The translations under genes and the position numbers were made by a program. From contig DAOOTD010000002.1 in the NCBI GenBank assembly GCA_035390125.1, positions 233,908-297,907 on the forward strand: 64,000 bases of DNA, written 5' to 3'. The notes beneath the pieces are model-generated. The model was not told the origin of the DNA. It was given only the letters and a program-made list of their open reading frames with translations, and did not search any database. This document shows positions 1 to 64,000 of this stretch, piece by piece. Positions within the stretch are counted from its first letter, which is position 1. The number at the start of each line of letters is the position of its first letter. Origin of the DNA: Candidatus Moraniibacteriota bacterium. Its GTDB lineage: Bacteria > Patescibacteriota > Minisyncoccia > Moranbacterales > GWC2-37-73.

Positions 1-998
1 AAGATTCTAAGGGGGTTATTGCTATAGGTAGGGCTGATGGCGAAGTAGTAGAAGATGACATCAATAGAGTTATTTCTGAAGCCCAAAATATTTCATTGCC
101 AATAAACAAGGAAATAGTTCATATAATTCCCCGAAAATATAGGCTTGATGATCAGGATAATATAAAAAATCCATTAGGCATGAAAGGAGTTCGTTTAGAG
201 GTTGATGCTCTAGTTATTGAAAATAGCACTACTAATATAAAGAATATAAGTAAATGTTTATATCAGACAAATATTGAAATAGAGGATGTTATTTTAGAAC
301 CTTTATCTGCAGCAAAATCTGTACTTAGCAAGAAACAAAAGGAACTTGGCGTAGTGCTTATCAATATGGGAGGAGGTACAACATCTATGGCTGTATATGA
401 AGAAGGAGATCTTATCCATACTGCAATTTTACCTATAGGAGCAGGACATATAACTAACGATATAGCAATTGGACTAAGAATTCCAATAGATATGGCAGAG
501 AAAATAAAGCTTGAATATGGCAGCGCTGTTACTCGAGATATTAGCAAAAAAGAAGGAATAGATCTTGCACAAATAGGCTCCAATGAAGAAGGTATAATAT
601 CGCGTTATCATGTTGCAGAAATTATCGAAGCTAGACTTGAAGAAATATTTTTGTTAATAAAAAAAGAATTAATTTTAATAGGCAGATCAGAACTTCTTCC
701 ATCAGGTGCAGTTTTGGTCGGCGGAGGTGCTAAGATGGTACATGTCATAGATTTAGCAAAAGAAAAATTAGGACTTCCAGTCCAGGTAGGATTTCCATCA
801 GGATTTGGAGGAATATTGGACAAAGTAGATGACCCTTCTTTTTCTACGGTGTTAGGTCTTGTTTTGTGGAATCAAGAGCAGAGAGAATATAAAGAAGGTG
901 GATTATCTAATAAATTAAAAAAGCTCGATCCTTTTTCCAGTAAAGGTGGAGAAACTTTTGAAAGAATAAAAAATTTATTTGAAAAATTTCTGCCCTAG
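1..998 (+). CDS. ftsA: Cell division protein FtsA (5' truncated by window edge)
   Basis: The reading frame is open from position 3 through the listed 96..998 ORF. The product has an actin/HSP70-fold FtsA-like sequence and lies immediately upstream of ftsZ. Confidence 0.8.
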   Translation, partial: DSKGVIAIGRADGEVVEDDINRVISEAQNISLPINKEIVHIIPRKYRLDDQDNIKNPLGMKGVRLEVDALVIENSTTNIKNISKCLYQTNIEIEDVILEPLSAAKSVLSKKQKELGVVLINMGGGTTSMAVYEEGDLIHTAILPIGAGHITNDIAIGLRIPIDMAEKIKLEYGSAVTRDISKKEGIDLAQIGSNEEGIISRYHVAEIIEARLEEIFLLIKKELILIGRSELLPSGAVLVGGGAKMVHVIDLAKEKLGLPVQVGFPSGFGGILDKVDDPSFSTVLGLVLWNQEQREYKEGGLSNKLKKLDPFSSKGGETFERIKNLFEKFLP

Positions 999-1024
999 AG
1001 GCAAGAAGTATTTAAAATTGACTC

Positions 1025-1053
1025 TTGACATAAAATAGGTAATTGTGATAAAT
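1025..1053 (+). promoter_or_regulatory. Putative sigma70 promoter (TTGACA-N17-ATAAAT) for ftsZ
   Basis: TTGACA at 1025-1030 with an A/T-rich -10 about 17 nt downstream. There is a long AT-rich leader before ftsZ. Confidence 0.3.
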
Positions 1054-1224
1054 TAAATTACTAAAACAAATATAAAAATATTCCCATTCGTTAGTGTTTT
1101 GTGGGTTTTTTGTTAAATTAGCTATTTTAATGGGTAAATAAAAATAAAAGGTTGCATTTTCGGTTAAAAATAACTTTAAATTTATTTTGATTATTGGCTA
1201 TAAGCCACTGATCACTAAAAAAAT

Positions 1225-2436
1225 ATGGCGGAAATAAAACCAGATATTGAAACATTTGCTAGGATAAAAGTTGTAGGAGTTGGAGGATCAGGAAATAACG
1301 CTATCAGTAGAATGATTGATTCTAAGATAAAGGGCGTTGAATTTGTTGCAATTAATACTGATGCGCAGGCTTTACATCATTCAAAAGCTTCAGAGAAAGT
1401 TCATATTGGGAAAAATCTAACCAAAGGTTTGGGTGCAGGAATGAATCCTGAGATTGGGCGTCAAGCAGCAGAAGAAAATAGAGATGAAATACAAGATGTT
1501 CTTAAAGGAGCTGACATGGTTTTTGTGACTTGTGGCTTAGGTGGAGGAACAGGTACTGGTGCAGCGCCTGTTGTTGCAGAAACAGCTAAAGAGCTCGGCG
1601 CACTTACTGTAGCAGTTGTAACAAAACCTTTTGCTTTTGAGGGAGCACAGAGGAGAGTTATTGGAGAAGAAGGACTGCAAAATTTAAAAGATAGGGTAGA
1701 TACTCTTATAACAATTCCAAATGATAAACTACTTTCTATTATTGATCGTAAAACTACCCTGATTAATGCTTTTAGAATAGTGGATGATGTATTAAGACAA
1801 GGTGTACAGGGTATTTCAGATCTTATAACTAAGCCAGGAATTGTTAATGTAGATTTCGCTGACGTTCGCGCAATTATGCAAGATTCAGGAAGTGCCTTGA
1901 TGGGAATTGGAACGGCCAGTGGAGAAAACAGAGCGGCTGAAGCAGCTAGGATGGCAATTAATAGTCCTCTTTTAGAATTGTCTATTGATGGAGCAAAAGG
2001 AGTTTTATTTAATATTTCTGGTTCAAGCGATTTAGGAATGCTTGAAATAAATGAGGCTGCAAATATAATAACAGAAAGCATAGATCCTAATGCAAAAGTT
2101 ATCTTTGGAGCAGTTATTGATGATCAAGTTAAAAAAGGAGAAATCAATGTGACTGTTGTCGCCACAGGTTTTGATGCCGAACAGGCTAGCAGTAAATCTT
2201 TGTTTCAGAAGACATTACCAAATCGAACAAACATAGAAACGAATAATAAAAAAGAAGAAACAGGTGAATTTAAAGAAACCGTAACTTTTCCCTCAAAAAA
2301 TATATTTGAATCAAAAATGATAATTGAAGAGAAAATACAGCCACGTTCAAGCAATTCTCCCGCTGAATCTAAAGAAAATAATAATGAGGATGAATTGGAA
2401 ATCCCGGCTTTTATAAGAAGAAAAATGGAAAAGTAA
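1225..2436 (+). CDS. ftsZ: Cell division GTPase FtsZ
   Basis: Tubulin signature GGGTGTG, N-terminal VGVGGSGNN motif, and a C-terminal EIPAFIRRK peptide. Confidence 0.95.
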
Positions 2437-2456
2437 CTATATACAATAAATATATA

Positions 2457-2487
2457 AACAGGAGCAATAAACTCCTGTTTTTTATTT
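2457..2487 (+). terminator. Rho-independent terminator after ftsZ
   Basis: AACAGGAG-caataaa-CTCCTGTT hairpin followed by TTTTTTATTT. Confidence 0.6.
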
Positions 2488-2573
2488 ATGTTAAATTCAT
2501 GCCGTTGTGATTTTTACAATAAAAATAAAAAGTAATATGTTTAGACATTATTAATTTACATAAAGGTTGGGTC

Positions 2574-2602
2574 TTGCATGGATTTTTGACTTGTGGTATA
2601 AT
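2574..2602 (+). promoter_or_regulatory. Promoter TTGCAT-N17-TGgTATAAT upstream of nrdR
   Basis: -35 TTGCAT at 2574-2579 and an extended -10 TGGTATAAT at 2594-2602. Confidence 0.45.
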
Positions 2603-2613
2603 GAATTAATAGT

Positions 2614-2629
2614 ACACAATATATAGTGT
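2614..2629. promoter_or_regulatory. NrdR-box-like 16-bp palindrome ACACAATATATAGTGT
   Basis: Near-perfect match to the NrdR operator consensus (acaCwAtATaTwGtgt). It sits between the -10 element and the nrdR start. Confidence 0.5.
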
Positions 2630-2666
2630 AAAAACTATTAAATCATTAAAATAACTAAATAAACAT

Positions 2667-3116
2667 ATGATTTGTCCATTTTGCGGACATAGCGAGACTA
2701 AAGTCGTTGATTCCCGCGACACTAATGACGGAAAAGCCATTCGTCGGCGCAGAGAATGCGAAAAATGTGAAACTCGTTTCAGTACCTATGAAGAAATGGA
2801 GATTATGAAATTGACTGTCATTAAGCGCGACGGAAGTAAACAAGAATATGATCGTAGTAAGATTGAAATCGGTATTCGTAAATCTATCGAAAAAAGACCA
2901 GTCAGTGAAGATAAAATCGAGAAATTGGTTGGTGACATAGAATACGAGATTCAAGCTAAAGAATCAAGTGAAATCACTAGTAAAGAAATAGGTAAGATAG
3001 TTCTAGAAAAACTTAAGGAAATAGATGATGTGGCTTATATGCGTTTCGCCAGTGTATATAAAGATTTCAAAAGTGCAGATAGCTTCCGAAAAGAAGCGGA
3101 AAAGCTGGAGACTTAA
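2667..3116 (+). CDS. nrdR: Transcriptional repressor NrdR
   Basis: N-terminal zinc ribbon MICPFCGHSETKVVDSRD...CEKCETRF followed by an ATP-cone. Confidence 0.9.
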   Translation: MICPFCGHSETKVVDSRDTNDGKAIRRRRECEKCETRFSTYEEMEIMKLTVIKRDGSKQEYDRSKIEIGIRKSIEKRPVSEDKIEKLVGDIEYEIQAKESSEITSKEIGKIVLEKLKEIDDVAYMRFASVYKDFKSADSFRKEAEKLET

Positions 3117-3189
3117 ATTTTTATCTTTATAATATAAAAAACAAAAAAATTATTTGTAACCTACATAATTCTTAGGGGAGAAAAATGAT

Positions 3190-5379
3190 ATGAAAAAACA
3201 AAAAAAAGTAAAAAAAACAAAAGAAGCTGAAATAAAGGTGAAAAAAACAAGAGTGAAGAATCAGATCAAGAAAATTGTAAAGCGCAGTGGAACCGTAGTT
3301 TCTTTTGATAAGAAAAAAATCATAATTGCTATAAGTAAAGCTTTTGTCGCAACTGGAGAAGGAAGCGCTAAAGATGCAAAAAAAGTAACAGAAAAAGTTT
3401 TACGGCTTTTAAATAAGAATTACAAAAAAGGTTACATTCCCAGCGTGGAACAAGTGCAGGATGTTATAGAAAGGGTTTTAATGGTTCTTGATTTTGAGGA
3501 AACTGCAAAAGCTTATATCCTTTACCGCGAACAGCACAGAAAAATCCGTGAAACAGAAGAATCTCTAGATGAAGCCGTAAGTTTGGTAGATAAATATATT
3601 CAAGAAATAGACTGGAAAGTCAAAGAAAATGCTAACATGGCTTACTCTCTCCAAGGTCTTAATAATTACATAGCATCCATAGTTAGCAGTAAGTATTGGA
3701 TGAATCGTGTATATACAAAAGAAATAAGAGAAGCACATGAAGGGGGAGATTTCCATATTCATGATCTGCAACTAATCGCGGCTTATTGCTGTGGCTGGGA
3801 CCTTCAAGATCTAATCCGTCGTGGTTTTACGGGTGTTCCAGGTAAAGTAGCCTGTAAACCAGCTAAACATTTTGGTAGTCTCTTGGGACAGATGGTTAAT
3901 TTTATTTATACTCTTCAAGGAGAGGTTGCTGGAGCTCAGGCATTTTCTAATTTTGACACTTTGCTAGCTCCTTTTGTACGTTATGATAAATTGACTTATA
4001 CAGAAGTCAAGCAACAAATACAGTCTTTTGTGTTCAATATGAATGTTTCTACACGCGTTGGTTTTCAAACTCCTTTTTCAAATATAACTATGGATATTAC
4101 GCCTCCAAAAACATTAGCTAAAGAAGCTGTAATTATAGGAGGAGTAGCACAAAAAGAAACTTATGCTGATTTTCAGGAAGAGATGAATATGATTAATCGT
4201 GCTTTTGCGGAAGTTATGACAGAAGGCGATGCCAGTGGCAGAATTTTTACTTTTCCCATCCCGACATATAACATAGGCAAAAATTTTGATTGGAATGATA
4301 ATAGATTTGATGCTATTTGGGAAATGACAGCCAAATATGGAATCCCGTATTTTGCGAATTTCGTAAATTCAGACATGGATCCTGATGATGCGCGTTCAAT
4401 GTGCTGTCGATTAAGATTAGATAACAGAGAGCTTCATAAGCGCGGAGGTGGATTATTCGGTGCTAATCCTCTGACAGGTTCAGTAGGTGTGGTTACTATT
4501 AATATGCCGCGCTTAGGATATCTTTCTAAAAACAAAAAAGAATTTTTCAAAAGACTTGATGATCTTATGGATTTAGCAAAAAACAGTCTGGAAACTAAAA
4601 GAAAGTTAGTCGAGGGCCTGACAGAAAGAGGTTTATATCCATATACCAAGTTTTATCTTGATGCAATAAAAATGCGTCGTGGCCAATATTGGGCTAATCA
4701 CTTTTCTACTATTGGTTTGGTAGGCATGAACGAAGCCCTAATGAATTTGATTGGGAAAGATGTAACAACTAAAGATGGCCAGAAATTAGCTGAAGAAATA
4801 CTTGTGCATATGCGCGAAAGGATTGTTAGCTACCAGGAAGAAACAGGTAATTTATATAATTTAGAAGCAACTCCAGCTGAAGGAACAGCATATCGTTTAG
4901 CACGTATAGACAGAGAAAAATATCCGAAAGTTATTTTCGCTAATAATGATGCTGTTAAAAACAATGGGTTGGAACCTTATTATACAAATTCATCACAGCT
5001 GCCTGTTCAATTTACAAAAGATATTTTCGAAGCTCTTGATCTGCAGGAAAATTTGCAGACAAAATATACAGGAGGAACAGTTTTGCATGGGTTTTTAGGA
5101 GAACGTATTTGGGACATAGGAATGGTAAAAAAACTTGTAAGGAAAATTGCAGAAAACTATGCACTTCCTTACTTTACTTTATCGCCTACTTTCAGCATCT
5201 GTCCGGTACACGGTTACCTTCCAGGAGAACAGCCAATTTGTCCTAAATGCGTGGTTGAACAGAAAACAGAAATTTACTCTAGGGTAGTGGGTTATATCCG
5301 CCCAGTGCAGCAGTGGAATAAGGGTAAACAAGCCGAATTTAAGGATAGGAAAGAATTTATAGTTACAGAAATAAGCTAA
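3190..5379 (+). CDS. nrdD: Anaerobic ribonucleoside-triphosphate reductase (class III RNR)
   Basis: 729 aa. C-terminal Zn ribbon (CPVH...CPKC) followed by the glycyl-radical motif RVVGY. Confidence 0.9.
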   Translation: MKKQKKVKKTKEAEIKVKKTRVKNQIKKIVKRSGTVVSFDKKKIIIAISKAFVATGEGSAKDAKKVTEKVLRLLNKNYKKGYIPSVEQVQDVIERVLMVLDFEETAKAYILYREQHRKIRETEESLDEAVSLVDKYIQEIDWKVKENANMAYSLQGLNNYIASIVSSKYWMNRVYTKEIREAHEGGDFHIHDLQLIAAYCCGWDLQDLIRRGFTGVPGKVACKPAKHFGSLLGQMVNFIYTLQGEVAGAQAFSNFDTLLAPFVRYDKLTYTEVKQQIQSFVFNMNVSTRVGFQTPFSNITMDITPPKTLAKEAVIIGGVAQKETYADFQEEMNMINRAFAEVMTEGDASGRIFTFPIPTYNIGKNFDWNDNRFDAIWEMTAKYGIPYFANFVNSDMDPDDARSMCCRLRLDNRELHKRGGGLFGANPLTGSVGVVTINMPRLGYLSKNKKEFFKRLDDLMDLAKNSLETKRKLVEGLTERGLYPYTKFYLDAIKMRRGQYWANHFSTIGLVGMNEALMNLIGKDVTTKDGQKLAEEILVHMRERIVSYQEETGNLYNLEATPAEGTAYRLARIDREKYPKVIFANNDAVKNNGLEPYYTNSSQLPVQFTKDIFEALDLQENLQTKYTGGTVLHGFLGERIWDIGMVKKLVRKIAENYALPYFTLSPTFSICPVHGYLPGEQPICPKCVVEQKTEIYSRVVGYIRPVQQWNKGKQAEFKDRKEFIVTEIS

Positions 5380-5413
5380 GGGGATATTAATAAAAAATAA
5401 TAATAAAAAAAAT

Positions 5414-5674
5414 ATGAAAAAATATATATGCCATGACTGCGGTCGCATAATAGAAAACAATGAAGAGTATATGCCTTATAAAATTAATAATGAAGTATAC
5501 AATAAATGCAAGAATTGCCACCAAAAAGATCCAGCTTTGCACAATTTTAGGAAAACAGAAATTTACTCTAGGGTAGTGGGTTATATCCGCCCAGTGCAGC
5601 AGTGGAATAAGGGTAAACAAGCCGAATTTAAAGACAGGAAAGAATATGCTGTTGACAATGTGGCCTGTTGTTAG
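5414..5674 (+). CDS. Small stand-alone zinc-ribbon + glycyl-radical domain protein (NrdD C-terminus paralog)
   Basis: 86 aa. CHDCG...CKNCH Zn ribbon followed by TEIYSRVVGYIRPVQQWNKGKQAEFKDRKE. This tail is identical to the NrdD C-terminus and is encoded by a 95-nt near-identical repeat. Confidence 0.6.
   Translation: MKKYICHDCGRIIENNEEYMPYKINNEVYNKCKNCHQKDPALHNFRKTEIYSRVVGYIRPVQQWNKGKQAEFKDRKEYAVDNVACC
5551..5645 (+). repeat. 95-bp direct repeat (second copy); first copy at 5262..5356, 2 mismatches
   Basis: Read directly: gaaaacagaaatttactctagggtagtgggttatatccgcccagtgcagcagtggaataagggtaaacaagccgaatttaa is identical in both copies. Confidence 0.9.
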
Positions 5675-5746
5675 AAATAAAAAGAAAAAAGATAGCGGGG
5701 CAATATCTTAGGGGGTATTGCCCTGAATTGACTTTAAATTTTATTT

Positions 5747-6451
5747 ATGAAAATCGGAGGCTATCAAAAATTAACGCTTATTGATTATCCGGGGATTATT
5801 GCAACCACCCTCTTTACTGTAGGCTGTAGCTTTCGCTGTCCTTTCTGTCATAATCCTGAATTAGTGCTTAGATCAAATTTTGTTTCAGGTACAGAGAAAA
5901 AAGAAAAGGAATTTTTTGAATTTTTGAAAAAAAGAAAAGGAAAAATTGAAGGAGTATGCATTACCGGAGGAGAACCAACAATCCAGCCGGATATTATTGA
6001 TTTCATAAAAAAAATAAAAGAATTTGGATTCTTAGTTAAATTTGATACTAATGGGACTCGGCCGGATATCCTAAAAAAACTTTTAGACTTGAAGCTTTTG
6101 GATTTTGTGGCTATGGATATTAAAAATCAGCTTAAAAAATATGATAAAACAGTAGGAATGAAGGTTGATAAAAAAAGAATAAAACTAAGCGTTAATCTGA
6201 TATTGAATAGCAGGGTTCCATATGAATTTCGAACTACAGCTGTGCCGGGAATTCACAACGAAGAAGATTTTCTGGAAATTGCCAAATGGATCAAGGGGGC
6301 AGAGGCTTATTATTTGCAGGAATACAGGGAAAAAATTATTTTAGATCCGAAATTGAAAAATAAAACTAAAGGTAAAACGCTGGATTTGAAAAAAATAAAA
6401 AAATCAATTGAGAAGAATTTCAAGAAAATAGGGATAAGAGAGAATAATTAA
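5747..6451 (+). CDS. nrdG: Anaerobic RNR activating enzyme (radical SAM)
   Basis: CxxxCxxC radical-SAM motif CSFRCPFCHN. Located immediately downstream of nrdD. Confidence 0.8.
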   Translation: MKIGGYQKLTLIDYPGIIATTLFTVGCSFRCPFCHNPELVLRSNFVSGTEKKEKEFFEFLKKRKGKIEGVCITGGEPTIQPDIIDFIKKIKEFGFLVKFDTNGTRPDILKKLLDLKLLDFVAMDIKNQLKKYDKTVGMKVDKKRIKLSVNLILNSRVPYEFRTTAVPGIHNEEDFLEIAKWIKGAEAYYLQEYREKIILDPKLKNKTKGKTLDLKKIKKSIEKNFKKIGIRENN

Positions 6452-6499
6452 ATGCATAAAGCATAAAATATTTTATGCTTTAAGATTAGCTATATATCA

Positions 6500-6724
6500 A
6501 TGCGTATATACATAAAAGCTTCCCCACGATCCTCCAAGAATGAGGTTGTACAAATTTCCGAAGGGGAATATAAAGTAAAATTGAAAGCTGCGCCGATTAA
6601 TGGACGGGCTAACCTAATGCTAATAGAAGTTTTGGCTAAATATTTTAAAATTCCGAAAAAAATAATTAAAATTGTCGGAGGGAAAAGTGCAAAAATAAAA
6701 ATAATTGATATAATTGACGCATGA
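6500..6724 (+). CDS. DUF167 / YggU-family small protein
   Basis: KASPRSSKNEV...KAAPINGRAN...IVGGKSAKIKII pattern typical of the YggU family. Confidence 0.55.
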   Translation: MRIYIKASPRSSKNEVVQISEGEYKVKLKAAPINGRANLMLIEVLAKYFKIPKKIIKIVGGKSAKIKIIDIIDA

Positions 6725-8184
6725 CCAAATCACGCGTCTTTTTTATTGTCCTAATTTCTTTCTTAGTAGGAATTTTTATCCGCTCTTTTTTTGAATTAAA
6801 TCAAAGTGTATATTTCTTACTGCTGATTTTCTCTATAATATTCTTGGGGGTCTTTTATAAAAATAAAATAATAATCGTAGTTCCCTTTGTTTTATTATTT
6901 TTTACGTTTGGAGCCTGGTACACGGATAATAAGCTTAAAAAAATAAATTATTTGCTGCTTGACAATGTTGAATTTTATGGGAAAGGAATTGTTGAAAAAG
7001 TTTCTCCGAATACTTTTGGTCATAATTTAATAGTAAAAGTAGAAGATTCGCTTTCTGATAAAGCAGGAATTTCTTTACTAATCCAGATTCCAAAATATCC
7101 CGAATATTTCTATGGCGATGAAATGGAAATTTATTGCATTGTCAATAAAATAGAAAATAGAAATAAAGAATTTGACTACAGAATGTACATGGCCAAAGAA
7201 GACGTTTTTTATTCTTGTGAAAAAACAAAAATAAAAAAAATAGGTGAAAATAAAGGAAATATTCTTTTGGGCAATATTCTAAAAATAAAAATCCTTTTTG
7301 AAAATAATATCCGTGCTGTTATCCCGCAGCCTGAAGGATCTTTAGCAAGCGGACTTTTATTCGGTGGTAGCAGTGAATTGTCTAAGGAAATACAAAATGA
7401 TTTTTCTCGAACCGGTATGACGCATATCGTGGCTGTTTCTGGATATAACGTTACAATTATCGCAGAGTACTTAATCTTTCTTGGTCTTTGGCTGGGAATG
7501 TGGAGAAAAAACGCTGTTTGGCTTGCAATTATTGGAATAATTGTTTTCGTAATTATGATCGGTTTTCCTTCTTCAGCAGTCAGGGCTGGAGTTATGGGAG
7601 GCATATTGCTTTGGGCTATGAAAAACGGACGATTAGCTAACTCCCAAAACGCCATTGTTTTTGCGGCAACAGTAATGCTGTTGATTAATCCATTGCTTCT
7701 GAGATGGGATATTGGCTTTCAGCTTTCTTTTTTAGCAACTTTAGGAATTGTAGAAACATCCACTTTTTGGGAAAAAAGTTTCATCAAAAAACATAAAGCC
7801 TTGGGAATTTCGGAAATAATCGCAATGTCGCTCAGTGCTCAGATTTTTGTTTTGCCAATTATCGCGTATAATTTTCATATAACGTCCCTAATTTCGCTTT
7901 TAGCAAATGTTTTGATTTTGCCCATAATTCCACTTTCCATGTTGCTGGTTTTTCTTGCATCTATCTGCGGATTTATTTTCTATGGAGTATCCTTGGTTTT
8001 CGCTTGGCTGGCTTTCGTTCCTCTGTTGTATGAAATAAAAATTGTGCAGATATTAGCCGGACTGCCATGGGCAAGCATAAAAATAGAAAAAATTAATATT
8101 TGGTGGTTTATAATATATTATTGTTCCTTATTAGGAGGGATATATTATTTAAAAAAACGCACATGCAAAATAACAGAAAAATAA
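6721..8184 (+). CDS. comEC: ComEC/Rec2 membrane channel portion (DUF4131 + competence domain)
   Basis: Multi-TM protein with the ComEC competence-domain motif GMTHIVAVSGYNV. It ends inside an A7 tract and overlaps the next ORF. Confidence 0.75.
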   Translation: MTKSRVFFIVLISFLVGIFIRSFFELNQSVYFLLLIFSIIFLGVFYKNKIIIVVPFVLLFFTFGAWYTDNKLKKINYLLLDNVEFYGKGIVEKVSPNTFGHNLIVKVEDSLSDKAGISLLIQIPKYPEYFYGDEMEIYCIVNKIENRNKEFDYRMYMAKEDVFYSCEKTKIKKIGENKGNILLGNILKIKILFENNIRAVIPQPEGSLASGLLFGGSSELSKEIQNDFSRTGMTHIVAVSGYNVTIIAEYLIFLGLWLGMWRKNAVWLAIIGIIVFVIMIGFPSSAVRAGVMGGILLWAMKNGRLANSQNAIVFAATVMLLINPLLLRWDIGFQLSFLATLGIVETSTFWEKSFIKKHKALGISEIIAMSLSAQIFVLPIIAYNFHITSLISLLANVLILPIIPLSMLLVFLASICGFIFYGVSLVFAWLAFVPLLYEIKIVQILAGLPWASIKIEKINIWWFIIYYCSLLGGIYYLKKRTCKITEK

Positions 8185-9032
8185 TTTATGGAATTATAAT
8201 TGGGTTGCTTGTATTATTTTTAATTTTAACTGGAATTATTTTTTCAGTGCAAAAAAATAATTTGCAGGTAGTTTTTCTAAATATTGGCCAAGGTGATGCC
8301 ATTCTGATTTCACAAGGAAAAAATCAAATTCTTATTGACGGTGGTAAAGATGGAAAATTGCTTTTGGAAAAGCTTGGAAAATATATTCCATTTTGGGATC
8401 GGAATGTCGAAATGATAGTTGCAACTCATCCAGACCAGGACCATATAGGAGGGCTTATTGAAATTTTGAATTCATATCATGTAGATTTGATTTTTAAGAC
8501 AAATGCAGAAAGCGAATCAGAGACATATAAAAAACTTGAAGAAGAAATTGCAAAAGAAAAATCGCAAAAAATTGAGGCCAAAAAAGGTATAAGCATAAAA
8601 TTGTCTGACAGTGTTACTGCCGACGTACTTTTTCCAATTGATTCGCTTACTGATACGATTGATGGAGCCAGCAATGACAACAGCGTTGTAGTTAAATTAA
8701 CTTACGGCATAAACAAATTTCTTTTTACTGGCGATCTTCCAAATACTCAGGAAACAAAAATTATAAATTCAGGTCAAGATTTAAATGCTCAAGTTTTAAA
8801 AGTTTCACATCATGGTTCAAAATATGCAACTGAAAATAATTTTTTGGGTGTTGTAAATCCAGCTGACGCTATTATTTCTGTTGGTAAAAATAATCAATAT
8901 GGTCATCCGAATCAGGAAGTTTTAAACCGTTTATTGCAGCATAAAATAAAAATTTTCCGGACTGATGAAATAGGGGATATTGTATATAAATGCGCAAATG
9001 CGGAAGCGCAATGCATGCAAGTTGCCAACTGA
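8163..9032 (+). CDS. comEC: ComEC C-terminal metallo-beta-lactamase domain (separate ORF, alternate frame)
   Basis: An N-terminal TM helix followed by the MBL motifs ATHPDQDHIGG and SHHGS. It is in frame with upstream sequence from 8100. Confidence 0.75.
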   Translation: MQNNRKIIYGIIIGLLVLFLILTGIIFSVQKNNLQVVFLNIGQGDAILISQGKNQILIDGGKDGKLLLEKLGKYIPFWDRNVEMIVATHPDQDHIGGLIEILNSYHVDLIFKTNAESESETYKKLEEEIAKEKSQKIEAKKGISIKLSDSVTADVLFPIDSLTDTIDGASNDNSVVVKLTYGINKFLFTGDLPNTQETKIINSGQDLNAQVLKVSHHGSKYATENNFLGVVNPADAIISVGKNNQYGHPNQEVLNRLLQHKIKIFRTDEIGDIVYKCANAEAQCMQVAN

Positions 9033-9080
9033 TTTTTTTTGTGATAAATTAAATTCTAATAAAGATTAATTTTTTTAAAT

Positions 9081-9686
9081 ATGAAAAATCCAGCCATAAA
9101 AGAAAGGACATTTGTCATCATAAAACCTGATGGCATACAAAGATCATTAATAGGAGAAATTATAAGAAGAATCGAAAGAACGGGTTTAAAGTTCACAGCT
9201 ATGAAGCTTGTTGTATTAGATGAAGATAAATTATGGAAACATTACAATAAGAATGATGAATGGTTTGAAAAAAAGGGAGGAAATATAGCTAAAGAAATTG
9301 AAGCCAAAAGGCTACCAGTGGAAAAACCAGCCATTGAATATGGCAAGGACATTCTGCGTCATTTAGTAGCTTTTATGACTTCAGGTCCTGTCATAGTAAT
9401 GATTGTTGAAGGCAATCAAGCGGTTGGAATTGTCAGAAAGATTGTTGGTGGAACAGAACCATTGTCTTCAGATATTGGAACTATTCGTGGAGATTTAACA
9501 ATAGATTCTTATGCCTTGTCTGGAATTGACGGAAGGGCTGTAAGAAACTTAGTTCATTGTTCAGAAAGTCCAGAAGAAGCAGAAAGAGAAATCGCTCTTT
9601 GGTTTAATGAAAATGAAATATTAAAATACAGATTAGTACAGGATCAAATTTTATATGATGTAAATCTGGACGGTATAATTGAATAA
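9081..9686 (+). CDS. ndk: Nucleoside diphosphate kinase (long variant with insertions)
   Basis: FVIIKPDG N-terminus, active-site NLVHCSES, 201 aa. Confidence 0.8.
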   Translation: MKNPAIKERTFVIIKPDGIQRSLIGEIIRRIERTGLKFTAMKLVVLDEDKLWKHYNKNDEWFEKKGGNIAKEIEAKRLPVEKPAIEYGKDILRHLVAFMTSGPVIVMIVEGNQAVGIVRKIVGGTEPLSSDIGTIRGDLTIDSYALSGIDGRAVRNLVHCSESPEEAEREIALWFNENEILKYRLVQDQILYDVNLDGIIE

Positions 9687-9702
9687 CTTTGCTTTTAATA
9701 TA

Positions 9703-9733
9703 AAAAAGCTCCAATTTATAGGAGCTTTTTTTA
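9703..9733 (+). terminator. Rho-independent terminator after ndk
   Basis: AAAAAGCTCC-aatttata-GGAGCTTTTTTTATT. Confidence 0.6.
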
Positions 9734-9828
9734 TTGCTCCAATTCTGATATGCTTTAGGCATAAGCCAGCTTTGCTTTTATTCTCGTGGGCATTGACACG
9801 CCGAATCCTAGCTAAAGCTTGGATAAGG

Positions 9829-9899
9829 CGGGGTGTAGTATACCGGTAGTACGCGTCCATGGGGTGGATGTAGACCGGGTTCAATTCCCGGCATCCCGA
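9829..9899 (+). tRNA. tRNA-Pro (anticodon GGG)
   Basis: Hand-folded cloverleaf. The acceptor is CGGGGTG paired with CATCCCG. The D arm is GTAT-ACCGGTA-GTAC. The anticodon arm is CGTCC-AT GGG GT-GGATG. The T arm is CCGGG-TTCAATT-CCCGG. The discriminator is A and no CCA is encoded. Confidence 0.65.
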
Positions 9900-9915
9900 C
9901 ATTAAAAATAAAACT

Positions 9916-10308
9916 ATGATTCAGCGCGCAGCAGTTATTGTGATAAAAAACAATAAAATACTTCTCATATATCGAAGAAGAAACAACTCTGAATATTTTG
10001 CAGTGCTGGGCGGACATATTGAAAATGGAGAATCTCCGGAAATTGCTGCTATCCGTGAATTGAGAGAAGAAACAAATTTGAATGCTGAAATTGACTATCT
10101 TTTTTTGGAAAATGAAGGCAATGGATGGCATAATTATTTTTTCATGGCAAAAAACATAAAAGGCGAGGCTACTTTTGGCGGAGAAGAACTTGAAAGAAAT
10201 AGCGAAGAAAATCATTATGAATTGAAATGGGTAGAATTATCCAAACTTTCTGAAGCCAATCTTTTACCAGTTGAAGTAAAGCAAAAAATTATCGAAAAAT
10301 TTATATGA
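9916..10308 (+). CDS. NUDIX hydrolase
   Basis: Nudix box GGHIENGESPEIAAIRELREETNL. Confidence 0.75.
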   Translation: MIQRAAVIVIKNNKILLIYRRRNNSEYFAVLGGHIENGESPEIAAIRELREETNLNAEIDYLFLENEGNGWHNYFFMAKNIKGEATFGGEELERNSEENHYELKWVELSKLSEANLLPVEVKQKIIEKFI

Positions 10309-10910
10309 CTTTTTTAAAACCTAAAAATAAATATACAATTGTTACTAAAAATATTATTCTTAATAATGAAAAAATTAAGTATACAATTCGCAGGCATAGA
10401 AAAGCAATAAGATTAAAAATAGCCATATCTTGTGATGGAAATTGTACAGTAACCTTGCCCTGGCGCTTAGGCTTATGGAATGCAGACGATTTTATCCGGC
10501 AAAATTCCAAATGGATTTTAGAGAAAACAGAAAAAATAAAAAAAATCAGCAACAATAACCTGCTTTTTCAGCAAAATAGGAAAGAATATCTTAAACTTAA
10601 AGAATATGCTAGAGATTTTGTCATAAAAAAAATCGAGAAACTTAATGAAGTTTATAAATTTGAATATAAAAAAATAATTATCAGAAATCAAAAAACAAGA
10701 TGGGGGAGCTGTAGTTCCAAGGGAAATTTGAATTTCAATTACAAAATAATATTTTTGCCGGAAGAATGTGTAAATTATATTATTGTTCACGAACTTTGCC
10801 ATCTTCGGGAATTTAATCATTCTGAAAAATTTTGGAATTTAGTAATGCATAATATTCCAGAATACAAAAAAATAAAAAAGCAAATAAAAGCTCTGCAGAA
10901 AGCTTTCTAA
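10305..10910 (+). CDS. YgjP/DUF45-like metal-dependent hydrolase
   Basis: HELCHLREFNHSEKFWNLV motif (HExxH...FW) near the C-terminus. Confidence 0.6.
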   Translation: MTFLKPKNKYTIVTKNIILNNEKIKYTIRRHRKAIRLKIAISCDGNCTVTLPWRLGLWNADDFIRQNSKWILEKTEKIKKISNNNLLFQQNRKEYLKLKEYARDFVIKKIEKLNEVYKFEYKKIIIRNQKTRWGSCSSKGNLNFNYKIIFLPEECVNYIIVHELCHLREFNHSEKFWNLVMHNIPEYKKIKKQIKALQKAF

Positions 10911-10968
10911 AGTTATTGATAATTCGCTTAAGTTATTCATTTTTTAATATAATATATTTATAAAAAAT

Positions 10969-11631
10969 ATGCATAAATTATTCTTAGATATTGAAACCTT
11001 ACCAGCAGATGAAGAAAAAAAAGAAACTTTAAAAATTCTTTTTGACAAAAAGCATGATGAATTTAGCCAGGAAAAATTCGATGACTTTCTGGTCAAGACC
11101 AGTTTTGACGGCGCTTATGGTCGCATACTTTGCATTGGCTATGCAGTGGATGATGAAAAGCCTAAGAATTTTTACAATGAAAATAATGAAAAAAAGACAT
11201 TGCAGGAATTCTGGGATTTAGTGAATGCGCTCAGTATAGCTCCGCGCAACGTACAGTATCCAGATTACGGACTTATTTTTGTCGGTCATAACGTCATGGA
11301 TTTCGATCTAAGATTTATTTATCAGCGTTCCATAGTTCTCGGAGTAAAGCCGGCTTATGAAATAAATTTTGCGCGATACAGAAATTATCCGATTTTCGAT
11401 ACTATGAAAGAGTGGGTTAAATGGAGCAATAATGGTGTTGGTTTGGAATATTTGGCTTTAGCACTTGGCGTACCCTCACCGAAAGATGGAATTGATGGAT
11501 CACAAGTTGCTGAATTCTACAAACAAGGAAAAATAAATGATATTCTTGAATATTGTAAAAGAGATGTTGAAACTGCTCGGGAAATATACAAAAAAATGAC
11601 TTTTGAAAAGACGTCAAAAACATTATTTTGA
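10969..11631 (+). CDS. Stand-alone PolB-like DEDDy 3'-5' exonuclease (RNase H-like fold)
   Basis: Exo I FLDIETLP, Exo II GHNVMDFDLRFIY, Exo III YCKRDVETAREIY. Confidence 0.55.
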   Translation: MHKLFLDIETLPADEEKKETLKILFDKKHDEFSQEKFDDFLVKTSFDGAYGRILCIGYAVDDEKPKNFYNENNEKKTLQEFWDLVNALSIAPRNVQYPDYGLIFVGHNVMDFDLRFIYQRSIVLGVKPAYEINFARYRNYPIFDTMKEWVKWSNNGVGLEYLALALGVPSPKDGIDGSQVAEFYKQGKINDILEYCKRDVETAREIYKKMTFEKTSKTLF

Positions 11632-11704
11632 GAAAATTTGTTATAAAATCATAGATATTTTGTATTATTGTCTGCAAGTATTAAAACTAGAGGAGGTGAT
11701 ATTT

Positions 11705-11917
11705 ATGAAAAAATTAAATGTGTTGGATTGGGTTGCTCTCGTGCTTGTAATTGTAGGGGCTGTGAACTGGGGTTTGTTAGGTTTATTTGGTTTTGACTTA
11801 GTGGCCGCCATTTTTGGCAGTATGTCATTATTGTCTAGAATTGTATATGGTCTGGTTGGACTTTCAGGAGTATACTTTATTTTTATAGTGAATATGTTGG
11901 GCAAAAAATCTGACTAA
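11705..11917 (+). CDS. DUF378-family small membrane protein
   Basis: GAVNWGLLGLFGFDLVAAIFG motif. A strong RBS GAGGAGGTG sits 6 nt upstream of the ATG at 11705. Confidence 0.6.
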   Translation: MKKLNVLDWVALVLVIVGAVNWGLLGLFGFDLVAAIFGSMSLLSRIVYGLVGLSGVYFIFIVNMLGKKSD

Positions 11918-11937
11918 ATGTTTTTTGGATCCAAAAA

Positions 11938-11976
11938 AGAAAAATTCCTAAGCTTCTGAGCGAAGGAATTTTTCTT
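11938..11976. terminator. Bidirectional terminator hairpin
   Basis: AAATTCCT-aagcttctgagcga-AGGAATTT flanked by A/T runs. It lies between convergent genes. Confidence 0.5.
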
Positions 11977-11992
11977 AAAATAATAGAAATAT

Positions 11993-12166
11993 TTATTTGC
12001 TTTTACTTTTGGTTTTTATACATTTTGTACAAATTTTTACTTTTTTGCCGTCAATTTTTTTAGTTTGAATATTGATTGCAAATTTTCTTCGGGTAGCTAT
12101 ATTTGAATGGCTTCGTGAATTTCCAAAAGTTGTTCCGCGGCCGCATATATTACATGCTCGACTCAT
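11993..12166 (-). CDS. rpmB: 50S ribosomal protein L28
   Basis: MSRACNICGRGTTFGNSRSHSNIATRRKFAINIQ matches the L28 consensus. The start was chosen at an internal Met of the listed ORF. Confidence 0.8.
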   Translation of the reverse strand: MSRACNICGRGTTFGNSRSHSNIATRRKFAINIQTKKIDGKKVKICTKCIKTKSKSK

Positions 12167-12262
12167 ATGTTTTTTTATAATAATAATTTGATTTGTTACG
12201 CATTTCATTGTATCATGCACAAAGGGTTTTGGCAAGAGTGGATTTGTATAATTTGAAAGAAT

Positions 12263-12961
12263 ATGGATTTAAATTCTATAATATTTATAGGTTTTTACAT
12301 TGCAATATTAGTGTATTCAATAATAATACACGAAGTTTCTCATGGCTTTGTAGCGCTTTGGCTTGGAGATCCTACTGCAAAATATGCAGGCCGATTAAAT
12401 TTAAATCCGGTTAAGCATGTAGATATATGGGGATCAATTATTGTTCCTGTAGCGATGTTTGTTATGTCAGGTTTTGCATTCGGATGGGCAAAGCCTGTTC
12501 CTTATAATCCATATAACCTTAAAGATCATAAATGGGGGCCACTGGCAGTAGCCTTGGGTGGTCCAGGATCAAATATATTTATTGCTCTTGTTGCTGCTAT
12601 TGCAGCTAAGATTATTTTTATTCCCATGGCAGTAAAAACAGCCATAATTAACGGAGTAAAAACTGCCTCATGGGAACAAATATCTGCTATAGTTTCAGGA
12701 TCATTTGGTTCAATATTTTTCGCTTTTTTAATGATTGTAATTTTTTGGAATGTGCTTCTAGCCTTTTTTAATCTCATCCCCTTTCCGCCACTGGATGGTT
12801 CTAAACTGCTTTTTACTATTTTTTCATTTAAGACAGAAACTATAATGATGATGGAGCAATACGGTTTTATGTTGTTAATTTTGTGCGTTATAATTTTTTC
12901 AGCGCCTTTAGGTTATTTTATTAATACTATGTTGAATATATTTTTCGGTATAGCAATATAA
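12263..12961 (+). CDS. M50 family (site-2 protease-like) zinc metalloprotease
   Basis: HEVSHG motif (HExxH) in the first TM helix; multi-TM protein. Confidence 0.65.
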   Translation: MDLNSIIFIGFYIAILVYSIIIHEVSHGFVALWLGDPTAKYAGRLNLNPVKHVDIWGSIIVPVAMFVMSGFAFGWAKPVPYNPYNLKDHKWGPLAVALGGPGSNIFIALVAAIAAKIIFIPMAVKTAIINGVKTASWEQISAIVSGSFGSIFFAFLMIVIFWNVLLAFFNLIPFPPLDGSKLLFTIFSFKTETIMMMEQYGFMLLILCVIIFSAPLGYFINTMLNIFFGIAI

Positions 12962-12995
12962 ATATAAAAATAGTACATTAAAAAGGAGGGAAGGA

Positions 12996-13493
12996 GTGAT
13001 GCGAAACAAAGAAATGGTTGTTGTTTTTCCTATAATTGATTTTGTATCCGAAAAATTTGTGTTGCTCGGAGAAAGACAAAAAGATCCATGGAAAAATCTA
13101 TTTTCCGGTTTCGGAGGAAATATGGAAGAAGGTGATGAGAATCCTTGCCAAAGACAGATTCTTGAACTTGAACAGGAAGCAGTAATAATAGCTAAAGAAA
13201 CGGATCTTATAAAGAAAGCTAAATTTTTTATTGATATAAAAGGAAAAGAACCAAAAACACTTCATGTCTATACCATTGATAAATTTTCAGGAGGAGGTAA
13301 GTGCACTGAAGAAATGCACCCAAAATGGTTTTCCTTTAGGAATCTTCCTATTCATAAAATGATCAAAGGGGATGAGTTTTGGGTTCCTGGGATTCTTGCT
13401 GGAGAATATTTGACCGGAACAATATTTCGGGATGAAAATCTTAATTTTCTCGATATTAAAGTTAAATTCGCCAGTCCTCGCTTTCTTCGTTAA
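12996..13493 (+). CDS. Hypothetical protein, possible degenerate NUDIX-like fold
   Basis: GFGGNMEEGDENPCQRQILELEQEA loosely resembles a Nudix box. Confidence 0.3.
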   Translation: MMRNKEMVVVFPIIDFVSEKFVLLGERQKDPWKNLFSGFGGNMEEGDENPCQRQILELEQEAVIIAKETDLIKKAKFFIDIKGKEPKTLHVYTIDKFSGGGKCTEEMHPKWFSFRNLPIHKMIKGDEFWVPGILAGEYLTGTIFRDENLNFLDIKVKFASPRFLR

Positions 13494-13676
13494 TTTAAAT
13501 AATTAATAGGGATGTCTTTTAAGTGGGCATCCCGTTTTATTTTAATATTGACACGTTTTAAAATATCGTTTATTATAATTTTGCTATTCAAAAAGCCGTT
13601 TTTATATAAGACGAAGATGCTACTTGTAGCACCTAGGTTTTAATTTTTAAACTTTAAGTTTTTGATTTTTTAGAAT

Positions 13677-14099
13677 ATGCCAACAATAAATCAGTTAATG
13701 AAGAAAAAAAGGAAATCTACATCCAAAAAAACAAAATCACCTGCTATAATGATGACTTTTAACACGCTTAAAAATAAACCAAAAAAAACAGTCAATCCTT
13801 TTAAGCGCGGAGTTTGCATTAAGGTTGGTACTACAACACCTAAAAAGCCAAATTCAGCGCTTCGAAAAATAGCTCGCGTAAAACTTACAAATGGCATGGA
13901 AGTAACAGCATACATTCCAGGAATTGGACATAATCTCCAAGAGCATTCAATTGTTATGATTCGAGGAGGACGCGTTAAAGATCTTTCTGGAGTGCGTTAT
14001 CATATTGTTCGCGGAGTACTTGATAGTGCCGGAACAGATAAAAGAAACAGAAGCCGTAGTAAATATGGAACTAAAAAACCAAAAATAAAAGCTGAATAA
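13677..14099 (+). CDS. rpsL: 30S ribosomal protein S12
   Basis: MPTINQL...[10 protein letters not shown] conserved S12 sequence. Confidence 0.95.
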
Positions 14100-14119
14100 T
14101 ATTTTAATTTAAGAAGAAA

Positions 14120-14587
14120 ATGGCAAGAAGAAAAAGAACATTTCAGAAAAAGTGGAAAGCGGACTCAAGATATGGAAATATTTTAGTGGGTCGTTTTATA
14201 GGCAATTTAGTGAAAAATGGAAAGCGTAATATTGCTGAAAAAATTATTTACGATTGCTTTGATATTATTCATGATCGAACTAAAAAGGGCGGACTTAATA
14301 TTTTTGAACAGGCAATTAAAAACGTTTCGCCACTTTTAGAGCTTAAATCAAAAAGAATAGGAGGAGCAAATTATCAAGTGCCAATACAGGTTAGCGGAGA
14401 AAGAAGGCAAACTCTTGCAATTCGCTGGATATTGACTGCTGTACGTTCACGTAAAGGTAAAAAAATGGCAGAAAAATTGGCTGATGAACTTATTGATGCA
14501 TCAAATAAAGTTGGAAGTGCAATAAAAAAGCGTGACGATACGCACAGAATGGCTGAAGCCAACAAAGCTTTTGCTCATTTTGCATAA
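14120..14587 (+). CDS. rpsG: 30S ribosomal protein S7
   Basis: S7 sequence; str operon position. Confidence 0.95.
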   Translation: MARRKRTFQKKWKADSRYGNILVGRFIGNLVKNGKRNIAEKIIYDCFDIIHDRTKKGGLNIFEQAIKNVSPLLELKSKRIGGANYQVPIQVSGERRQTLAIRWILTAVRSRKGKKMAEKLADELIDASNKVGSAIKKRDDTHRMAEANKAFAHFA

Positions 14588-14634
14588 TTTTTATACAAGA
14601 ACTTTTTTAATATAAAAGTAAAAGTTAATTAAGT

Positions 14635-16710
14635 ATGGCCAAGGACATTTCTAAACTGAGAAATATAGGTATTATAGCTCACATAGACGGCGGGAAAACA
14701 ACAACCACAGAGCGTATTTTATTTTATACTGGAATTACTCATAAAATCGGAGAAGTACATGAGGGTGAAGCAACAATGGACTGGATGGAACAGGAACGCG
14801 AACGTGGAATTACAATTACCAGTGCGGCTACGACTTGTTTCTGGAAAGAGCATCAAATTAATATAATTGATACTCCCGGACATGTGGATTTTACAGTTGA
14901 AGTAGAAAGATCGCTGCGGGTGCTTGATGGCGCAGTGGTTATTTTTGACGGAAAAGAAGGAGTAGAACCACAATCTGAAACTGTTTGGCGCCAAGCTGAC
15001 AAATATCATGTCCCGCGCATGTGTTTCGTAAATAAGATTGATAAGGAAGGGGCTGATTTTAATTTTGTCATGAAATCAATCTGGAATCGTTTGACTCCGA
15101 ATGCAGTAGCCATTCAAATTCCGATCGGAGAAAGAAGTGAATTTAGTGGTGTTGTTGATCTTATCAAAATGAAATCCTACACATTCGAAGGTAATATGGG
15201 AGAAAAAGTTGTAGAGAATGAAGTTCCAGCAGAGCTTTTGGAAAAAGCCAAAGAAATGCGAGAAAAGATGATTGAAAAAATTTCAGAAACAGATGATGCG
15301 CTAACTGAAAAATATCTGAATGGAGAAGAAATTTCTATTGAAGAACTCAAGACGGCGCTTCGCAAAGCGGTTATTGACGTAAAAATTGTACCTGTGCTTA
15401 CAGGAACAGCTCTTCGTAACAAGGGGGTTCAGTTAGTTCTAGATGCAGTTGTAGAATATTTGCCATCACCTATTGATATTCCTCCAGTTAAGGGGAATAG
15501 TCCGAAAGATGGAATAGAAATTGAAAGAAAAGCCGATAACAGTGAACCATTTTCAGCTTTAGCTTTTAAAATTGCTACAGATCCTTTCGTGGGTCAGCTG
15601 ACTTTCTTCCGTGTTTATTCAGGAACATTAAAGGCTGGGTCATATGTTATAAATTCAACCAAAGGAGAAAAAGAAAGGATCGGACGCATACTGCAGATGC
15701 ATGCTAATCACCGCGAAGAAATTCAGGAAATTTCTGCGGGTGGAATCGGCGCGCTTGTTGGACTCAAAAATACGACAACCGGAGATACTCTTTGCGATGA
15801 ACAAAACCAGATTATATTGGAAAATATTACTTTTCCAGAACCAGTTATTGATATTGCTGTTGAACCAAAAACTAAAGCTGATCAGGAGAAAATGGGAATG
15901 GCTCTCAGAAAATTGGCCGGTGAAGATCCAACCCTACGTCTTAGAACTGATGAAGAAAGCGGACAGACAATTATCTCTGGAATGGGAGAACTTCACCTAG
16001 ATATCATTATTGATCGCATGAAACGGGAATTTAATGTTGAAGCCAATATCGGTCAGCCGCAAGTTGCTTATAGGGAAACGATTAAAACAGAAGCGCAGGC
16101 GGAAGGAAAATATATTCGTCAATCTGGAGGACGTGGACAATATGGTCATTGCTGGCTAAAAGTTGAACCGCAAGAACCAGGTAAGGGTTATGAATTTGTT
16201 GATGAAATCAAAGGTGGAGTTATTCCCCAAGAATATATTAAGCCAGTTAATGCTGGAGTTAAAGAAGCTTTAGAAAATGGAGTCTTAGCTGGTTATCCAA
16301 TGGTAGATGTTAAAGTTACATTATATGACGGATCTTTCCATGAAGTCGATTCTTCTGAAGCAGCTTTTAAAATTGCTGGGTCTATGGCTGTGCAAGAAGC
16401 TGTAAAAAGAGCTAATCCAGTTATCTTAGAGCCAATTATGAAAGTTGTAGTTACAACGCCAGAACAATTCATGGGAGATGTAGTAGGAGACATAAACTCA
16501 CGAAGGGGAATGATAAAAGAGATCAATGATCGTGGAGAAGGTAATGCGAGAGTTAAAGAAATTGAATCAGAGGTTCCATTGGCAAATATGTTTGGATATG
16601 CAACACAAATGAGAAGCATGACTCAGGGACGAGCCAGTTACTACATGGAATTTTCACGCTACAGTGAAGTCCCAAAAAATGTAGCTGAGGGGATAATCAC
16701 GAAGAAATAA
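14635..16710 (+). CDS. fusA: Elongation factor G
   Basis: [10 protein letters not shown]1 motif and DTPGHVDF motif; 691 aa. Confidence 0.95.
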
Positions 16711-16784
16711 ACTTAAATATTTCATAAAAGCAACTTCACATGAGGTTGTTTTTTAAAGTAAAAAATCATGACTTTTTGAATATA

Positions 16785-16822
16785 GAAAAAGGAACACAAT
16801 TATTTGTGCTCCTTTTTAATTT
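16785..16822. terminator. Bidirectional terminator between fusA (+) and the phosphatase gene (-)
   Basis: AGGAACAC-aattattt-GTGCTCCT with T runs on both sides. Confidence 0.45.
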
Positions 16823-16859
16823 TGTTCTTTATAAGTATTTAACAATAAAGCCTTTTTTA

Positions 16860-17327
16860 TCACTTGGGAAATGGGTGATAAATCGCTTTGCTTACAAGCC
16901 ATCCCTGACCATAGCTTGTTTCACTTAAATAACCTTTATGACCAAATTTTTTTGCTACATGAGAAGCTAGTGCCGGAACGAGGTCAAGATGTGATATTCC
17001 GAGAAGAATAGTATTTTCACGAAGATTTTCGTCCAGAAGTTTTTTGACCTCATCAATATTTGGGAAATGGCCATTGTCTTCCCAGAGGCACTCTTTAAAA
17101 ATTACCATTGCAGCAGGAATACCCAGTTCTTCTGCAATAAGTTGCCCTCCCTGTTGGGCTCTTGGCGCCGTTGAACAAATAAGGGTCACAGGAAAATTAT
17201 TAACATTCATTTCTTTTATTTGCTGAGCAACTTTTATCATCTGTTCCCGACCCCTTTCACTTAAATTTCTACTGTCATCATAACTCCCATGTCGTATTGC
17301 TATAAAAACAGTATCGCTTTTTTCCAT
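16860..17327 (-). CDS. Histidine phosphatase family protein (PGAM/SixA-like)
   Basis: RHG motif (IAIRHGSYDD). An RBS AAAGGAGGG lies upstream of the chosen ATG at 17327. Confidence 0.6.
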   Translation of the reverse strand: MEKSDTVFIAIRHGSYDDSRNLSERGREQMIKVAQQIKEMNVNNFPVTLICSTAPRAQQGGQLIAEELGIPAAMVIFKECLWEDNGHFPNIDEVKKLLDENLRENTILLGISHLDLVPALASHVAKKFGHKGYLSETSYGQGWLVSKAIYHPFPK

Positions 17328-17522
17328 AAAACCCTCCTTTATTTTTTTTGGTACTATAATAAGTAAAATAAAATATTTTGTTAATGTCAAATAGGTATGT
17401 GTAAAGATATTACTAAAGCAATTGTTCTAAAAATAGCACGTACCAATGTAAACATAAAAAAGGCTTTTTTAAGGCAAAAACAAATATTATGAAAAGCAGG
17501 GCTTTAAATGCAGCTTTTTCTC

Positions 17523-17550
17523 TTGACAAGATTTTATAGTAGTGTAGAAT
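17523..17550 (+). promoter_or_regulatory. Promoter TTGACA-N16-TGtAGAAT for tuf
   Basis: TTGACA at 17523-17528 and an extended -10 TGTAGAAT at 17543-17550. A structured leader of about 150 nt follows. Confidence 0.45.
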
Positions 17551-17706
17551 GAATCATGTATCGAATTTTCCTTAAAAGGAATTTTTGTGTTTGCTTAAAA
17601 AAGAAATTTATTATATAGTAAATAAATAAAATTTAAAATAAATTATCTTAATTAATTACGCAACGTGAGGGCTATTAAAACCCTAAGCGTTAGCGAAAAA
17701 AATATT

Positions 17707-18900
17707 ATGGCAGCAGAAAAATTTGATCGCTCAAAACCTCATGTAAATGTGGGGACAATCGGACATGTTGACCACGGAAAGACTACTCTTACCGCGGCCA
17801 TTCTTCATTGTCTGAGTTTAAAAGGTTTTGCCAAGGAAAAAAATGTTAATGAAATTGATAACGCTCCTGAAGAAAGGGAACGTGGAATTACTATTGCTAC
17901 ATCCCACTGCGAATACGAATCTGATAAACGTCATTATGCTCATGTAGACTGTCCTGGGCATGCAGACTATATTAAAAATATGATTACCGGAGCAGCTCAA
18001 ATGGATGGTGCTATTCTCGTAGTTAGCGCAACTGATGGACCTATGCCTCAGACGAGAGAGCATATTTTACTTGCTCGCCAAGTAGGTGTGCCTGCAATTG
18101 TTGTTTTTATAAATAAAGTTGATATGGTAGATGATCCTGAGTTAGTTGATTTAGTTGAAGCAGAAATTCGTGAACTTCTAACTAAACAGGAATTTGACGG
18201 GGAAAATGCTGCTATTATACGTGGTTCAGCTATTAAAGCTCTTGAAACTAAATCAGTTGATGACGCTGATGCTAAGCCAATATTTGACCTAATTGATGCT
18301 TTAGATGCGCAAATACCAGATCCTGTTCGCGATACTGAGAAACCATTTTTGATGCCCATTGAAGATATTTTCTCAATTGAAGGTCGCGGAACAGTAGTAA
18401 CAGGAAGAATTGAACGTGGTACAATAAATATAAATGAAGAAGTTGAAATCGTTGGTCTTAAACCAAGCGCTAAAACAGTTGTGACTGGAATAGAAATGTT
18501 TAATAAATCACTTGATAAAGGACAGGCTGGAGACAACGCCGGACTTTTACTAAGGGGGATCAAAAAAGAAGATATTGAGCGTGGACAAGTTCTTGCAAAA
18601 CCAGGTTCGATTACTCCTCATTCTGAGTTTGAAGGAGAAGTATATATTCTTACAAAAGAAGAAGGCGGAAGGCATACTCCATTTTTCAAGGGCTATAAAC
18701 CTCAATTTTATGTTAGAACGACTGATGTGACTGGGGAGGTCATTTTGCCAGAAGGAACTGAGATGGTTATGCCTGGAGACACTATTCATTTAACTATAAA
18801 ATTGATTTCTCCTGTGGCTATGGAAGAAGGAATGCGCTTCGCGATTCGTGAGGGAGGAAAAACAGTTGGAGCTGGTGCAACGACAAAAATTATCAAATAG
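17707..18900 (+). CDS. tuf: Elongation factor Tu
   Basis: [28 protein letters not shown]; 397 aa from the internal Met. Confidence 0.95.
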
Positions 18901-19049
18901 TTTTGGATAAACCAAGCAGACATAATTAAAATTGTGTCTGCGAATGTTTACCCCGGGCGAGTATTTTTATCGAAAAAATTGTTTTATATTTTTTTAAAAG
19001 GGTAAATGAAATAATTTTAAAAAGTAATTTGTTATTTTATTAGAATTAG

Positions 19050-19385
19050 ATGGTAGGGAAAAAAACAGATTCAGAACAATTATCAAATCGGATCAGAATC
19101 AAAATCAAAGCGTATGATAATAAGGTTATTGATCAATCAGCGCGGAAGATTGTTGAGACAGCAGAAAGATCAGGATCTCGTATTACGGGTCCTGTTCCGC
19201 TTCCTACAGAGATCCATAAAATGACTGTTAATAAATCAACATTCGTTTATAAGGATGCAAGAGATCAATATGAAATGAGAATACACAAAAGACTCATTGA
19301 TATATGGAATCCTAACCAGAAAACTGTGGAAAACCTGACAAGTTTGGATCTGCCTGCGGGAGTTGATATTGAAATAAAAATGTGA
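19050..19385 (+). CDS. rpsJ: 30S ribosomal protein S10
   Basis: [23 protein letters not shown]...GPVPLPT. Confidence 0.9.
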
Positions 19386-19557
19386 CACAAGTAATTGCGG
19401 GTGCATAAGCAGTTTAATTTTGTTTAAAATCTCGCGATTATTTGTAAACTAGTTAAAGTCCGTTTAGGGCGGATACTCAACTAGCTAAGTCGGAAGTATT
19501 CCGACAAATGCTGGCTGAAAAGCTAGTTTTTTATTAGAAAAAAATTCAAAGAAAATT

Positions 19558-20121
19558 ATGGCAAAATATATACTCGGAAAAAAAATAGGAATGACCACAT
19601 TGTATGATAAAAATCAAGGAGCTTTAAATGTGACTCTTGTTGAGTGTCAACCAAATACAGTTTCCGTCCTAAAAAACAAGGAAAAAAATGGTTATAATGG
19701 AGTGCAATTAGAAATTTTAAAAACCAAAAATAAGGTTTATCGCAAGGAATTTCGTTTGGAAGAAGATCCTAAGAATGAGGTTGGTAGTAAAATCACTGTA
19801 GAAAATTTTCAGGTGGGTGACATAGTGAAAGTCAGCGGAATCTCAAAAGCTAAGGGTTTTCAAGGTGTTGTAAAAAGACACGGTTTCAAAGGTGCTCCAA
19901 AAAGCCATGGTCACAAGCATGATCTTAGAGCACCAGGATCAATCGGTGCACAGCAGCCGCAGCATGTTATTAAAGGAAAAAGAATGGCGGGAAGAACTGG
20001 AGGTAAAAGAGCAACAGTTAAAAATATGAAAATTGTGCATATAGATGTCGAGAAAAATATTTTGGCAATAAAAGGGGGAATCCCAGGTGTTTCTGGGAGA
20101 ATAGTTGAAATAAGAGGGTAA
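19558..20121 (+). CDS. rplC: 50S ribosomal protein L3
   Basis: L3 sequence; operon position. Confidence 0.9.
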   Translation: MAKYILGKKIGMTTLYDKNQGALNVTLVECQPNTVSVLKNKEKNGYNGVQLEILKTKNKVYRKEFRLEEDPKNEVGSKITVENFQVGDIVKVSGISKAKGFQGVVKRHGFKGAPKSHGHKHDLRAPGSIGAQQPQHVIKGKRMAGRTGGKRATVKNMKIVHIDVEKNILAIKGGIPGVSGRIVEIRG

Positions 20122-20141
20122 ATGTATTATATCCAATAATT

Positions 20142-20771
20142 ATGGCAAAGGTTGCAGTATACAATTTAGAAGGTAAAAAAATAGAGGATCTGGAAGTTTC
20201 AGACGCTGTGTTTGGTTTGAAATTAAACAATGAATTGCTTCATCAGGTTTTTATGATTATTTCAGGTAACCAAAGAAACTCTATAGCTCACACAAAAGGC
20301 AAAGGAGAAGTGGCTGGAAGTGGGAAAAAACCATTTAGACAAAAAGGTACTGGAAATGCAAGACAAGGTCAAAAAAGAAATCCTGTAATGAAGGGTGGAG
20401 GCGTTTCTTTTGGGCCAACTAAAGATAGAAATTTTAAGAGAGCTTTGAACAAAAAAATGAAAAGCAAAGCTCTGTGTGTTTCAATAAGTGATAAACTTAA
20501 TAATGGCAATTTGATAGCAGTTGACAGTTTTAAAATTGAAAAAAATAAAACAAAAATATTTGCTGAAGCTCTGAAAAATTTAGATATTAAAGGAAAAATA
20601 TTGGTTAGTTTTTTAGATAAGGAAAAGGATTTAATATTAGCCAGTAGGAATATTAGAAATATCAAAAATATAATGACTAAGGATTTAAATGTTATGGAGT
20701 TGTTGAATAATAAGTATTTGCTGGTCAGCAAAGATTCAATAAAGTATATAGAGGATAAATATAAAAAATAG
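20142..20771 (+). CDS. rplD: 50S ribosomal protein L4
   Basis: L4 sequence; operon position. Confidence 0.9.
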   Translation: MAKVAVYNLEGKKIEDLEVSDAVFGLKLNNELLHQVFMIISGNQRNSIAHTKGKGEVAGSGKKPFRQKGTGNARQGQKRNPVMKGGGVSFGPTKDRNFKRALNKKMKSKALCVSISDKLNNGNLIAVDSFKIEKNKTKIFAEALKNLDIKGKILVSFLDKEKDLILASRNIRNIKNIMTKDLNVMELLNNKYLLVSKDSIKYIEDKYKK

Positions 20772-20783
20772 GTAGAAAATTTT

Positions 20784-21146
20784 ATGGCAGAAAAAAAGGA
20801 AAAAAAACAACCAAAAGAGGTTATTGCAAAAAACAATAATATTTATATTAGTGATAATTCAGAAGTAGCCCGCAATGTTCTTGTTGAACCTTGGATTACA
20901 GAAAAATCTCATAATGGAATTATTGACAACAAATACACCTTTAGGATTTCTAAAGATGCAACAAAAAAACAAGTGAAAAATGCAATTGAAGGATTTTATA
21001 AAGTTAAAGTTGAAAAAATTAGCGTAGTTAATCTAAAGCCTAAATGGAGATCATATGGAAGATATGGAGGTAGTAAATCTGCTGTCAGAAAGGCGATAGT
21101 AACTTTAGAAAAAGGAGCTAAAATAGAATTATTTAGAGGAGTATAA
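20784..21146 (+). CDS. rplW: 50S ribosomal protein L23 (N-terminal extension)
   Basis: L23 core ITEKS...KAIVTLEKG; about 25 aa longer than usual. Confidence 0.85.
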   Translation: MAEKKEKKQPKEVIAKNNNIYISDNSEVARNVLVEPWITEKSHNGIIDNKYTFRISKDATKKQVKNAIEGFYKVKVEKISVVNLKPKWRSYGRYGGSKSAVRKAIVTLEKGAKIELFRGV

Positions 21147-21153
21147 TAAAAAT

Positions 21154-21984
21154 ATGGCGATAAAAATATATAAGAAAAATACAGCCGGAAGGAGAAATAT
21201 GTCGATTGTGAAACCGGATAATTTGACCGATAAAAAACCGGAAAAATATTTACTTTCACCGATAATTAAAAAATCAGGCAGATCTAATGGTAAAATATCC
21301 ACCCGACATCAAGGGGGAGGTCACAAGAGGCGATATAGATTAGTTGATTTCAAACAGCAAAAATTCGATATTTCTGGAAGAATAGTGGCTATTGAGAAAG
21401 ATCCTAATAGAAGTTCCCTTATAGCATTAGTTTCATATAAAGATGGAGATAAAAGATATATTTTAGCAACAGAAGAAATATCGGCAGGAGATCAAATTTT
21501 AACATCAGCCAATGCTCCTATAAAAAAGGGTAATAGGACATTATTGAAAAATATACCCTATGGAACAATTATTTCAAACGTTGAGTTGATGCCAGGTAAA
21601 GGCGGTCAAATTATAAGAAGCGCTGGAAGCGGAGCTATGCTAATGGCTATTGATGGAAAAATGGCTCAAATTAAAATGTCTTCAGGTGAAGTGCGTTTAA
21701 TTAGTGAGAATTGTTATGCTACAATCGGAAGAGTAAGTAATTTTGAACATAGTGCGGAAAGGATTGGAAAAGCCGGAAGAAATAGGTGGAAAGGGAAAAG
21801 ACCAGCGGTCAGAGGAAGTGCGATGAATCCCATAGATCATCCGCATGGAGGAGGAGAGGGTCGCCAGGGAGTAGGACTTAAATATCCCAAGACACCATGG
21901 GGAAAACCAGCATTAGGAAAAAAGACAAGGAAGAAAAAAAGATATAGTAATAAGTTTATAGTTAAAAGAAGATCTAAAAAATAA
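21154..21984 (+). CDS. rplB: 50S ribosomal protein L2
   Basis: L2 sequence including the HPHGGGEG motif. Confidence 0.95.
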   Translation: MAIKIYKKNTAGRRNMSIVKPDNLTDKKPEKYLLSPIIKKSGRSNGKISTRHQGGGHKRRYRLVDFKQQKFDISGRIVAIEKDPNRSSLIALVSYKDGDKRYILATEEISAGDQILTSANAPIKKGNRTLLKNIPYGTIISNVELMPGKGGQIIRSAGSGAMLMAIDGKMAQIKMSSGEVRLISENCYATIGRVSNFEHSAERIGKAGRNRWKGKRPAVRGSAMNPIDHPHGGGEGRQGVGLKYPKTPWGKPALGKKTRKKKRYSNKFIVKRRSKK

Positions 21985-22005
21985 GAATTCATTTTTGAAT
22001 AAATT

Positions 22006-22356
22006 ATGTCGCGAAGTCTAAAAAAGGGTCCATATGTAGATCCAAGGTTGCTCAAAAAAGTTACTGATGCAAAACCAGGAGCTGGAATAATTAAGACATG
22101 GTCAAGAGCATGTGTTATTGCACCTGAAATGATAGGGCATACCTTTGGTGTACATAATGGAAAGGAATTTATATCTGTATATGTGACTGAAGAAATGGTA
22201 GGCCACAGGCTAGGAGAATTTTCCCCAACACGTAAGTTTACAAGACATGGAGGAAAAATGCAGAAAGAATTGGAACTGGCTGCAAAACAAAAGGTGCAGG
22301 AAGCAGCTAAAGCAGCTAAAGAGGAAGCAGTAAGTAATGGGAAAGGGAAAAAATAA
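22006..22356 (+). CDS. rpsS: 30S ribosomal protein S19 (C-terminal K/A/E-rich extension)
   Basis: [13 protein letters not shown]-terminus; about 25 extra C-terminal residues. Confidence 0.9.
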
Positions 22357-22383
22357 TTATGATGTTAGAATTTTTAAAATATT

Positions 22384-22962
22384 ATGAAAGTTAAGGCAAC
22401 GCTAAAAAATTTAAGAATTTCTCCGAGAAAAGTACGTCTAGTCACAGGCAGTATTATAGGTATGGACTCAAATTCAGCCTTAGTTCAACTTAAGCATGTA
22501 GTTAAAAAAACAAGCGGAATATTGGAAAAACTTCTGATTAGCGCATTAGCAAATGCAGAAAACAATTTTGGTTTAGACAGAGATAATATGTTTGTAAGTA
22601 ACATAACTGTAGAAGAAGGTTCCAGACTGAAGAGATGGCTACCTAGGGCGCAAGGAAGAGCTACTCTTATTTTAAAGCGCACTTGTCATATTAAAATGGA
22701 GATTGAGGAAAGAGTAGAGGGTAAAAATAGGAAATCTAAGCAACAATTGGAAAAAGAACGTGCAAAACGTGAGGCAGAAAAAAAGAAAATTCTAGAAGAA
22801 AATGAAAAGAGGCTTGAAAAAGAAGAAAAAGAAAGGCAAAATGAAGAAATAAAATCTACAGAAAAATCTTCTGCAGAAAAGATGTTACCGAAAAGCGAGA
22901 CAGTAAAAAAAGGACAGGAAAAAGGTTTCTTAAAAAAAGTTTTTCAACGGAAATCAGTATAG
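22384..22962 (+). CDS. rplV: 50S ribosomal protein L22 with long K/E-rich C-terminal tail
   Basis: L22 core of about 110 aa, then about 80 aa of EKERAKREAEKKK-type low complexity. Confidence 0.85.
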   Translation: MKVKATLKNLRISPRKVRLVTGSIIGMDSNSALVQLKHVVKKTSGILEKLLISALANAENNFGLDRDNMFVSNITVEEGSRLKRWLPRAQGRATLILKRTCHIKMEIEERVEGKNRKSKQQLEKERAKREAEKKKILEENEKRLEKEEKERQNEEIKSTEKSSAEKMLPKSETVKKGQEKGFLKKVFQRKSV

Positions 22963-23063
22963 TTAAAGATTAAAAATCAAATACGAATAAATAGTATGGT
23001 TGTAGGTTTTATATGGAAAATATTAAAGTAGTGTGAATTATTAATTAGTATAGAAAATCAATC

Positions 23064-23711
23064 ATGGGACATAAAGTTAATCCAACAGGTCTGCGCCTCG
23101 GGATTACCACAACATGGAAATCACGATGGTTTGCAGGAAAAGATTATAAGAAAAAACTCAAAGAGGATGTTCAGATCCGTAGTTTTGTCATGAAGAAATG
23201 GAAAACAGCTGCAATAGCTGATGTTGAAATTGAACGCAATGCTAATACTCTAAATTTGATAATCAAAACATCTCGCCCGGGAGTTTTGATAGGTAGGGGG
23301 GGGACCGGAATTGGAGATATGATCAAAATCGTAAAAGATAAATTTTTTGCCGGTAAAAAGATAGATTTAAAAATCGAAGCTCAAGAAGTTAGGCAATTTG
23401 AAGAAAATGCTTCTTTAGTTGCTCAAAATGTGTCAGAACAATTAGAAAAAAGAATTCCATTTAGAAGGATTTTAAAATCGTCACTAGATCAGGTTGAAAA
23501 AAATAAGAACATTAAAGGAGTTAAAATTGAAGTATCTGGGCGCTTAGGTGGGGCTGAAATGTCCAGAAGAGAATGGCTCTCAAGGGGAACTGTGCCGCTA
23601 CACACACTTAGGGCTGATATTGATTTTGCTAGAGCGACTGCTTTTACAACATATGGAGCAATTGGAGTAAAAGTTTGGATTTATAAAGGAGAGATTTTTG
23701 AACGTGAGTAA
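23064..23711 (+). CDS. rpsC: 30S ribosomal protein S3
   Basis: MGHKVNPTGLRLG N-terminus with KH domain. Confidence 0.95.
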   Translation: MGHKVNPTGLRLGITTTWKSRWFAGKDYKKKLKEDVQIRSFVMKKWKTAAIADVEIERNANTLNLIIKTSRPGVLIGRGGTGIGDMIKIVKDKFFAGKKIDLKIEAQEVRQFEENASLVAQNVSEQLEKRIPFRRILKSSLDQVEKNKNIKGVKIEVSGRLGGAEMSRREWLSRGTVPLHTLRADIDFARATAFTTYGAIGVKVWIYKGEIFERE

Positions 23712-23775
23712 TTATGAATCAATGATAAATATATTAGGATGAATTCAATTAAAAATTAGATAAGTTTGCAAATAT

Positions 23776-24189
23776 ATGTTAATGCCGAAAAAAGTAAAAC
23801 ACAGAAAAATACACCGAGGCGGAGCCATCCGCGGGGTTGCAACCAAAGGAAATACGATAAGTTTTGGAAGTTTTGGGCTTAAAGCAATGACCTCAGGTTT
23901 AATTTCCGCCCGTCAAATAGAAGCAGCTCGTCGTGCTATGACAAGATACATAAAGCGTGGAGGAAAAATTTGGATTAGAATTTTTCCTGACAAGCCTATG
24001 ACAAAAAAGGGTGACGAAACTCCTATGGGTAAAGGTAAGGGTAGTGTTGATCATTTTGTAGCTAAAACAAAACAAGGCAGAGTTTTATTTGAAATGGATG
24101 GAGTTTCAGAAGATTTAGCTAGAGAAGCAATGCGTCTAGCATCTCACAAACTAAATGTAAAAACGAAATTTTTGGTTAAAGATAAATAA
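23776..24189 (+). CDS. rplP: 50S ribosomal protein L16
   Basis: [12 protein letters not shown]-terminus. Confidence 0.95.
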
Positions 24190-24190
24190 T

Positions 24191-24379
24191 ATGGACATCA
24201 AAGAAATTAGAAATATGAATATTGAACAGCTAAAAAAACTTGTTGAGGAAAAAAGATCACAGGTAGTTAAGCTTAAGTTTGATATTTCCGCCAAACAATT
24301 GAAAAATCATAGGCAATACAGAACTATCAGAAAAGATATATCTCAAATATTAACGATAATAAAAGAAGTTGAAAAATAA
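24191..24379 (+). CDS. rpmC: 50S ribosomal protein L29
   Basis: 62-aa helical protein in the canonical position. Confidence 0.8.
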   Translation: MDIKEIRNMNIEQLKKLVEEKRSQVVKLKFDISAKQLKNHRQYRTIRKDISQILTIIKEVEK

Positions 24380-24395
24380 CAAGGAAATCACAAAT

Positions 24396-24626
24396 ATGGA
24401 TAAAAAAATAGCCAAGAAAAAAGGAATAGTTATTAGTGATAAAATGGATAAAACAATCATTGTTGCTGTCCGTACCATGAAAACGCATCCGAAATATTTA
24501 AAGAAATATTTAGCAAAGAAAAAATATAAAGTTCATGATCCTGAGAATAAATTTAAAAAAGGTGATACAGTTGAGTTTGTCCAATGTAAACCCATAAGTA
24601 AAGATAAAAGTCATATAGTAGCATAA
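24396..24626 (+). CDS. rpsQ: 30S ribosomal protein S17
   Basis: GIVISDKMDKTIIVAV S17 core. The start could alternatively be 24369. Confidence 0.85.
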   Translation: MDKKIAKKKGIVISDKMDKTIIVAVRTMKTHPKYLKKYLAKKKYKVHDPENKFKKGDTVEFVQCKPISKDKSHIVA

Positions 24627-24668
24627 CATTTGTATAAGAAAAATATATTATAAATTCGATAAAATTAT

Positions 24669-25034
24669 ATGATTCAGGCAGAAACAAGATTAAAAGCAGC
24701 TGACAACACTGGAGCTAAAATAATAGAATGCTTTAAGGTTCTTGGCGGTACACGCAGACGATATGCTTCTATCGGAGATATAATTGTTTGCAGTGTTAAA
24801 TCAGCAGAACCAAGGGGTATGATTAAAAAAGGAGAAAAAGTACGTGCAGTTATTGTACGTCAGAAAAAGGCACTACGCAGAAAAGATGGGTCTTACATAC
24901 GTTTTGATGAAAATGCTGCCGTAATTTTAGAAGGAAAAGAACCTAAAGGAACTAGAATCTTCGGACCAGTTACAAGGGAATTGAGAGAAAAAGGATATAC
25001 AAAAATAATTTCATTAGCACCGGAAGTACTATAA
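24669..25034 (+). CDS. rplN: 50S ribosomal protein L14
   Basis: [17 protein letters not shown]. Confidence 0.95.
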
Positions 25035-25062
25035 AAATAATATTGAAGAAAATATAAATTAT

Positions 25063-25368
25063 ATGAGAATTAAAAAAGGCGATATAGTAAAGAAAATAAC
25101 AGGTAAAGATAAAGGAAAAGAAGGAAAAGTTATCCGTACCATTCCTGTTGAAAATAAAATTGTCGTTGAAAAGATGAATATAATAAAAAAGCATCAAAAA
25201 CCTCGCAGGCAGGGAGAAAAAGGTCAACGCGTGGAAATACCGGCGCCTTTTGATGTTTCGAATGCAATTCTTGTTTGTCCTGCATGTGGGAAAACAACCA
25301 GAGTTTCATATAAGTTTGTTAATGATAAAAAATTGCGTATCTGTAAAAAATGTAGTAAAGAATTTTAA
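25063..25368 (+). CDS. rplX: 50S ribosomal protein L24 with C-terminal C4 zinc ribbon
   Basis: KOW motif KKGDIVKKITGKDKGKEGKV; C-terminal CPACGK...CKKCSKEF. Confidence 0.85.
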   Translation: MRIKKGDIVKKITGKDKGKEGKVIRTIPVENKIVVEKMNIIKKHQKPRRQGEKGQRVEIPAPFDVSNAILVCPACGKTTRVSYKFVNDKKLRICKKCSKEF

Positions 25369-25383
25369 TACTATTTCTAAAAT

Positions 25384-25935
25384 ATGAACATAATTCCAAT
25401 AAGAGATAAATATTTTAATAAAGCTATATCTGAAATGAAGAAAAATTTCGGATATAAGAATGTTATGGCAGTGCCTAGGATTAAAAAGGTTATTGTTAAT
25501 GTTGGAATTGGAAAAATAGCCAAAGAAAACGATAAAATTGAAGAAGTCGTAAATTCAATTACTGCGATTACAGGACAGAAGCCTGTTAAAGTAAAAGCAA
25601 AAAAAGCTATTTCTGGTTTTAAAGTAAGAGAAGGCATGGAAGTCGGAGTAAAAGTGACTTTACGTGGAAAAAGAATGTGGCAATTTATTGATCGATTAGT
25701 TAGTGCAACTCTTCCGAGAACAAGAGATTTTCAGGGAATTAATATAAAATCAGTTGATAATGGTGGTAATCTCAATATAGGCATAAAAGAGCATATGATT
25801 TTTCCAGAAATTTCTCCTGAAAAAGTAAAATATACTTTTGGATTACAGACAACTATTTCAACAGATGCAAATTCACAAAAAGAGGGGCTGGAATTGTTTA
25901 AATTATTGGGTTTTCCCATAAAAAATGATAATTAA
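25384..25935 (+). CDS. rplE: 50S ribosomal protein L5
   Basis: L5 sequence. Confidence 0.95.
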
Positions 25936-25949
25936 TAAAGGATAATAAA

Positions 25950-26135
25950 ATGGCTAAGACATCCACATACGCTCGAGCAGAAAAAAAACCAAAGTTTTCA
26001 ACACGCATAGTGCGCCGTTGTTGGCGGTGCGGGCGGAAGCATGGATATATTCGTGCTTATGATATATGCAGAATTTGTTTTAGAGAATTAGCCAGTAAAG
26101 GAGAACTGCCGGGAGTTAAAAAAAGCAGCTGGTAA
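25950..26135 (+). CDS. rpsZ: 30S ribosomal protein S14 type Z (zinc-binding)
   Basis: 61 aa with [20 protein letters not shown]. Confidence 0.9.
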
Positions 26136-26202
26136 AAAAAAGTGCAATTAATATTATAAATAATAGATTTTTGAGTTTTAAATTTTGAATTAAATAAAGA
26201 AT

Positions 26203-26607
26203 ATGTTAGATCCAATAGCAGACATGCTTACAAGAATTAGAAACGCACAAAGAGCGAAACATAATGAAGTTTTAGTTCCTTTTTCAGCGTTGAAAATGTC
26301 TATTGCTGAAATTTTAAAGCAACGCAATTTTATAGAATCAGTTGAAAAAAAGACTGAAGGTAATTTTTCAATGTTGAAAATTATTCTAAAATATGACGTG
26401 CTTTCTAACACTGAAAAAAACCCTGCCATTAGGGAGATAAAAAGAATTAGCCGCCAGGGCCAAAGGATTTATGTTAAAAAAGATGGCATAAAAAGAGTTA
26501 AAAATGGATATGGTATTTCAGTGATATCAACATCAAAAGGGATTATGACCGGAGAAAATGCCAAAAAAATAGGATTGGGAGGAGAGATAATTTGTGAAGT
26601 TTGGTAA
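26203..26607 (+). CDS. rpsH: 30S ribosomal protein S8
   Basis: MLDPIADMLTRIRNA. Confidence 0.95.
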   Translation: MLDPIADMLTRIRNAQRAKHNEVLVPFSALKMSIAEILKQRNFIESVEKKTEGNFSMLKIILKYDVLSNTEKNPAIREIKRISRQGQRIYVKKDGIKRVKNGYGISVISTSKGIMTGENAKKIGLGGEIICEVW

Positions 26608-26629
26608 GATTATATAATTTATAATAATT

Positions 26630-27166
26630 ATGAGTAGAATAGGAAAAAAACCATTAATTATTCCCCAGGATGTAATAGTAACGATAGATAAAAATCTAGT
26701 TACTGTTAAAGGTTCTAAAGGTGCTCTTGAATTCGAACATAATTTCAATGTTTCAGTTAAAGTTGTAGAAAATAATGTTATTATCGAGAAAGAAGGGAAA
26801 AGCAAAGATACTCCTGCAATTTGGGGAACAACAGCTAGAATTATTGAAAATATGATTGAAGGAGTGTCGAAGGGATTCAAGAAACAACTTGAATTAAATG
26901 GTGTTGGTTTTCGCATGTCAGTTGCTGGCAAAAAAATTAATCTAGCCTTAGGATTTTCACACCCAGTTGTAGTTGATGTGCCTGAAGGCATAGATGTTTC
27001 GATAGAAGGCAACACTATGACTATATCAGGTATAGACAAGCATAAAGTTGGCCAATTCTCGGCAAATATCAGGGCATTTAAACCAGTAGAACCTTATAAA
27101 GGAAAAGGTTTTAAATATGTTGGAGAATATGTACGCAGAAAAGAAGGTAAAAAGTCAGCCAAATAA
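26630..27166 (+). CDS. rplF: 50S ribosomal protein L6
   Basis: MSRIGKKPLIIP. Confidence 0.95.
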   Translation: MSRIGKKPLIIPQDVIVTIDKNLVTVKGSKGALEFEHNFNVSVKVVENNVIIEKEGKSKDTPAIWGTTARIIENMIEGVSKGFKKQLELNGVGFRMSVAGKKINLALGFSHPVVVDVPEGIDVSIEGNTMTISGIDKHKVGQFSANIRAFKPVEPYKGKGFKYVGEYVRRKEGKKSAK

Positions 27167-27188
27167 AAAATATAAAGTATAGAAAGTT

Positions 27189-27539
27189 ATGATAAAGACA
27201 GAAAAAAAATCAAGCCGTTTGCAGAGGAAAAAAAGAGTTCGGGCAAAAGTCTTTGGAACCGCTGAACGTCCCCGTTTAGCTGTGTTTAAAAGTCTGCACG
27301 GGATATATGCGCAAGTTATTGATGATGCTAAAGGTAAAACCCTTGCTAGTGCAAGTCTTTCGGAAATAAAGAAAATTAAAAATACTATGGATGGTGCAAA
27401 GGAAGTTGGAAAACTTATAGCAAAAAAATGCATAGAGATTAAGATAACATCAGTGGTATATGATCGTGCAGGCTATAAATATCATGGTAAGATAAGATTT
27501 TTAGCAGAAGGTGCAAGAGAGGGTGGGTTAAAATTTTAA
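27189..27539 (+). CDS. rplR: 50S ribosomal protein L18
   Basis: L18 sequence. Confidence 0.9.
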   Translation: MIKTEKKSSRLQRKKRVRAKVFGTAERPRLAVFKSLHGIYAQVIDDAKGKTLASASLSEIKKIKNTMDGAKEVGKLIAKKCIEIKITSVVYDRAGYKYHGKIRFLAEGAREGGLKF

Positions 27540-27571
27540 TCAATAAATAACAAGATTGAATTGTTCATATT

Positions 27572-28072
27572 ATGAATAAGAAAAATAATAAAAAAAATAT
27601 ACGCCGAGAAAAGCCAGAATTCGAACAGAAACTTCTTGATTTGGCTCGCGTTACCCGCGTGGTAAAAGGAGGACGCAGATTCCGTTTTCGTGCAACCTTA
27701 GTTATAGGTGATAGAAAGGGGAAGGTTGGCGTTGGTGTTGCAAAAGGAGCTGATGTTTCTGATGCTATTCAAAAAGCTTATAATGACGCAAAAAAATCAC
27801 TTATTACAGTAAAGCTCTCAGGAAACACTATTTCTCATGATGTTAAAATGAAATTAGGAAGCGCTAAAGTTATGCTTAAGCCAGTATCAGAGGGACGTGG
27901 TGTAATAGCAGGAGGAGCTGTACGCGCAGTAGTTGATTTAGCCGGAGTAAGAGACATTGTTTCAAAATCTCTTGGTACCTCAAATAAGCTTAATGTAGCT
28001 AGAGCTACGGTTGCAGCTTTAAAAAGTTTAAAAAAACCAAAAATCAAAGAAAGTAAAGAAGAAAATAAATAA
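27572..28072 (+). CDS. rpsE: 30S ribosomal protein S5
   Basis: RVTRVVKGGRRFRFRA. Confidence 0.95.
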   Translation: MNKKNNKKNIRREKPEFEQKLLDLARVTRVVKGGRRFRFRATLVIGDRKGKVGVGVAKGADVSDAIQKAYNDAKKSLITVKLSGNTISHDVKMKLGSAKVMLKPVSEGRGVIAGGAVRAVVDLAGVRDIVSKSLGTSNKLNVARATVAALKSLKKPKIKESKEENK

Positions 28073-28093
28073 AATATTTTTCAGGATAATATT

Positions 28094-28540
28094 ATGCAAA
28101 TTCACCAACTTAAAATTAAAAAACGCAAGACTAAAAAAACGGTCGGCCGTGGCGGTAAAAGAGGAACATATTCAGGTCGTGGAAATAAAGGTCAAAAAGC
28201 AAGGTCAGGAGCACCAATTGATCCACTTTTTGAAGGAGGAAGATCTTCTTTAATCATGCGTTTGAAAAAAGTTAGAGGATTTAAATCTGTTAGTCTTAAA
28301 AAAAATGTAGTGAAACTCGATGCTCTTGAGAAATCATTTAAGGATGGGGATATAGTTTCTATGGAAAGCCTGATATCATCAAAACTTATAAAAAAATCTG
28401 ATAAAAAAAATAGTGTCAAAATTCTGGCTACAGGAATAATTAAAAAGAAACTTACAATTTCAAGTGGAATTTTTCTTTCACAAACCGCTAAAGATGCTAT
28501 TATTAAAGCAGGCGGGAAAATACAAAATTCAGAAAAATAA
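28094..28540 (+). CDS. rplO: 50S ribosomal protein L15
   Basis: VGRGGKRGTYSGRGNKGQKARSG. It lies 21 nt after rpsE, so there is no room for an L30 gene. Confidence 0.9.
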   Translation: MQIHQLKIKKRKTKKTVGRGGKRGTYSGRGNKGQKARSGAPIDPLFEGGRSSLIMRLKKVRGFKSVSLKKNVVKLDALEKSFKDGDIVSMESLISSKLIKKSDKKNSVKILATGIIKKKLTISSGIFLSQTAKDAIIKAGGKIQNSEK

Positions 28541-28606
28541 TTTTTTAGCTAATTGACAACTTTAAGAGAAAAAACTAATTCATAAAGGGGATTTAAAATC
28601 TTTCTT

Positions 28607-29878
28607 ATGTTAGAAAAAATAACGCAAATTTTCAAAGTACGAGAACTTAGAAATAAGATATTTTTTATATTGGTTATTCTTGTTATTTTTAGAATTGCAG
28701 CAAACATTCCTCTACCAGGAGTTAATGTTGATCAATTGCGCAGTCTTTTCGAAAGCAATCAGCTTCTCGGAATGCTGAATATATTTTCAGGAGGAGGTCT
28801 TTCGAATATATCTATTGTTATGCTTGGAGTTGGTCCATATATTACAGCTTCAATCATTATGCAGCTTTTAACTATGGTAGTTCCTCGCATTGAACAAATG
28901 TATAAAGAAGAAGGCGAGGCAGGAAGGCAAAAGTTTAATATGTGGACGAGATGGTTTACTGTTCCATTGGCAGCATTGCAGACATTCAGCATGATTACGC
29001 TTCTGCGTTCACAAAATGTCCTTCAGGTGACATCTGTTTATGATGTTGCAACTATTGTTATAGTAGCTACAGCTGGTACAATTTTACTTATGTGGCTCGG
29101 TGAACTTATAACCGAAAAAGGAATAGGCAATGGAGTGTCGCTCATAATATTTGCCGGAATCGTAAGCTCATTACCATCTGGTTTTTCACAAGTATTACTG
29201 ACTTTTGATTCAACTCAAATTTTTATATATGCTGCTCTTTTAATAGCAACTCTTATAACTATAGCTGGGATAGTTATGGTTACGGAAGGGCAACGCAATA
29301 TTCCAGTTTCCTATGCAAAACGAATTAGGGGAGATAAGACCTATGGAGGTGTGCAATCGCATCTTCCACTTCGTGTAAATCAAGCAGGCGTAATTCCAAT
29401 AATATTCGCTATGTCCATAATGCTCTTTCCCGGAATGATAGCCTCTTTTTTGATGAAGGTTAATAATCAATTCGTCGCTAATAGTGCCGAATTCATATAT
29501 AATCTTTTTCAGAACCAATGGTTTTATGGTGGACTTTATTTTTTGCTAGTTGTCATGTTTACATATTTTTATACAGCCGTAGTGTTTGATCCGGTTAAGA
29601 TTTCTGAGAATCTTCAAAAACAAGGCGGATACGTTCCTGGTATACGTCCTGGAAAAACAACGGCAGATTTTCTTTATAAAATCATGAACCGTATTACTCT
29701 GACGGGTTCAATTTTTTTAGGAGCAATTGCAGTCCTTCCTTTTGTTATTCAAGGTCTGACAAATATACAATTTATCAGGATAGGAGGTACAAGCATACTT
29801 ATAGTAGTAGCAGTTGTTATAGAGACAATAAAGCAAATAGAAAGTCAGTTAGTAATGAGAGATTACGAAGGATTTTAA
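28607..29878 (+). CDS. secY: Preprotein translocase SecY
   Basis: 10-TM protein with SecY signature regions. Confidence 0.95.
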   Translation: MLEKITQIFKVRELRNKIFFILVILVIFRIAANIPLPGVNVDQLRSLFESNQLLGMLNIFSGGGLSNISIVMLGVGPYITASIIMQLLTMVVPRIEQMYKEEGEAGRQKFNMWTRWFTVPLAALQTFSMITLLRSQNVLQVTSVYDVATIVIVATAGTILLMWLGELITEKGIGNGVSLIIFAGIVSSLPSGFSQVLLTFDSTQIFIYAALLIATLITIAGIVMVTEGQRNIPVSYAKRIRGDKTYGGVQSHLPLRVNQAGVIPIIFAMSIMLFPGMIASFLMKVNNQFVANSAEFIYNLFQNQWFYGGLYFLLVVMFTYFYTAVVFDPVKISENLQKQGGYVPGIRPGKTTADFLYKIMNRITLTGSIFLGAIAVLPFVIQGLTNIQFIRIGGTSILIVVAVVIETIKQIESQLVMRDYEGF

Positions 29879-29899
29879 AAAATAAAATTTGAGACGAAA

Positions 29900-30538
29900 A
29901 TGAATCTTATAATATTTGGTCCGCAGGGATGTGGTAAGGGGACACAAGCAGAAAAAATTTCCGAAAAATATAACCTTGTGCATATTGAAACGGGAAACAT
30001 TTTTCGTAAAATTGGTAGAGAGAATACATCCTTAGGCAAAAAAATCAGCATTTTAAATGAAAAAAAGGAAATGATTCCTGATGAAATAATGGTTGAAGTT
30101 CTTGGCAACGAGCTTAAAAAAGTTCCAGCCGAAAAAGGTATAATATTGGACAGCGCGCCAAGACTTACAAGTCAGATTACGCTCATAGAAAATATGCTGA
30201 AAAATATTAACAGGTCTATAGATAGGGCTATATCCATAACTCTGTCGCGTGAGGAATCTATAAAAAGAATAAGCAAACGTTACATCTGTCCTTCGTGTAA
30301 TAAGCAATTTATTTTAGGTGAAGATATAGAAAATAAAAACATGCCTTGTCCAAAGTGTGGCGATCAGATCAGGCAGCGTTTTGATGATACTCCGGAAGGT
30401 GTTAAAAAACGTCTTGATACATTTCAAAAAGTCACTGTTCCTGTCATTGAATATTACCGGAAAAAAGATATGCTTGTTGAGGTGGATGGCAGGCAAAGCG
30501 TAGAAAAAGTTTTTAAGGATATTATAGAAAATTTATAA
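29900..30538 (+). CDS. adk: Adenylate kinase with zinc-binding lid
   Basis: P-loop GPQGCGKGTQ; lid CPSC...CPKC. Confidence 0.9.
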   Translation: MNLIIFGPQGCGKGTQAEKISEKYNLVHIETGNIFRKIGRENTSLGKKISILNEKKEMIPDEIMVEVLGNELKKVPAEKGIILDSAPRLTSQITLIENMLKNINRSIDRAISITLSREESIKRISKRYICPSCNKQFILGEDIENKNMPCPKCGDQIRQRFDDTPEGVKKRLDTFQKVTVPVIEYYRKKDMLVEVDGRQSVEKVFKDIIENL

Positions 30539-30540
30539 AT

Positions 30541-31305
30541 ATGGGCATTTCAGTTAAAACCGAACAAGAAATTGCAATTATGCGAAAAGCTGGTCATATG
30601 CTGGCGGAAATCATGAAAGAGTTGGAAAAAGAAATCAAGCCTGGCATAGACACTTTGCAACTGGACAAGCTCTCTGAAGAGCTTGTTTTTGCGCGTGGTG
30701 CCAAGCCGGCTTTTAAAGGCTATGGAGAGGGCATAAATTTATTCCCAGCTACGATATGTGCTTCTCTGAATGATGAGGTTGTGCACGGCATTCCAAATCC
30801 AAGTAGGACATTAAATGAAGGTGATCTTCTTAAAATTGATATCGGTATTGAAATAGATGGATATTTTTCTGATATGGCGCGCACTTTTGCAGTTGGTAAA
30901 ATCAGTGACGAAGCTAAAATGCTTATGGAAATTACGGAAAAATCTTTTTGGAAAGGCGTAGCTAAATTAAAAGACGGTGCCAATCTCAGCGAATATTCTA
31001 AGACTGTGCAGAAAATTGTTGAAGCGGCAGGTTTTTCAGTGGTCAAGAACTTGGTCGGGCACGGAATCGGAAAAAAACTTCATGAAGAACCCCAGGTTTT
31101 GAATTATTTTGAAAATGGATACAGAGATGTTGTTTTAAAAAAGGGAATGACATTGGCATTGGAACCAATGGTTAATCAAGGCGATTATAAAACGGTTTTA
31201 GGAAAAGATGACTGGGTTTTTTCTACAGCTGATGGAAAACTTAGCGCGCATTATGAAAACACGATTTTGATTACGGAAAATGGAGTGGAAGTGTTAACAA
31301 AATAG
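30541..31305 (+). CDS. map: Methionine aminopeptidase type I
   Basis: MetAP fold sequence. Confidence 0.9.
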   Translation: MGISVKTEQEIAIMRKAGHMLAEIMKELEKEIKPGIDTLQLDKLSEELVFARGAKPAFKGYGEGINLFPATICASLNDEVVHGIPNPSRTLNEGDLLKIDIGIEIDGYFSDMARTFAVGKISDEAKMLMEITEKSFWKGVAKLKDGANLSEYSKTVQKIVEAAGFSVVKNLVGHGIGKKLHEEPQVLNYFENGYRDVVLKKGMTLALEPMVNQGDYKTVLGKDDWVFSTADGKLSAHYENTILITENGVEVLTK

Positions 31306-31402
31306 AGCACAAGAAATAAAAGGCGATAAAGTTTTTTTAAATAAAAACCCCCTCAATAGTCTATGACTACCAAGGGGGCATGGGCGGAAGGGCACAGAGG
31401 GT

Positions 31403-31672
31403 TTATTTTTTTGCCACTTCCTTAGATTTTTTTAGCTTATAATTTCCCTGTCTTGGCCACAGTAATATAGCCAAGAGAGCAAAAATAAAGAACATTAGCC
31501 AGGCCACATATGGAGGGCTGCTTAATAGGTAACCCTGCCACTTTTCTTCCATGTAAGTGTAGCATATGGCTTTAAATCCAAAGTACATAAGATACAAAGA
31601 AAATAATCCAAAGGCTACTGAGAATGCCCATTTAAAATCTCTAAAGTCTTTTTTATTCATAATTTCCTCCAT
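31403..31672 (-). CDS. Hypothetical small 2-TM membrane protein
   Basis: ORF with two hydrophobic helices. It interrupts the usual map-infA continuation. Confidence 0.35.
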   Translation of the reverse strand: MEEIMNKKDFRDFKWAFSVAFGLFSLYLMYFGFKAICYTYMEEKWQGYLLSSPPYVAWLMFFIFALLAILLWPRQGNYKLKKSKEVAKK

Positions 31673-31726
31673 TTTTAAATAACAATTATTTTATTTTTTA
31701 CTAGCCTTCAATACTAGCATAAATTT

Positions 31727-32158
31727 ATGAAAATGTCAATAGCTGGTCAAAATGAGGCTCTGATAGGGCACATTTTGGGCATAGATTTCGGTAAATCAAA
31801 AATAGGATTGGCTATAGCCGATGAAGAAACGCGGATGGCTTTTGCTTTGGACACATTTCTAAATAACAAAAATTTTTTCGAAAAACTGGATGAAATTGTA
31901 AAAAAAGAAAATGTAAAAACTATAATCATAGGCATAACAACTCATAATAAAGACATTAAGAGTGCAGAAGAAAAATCTGATTTTGCTGAAATGATTAAAG
32001 AAAAAACTGGGCTGCCGGTAATGTTTCAGGAGGAAATGTTTACAACTAAAATAGCTCAGGATAACATAAAAAAACACGGAAAAAAGAATATAAGCCAGTC
32101 AGACGATAAAGAAGCGGCTAGAATTATTTTACAGGAATGGCTGGACCAGAATCTCTAG
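31727..32158 (+). CDS. ruvX: YqgF/RuvX-like putative pre-16S rRNA nuclease (Holliday junction resolvase-like)
   Basis: ILGIDFGKSKIGLAIAD RNase H-like N-terminus. Confidence 0.75.
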   Translation: MKMSIAGQNEALIGHILGIDFGKSKIGLAIADEETRMAFALDTFLNNKNFFEKLDEIVKKENVKTIIIGITTHNKDIKSAEEKSDFAEMIKEKTGLPVMFQEEMFTTKIAQDNIKKHGKKNISQSDDKEAARIILQEWLDQNL

Positions 32159-32173
32159 AATCTCAAAATTTAA

Positions 32174-32192
32174 AACTTTCATTGAAAGTTTA
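32174..32192. promoter_or_regulatory. Perfect 9-1-9 inverted repeat AAACTTTCA-t-TGAAAGTTT upstream of a TGcTATAAT -10
   Basis: Read directly. The TATAAT is at 32214-32219. Confidence 0.3.
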
Positions 32193-32262
32193 AAGTTTTG
32201 GGATTTTATGCTATAATAAAGATAAGTTTAGTGTATTAAATAACAAAATAACTAAAAAAATA

Positions 32263-33033
32263 ATGAACGAAAACCAACCCTATTTATCAATAGTTATACC
32301 GGCCTACAAAGAGGGGGAGCGCATCGGTCAAAATCTTCTGGAAATAGAAAAGTTTCTATCAGTCAACAACTACAGTTATGAAATTATTGTAGTTGTGGAT
32401 GGATCTCCTGATAATACCGCTGAAATAGTCAGAAATTATTCTAATCAGATAAAAAACATCCGGCTGATCAATAATAAAGAAAATCATGGCAAAGGCTATG
32501 TGGTTAGGCAGGGTCTTCTTGAATCGAAAGGTAAATATGTGGTTTTTCTCGATGCAGATGGATCGACATCAATAACTCATGTAGAAAAATTTTTGCCCGA
32601 ACTAGAAAAAGGAGCAGATGTTGTTATTGGATCCCGGAAAATAAAAGGTTCCTTTATACAGGTTCACCAGCCCAAGTATAGGGAAATTATGGGAGAAGGA
32701 GGTAATTGGCTTATACGCATAGTCCTTGGACTTTGGAGTTTTCCAGACACACAGTGTGGGTTTAAAATGTTAACCAATAAGGCAGCACATGAAGTTTCTA
32801 AGCGTATGGTTGTTGATAGGTTTGGATTTGATTTTGAATTAATAATATTAGCCAAAAAACTTGGATTTAAAATAAAGCAAATGCCGGTACGTTGGCTGAA
32901 TGAAGAAGGTTCAACAGTAAGCCTAACCGGACCAAATGGTTTTATACAAGTATTAATTGATTTATTTAAGACAAAAGGAAGATTAATTGCTGGAAACTAT
33001 AAAATTAAGAAAATTAAACCATCAAATAAATAA
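32263..33033 (+). CDS. GT2 glycosyltransferase, polyprenol-phosphate sugar synthase-like (DPM1/GtrB-like)
   Basis: LSIVIPAYKEGERIGQNL, VVVDDGSPDNTAEIV, FLDADG. Confidence 0.8.
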   Translation: MNENQPYLSIVIPAYKEGERIGQNLLEIEKFLSVNNYSYEIIVVVDGSPDNTAEIVRNYSNQIKNIRLINNKENHGKGYVVRQGLLESKGKYVVFLDADGSTSITHVEKFLPELEKGADVVIGSRKIKGSFIQVHQPKYREIMGEGGNWLIRIVLGLWSFPDTQCGFKMLTNKAAHEVSKRMVVDRFGFDFELIILAKKLGFKIKQMPVRWLNEEGSTVSLTGPNGFIQVLIDLFKTKGRLIAGNYKIKKIKPSNK

Positions 33034-33082
33034 TTCAGATTTTTTAATATTGATCTGATTTAATAAGGATAAAAAACAAAAA

Positions 33083-34105
33083 GTGCCTAAAACAAAGATA
33101 AAAAAGAAAAATATTGCGGCATCTGAACTCAGACAGGATCTGGTTTCTGGCGATTGGGTTGTTATTGCGACAGGACGGGCTAAACGTCCGGACGATTTTG
33201 CTATTTTTCAAAGGATTCAAGATGATAAAGGTATAGAAAAATGTCTCTTTGAAGATCCAGTAGCCTCTGGGCAAGAAAAAGATGTGCTTATATATAAAAA
33301 GTCTGATGACGAATGGACACTCAGAGTTTTTCCCAACAAATATCCATCTTTTTGCAGTGTTAGTTTAGTAAAATCATTGGCAGAAGGTCCATATTTTGCT
33401 ATGCCGGGAGCTGGCTATCACGAAATAATAGTTACTAGAGACCATTACAGACAGCTGGCTCTTATGAATACCATTGAAGTTGCAGAAGTATTCGATGCTT
33501 ATCAAGAAAGATTTATAGATCTGATGAATAAAAGGAATGTAAATTATATTGCAATTTTCCATAATCATGGAAAAGAGGCTGGCGCATCAATATCTCATCC
33601 GCACTCACAGCTTATGGCCATTCCGGTAGTGGCACCTTATATAAAGTTGGAATTAGATGGAGCCGAGCAATACTACAGGAGCAATAAACATTGCGTATAT
33701 TGCATAATGGCGGAATATGAAAGTATTGAAAAAAAACGGGTAGTTTTTGAAAACGAAGAATTCATTGCATTTTGTCCTTTTGCCTCAAGAGCCGCATTTG
33801 AAGTTTGGGTTATGCCGAAAAAACACAGCCCATATTTTGAAAGGATTACCGATGATCAGAAAATAAAATTAGCGGAGGTTTTTCAAAAAGGATTGGGATC
33901 AATTTATAAAGCTCTTAATGATCCACCATATAATTTTTATATCCATACTTCGCCATGCGACGGAAGAGACTATGCTCATTTTCACTGGCATATTGAAATT
34001 TTGCCGCATACCGCAACTTGGGCGGGATTTGAATTGGAAACCGGCATTGAAGTTTCTACGATTCAACCGGAAATAGCGGCGGAATTTCTCAGAAAACAAC
34101 TTTAA
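33083..34105 (+). CDS. GalT-family (HIT superfamily) hexose-1-phosphate nucleotidyltransferase
   Basis: HPHSQ histidine triad variant and a CVYC Zn site. Confidence 0.65.
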   Translation: MPKTKIKKKNIAASELRQDLVSGDWVVIATGRAKRPDDFAIFQRIQDDKGIEKCLFEDPVASGQEKDVLIYKKSDDEWTLRVFPNKYPSFCSVSLVKSLAEGPYFAMPGAGYHEIIVTRDHYRQLALMNTIEVAEVFDAYQERFIDLMNKRNVNYIAIFHNHGKEAGASISHPHSQLMAIPVVAPYIKLELDGAEQYYRSNKHCVYCIMAEYESIEKKRVVFENEEFIAFCPFASRAAFEVWVMPKKHSPYFERITDDQKIKLAEVFQKGLGSIYKALNDPPYNFYIHTSPCDGRDYAHFHWHIEILPHTATWAGFELETGIEVSTIQPEIAAEFLRKQL

Positions 34106-34115
34106 AATATATTTC

Positions 34116-34595
34116 ATGCATGATTTTATAATAAATTTTTTTTCCAATTTTCCCAAAGAACTCGCAACTTTTATAATTGCCCTTATTCCTATAACTGAAC
34201 TGCGTGCCTCAATCCCATTGGCAGTGAAAATTTATAACCTAACGCCGGCAGCTGCCTGGTTCTATTCCGTAGCTGGAACATATTTTGCCATGGTGATCAT
34301 AGTTTTATTGTTGGATCCAATATCTAAGTTGCTTTCCAGATATATATCCTTTTTTGCCAAATTTTTCAAATGGCTTTTTGAACACACGCGCAAAAGAACG
34401 GGCAGCAAAATGGAAAAATACGGAGAATGGGCAATTTTTATTTTGGCAGCGACACCGATTCCGTTTCTGGGCGGAATGACAGCAGCCCTGGCTTCTTTTG
34501 TGTTTGGCATTGTGCTTAAAAAATCACTGCCTCTTATGCTTTTCGGAACAATGGTTTCGGGGATAATAGTTCTAGGCTTGACTGTGTATTTTTAA
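34116..34595 (+). CDS. Small membrane protein, possibly COG2426 / small multidrug export-like family
   Basis: 4 TM helices; ITELRASIPLAV motif. Confidence 0.35.
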   Translation: MHDFIINFFSNFPKELATFIIALIPITELRASIPLAVKIYNLTPAAAWFYSVAGTYFAMVIIVLLLDPISKLLSRYISFFAKFFKWLFEHTRKRTGSKMEKYGEWAIFILAATPIPFLGGMTAALASFVFGIVLKKSLPLMLFGTMVSGIIVLGLTVYF

Positions 34596-34610
34596 TAAAA
34601 ATAAAAATTT

Positions 34611-35384
34611 ATGAAAAAGATAATAGTTGGAAACCTGAAAATGAACCTACTGAGCTCTGCTGAACGCAAAAAATATTTTGAATTGTTTAAAAAAGAATTA
34701 AAAAAAAGGAAAATAACAAATGCCGAGTTTGTTTTATGCCCCCCATATGTCCATGTCGAATCTTTTGTTAAAGAGTTGAAAGCAAAAAATATTTCAATCG
34801 GATCTCAAAATATTTTTTGGGAAGAGAAAGGTCCATATACGGGAGAAATTTCTGTGCCGATGATAAAGAATATGGGAGGGGAATATGTAATTCTTGGGCA
34901 TAGTGATCGGAGAAAATATTTTTTTGAAAATGATGATAAGATAAATTTAAAAATTCATGCTGTTCTGAAGAATGGATTGAAAGTTATTCTTTGTGTTGGT
35001 GAAAATGCCGAGGAAAAGAAAAATGGAAGTGGAGAGGCGGTAATTTTTGAACAATTAAAAAATTGCTTAAACAACATAAATACTAAAAAAATAGCTGATG
35101 TCATAATTTGCTATGAACCGGTCTGGGCCATAAGTTCAAATAATCCCAATCGTTTGCCAGTAATTGATGAAATAATGAGTGCAAAAATATTGATAAAAAA
35201 ATTTTTAATTAGAAAATATAAATTAAAAGTTGCCGAAAAAGTAAAAATTATTTATGGCGGTTCGGTTTTTCCTGAAAATATAAAAGAAACATGCATAGAG
35301 CCGGGCATGGACGGAGTTTTAGTCGGAAAAGAAAGCCTTAATCCTTTGAATTTCATTAAAATGGCTGAAACAATTGATAAATAA
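34611..35384 (+). CDS. tpiA: Triosephosphate isomerase
   Basis: VGNLKMN, GHSDRR, CVGE, EPVWAI motifs. Confidence 0.9.
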   Translation: MKKIIVGNLKMNLLSSAERKKYFELFKKELKKRKITNAEFVLCPPYVHVESFVKELKAKNISIGSQNIFWEEKGPYTGEISVPMIKNMGGEYVILGHSDRRKYFFENDDKINLKIHAVLKNGLKVILCVGENAEEKKNGSGEAVIFEQLKNCLNNINTKKIADVIICYEPVWAISSNNPNRLPVIDEIMSAKILIKKFLIRKYKLKVAEKVKIIYGGSVFPENIKETCIEPGMDGVLVGKESLNPLNFIKMAETIDK

Positions 35385-35399
35385 ATAATACAAAAACAT

Positions 35400-36305
35400 A
35401 TGATTACATCTGTTAAAGAAATTTTAAACAAAGCTCAAAAAGGCGGATATGCAGTCGGAGCATTTAATACGACAAACCTGGAAACTACAAGAGCTATTAT
35501 TGATGCTGCCAAAGAAATGAATAGTCCGGTTATTATTCAAGTGACTGAGAAAACATTGGAATATGCAGGTGGTCGTGCCATATTTCAGTTAATAAAAAAT
35601 TGTGCAGAATTTTATGCCCCTGATATTCCAATTGGTATCCATCTCGATCATGGTAGAAATTTAGAAATAATTGAACGTTGTGTTGATGTGATAGGCTTTA
35701 ATTCGGTAATGTATGATGGTTCGAGGAAAGCCTATGAAGATAATGTGCTTGCAACAAGAAAAGTTGTTGAATTGTATCATAAAAAAAATGTATGTGTTCA
35801 AGGAGAATTAGGGAGTGTTCCTTATATTGGTGAAACTTCAATGGCTGGTGAAATTGATTGGGATAAATATATGACTGATCCCGATCAGGCTGCAGACTAT
35901 TATTGCCGTACAGGCATAGACGCTTTAGCTGTGGCTATCGGTAATGCGCACGGATTCTTTAAAGAACGCAAGGAACCGGATTATGAACGACTTGAAGCTA
36001 TTCATAAAAAAATTCCCATACCGCTTATTTTACATGGGGCGTCCGATTGGGAAAACGGTAAAGTAAAGGAAGTAATTGCACGCGGTGTATGTTGTTTCAA
36101 CGTAGATACAGCCATAAGGTTGTCTTTTATAAATAGTATTGTTAAAATGGCGCGCCAGCAGAATGATATATCTTTTGATATAAGGAAAGTTTTGGGTGAT
36201 GCTCAAGAAGCTGTAAAAAATGCAGTCAAAGAAAGGATCCGCTATTATGGCAGTGAAGGAAAAGCTCCGGGAAAAGAAAAAATTGAATGTGTTGATCATT
36301 CATAA
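35400..36305 (+). CDS. fba: Class II fructose-bisphosphate aldolase
   Basis: GGYAVGAFN, HLDHG. Confidence 0.85.
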   Translation: MITSVKEILNKAQKGGYAVGAFNTTNLETTRAIIDAAKEMNSPVIIQVTEKTLEYAGGRAIFQLIKNCAEFYAPDIPIGIHLDHGRNLEIIERCVDVIGFNSVMYDGSRKAYEDNVLATRKVVELYHKKNVCVQGELGSVPYIGETSMAGEIDWDKYMTDPDQAADYYCRTGIDALAVAIGNAHGFFKERKEPDYERLEAIHKKIPIPLILHGASDWENGKVKEVIARGVCCFNVDTAIRLSFINSIVKMARQQNDISFDIRKVLGDAQEAVKNAVKERIRYYGSEGKAPGKEKIECVDHS

Positions 36306-36349
36306 AAATAAGTCCGGAAAAATAATGCATACAGCAATACCTGAAAAAT

Positions 36350-37117
36350 ATGAAAAAACAAAAAGTAGCCATTGTGAGCCTGTCATCTTGTAAGGGATGT
36401 CAATTTGCTTTGCTTAATTTGGGAAAAAAATTTATTGATATCATGAAGAATGTTGAAATTGTTGATTTTGATTTGTTTAAAATTAATAGTAACTCAGAAT
36501 TAATATTGGATATAGGTTTTGTTGAAGGTAACCCAATAACGGAAGAAGATAAAAAAACACTAATATCTCTCAGGGAAAAAAGCAAAAAATTAGTTGTTTT
36601 AGGAAATTGCGGAGCAATGGGAGGAATTCCAGAAATAAAAAATTATCGTGAACAAAAACAATCAGCCAAACACTTTTATAGATATATACACGGCATAAAA
36701 GATGAGCCAATTAAAGAAATTGATAATTTTGTAAAAGTTGATTTTACTTTCCCTGGTTGTCCGATTAGCGGAGAAGAATTTCTAGAATATTTTCCAATTA
36801 TTTTAGAAAGTGCAATTTCTAGCAAAGATTTTCCAAAAATTCCGGATAAATCGGTTTGCATACAATGCAGAGCAAAAGGAAACAGGTGTTTGCTTTTAGA
36901 TAAAAAACCGTGTTTTGGTTCAATGATTTTGGGCGGTTGTGATGCTGTGTGTCCTAGCTATAATATGCCATGCCAAGGTTGTCGGGGATTGCGTCCTTCA
37001 ACTAACATAAAAGAGGTGCGTGAATCTTTAAGAAACATAATAAATGATGAAGAATTCGAAAATATATCTGAGATATATGGTTTAAGGGATGATATAGAAG
37101 CAAAGGAAAAAAAATAA
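36350..37117 (+). CDS. [NiFe]-hydrogenase small subunit (group 3-like) with extra C-terminal Fe-S cysteine clusters
   Basis: CKGCQ proximal-cluster motif, GNCGAMGG, FPGCPISGEEF, and a C-terminal CIQC...CxxC...CPSYNMPCQGC region. Confidence 0.7.
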   Translation: MKKQKVAIVSLSSCKGCQFALLNLGKKFIDIMKNVEIVDFDLFKINSNSELILDIGFVEGNPITEEDKKTLISLREKSKKLVVLGNCGAMGGIPEIKNYREQKQSAKHFYRYIHGIKDEPIKEIDNFVKVDFTFPGCPISGEEFLEYFPIILESAISSKDFPKIPDKSVCIQCRAKGNRCLLLDKKPCFGSMILGGCDAVCPSYNMPCQGCRGLRPSTNIKEVRESLRNIINDEEFENISEIYGLRDDIEAKEKK

Positions 37118-37121
37118 AAAT

Positions 37122-38384
37122 ATGTCTCTAAACATAAATTACATCGCGAATATCGAAAGTCAAACCGATATTATATCGGAAATTATTAAAGGTAATCTGA
37201 GGAGCCATAAATTGCGATTATTGAGGGATTCTCGTATTATCGAAAATGTCATAATAGGCCGGTACTACAAAGAAATGCCTACTATTGTCCAAAGAATTTG
37301 CGGAAATTGCTCAGTTTCTCATAATATGGCATCCATTAAGGCTATTGAAAAAGCCATGAAAATTGAGGTTAGTGAAGAAACAATAAAGTTTAGAAAAATT
37401 ATAGAATGTGCCCAATTTATTTATTCTCATTCTTTCAATCTTTTTATTCTGTCGGTAGTTCATTCTATGAATATTGAAAATGAATTACAATCAGCTGATG
37501 AATACAGTGAAGAAACAAAAAAAATTCAAAAAATAAGAGAATATGGAATTGAGATCATAAATTTAATAGGTGGAAGAACAATACACCCACTGACAAATGA
37601 AGTTGGGGGGTTTAAAAAAGTTCCAACAAAAAATGAAATAAAAAATCTTATATCAAAAGGAGAAGAAATACTGCCGGCAATGATAGAAATAGCTGATTTT
37701 TTTAAAAATATAAAATTGCCTAATTTTAGTCGGCCAACAGAATACATTTGTCTTAAAAGTAATGGAGAATACGCTATGTATGATGGAGACGTTGTTTCTA
37801 ATAAGGGATTATATGTAAGCAAAAATGATATTGAAAACAATTTTTATGCTTTTCACCGTCCAAAGGAAATTATTAAAAGAATCAATCCGGACAGCAAAAC
37901 GAGTTATATGGTCGGGGCTATTGCCAGGGTCAATAATAATTATGATAAGCTTTCAAATAATGCAAAAAGATATTTAGAATCATTGAATTTTAACAAAATG
38001 GACTATAATCCATTTCATAATATTTTATACAAAGCAGCTGAAATCATACATTGCATTGAGGAATCAACAAAATTATTAAGAGAAATTGCTAATGTAGACT
38101 TTACAGGTGCACTAACTAAAGAATACACTGTCCAAGAAGGTAGAGCAGCGGCAGCTATTGAAGATCCGCGAGGAACATTGTATTATTGGGTTGATATAGA
38201 TGCTAAGGGTTATATAAAAAATATTAATATTATTACGCCAACGGCGCAGTTCTTGTCTAATCTTGAAGATGATATTTCGGTTTTTATTCCTGGGATAAAA
38301 AATGTTAGTGAAAAAGAAAAAGAAAAAAAGATTCGCGCATTTATTCGGGCATATGATCCTTGCATGGGTTGCATAACGCGTTAG
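37122..38384 (+). CDS. [NiFe]-hydrogenase large subunit
   Basis: N-terminal RICGNCSVSH (RxCGxCxxxH). The C-terminus is DPCMGCITR and ends without a cleavable extension. Confidence 0.8.
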   Translation: MSLNINYIANIESQTDIISEIIKGNLRSHKLRLLRDSRIIENVIIGRYYKEMPTIVQRICGNCSVSHNMASIKAIEKAMKIEVSEETIKFRKIIECAQFIYSHSFNLFILSVVHSMNIENELQSADEYSEETKKIQKIREYGIEIINLIGGRTIHPLTNEVGGFKKVPTKNEIKNLISKGEEILPAMIEIADFFKNIKLPNFSRPTEYICLKSNGEYAMYDGDVVSNKGLYVSKNDIENNFYAFHRPKEIIKRINPDSKTSYMVGAIARVNNNYDKLSNNAKRYLESLNFNKMDYNPFHNILYKAAEIIHCIEESTKLLREIANVDFTGALTKEYTVQEGRAAAAIEDPRGTLYYWVDIDAKGYIKNINIITPTAQFLSNLEDDISVFIPGIKNVSEKEKEKKIRAFIRAYDPCMGCITR

Positions 38385-38440
38385 ATATATAAGATTAAAA
38401 TAAGCTTAAAATTTAATATTTTAAAAAATAACTGAAAAAT

Positions 38441-39433
38441 ATGTTAAAAATAGCAATAAATGGTTTTGGACGAATAGGCCGTCCTTCATTCAAGATTGCC
38501 TTTGAAAAAGAAGATATGGAAGTAGTCGCAATTAATGATCTTACTGATATAGAAACAAGTGCTCATCTGCTTAAGTATGATTCTTCTTACGGAATATATG
38601 TTAGGAGAGTTTCTGCAGACAGAGAAAATAATGAAATAATAATAGATGGCAAACCCATTAAGTATTTTTCTGAAAAGGATCCAACCAATCTCCCGTGGGA
38701 TAAATTGGAAGTTGATGTGGTGCTTGAATGCACGGGAGTTTTTCTTGATCAAATCTCAGCGCAAAAGCACATTGATGCTGGTGCTAAAAAAGTTGTTATG
38801 TCAGCTCCGCCAAAAGACGAAACGCCAGTGTACCTATTGGGTGTAAACGAGAAGGAGTATAAAAATGAATCAATTATTTCTAACGGATCTTGTACTACCA
38901 ATTGCTTGGCGCCAATGATAAAAGTTCTTGATGATTTATGCGAAGTTGAACAAGGTTTTATGACAACTACCCATTCCTATACTAATGACCAGAACTTATT
39001 GGATCTGCCCCATAGAGATTTGAGACGCGCCAGAGCTGCAGCTATGAGTATTATCCCGACAACCACTGGAGCTGCTAAAACGGTCGGCAAGGTTCTGACT
39101 CACCTCAAAGGAAAGCTGGACGGCATTGCTTTAAGAGTCCCAACTCCTGTTGTTTCGATTGTTGATTTTATTTGTACAGTCAAAAATCCGAAAAATATAG
39201 AAGAAATTAATGAAGCTTTTGCTAATGCTTCCAAGGGAGAGTTAAAAGGTATTTTGGATGTCACAAAAGAAGAATTAGTTTCTATAGATTATAAAATGAA
39301 TCCACATAGCGCTATTGTAGATTTGCCGCTGACTATGTCTCAGGGAAAAATGGTTAAAATAGTCGGGTGGTATGATAATGAATGGGGATATTCCAATAGG
39401 CTAGTAGAAACGGCTGAATATATTTCTAAATAA
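38441..39433 (+). CDS. gap: Glyceraldehyde-3-phosphate dehydrogenase
   Basis: INGFGRIGR; SCTTNCLAP active site. Confidence 0.95.
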   Translation: MLKIAINGFGRIGRPSFKIAFEKEDMEVVAINDLTDIETSAHLLKYDSSYGIYVRRVSADRENNEIIIDGKPIKYFSEKDPTNLPWDKLEVDVVLECTGVFLDQISAQKHIDAGAKKVVMSAPPKDETPVYLLGVNEKEYKNESIISNGSCTTNCLAPMIKVLDDLCEVEQGFMTTTHSYTNDQNLLDLPHRDLRRARAAAMSIIPTTTGAAKTVGKVLTHLKGKLDGIALRVPTPVVSIVDFICTVKNPKNIEEINEAFANASKGELKGILDVTKEELVSIDYKMNPHSAIVDLPLTMSQGKMVKIVGWYDNEWGYSNRLVETAEYISK

Positions 39434-39525
39434 TTTTTCCCTATATAAGCCTTTTTATAGAATAATGATTTGACAATCTATTTGTTTTTGCTATTTTTTA
39501 GTTAGAATAAAGTACTTAAAAATAA

Positions 39526-39652
39526 GCGGGGTGGGAATAATTGAAAAAACAAAAGCAGCAAAAAATGTTCTAAATCAATTAAAAGCTCTTTTGACAGGAA
39601 GAGCTGCGATTCAGTAACGGAGAAGCTAAGAAGTGTTTCCAGCCCGCTTTTT
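39526..39652 (+). ncRNA. Candidate structured RNA / elaborate terminator (unassigned)
   Basis: GCGGGGTGGG at the 5' end pairs with CCAGCCCGC at the 3' end, followed by TTTTT. An internal perfect hairpin AGCUCUU-uugacagg-AAGAGCU is present. No ORF. Confidence 0.2.
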
Positions 39653-39781
39653 AAAAATTTTAAGGAGGGATAAGTTAATCATTAATATGATTATATTTCC
39701 CTCCCGATTTACTCCAATAATCAAGTGCTTCAATGTAGGCGCTTTTTATATTTTGACCTCCTTTTTGTAAATTAAAAAACA

Positions 39782-39790
39782 TGGTACAAT
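39782..39790 (+). promoter_or_regulatory. Extended -10 TGgTACAAT upstream of smc
   Basis: Read directly. Confidence 0.3.
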
Positions 39791-39864
39791 ATAATAAATT
39801 ATAATTAACTGTTTTAGAAAGATGCTATAAAAATGGCTCTTTGGTTTTGTGCTTTAATTTTTTT

Positions 39865-42180
39865 ATGTATTTAAAAAAAGTTGAAATATCAGGATTTAAA
39901 TCTTTTGCCAACAAAGTCACACTGGAATTTTTGCCAGCGGGAAATTTTAATAGTGACTCCAAAAACAAAGGCATAACTTCTATTGTCGGACCTAATGGAT
40001 CAGGAAAGTCTAATGTGGCAGATGCAATAAAATGGGCCATGGGGGAACAGTCCATGAAAACGCTTCGTGGCAAAAAATCAGAAGATGTTATTTTTGCTGG
40101 TTCGGGAACAAAAGCCAGACTGTCTAGTGCGCATGTTTCTCTTTATTTTGACAATAAAGATAAGCGTATTCCTTTGGAATTTTCTGAAGTCGAAATATCT
40201 AGGAAGATTTACCGTAGTGGAGAATCAGAATATCTTATTAATGGCAGTAAGACTCGACTTATTGATGTTGTCGATTTATTAGCCAAAGCCGGCATAGGAA
40301 AAGAAAGTTACTGTGTTATCAATCAAGGCATGTCAGATGCTTTTCTAAATGCATCTTCCATAGATAGGCGCAGTGTTCTGGAAGATGCAGCCGGAGTGAA
40401 GCAATATCAGATTAAAAAACAGCGAGCAGCTAAGAAAATTGATTGGACCAGAGAAAACATGGAAAGGGTAAGTGGGCTTATACGCGAAATAGAACCTCAT
40501 CTAAAGATGCTTAAGCGCCAGGCGCAAAAAGCCCAGCAAGGAAAAGAAATTGCAGAGAAACTCAAAGAAAGACAAAATAAACTATTTTCTTTTTTGTGGC
40601 ACCAATTTCAGTTAGAACAGGAACAATTTTCACGGGAAAAAGATAGCCTTGGAGCTTTAATGATGAATACGCAGAGGGAAGTAGATAAGATAAATGATGA
40701 ACTAAGTAAGGAATCGGCTGATGCACAGGAATCAAAAAAACAAAATGAGTTAGAGAAAAAACAGTCGGAAATAAGGCAAAAAATAAATGAAATCGAACGA
40801 GAGCTTATTATTTCAGAGGGGCGCATTGTAGTTGAAAAAGAAAAAATGGCCAGCCAAAAAATAATAGAAATTATTCCGGTTGATCTCAAATATGTTCAGG
40901 AAAAAATTAAACATATCCGTGAAGCACAGGAAAGATTGATAAAAGAAGTTGAAGGAGCAGAAAGCCTAGAAGAATTGCAAGATATTAAAGAGCATGCACG
41001 GGCTATCCAACAGCAGTTGCATGATTTATATGAAGAATCAGGAAAAGGAGAAGTTTCAGTAAAAAAGGATAATTCAAAAGAAACGCAGGAAATTCAAAAT
41101 AAAATCAACGAGTTGGAAAATAAGAAAAAAGATCTACTTAGCTCAGAAAATAAATTAAAAACCGAACTTGAAAAAACAGAAAAGGAAATAAACCAAGAAA
41201 TGCAGAAAGCAAAGGAGTTGAGAGAAAGATTTTTCCAATTAGAACGTGAATCCAGAAACAAACAGGAGCAACTTTCTGGCCTAAAAGACCAATTTAATGA
41301 AGCAAAAATAAAATTAGCTAAGATAGAGGTTCGTGAGGAGGATTTAACCAATGAAATAAAGAATTCTCTCAAACAGGATCCAGGCGAACTCAAATATGAC
41401 GGCCAATCTGTAGAAAAAGAAATATTGGAACATGAAATAGAGCGCTTGAAGATGCAAATGGAACAAATCGGAGGAATTGATCCGATGATTGTTCAGGAAT
41501 ATAACGAAACAAGTGCCCGTTTCGATTTTCTTACCCAGGAGCTCAAAGATTTGGCTGATGCTTTAATATCATTAGAAGCTGTTATAAAAGAGATGGATCA
41601 GCGTATAAATTCCGAGTTTGAAAAAGCTTTTGAACAGATCAACAAGGAATTCACAAAATATTTCCGGACTATTTTTGGAGGTGGCAATGCTTATCTGACT
41701 AAAATTAAAATTCCTCCGCGTGGCGTTTATGAAGAAAAAAATAACGAAAATCAAGAAAATATTGAAGAAGTTGAAAATGAGGAAGAAAAAAAAGAAGAAA
41801 AAAGATATGAAATTGGCATTGACATTTATGCCTGCCCTCCGGGCAAGAAAATTGCCAATCTGCCCATGCTTTCTGGTGGAGAAAGGTCTTTGACGGCTCT
41901 AGCATTATTATTTGCCGTTATCTCATATAATCCACCGCCATTCGCCATCCTGGATGAAGTTGAAGCTGCACTTGATGAAGCTAACTCCAGAAGGTTTGGA
42001 AAAATTTTGCAGGATCTTTCTGATTCGACCCAGTTTATAGCTATTACTCATAACCGCGAAACTATGCGTCAGTCAGCTCTATTATATGGTGTGACAATGG
42101 GAGAGGATGGAATTTCAAAACTGCTTTCAGTAAAGATTGACCAGGTTGATCAGAGTGGAGAAATTATTCCAAAAAAATAG
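39865..42180 (+). CDS. smc: SMC-family chromosome partition ATPase, short form without recognisable hinge
   Basis: N-terminus FKSF...GPNGSGKSN...WAMGEQS; C-terminus LSGGERSLTALALLFAV...ILDEVEAALD. Only about 770 aa, with coiled coil in between. Confidence 0.75.
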   Translation: MYLKKVEISGFKSFANKVTLEFLPAGNFNSDSKNKGITSIVGPNGSGKSNVADAIKWAMGEQSMKTLRGKKSEDVIFAGSGTKARLSSAHVSLYFDNKDKRIPLEFSEVEISRKIYRSGESEYLINGSKTRLIDVVDLLAKAGIGKESYCVINQGMSDAFLNASSIDRRSVLEDAAGVKQYQIKKQRAAKKIDWTRENMERVSGLIREIEPHLKMLKRQAQKAQQGKEIAEKLKERQNKLFSFLWHQFQLEQEQFSREKDSLGALMMNTQREVDKINDELSKESADAQESKKQNELEKKQSEIRQKINEIERELIISEGRIVVEKEKMASQKIIEIIPVDLKYVQEKIKHIREAQERLIKEVEGAESLEELQDIKEHARAIQQQLHDLYEESGKGEVSVKKDNSKETQEIQNKINELENKKKDLLSSENKLKTELEKTEKEINQEMQKAKELRERFFQLERESRNKQEQLSGLKDQFNEAKIKLAKIEVREEDLTNEIKNSLKQDPGELKYDGQSVEKEILEHEIERLKMQMEQIGGIDPMIVQEYNETSARFDFLTQELKDLADALISLEAVIKEMDQRINSEFEKAFEQINKEFTKYFRTIFGGGNAYLTKIKIPPRGVYEEKNNENQENIEEVENEEEKKEEKRYEIGIDIYACPPGKKIANLPMLSGGERSLTALALLFAVISYNPPPFAILDEVEAALDEANSRRFGKILQDLSDSTQFIAITHNRETMRQSALLYGVTMGEDGISKLLSVKIDQVDQSGEIIPKK

Positions 42181-42330
42181 ATAATCCTTTTATCCTGTAT
42201 GGGTTAAAATTTCCTGACTATTGACAAAAAGGCAAATAAGCTATTCCAAATATTTAAAAAAAGCTGTATAATCAAAGTATGCATGAGTCACATGCAAAAT
42301 TAATAATAATTAATTAAATAATAAAAAGTT

Positions 42331-42612
42331 ATGGCAAAAATGACGAAGTCACAGGTTGTGACAGCTTTGTCTGAAAAAACAGGCTTGGCAAAAAAAGAGG
42401 TTGCTGGATTTCTTGACAATCTCTCAGCACTTGCTTACGGAGAAGTAAAAAAGAATGGAGAATTTGTTCTCCCAGGTTTTGGAAAAATGGTAAAAGCAAA
42501 ACGCAAAGCTAGAGTAGGAGTTAATCCTGCAACTGGAGAAAAGATCCAAATTGCCGCAAAAACTGTGGTTAAGTTCCGCTTGGCAAAAGCTGCAAAAGAA
42601 GCAGTTCTTTAG
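42331..42612 (+). CDS. hup: DNA-binding protein HU
   Basis: HU/IHF fold; GFGKM...RKARVGVNPATGEKIQIAAK. Confidence 0.9.
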   Translation: MAKMTKSQVVTALSEKTGLAKKEVAGFLDNLSALAYGEVKKNGEFVLPGFGKMVKAKRKARVGVNPATGEKIQIAAKTVVKFRLAKAAKEAVL

Positions 42613-42636
42613 GTCTTGAGCTTTTTGATATATACA

Positions 42637-42670
42637 AAGCCCTTATTTTCATAAGGGCTTTTGTTTTTTA
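42637..42670 (+). terminator. Rho-independent terminator after hup
   Basis: AAGCCCTTAT-tttc-ATAAGGGCTTTTGTTTTTT. Confidence 0.65.
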
Positions 42671-42762
42671 TTGTTTTTATGATATAATTTAAGCTAGAAA
42701 ATATTATTTTTTAATAATTTCAATGTAAATTTGTTTTAATAATTTTGCATTGTATTAAAAAA

Positions 42763-45141
42763 ATGAATACAAAAATCAGTTTTGTAACTTTATTTTCAGT
42801 CTTATCACTTGTTCTTGTTTGTGGAATTTTTCTTCCCATAAAAACAGTAAATGCCGCGGTTGGTTCTTTTTCTTGTTCTGATTATCAAACTGCTCCTACT
42901 GGTTCTGGCTTCGGCTATATAACGCTTTGGAATAATAAAATTACAGGAACAATAACCAGTTCTGTTAGTCCAGGAGGAACCGTAACAGTTTATTTGAAAG
43001 ATATATCCTATACGGGTACAGGCTCGCAGGAATGGCATAAACCAGTATATGGCACTATAGGTGGAGTTCAGAGATCTTTTACTGGATCAAACCAAGCAGT
43101 ACCTGGCAGTGGCTATCTTCCTTATTTTGAAAGTACTCAAACTTTTCCTGCTCCCTCTACTCCGGGAACTTATACATTACAATTAACAAGTAGCTGGGAT
43201 GGAAGAAATTTATGTTCCTGTTCTTCCTGCAGTGCTGGTACTTTTACAGTTACTGCTCCTGCCTACTGCACTTTGCCTTGGGGAGGAACAATATCAAACG
43301 GCGCCTCAGTTTATGCTTATTATTATCCTTCAGTTGCCTGTGGCTTAGATTGTGCTAATTACCGTCAGACACGAACTTGCAATAATGGAGTTTTGAGTAA
43401 TTCAAATACTTATCAAAGTTGCTATACACAGGCTTGTGCTTCATGCAGTCTCCCTTGGGGCGGAACCGTGGCTCATGGCGGTTCAGTGACTGCCTACGCT
43501 TCAGGTTCAGTTCCTTGTGGATCATCCTGCACCAGCCAGACTAGAACCTGCAGCAATGGAACACTTAGTGGTTCATATACTAATTCAAGTTGTAGTGTAG
43601 CAGCTTGTGCCTGCAATCTACCCTGGGGAGGCACATTAACTCATGGCGGTTCAGTGACTGCCTACGCTTCAGGTTCAGTTCCTTGTGGATCATCCTGCAC
43701 CAGCCAGACTAGAACCTGCAGCAATGGAACACTTAGTGGTTCATATACTAATTCAAGTTGTAGTGTAGCAGCCTGTGCTTCCTGTACTTCACCCTGGGGC
43801 ACAACTGTAGTTCATGGCAGTTCTATTACTGCTTATCTTTCCAATTCAGCTGCAACATGTACTAGTCAGACAAGGACATGCAACAATGGAACATTAAGTG
43901 GTTCATATATATACCAAACTTGTACACGTTCTTGTACTTTGCCCTGGGGCGGAACAGTGGCTAGCGGTTCTTCTTTTACTGCCTATCAATCAAGTTCAGT
44001 GCCTTATGGGTCATCCTGTGTCAGCCAGACCAGAACCTGTACTGATGGAACATTAAGTGGTTCATACTCTAATCAAACTTGCAATGTAGCAGCCCCAGCT
44101 TCATGCAGTCTCCCTTGGGGCGGAACCGTGGCTCATGGCGGTTCAGTGACTGCCTACGCTTCAGGTTCAGTTCCTTGTGGATCATCCTGCACCAGCCAGA
44201 CTAGAACCTGCAGCAATGGAACACTTAGTGGTTCATATACTAATTCAAGTTGTAGTGTAACACCCTGCCCTTGCACCTTGCCTTGGGGAGGAACCCTAGC
44301 TCACGGAAGCTCAGTAACTGCTTATTTGTCCAGTTCAGCTGTAACCTGCACCAGTCAAACAAGAACATGCAATAATGGAACACTTAGCGGTTCATATACG
44401 TATCAAAGCTGTTTACGCTCATGCGCTATACCTTGGGGCGGAACAGTAGCTAGCGGTTCTTCTTTTACTGCCTATCAATCAAATTCAGTTCCTTGTGGAT
44501 CATCCTGCACCAGCCAGACCAGAACCTGCACTAATGGAACACTAACTGGTTCATATTCCAACAGAACTTGCAGCGTAGCACCTTGTCCTTGTACTTCACC
44601 TTGGGGTACAACCGTGGCTCATGGCAGTTCTATCACTGCCTACTCCTCAAGTTCAGTAGCCTGCGGATCATCCTGTGATAGTGTCAAACAAAATAGAACC
44701 TGCACCAATGGAGTCTTGAGCGGAACAGCCACCAACCAAAACTGCAGCGTAGCACCTTGTCCCTGCACCACGCCTTGGGGCACAACTGTAGCTAGCGGCA
44801 GTTCAGTCGACGCCTATAAAGACAGCTATGCACCTTATGGATCAGAGTGTGTCAAAGAAACTAGACAATGCACGGATGGAAGCTTAAATGGTTCCTATAC
44901 CAACCAGAGCTGCTGTCAGGCAGATAACTGCGAGCAAAGAACCTGCCAAGGCAAGCAATGCAATAATGGCTGCAAGCTTATGGATGGCGTCAAAACTGAC
45001 GGTGCCTGCTGTGTCTCAAATGGTTGTGAAAAAAACACCTGCAAAGGCAAAACTTGCGATAATGGATGTATTTCTAACGCCTATGGAACCAAGAAATGTT
45101 CCGGCCCAGTAGGCCCAGGCATTTGGACGGAGATATATTAA
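42763..45141 (+). CDS. Secreted cysteine-rich tandem-repeat protein (about 10 repeats of about 47-57 aa) with a Cys-rich C-terminal domain
   Basis: Signal peptide MNTKISFVTLFSVLSLVLVCGIFLPIKTVNA. Repeats follow C-x-LPWGGTVAHGGSVTAY-x6-CGSSCTSQTRTC-x-NGTLSGSY-x4-C. The C-terminus is CCQADNCEQRTC...CKGKTCDNGC. Confidence 0.7.
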   Translation: MNTKISFVTLFSVLSLVLVCGIFLPIKTVNAAVGSFSCSDYQTAPTGSGFGYITLWNNKITGTITSSVSPGGTVTVYLKDISYTGTGSQEWHKPVYGTIGGVQRSFTGSNQAVPGSGYLPYFESTQTFPAPSTPGTYTLQLTSSWDGRNLCSCSSCSAGTFTVTAPAYCTLPWGGTISNGASVYAYYYPSVACGLDCANYRQTRTCNNGVLSNSNTYQSCYTQACASCSLPWGGTVAHGGSVTAYASGSVPCGSSCTSQTRTCSNGTLSGSYTNSSCSVAACACNLPWGGTLTHGGSVTAYASGSVPCGSSCTSQTRTCSNGTLSGSYTNSSCSVAACASCTSPWGTTVVHGSSITAYLSNSAATCTSQTRTCNNGTLSGSYIYQTCTRSCTLPWGGTVASGSSFTAYQSSSVPYGSSCVSQTRTCTDGTLSGSYSNQTCNVAAPASCSLPWGGTVAHGGSVTAYASGSVPCGSSCTSQTRTCSNGTLSGSYTNSSCSVTPCPCTLPWGGTLAHGSSVTAYLSSSAVTCTSQTRTCNNGTLSGSYTYQSCLRSCAIPWGGTVASGSSFTAYQSNSVPCGSSCTSQTRTCTNGTLTGSYSNRTCSVAPCPCTSPWGTTVAHGSSITAYSSSSVACGSSCDSVKQNRTCTNGVLSGTATNQNCSVAPCPCTTPWGTTVASGSSVDAYKDSYAPYGSECVKETRQCTDGSLNGSYTNQSCCQADNCEQRTCQGKQCNNGCKLMDGVKTDGACCVSNGCEKNTCKGKTCDNGCISNAYGTKKCSGPVGPGIWTEIY
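43260..44890 (+). repeat. Coding tandem repeat array with nucleotide-identical blocks
   Basis: Blocks of about 130-160 nt occur at about 43441-43600, 43630-43760 and 44101-44260 and read identical or near-identical. Confidence 0.8.
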
Positions 45142-45213
45142 TTACTAGCAGTTTTTAATTTAGAAAGTCAATATTTTATTATCTAGTTAAAAATAATTAT
45201 TAAAAATAAAAAA

Positions 45214-45768
45214 ATGAAAAAAATTATTATCTCAATTTTTTTATTAACGGGAGGAATGGTTGTTTTATCAGGCTGTTCTCAGTATCAAACAAGCCAAAAT
45301 AATCAGGCAACAAAAATAATTTCTGAAAAATCAAAAGTTAATCAGGCATCTGAAGCAGAAGGCTATCTGGTTGTTGATGAAATAAAAATAAAGCTGCCTC
45401 CTGATTGGAAAATAGAGAAAAAAGAATCAGATAAAATTTATATAAAAGATAATAAATTGGAAACAGAATATAACACGCTCCTTACTGTTAAATTTGAAAA
45501 GAATCCTCCGGCTATGCTCGATGATTACAAAAATGGAAAAAATATCGGATTCGATAACATGAAAGATGAAAAAAATGAAATATTCAAAAATGCTTGTTCT
45601 GGAATTGCTTGTAATGGAATTATTTCTGATGGTAATATTTACTACCTTGTTTGGGCAGTGGAAACCGATCAACCTGCTCCTGAAAATCTAAAAGGGAGTT
45701 GGGAACCAGAGCATCATTTCAACACGGATAACATCTGGGAAATGCTTAAAAATATAATCGTTCAATAA
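45214..45768 (+). CDS. Hypothetical lipoprotein
   Basis: Signal peptide plus lipobox LSGC; downstream of the repeat protein. Confidence 0.55.
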   Translation: MKKIIISIFLLTGGMVVLSGCSQYQTSQNNQATKIISEKSKVNQASEAEGYLVVDEIKIKLPPDWKIEKKESDKIYIKDNKLETEYNTLLTVKFEKNPPAMLDDYKNGKNIGFDNMKDEKNEIFKNACSGIACNGIISDGNIYYLVWAVETDQPAPENLKGSWEPEHHFNTDNIWEMLKNIIVQ

Positions 45769-45801
45769 TATTGAAAATAAGAAGCTTATTCTTAATAAAA
45801 T

Positions 45802-45826
45802 AAAAACCCCTAAAATAGGGGTTTTT
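45802..45826 (+). terminator. Rho-independent terminator
   Basis: AAAAACCCCT-aaaat-AGGGGTTTTTG. Confidence 0.65.
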
Positions 45827-45838
45827 GCATTAAATTCT

Positions 45839-45866
45839 TGACAAAATTTATAATTCGGATATACTG
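45839..45866 (+). promoter_or_regulatory. Promoter TTGACA-N16-TATACT for rpsP
   Basis: Read directly. Confidence 0.4.
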
Positions 45867-45953
45867 GATAAGTACTAAAAATCGGCCTAAATAAGGGCAA
45901 AGAAGGGAGTATTGATGATACTCAATAATTTGTTTACAGCAAAAATATAAAAT

Positions 45954-46433
45954 ATGTTAGCAATTAGATTTGAAAGAGTTGGAAGAAAAAATAAAGCTCA
46001 ATTCAGAATTGTGCTACAGGAACACACTGTCGCTCCGGGAGGGCGTCATGTTGCTGTGCTTGGAAATTATGATCCACATCAGAAAAAAGCTGTTTTTAAG
46101 GCAGAAAAAATAAAGGAATGGATAGCAAAAGGAGCCCAGGTTTCTGATAGTGTTTATAATCTTTTTATTAGAGAAGGTGTTATTGAAGGAAAGAAGCGGT
46201 CAATAAAAATGGAAAAACCAAAAACTAAGGAAATCCCAGCTGAGCCAGTTGAAGAAGAAGCAAAGACAGAAGAGCCTAAAGTTGAGGAAACCAAATCCGA
46301 GAATCCTGTTGCTGAAATTAAAGAAGAAATAAAGACTGAAGAGCCTAAAGTTGAAACTGTTAAAGAAATAATTGCTGAAATTAAAGAAGAAGTAAAACCT
46401 GAAGAACCTAAGATTGAGGAAGCTGTTAAATAA
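45954..46433 (+). CDS. rpsP: 30S ribosomal protein S16 with K/E/P-rich repeat C-terminal extension
   Basis: MLAIRFERVGRKNKAQFRIV core, then EEPKVE/EIKEE repeats. Confidence 0.85.
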   Translation: MLAIRFERVGRKNKAQFRIVLQEHTVAPGGRHVAVLGNYDPHQKKAVFKAEKIKEWIAKGAQVSDSVYNLFIREGVIEGKKRSIKMEKPKTKEIPAEPVEEEAKTEEPKVEETKSENPVAEIKEEIKTEEPKVETVKEIIAEIKEEVKPEEPKIEEAVK

Positions 46434-46585
46434 GATATTTGGAAAATTTAATATAGTAAGTCCGCAGACAATGGGAGGCTGTAAAAAAGCGTAATACCCA
46501 TCGAGGAATATCAGAAACATTTTAATGTTTTTGGTAACAAAGGTCGATCTGTGGAAACGCAGATTTTTTAATTGCAAATAATATC
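46434..46585 (+). promoter_or_regulatory. L10 leader region with intrinsic attenuator hairpin (46547..46572)
   Basis: AUCUGUG-GAAA-CGCAGAU followed by UUUUUU immediately upstream of the rplJ start; about 150 nt leader. Confidence 0.4.
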
Positions 46586-47107
46586 ATGTTAACAAAACAA
46601 CAAAAAATTGAACTCGTAAAAAATTTGACCGAAAAGATTAAAGTTGCAAAAACAGCTGTTTTTGTCGATTTTAAAGGACTTAAAGTAAAAGATTCAACTG
46701 ATCTTAAAAAAGCTTTAAGAGCTGAAGGAGTAGATTATGTGGTAGTTCGCAAAACGCTTCTTGATATAGCGCTTAAAAACGCTGGAATTAAAGGAATAAG
46801 CACAAAAACAATGGAAGGACAGGTAGCTTTGTCTCTTTCTAATATTGATGAAGTGGCTGGAGCTAAAATAATCGATAAATTTGCCAAGACAAATGAAAAT
46901 ATTAAAATGTTGGGAGGATTTCTTGGCGAACAGATTATGGATGCCGCTGAAGTCAAAGCTTTGGCAAAAATTCCATCTAGAGAAGAGCTTTTAGCAAAAC
47001 TTGTTGGAACACTCAATGCACCTGTTAGTGGGTTCGTGAATGTTTTGGCAGGAAATTTGCGAGGTTTGGTTCAGGTTCTTAATGCGATAAAAGAACAAAA
47101 AGCGTAA
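46586..47107 (+). CDS. rplJ: 50S ribosomal protein L10
   Basis: L10 sequence. Confidence 0.9.
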   Translation: MLTKQQKIELVKNLTEKIKVAKTAVFVDFKGLKVKDSTDLKKALRAEGVDYVVVRKTLLDIALKNAGIKGISTKTMEGQVALSLSNIDEVAGAKIIDKFAKTNENIKMLGGFLGEQIMDAAEVKALAKIPSREELLAKLVGTLNAPVSGFVNVLAGNLRGLVQVLNAIKEQKA

Positions 47108-47143
47108 GTTGATTAATTAAAATAATTTAAAATACTAAACAAT

Positions 47144-47551
47144 ATGACTGAAGAAAAAAAAGAAGTAAAAGTTCCTGCAAAATTTGAAAAAATTGTTGCA
47201 GAAATTGAAAAAATGAGCGTGCTTGATCTTTCGGAATTAGTGAATATTCTGGAAGATAAGTTTGGTGTAAGTGCGGCTGCTCCAATGATGATGGGAGCCA
47301 TGCCAGCAGCCGGAGGTGCTGCTGAAACAGCTGAAGAAAAGTCTGAATTCGATGTCGAATTAACTTCAGCCGGAGCTCAGAAAATCAACGTGATTAAGGC
47401 TGTTCGTGAAATTACTGGGCAAGGCCTTAAGGAAGCAAAAGACTTGGTTGATGCAGCTCCAAAGATGGTGAAAGAAAAAGTTGCTAAAGCACAAGCTGAA
47501 GAAATTAAGAAAAAATTGGAAGAAGCTGGTGCCACAGTAACATTAAAATAA
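47144..47551 (+). CDS. rplL: 50S ribosomal protein L7/L12
   Basis: Ala-rich hinge and a conserved C-terminal domain. Confidence 0.95.
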
Positions 47552-47574
47552 TTCTGCATTTCAATTCAAAAATT

Positions 47575-47598
47575 AAACCCCGATTAATCGGGGTTTTT
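47575..47598 (+). terminator. Rho-independent terminator after rplL
   Basis: AAACCCCGAT-taat-CGGGGTTTTTG. Confidence 0.7.
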
Positions 47599-47651
47599 GA
47601 TATTATTATAAAATTAATAGGCGGATAATTTGCAAATATGCAAAGTCTGTC

Positions 47652-47679
47652 TTGACAATAAAAAAATTTCTTATAAAAT
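47652..47679 (+). promoter_or_regulatory. Promoter TTGACA-N16-TAAAAT (hsp20)
   Basis: Read directly. The same architecture recurs at 48384..48411 upstream of htrA. Confidence 0.45.
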
Positions 47680-47684
47680 AATAA

Positions 47685-47711
47685 TTAGCAGTCTATGACT
47701 GTGAGTGCTAA
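47685..47711. promoter_or_regulatory. CIRCE element (HrcA operator) TTAGCAGTC-N9-GAGTGCTAA
   Basis: One mismatch to the consensus TTAGCACTC-N9-GAGTGCTAA. It lies directly downstream of the -10 and upstream of hsp20. Confidence 0.75.
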
Positions 47712-47847
47712 TTATTAAATTTACAATTTCTTCTGAATATTTTTAGTTTAAAATAAGTATAAAAATATAGAATTAAAAATAATCAAGATAATTTATTGTA
47801 ATAATTGATATAAGGAATAAAAATTTAGAAAGGAGGTGAGAATCATT

Positions 47848-48255
47848 ATGACAAGAGGATTAATGCGATGGTCTCCTATGTGGGACATGGAAAAAATTTT
47901 CGATGATGGTTTATGGGAAGGGAATGATTTTTCTCCAGCTATTGATGTTAGCCAAGACAAGGATAATGTTATTATAGAAACATCTCTTCCTGGTATCGAT
48001 CCTGATAAAGTTGATATCTCAGTAGAGAATGATGTTCTCACTATTTCAGGACATACTGAAGAAAAAAAGGAGACTAAGAGAGAAAACTATTACCGCAAAG
48101 AAATAAGAGAAGGATCTTTTTCTCGCTCCATAATTCTGCCAATGGGAGTTAAAGCTGATCAGGCGGAAGCGAGCTATGAAAAAGGTATCCTTATGGTTTC
48201 TTTGCCTAAAGCTGATGAAGCCAAGCCGAAAAAGATTTCCATTAAAGCCAAATAG
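47848..48255 (+). CDS. Small heat shock protein (Hsp20/alpha-crystallin family)
   Basis: Alpha-crystallin domain; an RBS AAAGGAGGTG lies 9 nt upstream of the ATG. Confidence 0.85.
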   Translation: MTRGLMRWSPMWDMEKIFDDGLWEGNDFSPAIDVSQDKDNVIIETSLPGIDPDKVDISVENDVLTISGHTEEKKETKRENYYRKEIREGSFSRSIILPMGVKADQAEASYEKGILMVSLPKADEAKPKKISIKAK

Positions 48256-48383
48256 TTTTTTCACAGGTTGCTTGATTCATCAAGCAACCACATGAAAAAA
48301 GTATATTTTTTAGCATTTAATTGAGAAAAATTTGTCCAAAAATTGATTAATGATAATAACAAAAAAATAATTTTAACTTTGTA

Positions 48384-48411
48384 TTGACAGTTAAAAAATT
48401 TTTTATAAAAT
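48384..48411 (+). promoter_or_regulatory. Promoter TTGACA-N16-TAAAAT (htrA), without CIRCE
   Basis: Read directly. Confidence 0.4.
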
Positions 48412-48477
48412 AGTAGTTGAAGAATCGCATATTCAAAATACTGGTTCTTTTATATAATAAATTTTAATATAAAAAAT

Positions 48478-49764
48478 ATGCAAATAAAAAATAATTTCAA
48501 TCTTTCTGCGAAAAAAATGTTTGCCTTATTAATTATTTCAGCCTTAATTGGTGGAGGAATTATTTATTTAACTTTTGACAATATTTCAAAGGGAACTAAA
48601 AAATATCAAGAATGGAAAAATGAAAAACAAGTCGGATTTTTTGAAAAATTAAGAGATAATTTTAAAACAAAAGAACCAAAAAACATGCAGTCTGTTAAAA
48701 TAATTGATGAACAGTCACAAGTAATCGAAGTTGTCAAAAAGGCCTCTCCGGCAGTTGTGAGTATAGTAGCTTCAGCGCAAGTGCCAAAATTTGAAACTTA
48801 TTTTGAGGATCCTTTTTTCGGTGATGATTTTTCATCTTTTTTTAATTTTCGCATTCCACAGCAACGTCAAAATGGCACTGAAGAAAAAAAGATCGGCGCT
48901 GGAACCGGATTTGTAGTTTCTTCCGATGGATATATCATAACCAATAAGCATGTGGTTAATGAAGAAGATGCTGATTATACCGTTTATCTTAATGATGAAA
49001 AAAATCGTGGCGAGAAAATAAAAGCTAAAGTAGTGGCACGCGATCCAAAAAATGATTTGGCAGTTTTAAAAATTGACAAAAGAGATTTGCCATTTTTAAC
49101 CTTTAGTGATTCTAGCCATTTGCAAGTTGGACAAACAGTAATTACTATCGGTTATGCCTTAGGAGAATTCGACAACACTGTCAGTAAAGGAGTCATTTCT
49201 GGCTTATCAAGGTCTATAACGGCTGGAGGCGGATTCACAAAAACCGAAGAACTAAAAAATTTGATTCAAAGTGATGCAGCTATTAATCCTGGAAACTCAG
49301 GAGGTCCCATGCTAGATATTGAAGGAAATGTGATTGGCATTAATGTGGCTATGGCTAATGCCGAGAATATTGGCTTTGCTATTTCTGGAAATGAAGCTAA
49401 AGCCGTTTTTGAAGAAGTAAAAAACACGGGCTCAATAAGTAAAAAAGAAACTGCATTTTTGGGTGTCAGGTATGTGTTAATTGATGAAAAGTTAAAAGCT
49501 GATAATAATCTGCCATACGAATATGGCGCATTAGTGGCACGCGGAGAAGCCAGAACTGATTTAGCCGTTATTCCGGGTTCGCCAGCTGATAAAGCAGGCA
49601 TAATGGAAAATGACATTATTTTGGAGGTTAATGGTCAAAAAATAACAAAAAGAAATCAACTTTCTGATTTAATTGCCACAAAAAAACCCAACGAAGAGAT
49701 AAATTTGAAAATTTATCATAAAGGCGAAGAAGAGGATTTGAAAATAGTCTTAGGAAAAAATTAA
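48478..49764 (+). CDS. htrA: HtrA/DegP-family serine protease with PDZ domain
   Basis: GTGFVVSSDGYIITNKHVV, NPGNSGGPM; N-terminal TM helix. Confidence 0.85.
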   Translation: MQIKNNFNLSAKKMFALLIISALIGGGIIYLTFDNISKGTKKYQEWKNEKQVGFFEKLRDNFKTKEPKNMQSVKIIDEQSQVIEVVKKASPAVVSIVASAQVPKFETYFEDPFFGDDFSSFFNFRIPQQRQNGTEEKKIGAGTGFVVSSDGYIITNKHVVNEEDADYTVYLNDEKNRGEKIKAKVVARDPKNDLAVLKIDKRDLPFLTFSDSSHLQVGQTVITIGYALGEFDNTVSKGVISGLSRSITAGGGFTKTEELKNLIQSDAAINPGNSGGPMLDIEGNVIGINVAMANAENIGFAISGNEAKAVFEEVKNTGSISKKETAFLGVRYVLIDEKLKADNNLPYEYGALVARGEARTDLAVIPGSPADKAGIMENDIILEVNGQKITKRNQLSDLIATKKPNEEINLKIYHKGEEEDLKIVLGKN

Positions 49765-49802
49765 AAAAATTTCGTCGATCAATGAAGGCATGGTTAAAAT
49801 TT

Positions 49803-49837
49803 AAAAATCGCCCTTAAAATCTGGGCGATTTTTTTTA
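49803..49837 (+). terminator. Rho-independent terminator after htrA
   Basis: AAAATCGCCC-ttaaaatct-GGGCGATTTTTTTT. Confidence 0.65.
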
Positions 49838-49849
49838 TTGTATACAAAG

Positions 49850-49921
49850 TTGGGGAGGAGGGATTCGGACCCCCGCATGCCAGGACCAAAACCTGGTGCC
49901 TTACCGCTTGGCTACTCCCCA
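49850..49921 (-). tRNA. tRNA-Gln (anticodon TTG)
   Basis: Reverse complement is UGGGGAG-UA-GCCA-AGCGGUAA-GGCA-C-CAGGU-UU UUG GU-CCUGG-CAUGC-GGGGG-UCCGAAU-CCCUC-CUCCCCA-A. The U1-A72 pair is typical of bacterial tRNA-Gln. Confidence 0.75.
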
Positions 49922-50000
49922 ATAAATAAGCTTTTAGCTAGCTAATGAAAATAATTCACCCCATTAACAAAAAGCTAAAAAGATAATTAAAATAACAAAG

Positions 50001-51617
50001 CTATTCAATTACCGTACCACCCATCATATCCAAAGCTTGAGTTAAAAGAGAACTGGTTTTTCTTGGTTTTTTTTCTTCTTTTGCAACTTCCTTATTTTTT
50101 ATCCCTGCTTCTTGAGTTGTAAAAGCCTTGATGCATAAATGGAACCCTAAGATTTTAGCAAAAACAGATTCCATTGTCAATCTATTGTCATTATCATTTA
50201 GTTTGTCTTTATGAAAGGGAAATCTAGCTGCAATACTTACAGTTCCTTTCTCAGCTTTAAAGGGATGGCAGCTTTGCAAAATGGCCGAAAGGCTGTGATT
50301 AATTGGTTTTATTTCTTCTACAAACTGTTTCCAATATTTGTTTATATCTTCGATAGTTAAATCAGAATTTTTTGATATGATATAATTTTTATCATTTTTT
50401 AATGACGAGGCTGATGTGTTAATATCACTTTGGGCATTATCAGATTCTGAATCCCTCGAAGCAATTTTTCTTATTGACGGAATATTTTTTATTTGATCTT
50501 TATCGTGAACATTTTCATTTTTATATCCAAATCCAATAGCTTTAACAATAGCCATTTCTAAAGGAAGTTGTGGAATAAAGGAAGATTTTATTTTTCCCTG
50601 TATTTCCATAAAACACTGTATTATAAAAAGCAATTTTTCAGGATCTTGATCTTCACTCTGTTTTATTAAATGAGCAACTTGTTCTTTTGTAAGCTCGAAT
50701 GAAAAAAGTTTAGAAAGTTTTTCATCGACAATAACCAGCATCAGTTGACGCAAATAATTTAGAAGTGATTTATTAAATACATCAAGATCATAACCTTCCT
50801 GTGAAAGACTATTTATCAGTCCAATAGATTCAGTTGAATTCTTGTCCAAAATATATCCGACCAACTTTTCTAACGATTGGCGTTGAGAAGTTCCTAAAAT
50901 TTCCTCAACTTCCTTGGCGGTTATTTTTTTATTTTCCAGTGACATAACTTGCGACAAGAGTGATTCTGCATCACGCATTCCGCCTTCAGCAGAAATAGCA
51001 ATCATTTCTAAGGCTTCTTTTTCTATTTCAATTTTTTCACTTTTTGCAATGAGTGAAAGTTTTTTTATGATATTATCAACCGGCAAACGCGCAAAATCAT
51101 AACGCTGGCAACGGGAAATTATTGTTTCAGGCACTTTATGAATTTCGGTGGTGGCTAAAATAAAAATTACATGAGCAGGCGGCTCTTCCAGTGTTTTGAG
51201 CAGGGCATTAAAAGCCCCAGTTGAAAGCATATGGACTTCATCAATTATGTAAACTTTATATTTTGCTTGGGAAGGAGGAAATTTAACATTTTCTCTTAAT
51301 TCTCTTATGTTATCAACTCCCGTGTTTGAAGCGGCATCTATTTCAAAAATATCTAGAGATCTGCCTTCGTTTATGCTTTTACAGATATCGCATTTCAAAC
51401 AAGGTTCTGTGCCTTTAATATTTTGGCAATTTATTGCACGAGCAAAAATACGAGCCAAAGTTGTTTTACCGGTTCCGCGAGGTCCCGTAAAAAGATAAGC
51501 ATGGCCGATCCTGTCATTTTTTATGGCATTAGAAAGTGTCTGGACTATATGTCCTTGCCCTATTACATCCGAAAATGTAAGTGGTCGATATTTTCTATAT
51601 AAAGCGACTGATGACAT
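50001..51617 (-). CDS. dnaX: DNA polymerase III subunit gamma/tau
   Basis: YRKYRP...GQ...HAYLFTGPRGTGKTT AAA+ clamp-loader N-terminus. Confidence 0.9.
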   Translation of the reverse strand: MSSVALYRKYRPLTFSDVIGQGHIVQTLSNAIKNDRIGHAYLFTGPRGTGKTTLARIFARAINCQNIKGTEPCLKCDICKSINEGRSLDIFEIDAASNTGVDNIRELRENVKFPPSQAKYKVYIIDEVHMLSTGAFNALLKTLEEPPAHVIFILATTEIHKVPETIISRCQRYDFARLPVDNIIKKLSLIAKSEKIEIEKEALEMIAISAEGGMRDAESLLSQVMSLENKKITAKEVEEILGTSQRQSLEKLVGYILDKNSTESIGLINSLSQEGYDLDVFNKSLLNYLRQLMLVIVDEKLSKLFSFELTKEQVAHLIKQSEDQDPEKLLFIIQCFMEIQGKIKSSFIPQLPLEMAIVKAIGFGYKNENVHDKDQIKNIPSIRKIASRDSESDNAQSDINTSASSLKNDKNYIISKNSDLTIEDINKYWKQFVEEIKPINHSLSAILQSCHPFKAEKGTVSIAARFPFHKDKLNDNDNRLTMESVFAKILGFHLCIKAFTTQEAGIKNKEVAKEEKKPRKTSSLLTQALDMMGGTVIE

Positions 51618-51728
51618 GTTTTTATGTATATGTTTAGGTAATTTTTCTCTTTCTGCTATTGTAGCACCTTGTCTGCAAAAACAAAACTCCCCAAATCAGG
51701 GAGTTTATGGTGCAATAAAAAACATTGT

Positions 51729-52388
51729 TTATTTTTTAAAAACCCAGAGCTTATAGCCAATAAAATTCCAGACTAATCCAGCGATGCTTCCGAATGCGGC
51801 TCCTATCAATCCAAGTTGGTCAGAAGAAAGACCAACTAATGAACCTATTATTATCTTAAAAACTATAGAGGCCACAAAAACATTAATCAAGAATCCAATA
51901 ATACTAACTGCAAAAAATTGTATAAATTCCGAGCGTGTTTGTTTTTTGTTTTGCTGCTCAAAGGTCCAATATTTATTCCAAAAATAACTATTAATATTTG
52001 CAATTATAAATGAAATAGATTTATAAAGTGAATAGAAAGTTATAGCTCCAATAAGAGATGTTTTTGAATCAATGTTTAAAAACAATCTAAAAGCAAACGT
52101 CAAAAGTGCGAGAAATCCAATATCTACCAGTGTGTTCAAAATTCCTATGAGTCCGAATTTTGCAATTTGATAGATAATGGGTATTTTTTTTCCTATAAAA
52201 AAAGCTATCCGAAGACCTATGGGTGTGGCTAAAAGAAAAAAGGGGATTATAACTAGGGCAAATTTTGAATAAATATAGGGGTTGGCGGCTTTGAGTATTG
52301 GAAGAAATAATAATCCTATAAACAAACCAGCGACTAAGGCTAATTTATAATCTCTTTGCGTTATCCTGATTTTGTTTGGTTTTTTCAT
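51729..52388 (-). CDS. GtrA-family membrane protein (polyprenol-phosphate-sugar flippase-like) with N-terminal 2-TM extension
   Basis: C-terminal LVWNFIGYKLWVFKK; GtrA-like 4-TM core. Confidence 0.55.
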   Translation of the reverse strand: MKKPNKIRITQRDYKLALVAGLFIGLLFLPILKAANPYIYSKFALVIIPFFLLATPIGLRIAFFIGKKIPIIYQIAKFGLIGILNTLVDIGFLALLTFAFRLFLNIDSKTSLIGAITFYSLYKSISFIIANINSYFWNKYWTFEQQNKKQTRSEFIQFFAVSIIGFLINVFVASIVFKIIIGSLVGLSSDQLGLIGAAFGSIAGLVWNFIGYKLWVFKK

Positions 52389-52400
52389 AAATATTTTTTA

Positions 52401-53144
52401 TTAAGCTTGTGCTGCAATTTCTTTTTCCAGTTCATCTATTTCGGATGTCCATTCGTCCTCAATATCTTCTTTTTTAGGAACCGATTTTTCTTCCAAAGAA
52501 ATTTCATTATTCGAATCTTTTTTCCAAGAATTGAATCCTCCGTCTGCAGGAAGCTTTGTTTTCTTCTCCTTTTTTTGGTCAGAAAATCCATGACCCCCTT
52601 TAGAAATGACATTTTCAATTGCAGCCCAGGAAGAATCGACTTCTCTTGGGATCATAACAACCACTTCATCTCCTGGTTCAGCCTTAAAATAGGTTATAGA
52701 AGCTAGCAAAACCTTAAATGCCTTACCTTCTGAGAATATAAAGTAATTTCCTTTTTCGTCCTGGCTTACGATTCCAATAACGCTTTTACGCTGAGCCGGT
52801 CCGATTTGCTTATATATGAAAGACCCGTCAGGAGTTATTGTAAGCTTCAGGACATCTCCTTCAACGAGTTTTGATTTAGATGCGTAGTTAGCAGGTACAG
52901 GATATTGTTTTCCATCTGTTCCGATCATGACTTGTCCATCAAAGGTGCCTTCAACTATGTTGCCTTCCACTTCATCCTCAGCTTTCTTTTTGCGTCCAGT
53001 TTTTTTCTTACCTTCCAATTGAAGCAGCATAGCTTTTGCGCTTTGCATGGTTTTTTCAGCATTAAGCATCATCTGGCGCAACATTTCTATCTTATGAGCT
53101 TTTTCATTTTCGCTTAGCTCGCTTATTTTTTGATTTTTTGCCAT
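52401..53144 (-). CDS. Hypothetical protein (N-terminal coiled coil, acidic C-terminus)
   Basis: ORF only; no recognisable motif. Confidence 0.35.
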   Translation of the reverse strand: MAKNQKISELSENEKAHKIEMLRQMMLNAEKTMQSAKAMLLQLEGKKKTGRKKKAEDEVEGNIVEGTFDGQVMIGTDGKQYPVPANYASKSKLVEGDVLKLTITPDGSFIYKQIGPAQRKSVIGIVSQDEKGNYFIFSEGKAFKVLLASITYFKAEPGDEVVVMIPREVDSSWAAIENVISKGGHGFSDQKKEKKTKLPADGGFNSWKKDSNNEISLEEKSVPKKEDIEDEWTSEIDELEKEIAAQA

Positions 53145-53427
53145 TTTTGTTTTAAACGGTAACAATCCAGGAACCCCCCTAAAGTGTCACCCGTATTTTG
53201 ATATTTGTTTTTATGCTGAAATTATATAATATATCCCTAAAATAGGCAACTGGCTTAAAAAGAATAAATATAAGCACAAAAAATTATCTTGAATATATAG
53301 CCGATAAATAGTAAAATAACAATGCAATGAAAAAAGTCTTTTTAAGGTAAATAAATTTTAGTTAAATAATTTCTGTTTAAATGCTGATATTGCTTATAAA
53401 TTATTTTAATAAATATTAAAATCCAGC

Positions 53428-55962
53428 ATGCTAAAAATAAACGGACTAAGCGAAAAAGAAGCAAAAAAACGCTTAAAATTAGAGGGTTACAACGAGCTTC
53501 CAAATAAAAAAGAAGATGGCATTTTTTATATTTTAGAAAAGATATTAAAAGAGCCAATGTTTATGCTCCTCATAGCTTGCGCAGTTTTTTATTTATTTTT
53601 AGGAGACACAAAGGAGGCCATTATATTAGCAAGCTCTATTTTTATTATTATAGGCATAGATTTTTATCAGGAGCGAAAAACAGAGAAAGCCCTATTAGCC
53701 TTGCGGAACTTATCTAGTCCCCGTGCTTTGGTTTTGCGTGATGGCAAAAGAGAAAAGATTTCTGGACGTGAAGTAGTTAGGGGTGATATTATTTTTATTT
53801 CAGAGGGTGACCGTGTCCCCGCCGATTCTATGGTTTTGCAATCAACTAGTCTTGCTGTTGATGAATCGTTATTAAGCGGAGAATCTGTGCCAGTGCATAA
53901 ATCTATTTGGGATGGGAAAATTAAATTCGGAAGGCCTGGAGGAGACAATACTCCTTTTATCTTCAGCGGGAGTATGGTTATCAGCGGACAAGCCATGGCC
54001 AGAGTTATAAATATAGGTATAAATACGGAAATCGGTAAAATTGGGAAATCATTATCAACGCTAAAAACAGAAAGAACAGATTTACAAAAACAATCTGCTT
54101 CTCTGATAAAATTATATGCATCTATAGGAATGTTGCTTTGTTTTTTGGTTTTTATTGCTTATGCAGTTACTCAGCAGGACATCGTAAATGGATTGTTGGC
54201 TGGATTGTCACTGGCTATGTCGGTTTTGCCTGAAGAATTTGCAGTTGTTATGACAGTTTTTTTAGCCTTGGGAGCTTGGCGCATATCTAAACATAATGTG
54301 CTTACCCGTAGAATTCCAGCAGTTGAAACTCTGGGCGCTACTACGGTTTTATGTGTTGATAAAACCGGGACTCTGACTGAAAACATGATGACAATAAAAA
54401 ATCTTTGGATAAAGGGCAATATTTTTAATTTGAAGGATAAAAATGAATTTTTCGGTGACGAATGTCAGGAATTAATAAAGTATGGTTTACTTGCCAGTTC
54501 GTTAAGTCCATTTGATCCGATGGAAAAATCCATACAAAAAACTGCCGAAAAAATATTAAAGAAAAAAGATTTCATTAATAATAAGTGGGTTCTTAGAAAA
54601 ACTTACTCTTTGTCGAGTGATTTTTTAGCTATGTCTCATGTCTGGAGTTTTTCAGGTGAAAAAAAATATTTAATCGCTGCCAAAGGCTCCCCAGAGGCGA
54701 TTTTGGATCTTTGCCATTTAAACCAGCAAGAAAAAAATGAAATTGAATTGGGTGTAGAAACAATGGCGGGTAATGGTCTGAGAATAATCGGTGTTGCAGT
54801 TGCTGATTTTGAAGGTGATCTTCCCCGAAATCAGCATGAATTTAAATTTAAATTTGTTGGACTGTTGGGTTTTAGTGATCCATTAAAAAAGGAGGTTGCG
54901 CAAGCTGTTCAAGAATGTCGTAATGCCGGCATAAAGATCATTATGATAACTGGAGACTATATGTCTACTGCTAAAAAAATTGCTCAAGAAGCGGGGATTT
55001 ATAATGGGGGCCAAATTATAATCGGACAAGAATTGGAAAAGATAAGTTCAAAAGAATTAAGGAAAATAATAAGCAAAGTAAATGTATTTGCGCGGACCAT
55101 GCCAGAACAGAAATTAAAAATAGTTGAAGCGCTGAAAGCTAATGGTGAAATTGTTGCTATGACGGGAGACGGAGTAAATGATGCGCCAGCCCTGAAAGCT
55201 GCCAATATTGGAATAGCAATGGGTGGCAGAGGAGCTGATGTTGCCCGTGAAGCTTCATCACTTGTTTTATTGGATGATAATTTTACATCTATAGTTAAAG
55301 CTATACGAATGGGGAGGAGAATATATGAAAATCTAAAAAAGGCTACAGTTTTTATTTTCGCTGTTCATTTGCCTATAGCTAGCTTGGCTGTTTTTCCTGC
55401 TATTTTGAATTTACCCCTGGTTTTGATGCCTATTCATATAGTTTTTTTAGAAATGATTATTGATCCGGCTTGTTCTATTGTTTATGAATCTGAAAAAGAA
55501 GAAAAAAACATTATGAATAAACCTCCGAGAAAATTAAATAGCAAGCTGATGGACAACTACGTTTTGGCGAATGGTTTTGTCCAAGGGATAAGTGGGGCAT
55601 TAGCAGTTCTAGTTGTTTATTGGATTGCTTATGCACAAGGATATGAGGTTGAAAAAATACGTGCCTTGGCATTTTTTGCTTTAGTAATTTTCAACTTAGC
55701 GCTGATTTATATAAATAGATCAAGATCGAAATTATTTTTTTCTATAATAAAAGAAAAAAATGTAGCTGCTTGGTGGATTACTTTCGGGACATTTTTATTG
55801 CTAGTTTTGTCATTGTCCTTTCCGTTTATGATGGATATCTTCCATTTTTCCAGCGTAAATTTAAAAGAAATCGCAGTTCCCATCCTTTCTGTAATAGTTG
55901 CAATCGCAATGGCAGAATTTTTAAAACTGTTCTTTTTAAGAAAGCATAGTGAATATTTGTGA
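53428..55962 (+). CDS. P-type cation-transporting ATPase (type II, Ca2+/Mg2+-like)
   Basis: CVDKTGTLTEN phosphorylation motif; TGDGVNDAPALKAANIGIAMG; 10 TM helices. Confidence 0.9.
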   Translation: MLKINGLSEKEAKKRLKLEGYNELPNKKEDGIFYILEKILKEPMFMLLIACAVFYLFLGDTKEAIILASSIFIIIGIDFYQERKTEKALLALRNLSSPRALVLRDGKREKISGREVVRGDIIFISEGDRVPADSMVLQSTSLAVDESLLSGESVPVHKSIWDGKIKFGRPGGDNTPFIFSGSMVISGQAMARVINIGINTEIGKIGKSLSTLKTERTDLQKQSASLIKLYASIGMLLCFLVFIAYAVTQQDIVNGLLAGLSLAMSVLPEEFAVVMTVFLALGAWRISKHNVLTRRIPAVETLGATTVLCVDKTGTLTENMMTIKNLWIKGNIFNLKDKNEFFGDECQELIKYGLLASSLSPFDPMEKSIQKTAEKILKKKDFINNKWVLRKTYSLSSDFLAMSHVWSFSGEKKYLIAAKGSPEAILDLCHLNQQEKNEIELGVETMAGNGLRIIGVAVADFEGDLPRNQHEFKFKFVGLLGFSDPLKKEVAQAVQECRNAGIKIIMITGDYMSTAKKIAQEAGIYNGGQIIIGQELEKISSKELRKIISKVNVFARTMPEQKLKIVEALKANGEIVAMTGDGVNDAPALKAANIGIAMGGRGADVAREASSLVLLDDNFTSIVKAIRMGRRIYENLKKATVFIFAVHLPIASLAVFPAILNLPLVLMPIHIVFLEMIIDPACSIVYESEKEEKNIMNKPPRKLNSKLMDNYVLANGFVQGISGALAVLVVYWIAYAQGYEVEKIRALAFFALVIFNLALIYINRSRSKLFFSIIKEKNVAAWWITFGTFLLLVLSLSFPFMMDIFHFSSVNLKEIAVPILSVIVAIAMAEFLKLFFLRKHSEYL

Positions 55963-56278
55963 AAAATATATGCGGAATTATGCAAAAATAGGAGGAAAAA
56001 AAGGGAGGCCAGCCTATAGGACACCCTCGTCATTTAAAATGAAGGTTATTCAAGTTGTGAGCAAAATTCCTAAGGGTAAAACTATTGCATATAAACAAGT
56101 GGCAAAATTAGCCGGAAACCCAAGGGCTTGCCGGGCAGTAGGAAATATTTTAAACAAAAATTATGACGCAAAAATACCATGCCATAGGGTGATCAGAAGT
56201 GATGGGAGTATTGGCGGGTACAACAGAGGAGCTGGAAAAAAGAAAAAAATGCTAAAAGCAGAGAATGCGATTAAATAA
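55949..56278 (+). CDS. Short methylated-DNA-protein-cysteine methyltransferase (MGMT C-terminal domain only)
   Basis: Active-site IPCHRVI with the helix-turn-helix VAKLAGNPRACRAVG. Overlaps the ATPase stop by 14 nt; alternative start at 56039. Confidence 0.65.
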   Translation: MNICEKYMRNYAKIGGKKGRPAYRTPSSFKMKVIQVVSKIPKGKTIAYKQVAKLAGNPRACRAVGNILNKNYDAKIPCHRVIRSDGSIGGYNRGAGKKKKMLKAENAIK

Positions 56279-56330
56279 AATCTGTTTTTGTGTTAATATA
56301 AAAATGTAATTTTTTATTAAATAAAATTTT

Positions 56331-56594
56331 ATGGAAAATTTTCTATTGGAAAATTTATGGATTGTTATTCTTATAATTGCGTGGTCAATCCCGTGGAAAG
56401 GAATTGCTTTATGGCGGTCGGCCAGAAATGGACATCTAGCCTGGTTTGTAGCGCTCTTATTTATCAATTCTATGGCGATTTTGGATATTATATATATTTT
56501 AATATTTAGCAGAAGCAAGCGGGAAATCAGCGAAAATCCAGATATGAAAATACAAAAAAATCAGGATTTCATGCGCAAAAATAAATTCGTTTAG
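56331..56594 (+). CDS. Hypothetical small membrane protein
   Basis: Two TM helices with WKGIALWRSARN between them. Confidence 0.35.
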   Translation: MENFLLENLWIVILIIAWSIPWKGIALWRSARNGHLAWFVALLFINSMAILDIIYILIFSRSKREISENPDMKIQKNQDFMRKNKFV

Positions 56595-56599
56595 TTTTT

Positions 56600-57181
56600 A
56601 TGCCAGTTAAAAATAATTCAGAAAAAATGTTGGCATCAATATTATTGTCAGGCGGGATTGGTGTTTTTCCGACTGATACTCTTTATGGGGTTGTAGGCAG
56701 TGCACTTAGCAAAAAATCGGTTGAGCGGATTTATAAATTGCGAAAAAGAGAATCCAAAAAACCGATGATAATCTTGATTTCATCAGTTAAAGATTTGAAG
56801 ATTTTTGGGATAAGAACAAATTCTAAACAGAGAGATATCCTAAGAAAACTCTGGCCCGGAAAAATAAGCGTAATTTTTGATTGTCCGCTGAAAAAATTTT
56901 CACATCTTCACCGAGGCACAAAAACCTTAGCTTTGCGTCTGCCGAAGGATAAATGGCTGATAAGTTTTTTGAAAAAAACTGGACCGTTGGTGGCTCCCAG
57001 TGCTAATATTGCAGGAAAAAAACCAGCTGAAAATTTTGCTGAAACAAAAATTTTTTTTAGAGAAAAAGTAGATTTTTATGTTGATAAGGGAAAGTTAAAA
57101 TCAAAACCTTCGACTCTTATAAAAATTGATAAGAAGGGCAAAATAGAAATTTTGCGCCAAGGCGCGGCAAAAGTTAAGTAG
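56600..57181 (+). CDS. tsaC: L-threonylcarbamoyladenylate synthase (YrdC/TsaC domain)
   Basis: GGIGVFPTDTLYGVVGSA and KxR motifs. Confidence 0.8.
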   Translation: MPVKNNSEKMLASILLSGGIGVFPTDTLYGVVGSALSKKSVERIYKLRKRESKKPMIILISSVKDLKIFGIRTNSKQRDILRKLWPGKISVIFDCPLKKFSHLHRGTKTLALRLPKDKWLISFLKKTGPLVAPSANIAGKKPAENFAETKIFFREKVDFYVDKGKLKSKPSTLIKIDKKGKIEILRQGAAKVK

Positions 57182-57192
57182 TTTTTCCTTTA

Positions 57193-57714
57193 TTGACAAA
57201 GATAGCGTATAATGCTATTTTTTTAAGTTGTTTAAAATTAAAAAAAGAAAGGGGGAATGATCAAGTGAGTGAAGAAACAATGCAAAATGTTGATTTTTTA
57301 ACTTTATTGAAAGGCAAGATAGAATTGGAAGTTGAAGGTTGGCAAAAACAAATAAAAAGACTGGACGCTCTGAAATCACTTCCTCAATTTTTGGACATCT
57401 TTTCTTCGGAAGAAATAATGAAGCTCAACAAGGAGCAAAGAGCTATGCTTGACATGGTAGATATTCTTCGTGAAGCCAAGGATAAAATTTTATCGGAAGA
57501 AATAAGTCCGAAAAATGCCGGAGAATTGGATAGTATCCTTAAGCTGTCAAAAATGGGGAGACTCAAGGCTAAAAATTTAGTCAGAGAAAAAGCTCCCAAA
57601 GTTTTTCAAATAAAACTGAATTTTTTCCATTTTCTTTTCCATCCATGCCTATCTTTTAAATTTCTAATTTTAAAGATTATGCATAAAAAGTGGGAAAAGA
57701 AAAACAAAAAATGA
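57193..57714 (+). CDS. Hypothetical protein (start uncertain; GTG 57264 or ATG 57281 more likely)
   Basis: ORF only. An RBS AAAGGGGGA precedes the GTG at 57264. Confidence 0.3.
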   Translation: MTKIAYNAIFLSCLKLKKERGNDQVSEETMQNVDFLTLLKGKIELEVEGWQKQIKRLDALKSLPQFLDIFSSEEIMKLNKEQRAMLDMVDILREAKDKILSEEISPKNAGELDSILKLSKMGRLKAKNLVREKAPKVFQIKLNFFHFLFHPCLSFKFLILKIMHKKWEKKNKK

Positions 57715-57724
57715 GAAAAATATC

Positions 57725-57766
57725 CAAAAAATCGCTTAACCTTAAATAGGTTAAGCGATTTTTATT
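57725..57766. terminator. Bidirectional terminator with 16-bp stem
   Basis: AAAAAATCGCTTAACC-ttaaat-AGGTTAAGCGATTTTT between convergent genes. Confidence 0.6.
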
Positions 57767-57785
57767 TATATCTCTATGAACTTGA

Positions 57786-58418
57786 TCAAATTAGGATTAA
57801 AATTATAACCAGGGAAAATGAAAGCAAAAGAAACAGAAAAGAAACTGCATAAAGGTAATAATGTTTCAAAAACCAGGGTTTGTATTGAGAGATTCTTTGG
57901 TTAAGTTCCCCGATATCTTGCAAGATATTCTGGTTTTTATAAACTGGCCTTATTGAATAGGGCTGGTTTTCTTCTTCTCCTATTTTGAAAAATTGAAGAC
58001 TTTTAGCATTGTCTTTAATAGACAAAAAAGTGGCCATAAGGCAAAATTCTTTTTTTTCAGAATCTGATATCGGATCAAATTTAAATTCATATAAATTTTC
58101 CGTATTAAAAAAAGAACCCTTTAATTCTCCTTCGCGCAGAATTTTTTGGCAATTTTCATCGGCGATTTTCATTTCTACCTTGTCGCCATTTTTATATTTT
58201 ATGCCGGGACTGCGAAGTAATACTTCAACCTTTGAAAGGTTGCTTCTTTGTGCAGTAAATTTATGAATGAGTGTTTCTTGCGGCCAAATTTTTACAACTA
58301 ATCCTTTTTTAAGGTAAATGCTTGGTTCAGGAAAATAAAGGAGAGTTGAAAATTTCCAAAAAACAGCAAAAAACATTGCTATTGCAAAAACTATTAATAA
58401 TTTTTTAGAAATTTTCAT
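57786..58418 (-). CDS. Hypothetical membrane-anchored protein
   Basis: TM helices at the N- and C-terminus; no motif. Confidence 0.35.
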   Translation of the reverse strand: MKISKKLLIVFAIAMFFAVFWKFSTLLYFPEPSIYLKKGLVVKIWPQETLIHKFTAQRSNLSKVEVLLRSPGIKYKNGDKVEMKIADENCQKILREGELKGSFFNTENLYEFKFDPISDSEKKEFCLMATFLSIKDNAKSLQFFKIGEEENQPYSIRPVYKNQNILQDIGELNQRISQYKPWFLKHYYLYAVSFLFLLLSFSLVIILILI

Positions 58419-58424
58419 GTGTTG

Positions 58425-59909
58425 TTATAGATAGTATCTGAAAATTATATTGTTAAAAATTATATATAGCATGAATGTCATCATCAGAACCAGGCCAATA
58501 ATAAGAGAATATTCAAAATATTTTTGTCCATTAGAGGCTGATCCGTCTCGGGCGAATATTTTCTCCAGAAGAATTCCAAGTCCAGTGAAAACTAAAATAA
58601 TATGCGAGGTCAGATTCGGGATGAAATATCTTCCGGGAGTTCCAGTTTCAATGTGGCCATCATTATTATGAAAAAACATCCAATCGGCAAATCTTATTCC
58701 AAGCTGAAGCAATGCGAGCATTATTAAGAGAAAAACAATGTATTTTTTTTCAGGCAGATGTGAAAACTTTTTTTTCGAAAAGATAAAAAATGCAATTCCG
58801 ACAGCCGCAATAGCCTGGATAAGCCAGATTATATTGGTTCCATTACTGATACCCCAATTTTTTGTCCATGACAACATGCCCCAATAAGTCCTTGATGACA
58901 AGCCAAATCTGCCTATGGTAAGAGTTTTTGACAAATAATCCTTTACAGAAATAAATAGGTTGCAAATATTGGATATATTGTCAGGAAGATATTTTTTAAA
59001 ATAAATCAGAAGAGAAGCTGTTATGCAGGCAAAAATAAAAAGTGCGATATATTTTATTTTTCTGTTTTTATTCTTTACTTTTTCGTATAAAAAATACATA
59101 AACAACAGGGCAGCTCCTATCAAAAGAACAGATGCGGTCGGTTTAGTCAAAATTCCCAAAAAAACCGAAACAATAATCAGGAAAATATTTTTCCAATTCG
59201 GTCCGTTTTTCAGAGCCAAGATGCCTCCGAGTGTAAAAAGTGCAAACGTCAAAATCAGCAAAGCATCAGAATTTATGGTTGCATAATAGATCGAAAATCT
59301 TGGCTGGAAAGAAACAATAGCTGTCAAAAGCAAACTGTTTTTTGCGGAAAAACCGATATTTTTCGCAATTAAATAAGAAAATAAAATAAAAAGTGTTCCC
59401 AAAAAAACTGAAAAAATTCTAATCAGGTAATAACGGACAAGAATATTTTGATTGCCGAAACTTTTTTCTATGACGGTCAACAGGTTATGATATATTGATT
59501 TTTTGCCTACTTTGTTTGGAGGATAATATTCATTGTATTGATGCCAATCATTATTGATTATCTTATATTCATTTTTTCCATCATGGCCTTGGATAAAAGA
59601 AAAGGTATTGTAAAGATATTCAGTTGCATTGTCATAATCGATAGCCTTAGCTGTTTCTAATACTTCCTGAGAATAATTAAATTTTTGGATTGAATTTTTG
59701 TCTTCTACTTTTCTTTCAACAATAGGCCAAGTTACAGGTCGCTGTTCTGATAGATACTGGATGCTACTGTAATGCCTGGCTTCGTCTTGACCAACAAAAA
59801 TAGGCGTTATGGATGCCAAAAAAACACCTTTCAGAAAAAAGATAGTCAAAATAAGCGCTAAAATAGAAACTGGTTTCTTGAAAAAGGCAAAAAATTGAAA
59901 TTTTTCCAT
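58425..59909 (-). CDS. GT-C fold membrane glycosyltransferase (ArnT/PMT-like, GT39/GT83-type)
   Basis: Polytopic protein. The first extracytoplasmic loop carries the VGQDEARHY DE motif typical of GT-C enzymes. Confidence 0.55.
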   Translation of the reverse strand: MEKFQFFAFFKKPVSILALILTIFFLKGVFLASITPIFVGQDEARHYSSIQYLSEQRPVTWPIVERKVEDKNSIQKFNYSQEVLETAKAIDYDNATEYLYNTFSFIQGHDGKNEYKIINNDWHQYNEYYPPNKVGKKSIYHNLLTVIEKSFGNQNILVRYYLIRIFSVFLGTLFILFSYLIAKNIGFSAKNSLLLTAIVSFQPRFSIYYATINSDALLILTFALFTLGGILALKNGPNWKNIFLIIVSVFLGILTKPTASVLLIGAALLFMYFLYEKVKNKNRKIKYIALFIFACITASLLIYFKKYLPDNISNICNLFISVKDYLSKTLTIGRFGLSSRTYWGMLSWTKNWGISNGTNIIWLIQAIAAVGIAFFIFSKKKFSHLPEKKYIVFLLIMLALLQLGIRFADWMFFHNNDGHIETGTPGRYFIPNLTSHIILVFTGLGILLEKIFARDGSASNGQKYFEYSLIIGLVLMMTFMLYIIFNNIIFRYYL

Positions 59910-60005
59910 AACTAAAGTATACTTTAACTATTATCATAAGGCAATAAAAATGGCTATATATTCCATAAAATAATTGAATTTTAATCTTTTAACTTTAAAT
60001 ATTTT

Positions 60006-60065
60006 ATGAAAATTCTCGTAACCGGTGGTGCCGGCTTTACCCGCCCGCATCGCCAGCGAGCATAG
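60006..60065 (+). pseudogene. Orphan 5' fragment of an NAD-dependent epimerase gene (MKILVTGGAGF then out of family)
   Basis: ATGAAAATTCTCGTAACCGGTGGTGCCGGCTTT encodes the Rossmann N-terminus with GC-richer codons than the intact paralog at 60366. It breaks after GGAGF into GC-rich sequence, with a stop at 60063. Confidence 0.5.
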
Positions 60066-60329
60066 AAATGATATGTATTACACATATATTCTAGAAAGTA
60101 GCAAGGATAAAAACCTGTATATAGGATGGACGAATGATTTAAAAAAACGTTTCGAAAAGCATAATGCAGGAAAAGTTTTTTCAACAAAAATAAGAAGGCC
60201 ATTTGAATTAATATATTACGAGGCTTGTCTATCCAAGGAGGCTGCAATAAAAAGAGAAAAATATTTTAAAACAGGTTTTGGTCGTAGATTCTTAAAGAAT
60301 AGACTTGCTGGCTCGCGTGGCGGGCGGGT
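60039..60329. mobile_element. GIY-YIG cassette bounded by GC-rich inverted ends (ACCCGCCCG ... CGGGCGGGT)
   Basis: 9-bp perfect inverted repeat at 60039-60047 and 60321-60329, plus about 22 bp of GC-rich flanks that are atypical of the AT-rich surroundings. Confidence 0.35.
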
Positions 60330-60345
60330 AGGATCTAATATTTAA
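60073..60345 (+). CDS. GIY-YIG nuclease family protein (YhbQ/UPF0213-like)
   Basis: YYTYILES...KNLYIGWTNDLKKRFEKHN GIY-YIG motif. Confidence 0.8.
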   Translation: MYYTYILESSKDKNLYIGWTNDLKKRFEKHNAGKVFSTKIRRPFELIYYEACLSKEAAIKREKYFKTGFGRRFLKNRLAGSRGGRVGSNI

Positions 60346-60365
60346 AAAACTAAATTTTAAAAAAT

Positions 60366-61322
60366 ATGAAAGTATTGATAACAGGAGGAGCTGGCTTTAT
60401 CGGTTCTCATATAACTAAAAAACTGCTCAAAAGAGGCGACAGCGTTGTTTGCATTGATAATTTCAATGATTATTATTCTCCGGACATAAAAGAAAGGAAT
60501 GTCGAACCCTTTTTGGAAAATCCCAATTATAAGCTATATCGTGGTGATATTGCGGATTATGAAATGATGAAAAACATTTTCGAATCGGAAAAAATTGAAA
60601 GAGTTTGCCACTGTGCCGCCAGAGCCGGCGTGCGGGCCAGCATTGAAAACCCCTTTATTTATGAAGAAACTAATGTGAAAGGAACCCTTAATCTGCTTCA
60701 TTTGTCAAAAGAATTTAAAATTGAAAATTTTGTTCTATTCAGCACTTCTTCGGTGTATGGTGAAACAGAAAAGATACCATTTTCTGAAAAAGATGAAGTT
60801 AATCCAATTGCTCCTTATTCCGCGACCAAAATGGCGACCGAAATTTTAGGAAAAGTTTACCATCATGTGCACGGACTTAATGTTAATGTGATTCGTCCCT
60901 TTAATGTCTATGGCCCAAGTGGAAGACCGGATATGATTCCTTTCAAATTTACGCGCCTTATTGACGAGGGTGGGGAAATCACCAAATTCGGCGATGGAAC
61001 AATGAAACGTGATCACACTTATATCGATGATTTTGTGGAAGGAACTGTTTCGGCCATAGATAAAATTTTCGGTTTTGAAGTTTTTAATCTCGGAAATTCC
61101 AATCCGGTGGAGCTTAATCATTTCATAGAAGTAGTGGAAAATCTTCTAAGGAAAAAAGCGAAAATAAAAAATGTTCCAACTCCTTCGACAGAACTGCCGA
61201 TAACCTATGCCGATGTTTCCAAAGCCAAGGAAATGCTGGGCTATGAACCGAAAGTAAAAATTGAAGAAGGAATGAAAAGATTCGTGGAATGGTATCAGGA
61301 AAATAAAAAATTATACAAATAA
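60366..61322 (+). CDS. NAD-dependent nucleotide-sugar epimerase/dehydratase (extended SDR)
   Basis: TGGAGFIGSH Rossmann motif; YSATK catalytic YxxxK. Confidence 0.85.
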   Translation: MKVLITGGAGFIGSHITKKLLKRGDSVVCIDNFNDYYSPDIKERNVEPFLENPNYKLYRGDIADYEMMKNIFESEKIERVCHCAARAGVRASIENPFIYEETNVKGTLNLLHLSKEFKIENFVLFSTSSVYGETEKIPFSEKDEVNPIAPYSATKMATEILGKVYHHVHGLNVNVIRPFNVYGPSGRPDMIPFKFTRLIDEGGEITKFGDGTMKRDHTYIDDFVEGTVSAIDKIFGFEVFNLGNSNPVELNHFIEVVENLLRKKAKIKNVPTPSTELPITYADVSKAKEMLGYEPKVKIEEGMKRFVEWYQENKKLYK

Positions 61323-61367
61323 CATATTTAAAAATAACTTTTCTTAAAGAATAATTCCCAGTAAAAT

Positions 61368-62324
61368 ATGAAAAAAATATTTTTTTGGCCTAGGTTTATT
61401 TTGTCTGCAAATAGATATATTAATAAAAAAATAAATCATATCTTCTATCATATAAAAATAAAAATAGGAAATATTTTTTGCAATTATTGCTGTAGCGGCA
61501 TAAAACTTGCTTATTATAATGGTGTACCAAATTTTGGTGACTTATTAAACAAAGATATAATGAAATATTTGGGGGTTAATTATTGTTGTACAAGTTTTCA
61601 TAAATCAAATTTGTTGGCTATCGGAAGTATCTTAGGAGAAATTACTACTAATAATGATGTAGAAAAATTATCTAATCATGGCATCATAAATATTTGGGGA
61701 TCAGGTTTTATTAAAAAAGAGACATTAAGTAAAGAACATTTTATAAAAAACGTTAACATACATGCTTTAAGAGGAAATCTTTCAAAAAGTAGATGTGAAA
61801 AAATTTTAGGTTTTAATCTTAACAATATTGCACTTGGAGATCCGGGATTGTTAGCGGCAAGAGCTATTAAGTTTGATAATGTAGAAAAAAAATACGACGT
61901 TGGTATTGTTCCACATTATGTAGATAAAAATAGTAAGTTTTTAAATAATATAAAATTAAATCATAAAAGTTATAAAATTATAGATGTACAAGATGATACA
62001 AAAAAAGTATGCAAGGAGATAAATGAATGTAAACTTATTTTATCTTCAGCTATGCATGGACTAATTGTATCGGATAGCTATGGTATTCCTAATAAATGGA
62101 TTAGATTATCCGATGATGTTTTCGGTGGTGATTATAAGTTTAACGATTATTATTCTGTTTTTGATATTGCAGGAGTCAATCCGGTTGACTTGAGAAAAAA
62201 ATATATTATTGATAAAGATATAGATATATTTATTGATAATTATCAAATAAAAAAAGAAGAAGTTTCTAATATTTGTTTAAGATTAGAAGAATCTTTCTCT
62301 TATTTATATAAGAATAAAAAATAA
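61368..62324 (+). CDS. Polysaccharide pyruvyl transferase-like protein
   Basis: N-terminal YNGVPNFGDLLN motif (N-x-GD-x-L) typical of the family. Confidence 0.45.
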   Translation: MKKIFFWPRFILSANRYINKKINHIFYHIKIKIGNIFCNYCCSGIKLAYYNGVPNFGDLLNKDIMKYLGVNYCCTSFHKSNLLAIGSILGEITTNNDVEKLSNHGIINIWGSGFIKKETLSKEHFIKNVNIHALRGNLSKSRCEKILGFNLNNIALGDPGLLAARAIKFDNVEKKYDVGIVPHYVDKNSKFLNNIKLNHKSYKIIDVQDDTKKVCKEINECKLILSSAMHGLIVSDSYGIPNKWIRLSDDVFGGDYKFNDYYSVFDIAGVNPVDLRKKYIIDKDIDIFIDNYQIKKEEVSNICLRLEESFSYLYKNKK

Positions 62325-62395
62325 TTTTTTATTTGATCATTTTTTGAGTAAATCTTATTATTATAACGATTTATATTATCAAGATAAAGCCGATA

Positions 62396-63679
62396 ATGAT
62401 TTATATTATTAAAAAAATGATACGCAATATTTTATTAAAATATGGGGAAAAAATAGGGATAGATCTTCCATATTTTGTTAAGCATGGATTTTTTGCGACT
62501 ATGAGGCAAATTGTCGATTTATTGGCTGGATTATTGCTTGCGATTATGTTTGCAAGGTTTGCGACAAAGGATGTTTTTGGTCATTATCAATTTGTCATTG
62601 CAATTTTTTCCATAGTTTCAATTCTTTCTTTGCCGGGACTTAATACTTCAGTCGCTAGATCGGCAGCAATTGGAAAAGACGGGGATTATAAAAATGCTGT
62701 AAAAAAAAGTTTTATATATAGTCTCTGGGGTATTCCCATTTTGTTTATTATCGGAGTTTTTTATTATTTGACACAGAGCCAAGAATTGGGAATAGCTTTT
62801 GCGATCTCCTCATTTTTTTTCCCTCTTTTTTATGCTCCCAATACCTGGGGATCTTTTCTTCAGGGAAAAGGAAGATTTGATGTTTTCTTTAAGTTTGGAT
62901 CAACCCAGTCAATAATCAATGCAATCATTACAAGCATTGTGGTATTTTTAAACCAAAATAACTTATTACCGATAATATTTACTTATTTTATTACATACAC
63001 TATTTTTAATGCTGCATATTATTTTAAAAGTTTTAAATATGTCGAAAACGACGAAAAAGATCCAGATGCTATAAAGTATGGAAAATTTTTGACAATCATG
63101 AATATTTTTCAGTTGTTGGCTGAAAATGTCGACAAAATAATAGTGGGTCTATTAATGCCGGCATCAAGTCTGGCGGTATATGGGGTAATTTCTATGATAC
63201 CGGTAAGACTAAAGAATGTGTTTGGGTATATATTGAATATAACTTTTTCTAAAATAGCTTCTAAAAATATTGATATTAAAGATTTATTTAAAAGTAACAA
63301 AAAACTTCCATACATTATTTTATTTATGAGTATCTTAATAGGACTTATATATTACGTTTTGATTGAAAAGATAAGTTATTTGTTTTTTGGCAACGGATAT
63401 TCAGATTTTTATCAATACTCAAAAATTTTTACAGTCTTTATGATGTTATTATTGCCATACTCCTTGCTATATATATATGCAAATGCGAAAAAAATGGTTA
63501 AACTTATAAAATCCATATATCCGTTTTTCTTTTTTATCAAATTAATTGTCACAGTAATATTTGTCTATTTTTGGGGGTTGGTCGGGGCTGTAATTGCATA
63601 TAACATTAACGCTTTTATTTTAATATGTTTGTATTTGATTTATATAAACAGAGATAGTAAAAAACTAGGAACGTTTTAA
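62396..63679 (+). CDS. Polysaccharide biosynthesis flippase (Wzx/MOP superfamily)
   Basis: About 12 TM helices; 427 aa; context among glycosyltransferases. Confidence 0.6.
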   Translation: MIYIIKKMIRNILLKYGEKIGIDLPYFVKHGFFATMRQIVDLLAGLLLAIMFARFATKDVFGHYQFVIAIFSIVSILSLPGLNTSVARSAAIGKDGDYKNAVKKSFIYSLWGIPILFIIGVFYYLTQSQELGIAFAISSFFFPLFYAPNTWGSFLQGKGRFDVFFKFGSTQSIINAIITSIVVFLNQNNLLPIIFTYFITYTIFNAAYYFKSFKYVENDEKDPDAIKYGKFLTIMNIFQLLAENVDKIIVGLLMPASSLAVYGVISMIPVRLKNVFGYILNITFSKIASKNIDIKDLFKSNKKLPYIILFMSILIGLIYYVLIEKISYLFFGNGYSDFYQYSKIFTVFMMLLLPYSLLYIYANAKKMVKLIKSIYPFFFFIKLIVTVIFVYFWGLVGAVIAYNINAFILICLYLIYINRDSKKLGTF

Positions 63680-63704
63680 TATTAAATTGTATATAATTTA
63701 AAAA

Positions 63705-64000
63705 TATGGCAGATGCAAATGATTATTTCATATACATTATTATCCCCACCTATAATCGTGAAAAAATGATAAAAAGAGCTCTTGATTCTGTTATTTCACA
63801 GTCATTTAAAAATTGGAAAGCTATAGTTGTTGATGATGGATCAACGGATGGAACAAAGTTGGTAGTCAATGAATACTCAGAAAAAAACAAAGATAAGATA
63901 ATTTATAAATATAAAAAAAATGGCGGATCCGGCAGTGCGAGAAATTTAGGCATAGAAACCGTTTTAGCTGAAAATCCGAGCGATAACGCATTGATTTCTT
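63705..64000 (+). CDS. GT2 glycosyltransferase (3' truncated by window edge)
   Basis: YIIIPTYNREKMIKRALDSVISQSF...VVDDGSTDGT; the ORF runs off the end. Confidence 0.75.

Follow-up and report, generated by a model that had tools for sequence, protein, structure and literature searches.

Integrative elements of tRNA genes are kilobases long, use tyrosine or serine recombinases, and carry in attP a replacement for the gene end, the 3' end, that they displace. The SDR epimerase locus described here is like them in that a partial copy of the target flanks an insert and the target seems to be regenerated by element-borne sequence, but it has no recombinase. Judged by architecture, its closest analog appears to be the mobile ORFs (mORFs) of fungal mitochondria, which bring a replacement gene end. 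These bring a foreign C-terminus into the gene, where the displaced native one persists as a remnant, giving 'gene hybrids' such as atp6 in Allomyces macrogynus and atp6, atp9, cox2 and nad3 in Glomus (PMC3630166), and the replacement-end strategy has so far been documented mainly for such 3' ends of fungal mitochondrial genes (PMC3630166). As in mORFs, a free-standing endonuclease ORF (GIY-YIG in the case of atp9) lies within a conserved gene together with a foreign copy of a terminus, the gene apparently stays functional, and the native terminus remains nearby; a further shared feature is that the ORF in mORFs is often in phase with the host gene. Unlike mORFs, which replace the 3' (C-terminal) end and are mitochondrial with full-size endonucleases, our element would replace the 5' end and the start codon, encodes a catalytic core of 78-90 aa with a conserved GC-rich hairpin around or beside it, resides in Patescibacteria chromosomes, and belongs to a family whose main targets are tRNA genes.

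Hairpins of a comparable kind are the GC clusters of yeast mitochondria and the hairpin elements of sponges, for neither of which is a dedicated nuclease gene known to us. These too are reported to be short GC-rich hairpins that spread in AT-rich genomes, into genes and into each other, but they are without defined conserved-gene targets (PMC4478555, PMC2800124). The Seg endonucleases of phage T4 (for example SegB, in a tRNA gene cluster) are, like ours, encoded by intron-less genes beside conserved genes, including tRNA genes, and they gain preferential inheritance by cleaving the endonuclease-free allele, with co-conversion of flanks (PMC2330249). Seg proteins have DNA-binding domains, however, and their genes involve no target splitting, hairpin or target fragment, and for our element activity is only predicted. 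GIY-YIG insertions in CPR rRNA genes have the same phylum-level host range, occupy several sites and are neither group I nor group II introns, according to the study describing them (10.1101/2024.02.27.582315); it covers rRNA genes only, and a term search of its main text finds mention of neither hairpins nor tRNA.

We found no description of the present architecture in the literature searched, which mostly excluded subscription journals, so an earlier description is possible. Our preferred reading, to which we give a probability of roughly 0.6, is that the locus is a selfish, hairpin-bounded 289-nt GIY-YIG element lying within what was originally the epimerase gene's 5' end, and that the gene was regenerated by an imported start.

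Anatomy of the interrupted epimerase gene

In the window (the whole stretch of DNA analyzed, 64,000 nt), an 11-codon SDR start is interrupted after its GGAGF by a 289-nt insert (60040-60328) that consists of a GIY-YIG ORF flanked by two 22-nt GC-rich arms. On its 3' side come five further SDR codons and a stop (IGSNI*), within a 37-nt segment that leads to the intact epimerase gene at 60366. The features, all on the forward strand, are:

59895..59923, +, promoter-like site (TTGAAA-17-TATACT), within native intergenic DNA between PMT and epimerase
60006..60038, +, orphan 5' fragment MKILVTGGAGF, ATG at 60006, read from the sequence; with A60039 it ends at the first base of an Ile codon
60006..60065, +, leader ORF of 19 codons, MKILVTGGAGFTRPHRQRA*, in which the orphan start reads into the 5' arm; its stop (TAG, 60063-65) is 7 nt ahead of the GIY-YIG ATG
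60040..60061, +, hairpin 5' arm CCCGCCCGCATCGCCAGCGAGC, left end of the element, inverted repeat; with the preceding base (60039-60061), ACCCGCCCGCATCGCCAGCGAGC
60073..60345, +, GIY-YIG nuclease ORF, 90 aa, catalytic core 60076-60306
60307..60328, +, hairpin 3' arm GCTGGCTCGCGTGGCGGGCGGG, right end of the element, inverted repeat; with the following base (60307-60329), GCTGGCTCGCGTGGCGGGCGGGT
60329..60365, +, 37-nt segment, probably element-borne: 3' target fragment (with A60039, ATA GGA TCT AAT ATT TAA, IGSNI*), then AT-rich spacer up to the new start codon
60366..60398, +, putative replacement epimerase 5' end MKVLITGGAGF, which would have arrived with the element
60366..61322, +, intact SDR gene, UDP-glucuronate 4-epimerase-like, the target gene

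Deleting 60040-60328 in silico gives MKILVTGGAGF-IGSNI*, so that removal of the hairpin-bounded insert restores a single reading frame, MKILVTGGAGFIGSNI*, with parts of the SDR motif on both sides of the insert. The insertion point is between bases 1 and 2 of the Ile codon in the GGAGF|IGS motif, where the orphan-type site reads ACCGGTGGTGCCGGCTTTATCGGTTCT and the site of the present gene reads ACAGGAGGAGCTGGCTTTATCGGTTCT.

The features described in the first-pass annotation are all present in the sequence, with small corrections to coordinates, including the orphan start that breaks off at GGAGF upstream of the intact gene. The perfect 9-bp inverted repeat that it reported is part of a 25-nt inverted repeat (60038-62 and 60306-30) that is 84% complementary. 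The 23-mer arm occurs once in the window (0 expected), and the exact sequence CGGGCGGGT has P = 3.5e-7 per position at the window's 34% GC, or 1.4e-4 occurrences expected within 400 nt. Neither the arms nor the nuclease has a second copy anywhere in the window. We rejected the idea that the arms are tRNA remnants, because ARAGORN finds none near the locus. In a consensus scan the promoter-like site matches at 10 of 12 positions, and no terminator-like site was found up to 60450. The site lies in a region homologous to the intergenic region of element-free orthologs (L087 and L085, in our numbering of loci), and is a weak candidate for the promoter of the orphan leader, the GIY-YIG ORF and the epimerase. 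The epimerase matches the Pfam families Epimerase (1.1e-56) and GDP_Man_Dehyd (1.3e-60), and its homologs carry the JGI name UDP-glucuronate 4-epimerase; we predict that it is functional by way of the replacement start.

Element-free orthologs and the origin of the two gene starts

A search for alleles lacking the insert, as the first-pass annotation had proposed, turned up two orthologous loci, L087 (84% identity in the epimerase) and L085 (97.5%), in which PMT and epimerase adjoin without the element. There is thus presence/absence polymorphism among close relatives. In L086 and L088 the orthologous slot holds a 23S_rRNA_IVP gene instead. Within the species we found no empty site: all 13 of the 13 contigs encoding the identical epimerase carry the element. 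A candidate empty-site allele at the end of L085 lies beside an N10 scaffold gap at 3x coverage, and its pre-gap piece does no more than suggest an empty allele in the same strain. An empty or revertant junction would hypothetically have the form orphan|ATCGGTTCTC (orphan|ATCGGTTCTCATATAACT).

At issue is whether the ancestral epimerase start was ATGAAAGTATTGATAACAGGAGGAGCT or the orphan at 60006-60038. The orphan stands directly 3' of the native PMT|epimerase intergenic region and encodes the ortholog consensus MKILVTGGAGF, whereas the present gene begins MKVLITGGAGF. Compared with the 5' end of the epimerase in L085, the orphan is identical at 29 of 33 positions and the present 5' end at 26 of 33. 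The present gene has 7 differences from L085 within its first 27 nt and 0 in the next 50 nt; counting against this signal, differences cluster elsewhere in the gene too.

Several comparisons tie the present start to the element. The start ATGAAAGTA..ATAACAGGAGGAGCTGG recurs behind related elements in L172, L002, L004 and L173, and in 9 of 10 SDR loci 69-71 nt separate the end of the hairpin from the second GF|I site. The window spacer is 73-82% identical to those of L171, L172, L173 and L004, and the window's 3' fragment is identical to that of L171 at 16 of 18 positions but to its own gene at only 11 of 18. We take the 3' fragment, spacer and new start to be parts that travel with the element, a view that rests on these alignments. 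The pair of structures that marks a gene-end-replacing mobile ORF, a native orphaned terminus and an element-linked in-frame copy, is found here at the 5' terminus. The orphan is near-identical to the downstream 5' part in L001, L009 and L172, a pattern that a local duplication or a later gene conversion would explain no worse than import does. Among 45 locus pairs, element identity showed no significant Spearman correlation with identity of the spacer or of the 5' part (rho about 0.22-0.23), these segments being short and AT-rich. A fixed-length target-site duplication of 70 nt was rejected, because only the last 27-33 nt 5' of the hairpin resemble the downstream copy.

Recurrence in other Patescibacteria

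We surveyed 149 related Patescibacteria loci containing the ORF, and found the same nuclease and hairpin at the 5' ends of conserved genes. An intact tRNA gene lies on the same strand at most 160 nt downstream in 92 of the 149. About 13 loci are SDR genes split at the identical GF|IG codon boundary, a recurrent insertion at one defined site in unrelated genomes, and further targets are tmRNA, GT4, MazE/AbrB and GxxExxY genes. For tRNA, SDR and GT4 targets, the two hairpin flanks joined together correspond to the 5' end of the intact downstream gene: the match is complete in L018 (32/32), L036 (34/34) and L077 (33/33), and partial in L001 (43/46), L009 (34/37), L037 (31/33) and the window (33/45). 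Two tRNA loci, L021 and L054, have a resident tRNA that is split at its D-loop; a distant downstream acceptor 3' strand pairs perfectly with the upstream orphan, and a whole tRNA with a different acceptor stem sits between the split pieces. In both, a resident gene in two parts is thus accompanied by an intact copy that was imported.

The first-pass annotation had suggested a mobile cassette specific for the SDR site encoding GGAGF|IGS, and the survey bears this out. The identical 22-nt 5' arm, with a nuclease core of 84-91% protein identity, stands at the same codon boundary before SDR genes whose identity to the window epimerase is as low as 49%, 51% and 34% and which lie in different neighborhoods. 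The 5' arm is identical in 9 related loci even though synonymous sites in the adjacent ORF are saturated. In L170 a nuclease core with 91% identity is found at an unrelated site. The hairpin ends, CCCGCCCGC...GCGGGCGGG, are conserved throughout the family; the outer stem is invariant and shows no covariation, which is silent for or against a selected structure. We rejected the argument that an element more conserved than its host gene must be a recent transfer, because dS between elements is saturated and their conservation comes from constraint. Saturation of dS extends to the nearest relatives sampled for the window element, none of which qualifies as a recent donor, and a metagenome scan for close relatives gave mostly general members of the family (best 78%).

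The GIY-YIG protein

The nuclease matches Pfam PF01541 with 66.5 bits (cut-off 22.6; E = 2.6e-18) over residues 17-86 of a 106-aa ORF, the frame being additionally open from a GTG at 60025. Its last 13 codons come from the 3' arm and the 3' target fragment, and its terminal extensions generally are translated hairpin arms and target fragments. Eight residues (Y21, G34, R42, H46, Y64, E66, R77 and E78) are invariant across 51 homologs and all are kept in the window copy; from knowledge of the family, we take the conserved Tyr (of GIY and YIG), Arg, His and Glu to be catalytic. The best PDB matches are the UPF0213 protein BH0048 (1zg2_A, E = 5.9e-8) and 1ywl_A (E = 0.004), and the protein has the single-domain UPF0213/YhbQ-like size (about 80-100 aa) and resembles BH0048 and EF2693. 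The best NCBIfam match, a group I intron endonuclease, scores 23.3 bits, far under its cut-off of 56.

The conserved core is 78 aa in most relatives, and the Pfam domain spans all of it, leaving no separate DNA-binding module of the kind present in I-TevI and the Seg proteins. It is hard to picture how near-identical proteins with a core of ~78 aa and no DNA-binding domain could specifically recognize many targets, which counts against our preferred reading. We infer nuclease activity, cleavage and mobility from sequence features, and likewise the substrate recognized (the target sequence or the element's own hairpin) and the pathway of repair. Reinitiation or coupling may connect the leader with the nuclease ORF.

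Alternative explanations

A homing GIY-YIG element could instead have brought the orphan MKILVTGGAGF as a co-converted donor exon, the downstream gene and its start being wholly resident. This is what the first-pass annotation proposed, citing GC-richer codons in the fragment. Numerically it was right: GC is 0.485 in the orphan and 0.394 in the first 33 nt of the gene (GC3 0.455 and 0.273), but this difference rests on ~3 bases and so cannot carry an inference of import. Unusual CTC/ACC/GCC codons are common to the orphans of the window, L002 and L001, and could mean either a common donor or a preferred target. Against import, the orphan is contiguous with the native intergenic region, and its codons ACT GGT GGT GCC GGC match L085, with GGT GGT GCC GGC identical there and consistent with gene-body usage (GCC 7, GCT 1). 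Elsewhere, too, orphan N-termini vary in length and sequence and track the local gene (GGTGF in L009, GGAGY in L002, SGGF in L006), and the orphans of L021 and L054 pair with the 3' half of the resident tRNA, so we consider an imported orphan quite improbable. Somewhat less so, though still unlikely, is that the hairpin is a MITE-like palindromic transposable unit with the GIY-YIG protein as its structure-specific nuclease or transposase; insertion would then be directed by the hairpin, not by cleavage of empty targets, and the copies that regenerate their targets would be the survivors in essential genes. Hairpins do occur alone, in tandem and nested in one another (L027, L035, L054, L140 and L156), they lie in both orientations relative to the ORF (27 versus 29), and their ends are invariant in sequence and form terminal inverted repeats (25 nt and 84% complementary in the window). 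The protein is a bare, UPF0213-related catalytic core, and the MazE/AbrB and GxxExxY targets are simple insertions without duplication. Yet no common insertion motif was seen among the loci compared and there is no target-site duplication, excision restoring the frame without extra copies of any base apart from an ambiguity of 1-3 G/C, and the identical positions in conserved motifs are more typical of homology-dependent homing. We know of no GIY-YIG transposase of this kind. The MITE-like explanation differs from our preferred one in the chemistry of insertion only, and leaves the reading of the window's anatomy unchanged.

Removal of the insert from RNA, either by RNase III acting on the GC stem, as in rRNA intervening sequences, or by splicing, would make the orphan part of an expressed gene. 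The RNA fold of minimum free energy for 60030-60340 (z = -4.47) has the two arms paired, deleting the insert restores the frame in every target examined, and the CPR rRNA insertions whose GIY-YIG ORFs are reported to be in neither group I nor group II introns offer a parallel (10.1101/2024.02.27.582315). In the window, however, the restored frame ends after 16 codons at IGSNI*, so there is nothing to splice into, and both the lack of covariation in the outer stem and the two hairpin orientations argue the same way. Rfam searches found no relevant intron, ribozyme or other structured RNA, at E <= 10 on the locus or at the gathering threshold on the whole window. We accordingly judge RNA-level removal very improbable, though processing of the stem that frees the nuclease mRNA is possible as a side feature. 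An endonuclease borne by a group I or II intron or an intein was rejected as well: there is no Rfam match beyond noise, the host frame stops inside the insert, and the 289-nt insert is all ORF except for 16 nt at its 5' side and 22 nt at its 3' side. That the ORF is an ordinary YhbQ/UPF0213-type housekeeping gene in conserved synteny, with GC-rich flanks by coincidence, is scarcely credible, despite its likeness to UPF0213 proteins, strong purifying selection (dN/dS 0.03-0.09 against relatives) and presence in all same-species contigs. L087 and L085 lack it at the orthologous position, L086 and L088 have a 23S_rRNA_IVP gene in its place, and it recurs at many unrelated targets, invariably accompanied by the same hairpin and by fragments of the target. 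Conserved synteny without empty sites or target specificity, by which the first-pass annotation would have recognized such a gene, is therefore not what we observed.

Proposed mechanism and significance

Under our preferred reading, the element would have carried a tail of 70 nt, in which a short 3' target fragment is followed by a spacer and then by 11 codons with a new ATG, and this tail would have been joined in frame to the resident gene body. An imported tail in frame with the gene body would regenerate the epimerase and leave the original start at 60006-60038 as an orphan. The host gene's promoter and start codon would then drive the 19-codon leader ORF, and the epimerase would be translated from the imported start. 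Spread probably occurs by double-strand-break repair. Any SDR gene would share homology with the donor on both sides, leftward with the orphan and rightward with the gene body. Because of this, copying from the donor would carry over both the element and the replacement start, and the target would survive.

If this is correct, a selfish element can live inside essential genes with neither an intron nor an intein, by supplying a copy of the part that it destroys. More tentatively, and with more doubt than confidence, we raise the possibility of an undescribed class of bacterial selfish elements, consisting of a bare GIY-YIG core and a conserved GC-rich hairpin. Throughout the candidate phyla radiation, such elements would invade essential conserved genes (for tRNAs of at least 13 anticodons, for tmRNA, and for SDR epimerases and GT4 transferases) in their 5' regions, and would spare the host by supplying a new 5' end or an entire replacement tRNA. 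Targets might be chosen through the homology carried or through recognition of the hairpin, and not by a protein that reads sequence. If the class is real, horizontally moving DNA has time and again overwritten part of the tRNA and gene-start sequence in these genomes; horizontal replacement may have affected the first codons of some genes as well as whole tRNA genes in some cases, which bears on phylogeny and on tRNA gene calling. A minimal nuclease with a defined hairpin would also be a tractable system for studying how a lone catalytic core reaches site-specific spread. The element would account for an oddity of Patescibacteria annotation, in which partial tRNA genes lie beside intact ones and a 'GIY-YIG nuclease family protein' can have an SDR-like N-terminus: among the 120 best protein homologs of the window nuclease, 27 have an SDR-type leader fused to it in frame (xxLVTGGAGF-TRPHRQRA).

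Anatomy of the insertion

The closest relatives of the window, which has a GC content of 34%, are Patescibacteria metagenome assemblies. The features that the first-pass annotation described at the epimerase locus are all present in the sequence, arranged as follows.

60006-60038, + strand: orphan short-chain (SDR) gene start, MKILVTGGAGF; its ATG opens at 60006
60040-60061, + strand: 5' arm of the hairpin, CCCGCCCGCATCGCCAGCGAGC; the sequence changes abruptly right after TTT-A
60063-60065, + strand: stop codon TAG of the leader, 3' of the 5' arm
60073-60345, + strand: GIY-YIG ORF, 90 codons (Pfam PF01541, E = 2.6e-18)
60307-60328, + strand: 3' arm, GCTGGCTCGCGTGGCGGGCGGG, within which the GIY-YIG ORF terminates
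From 60366, + strand: intact epimerase gene, beginning with MKVLITGGAGFIGSH, 37 bases past the end of the insert

The intact gene is similar to UDP-glucuronate 4-epimerase. Removing nucleotides 60040-60328 in silico joins the flanks into ATG...GGC TTT ATA GGA TCT AAT ATT TAA (MKILVTGGAGFIGSNI*), so the insert lies within a short copy of the SDR Rossmann motif, with parts of the motif on both sides. The minimum-free-energy fold of 60030-60340 (z = -4.47) pairs the two GC-rich arms, which make up an inverted repeat of 25 nt with 84% complementarity. Coincidence is ruled out as their origin, because the 23-mer arm sequence has a single occurrence in the window (0 expected) and the expectation for an exact second arm within 400 nt is 1.4e-4.

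Recurrence at the same codon boundary

We compared the window with related Patescibacteria loci, designated by L numbers. In three of them (L172, L173 and L171), an identical 5' arm and a nuclease core with 84-91% identity occur at the same codon boundary in front of SDR genes that are only 49%, 51% and 34% identical to the window epimerase, respectively, the last being RmlB-like. The upstream neighbors of these three elements differ. In L170, an unrelated glycosyltransferase gene has a 91%-identical core at its 3' end, and the orthologous loci L085 and L087 have no element. The feature is real and recurrent, and the proposal of a mobile GIY-YIG gene aimed at the GGAGFIGS-coding site stands: its recurrence in diverged SDR genes, the L170 site, and the presence of both occupied and empty orthologous slots argue against a housekeeping gene in conserved synteny that lacks empty sites and target specificity. 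Within the population sampled the element is fixed: every contig encoding the identical epimerase carries it.

At three loci whose epimerases are 83-84% identical to the window's (L086 2005-2373, L088 787-1152 and L089 2-289), the orthologous slot between the PMT-like gene and the epimerase is filled by a 23S_rRNA_IVP (PF05635) gene. This is a member of another family of small genes that are known to occur in rRNA intervening sequences, and no GC hairpin was observed beside it at these loci.

Evidence that the orphan is the original start of the gene

The orphan had been thought to be imported with the element, on the grounds of its codon usage; our comparisons reverse this. It lies directly 3' of the native intergenic region, beside a divergent PMT-like gene, and this region is homologous to those of L087 and L085, whose epimerases (84% and 97.5% identical to the window's, respectively) begin where the orphan stands, with no element. 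Nearly all orthologs begin with MKILVTGGAGF, as the orphan does; the present gene begins with MKVLITGGAGF. The L085 start is matched at 29/33 positions by the orphan and at 26/33 by the present start, and the present gene has 7 differences from L085 in its first 27 nt, 0 in the next 50 nt, and 56/957 overall. The orphan's codons that had been singled out as GC-rich (ACC GGT GGT GCC GGC) are essentially those of L085 (ACT GGT GGT GCC GGC) and fit the gene body, in which GCC occurs 7 times and GCT once.

The sequence 3' of the hairpin behaves as part of the element. The 3' edge of the hairpin and the second GF|I boundary are 69-71 nt apart in 9 of 10 SDR loci, while start-codon positions vary; spacer identity is 73-82% among the window, L171, L172, L173 and L004; and the window's 3' fragment is identical to that of L171 at 16/18 positions, but to the window's own gene at only 11/18. 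In addition, window 59800-60038 has a nearly identical counterpart in L085 1-245, a contig end that borders an N10 gap (3 differences visible in ~245 nt); there the sequence runs on uninterrupted (...GGTGCCGGGTTT|ATCGGTTCTC) without the element. This piece, at 3x coverage and beside a scaffold gap, is a candidate for an allele that is empty or has reverted. On the far side of the gap, L085 has a diverged second copy of the PMT start and intergenic region and then the 97.5% epimerase; L085 is probably two strain variants merged by scaffolding. From intergenic context, ortholog starts, the differences from L085, codons, the constancy and similarity of the tail, and the L085 end, we conclude that the orphan is the epimerase gene's original start, and that the 3' fragment, spacer and present start arrived with the element.

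Two tRNA loci, L021 and L054, have the order resident 5' part, hairpin, short 3' fragment, ORF, complete tRNA, partial 5' fragment, second hairpin, resident 3' part. The complete tRNA inside has an acceptor stem unlike the resident's, and the resident 3' acceptor strand is fully complementary to the orphan far upstream (GCCGGAA/TTCCGGC in L021, GCATCCG/CGGATGC in L054). Both loci preserve a recent state, in which the orphan is the remnant of the resident tRNA gene and the intact tRNA is imported, the same direction of replacement as we conclude for the window.

A conserved hairpin with many targets

We examined 80 loci from species-representative genomes and 80 from metagenomes, of which 149 contain the ORF. 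A conserved GC-rich hairpin, CCCGCCCGC...GCGGGCGGG, nearly always accompanies the nuclease gene in them, either 5' of the ORF, with the ORF within its loop (as in the window), or 3' of the ORF and touching the 5' end of a tRNA. An intact same-strand tRNA lies within 160 nt downstream in 92 of the 149 ORF loci, representing at least 13 anticodons. Further targets are tmRNA, SDR genes, one GT4 glycosyltransferase gene, MazE/AbrB-type genes, and GxxExxY (PD-(D/E)XK) genes, which have two sites. In every case the target regains its reading frame or RNA sequence when the hairpin-bounded unit is excised. Where the target is a tRNA, SDR or GT4 gene, an incomplete 5' copy of it surrounds the hairpin and the intact gene follows; the joined flanks match this downstream gene: 32/32 in L018, 34/34 in L036, 33/33 in L077, 43/46 in L001, 34/37 in L009, 31/33 in L037, and 33/45 in the window. 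There is no target duplication at the MazE/AbrB and GxxExxY targets among the loci examined; these families are presumed dispensable and multi-copy.

Elements with the ORF in the hairpin split GxxExxY genes (TIGR04256 / PDDEXK_3) at EIIV|EIKA in L135, L136, L155 and L156, and before GPGLLES in L106 and L169; both halves have open, conserved frames, insertion positions are conserved, and nothing is duplicated. The GT4 element (L090 2501-2786) is in the gene's 5' end, with 51 nt of the gene start duplicated (MKKILIFSTAYLPLVGG | MKKILIFSTAYLPMIGGAE...), an arrangement that matches the SDR architecture, although the protein motif differs. Hairpins touch the tmRNA 5' end at L015 3031-3109 (tmRNA from 3107, with an apparent smpB end just before) and L028 4294-4406 (tmRNA 4404-4749), with the same nuclease and a longer hairpin (79-113 nt). 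At L042 (~4378-4470) and L111 (~2878-2970), a hairpin-bearing partial tRNA-Thr copy has a second GC-rich insertion of ~43 nt in its anticodon loop (CCCCGCCTGAAAGGACGGGGTCCCGTCCAGTGAAACTGGCGGG), followed by a GIY-YIG gene from another subfamily (MYYVYILQSTVTDRYYVGHT...).

An old nuclease with a minimal core

The window ORF belongs to the GIY-YIG superfamily and its UPF0213-like minimal branch, the nearest solved structures being the UPF0213 proteins BH0048 and EF2693. A protein search found 991 relatives (E <= 1e-5; 60-99% identity), many with an N-terminus xxLVTGGAGF-TRPHRQRA- and a C-terminus -LAGSRGGRVGSNxx. These extensions are the SDR fragment, both arms and the 3' fragment translated as protein; among the best 120 of the 991, the SDR-like N-terminal fusion is seen in 27, and read-through of the 3' arm in 52. 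Because dS between elements is saturated (1.5-1.9) and nuclease dN/dS is 0.03-0.09, high protein identity is no proof of recent transfer, and we rejected that reading; the nuclease is old and under strong constraint. The arms are identical in nine loci although synonymous sites are saturated, which marks them as a selected cis-element.

Proposed mode of spread

The sequences themselves show how the element is built, that it recurs, that orthologous sites lack it and which start was replaced; from them we infer nuclease activity and the following mechanism. Transcription would start from the host gene's promoter (there is a promoter-like site at 59895-59923, and no terminator between it and the epimerase). 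Translation from the native ATG would give a leader of 19 codons whose stop lies 7 nt 5' of the nuclease ATG; relatives carry this leader as an in-frame fusion to the nuclease. The epimerase would be translated from the imported start. A naive SDR gene would be broken near GF|IG and repaired off a donor, whose orphan would pair with the left end of the break and whose gene body with the right end, so that repair would copy the element with its 70-nt tail and leave the recipient's own start orphaned. Removal of the insert at the RNA level would rescue nothing at the window locus: once restored, the frame runs for only 16 codons before a stop.

For the insertion chemistry, a structure-specific nuclease directed by the hairpin is a serious rival, because the protein is a bare catalytic core and the hairpin, whose ends are invariant, occurs singly, as tandem or nested copies, and in either orientation (27 to 29). 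Hairpins within hairpins or exact tandem pairs are seen at L027 3857-3911, L054 3912-3987, L140 1403-1806 and L156 166-526; such arrangements suggest that the hairpin either attracts insertions preferentially or moves on its own.

The element resembles a free-standing homing endonuclease gene in its site recurrence and presence/absence polymorphism, but has no DNA-binding module such as characterized homing enzymes have, and it is carried by neither an intron nor an intein. The closest functional analog is the fungal mitochondrial mORF that replaces gene ends ('gene hybrids'; PMC3630166). Spread by copying of the element and its tail would mirror that system, from which the window element differs in the end replaced, host, nuclease size, and presence of a hairpin. 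GIY-YIG ORFs are reported from rRNA genes of CPR bacteria, within insertion sequences that are not introns (10.1101/2024.02.27.582315). The literature searched, with incomplete coverage, has no description of tRNA, SDR or tmRNA targeting or of a regenerating 5' duplication. Specialists in mobile DNA and CPR genomics would find the family-wide picture surprising.

Other features of the window

An ORF of 798 aa (42745-45141, + strand) has a signal-like N-terminus and ~14 cysteine-rich repeats of ~56 aa (...C.LPWGGTV.HGSSVTAY...CTSQTRTC.NGTLSGSY...), which explain the duplicated GC-rich 25-mers at 43457 and 44117. An Rfam ribosomal protein L10 leader is located at 46444-46578 (+ strand; 47.9 bits, slightly over the gathering score of 44).
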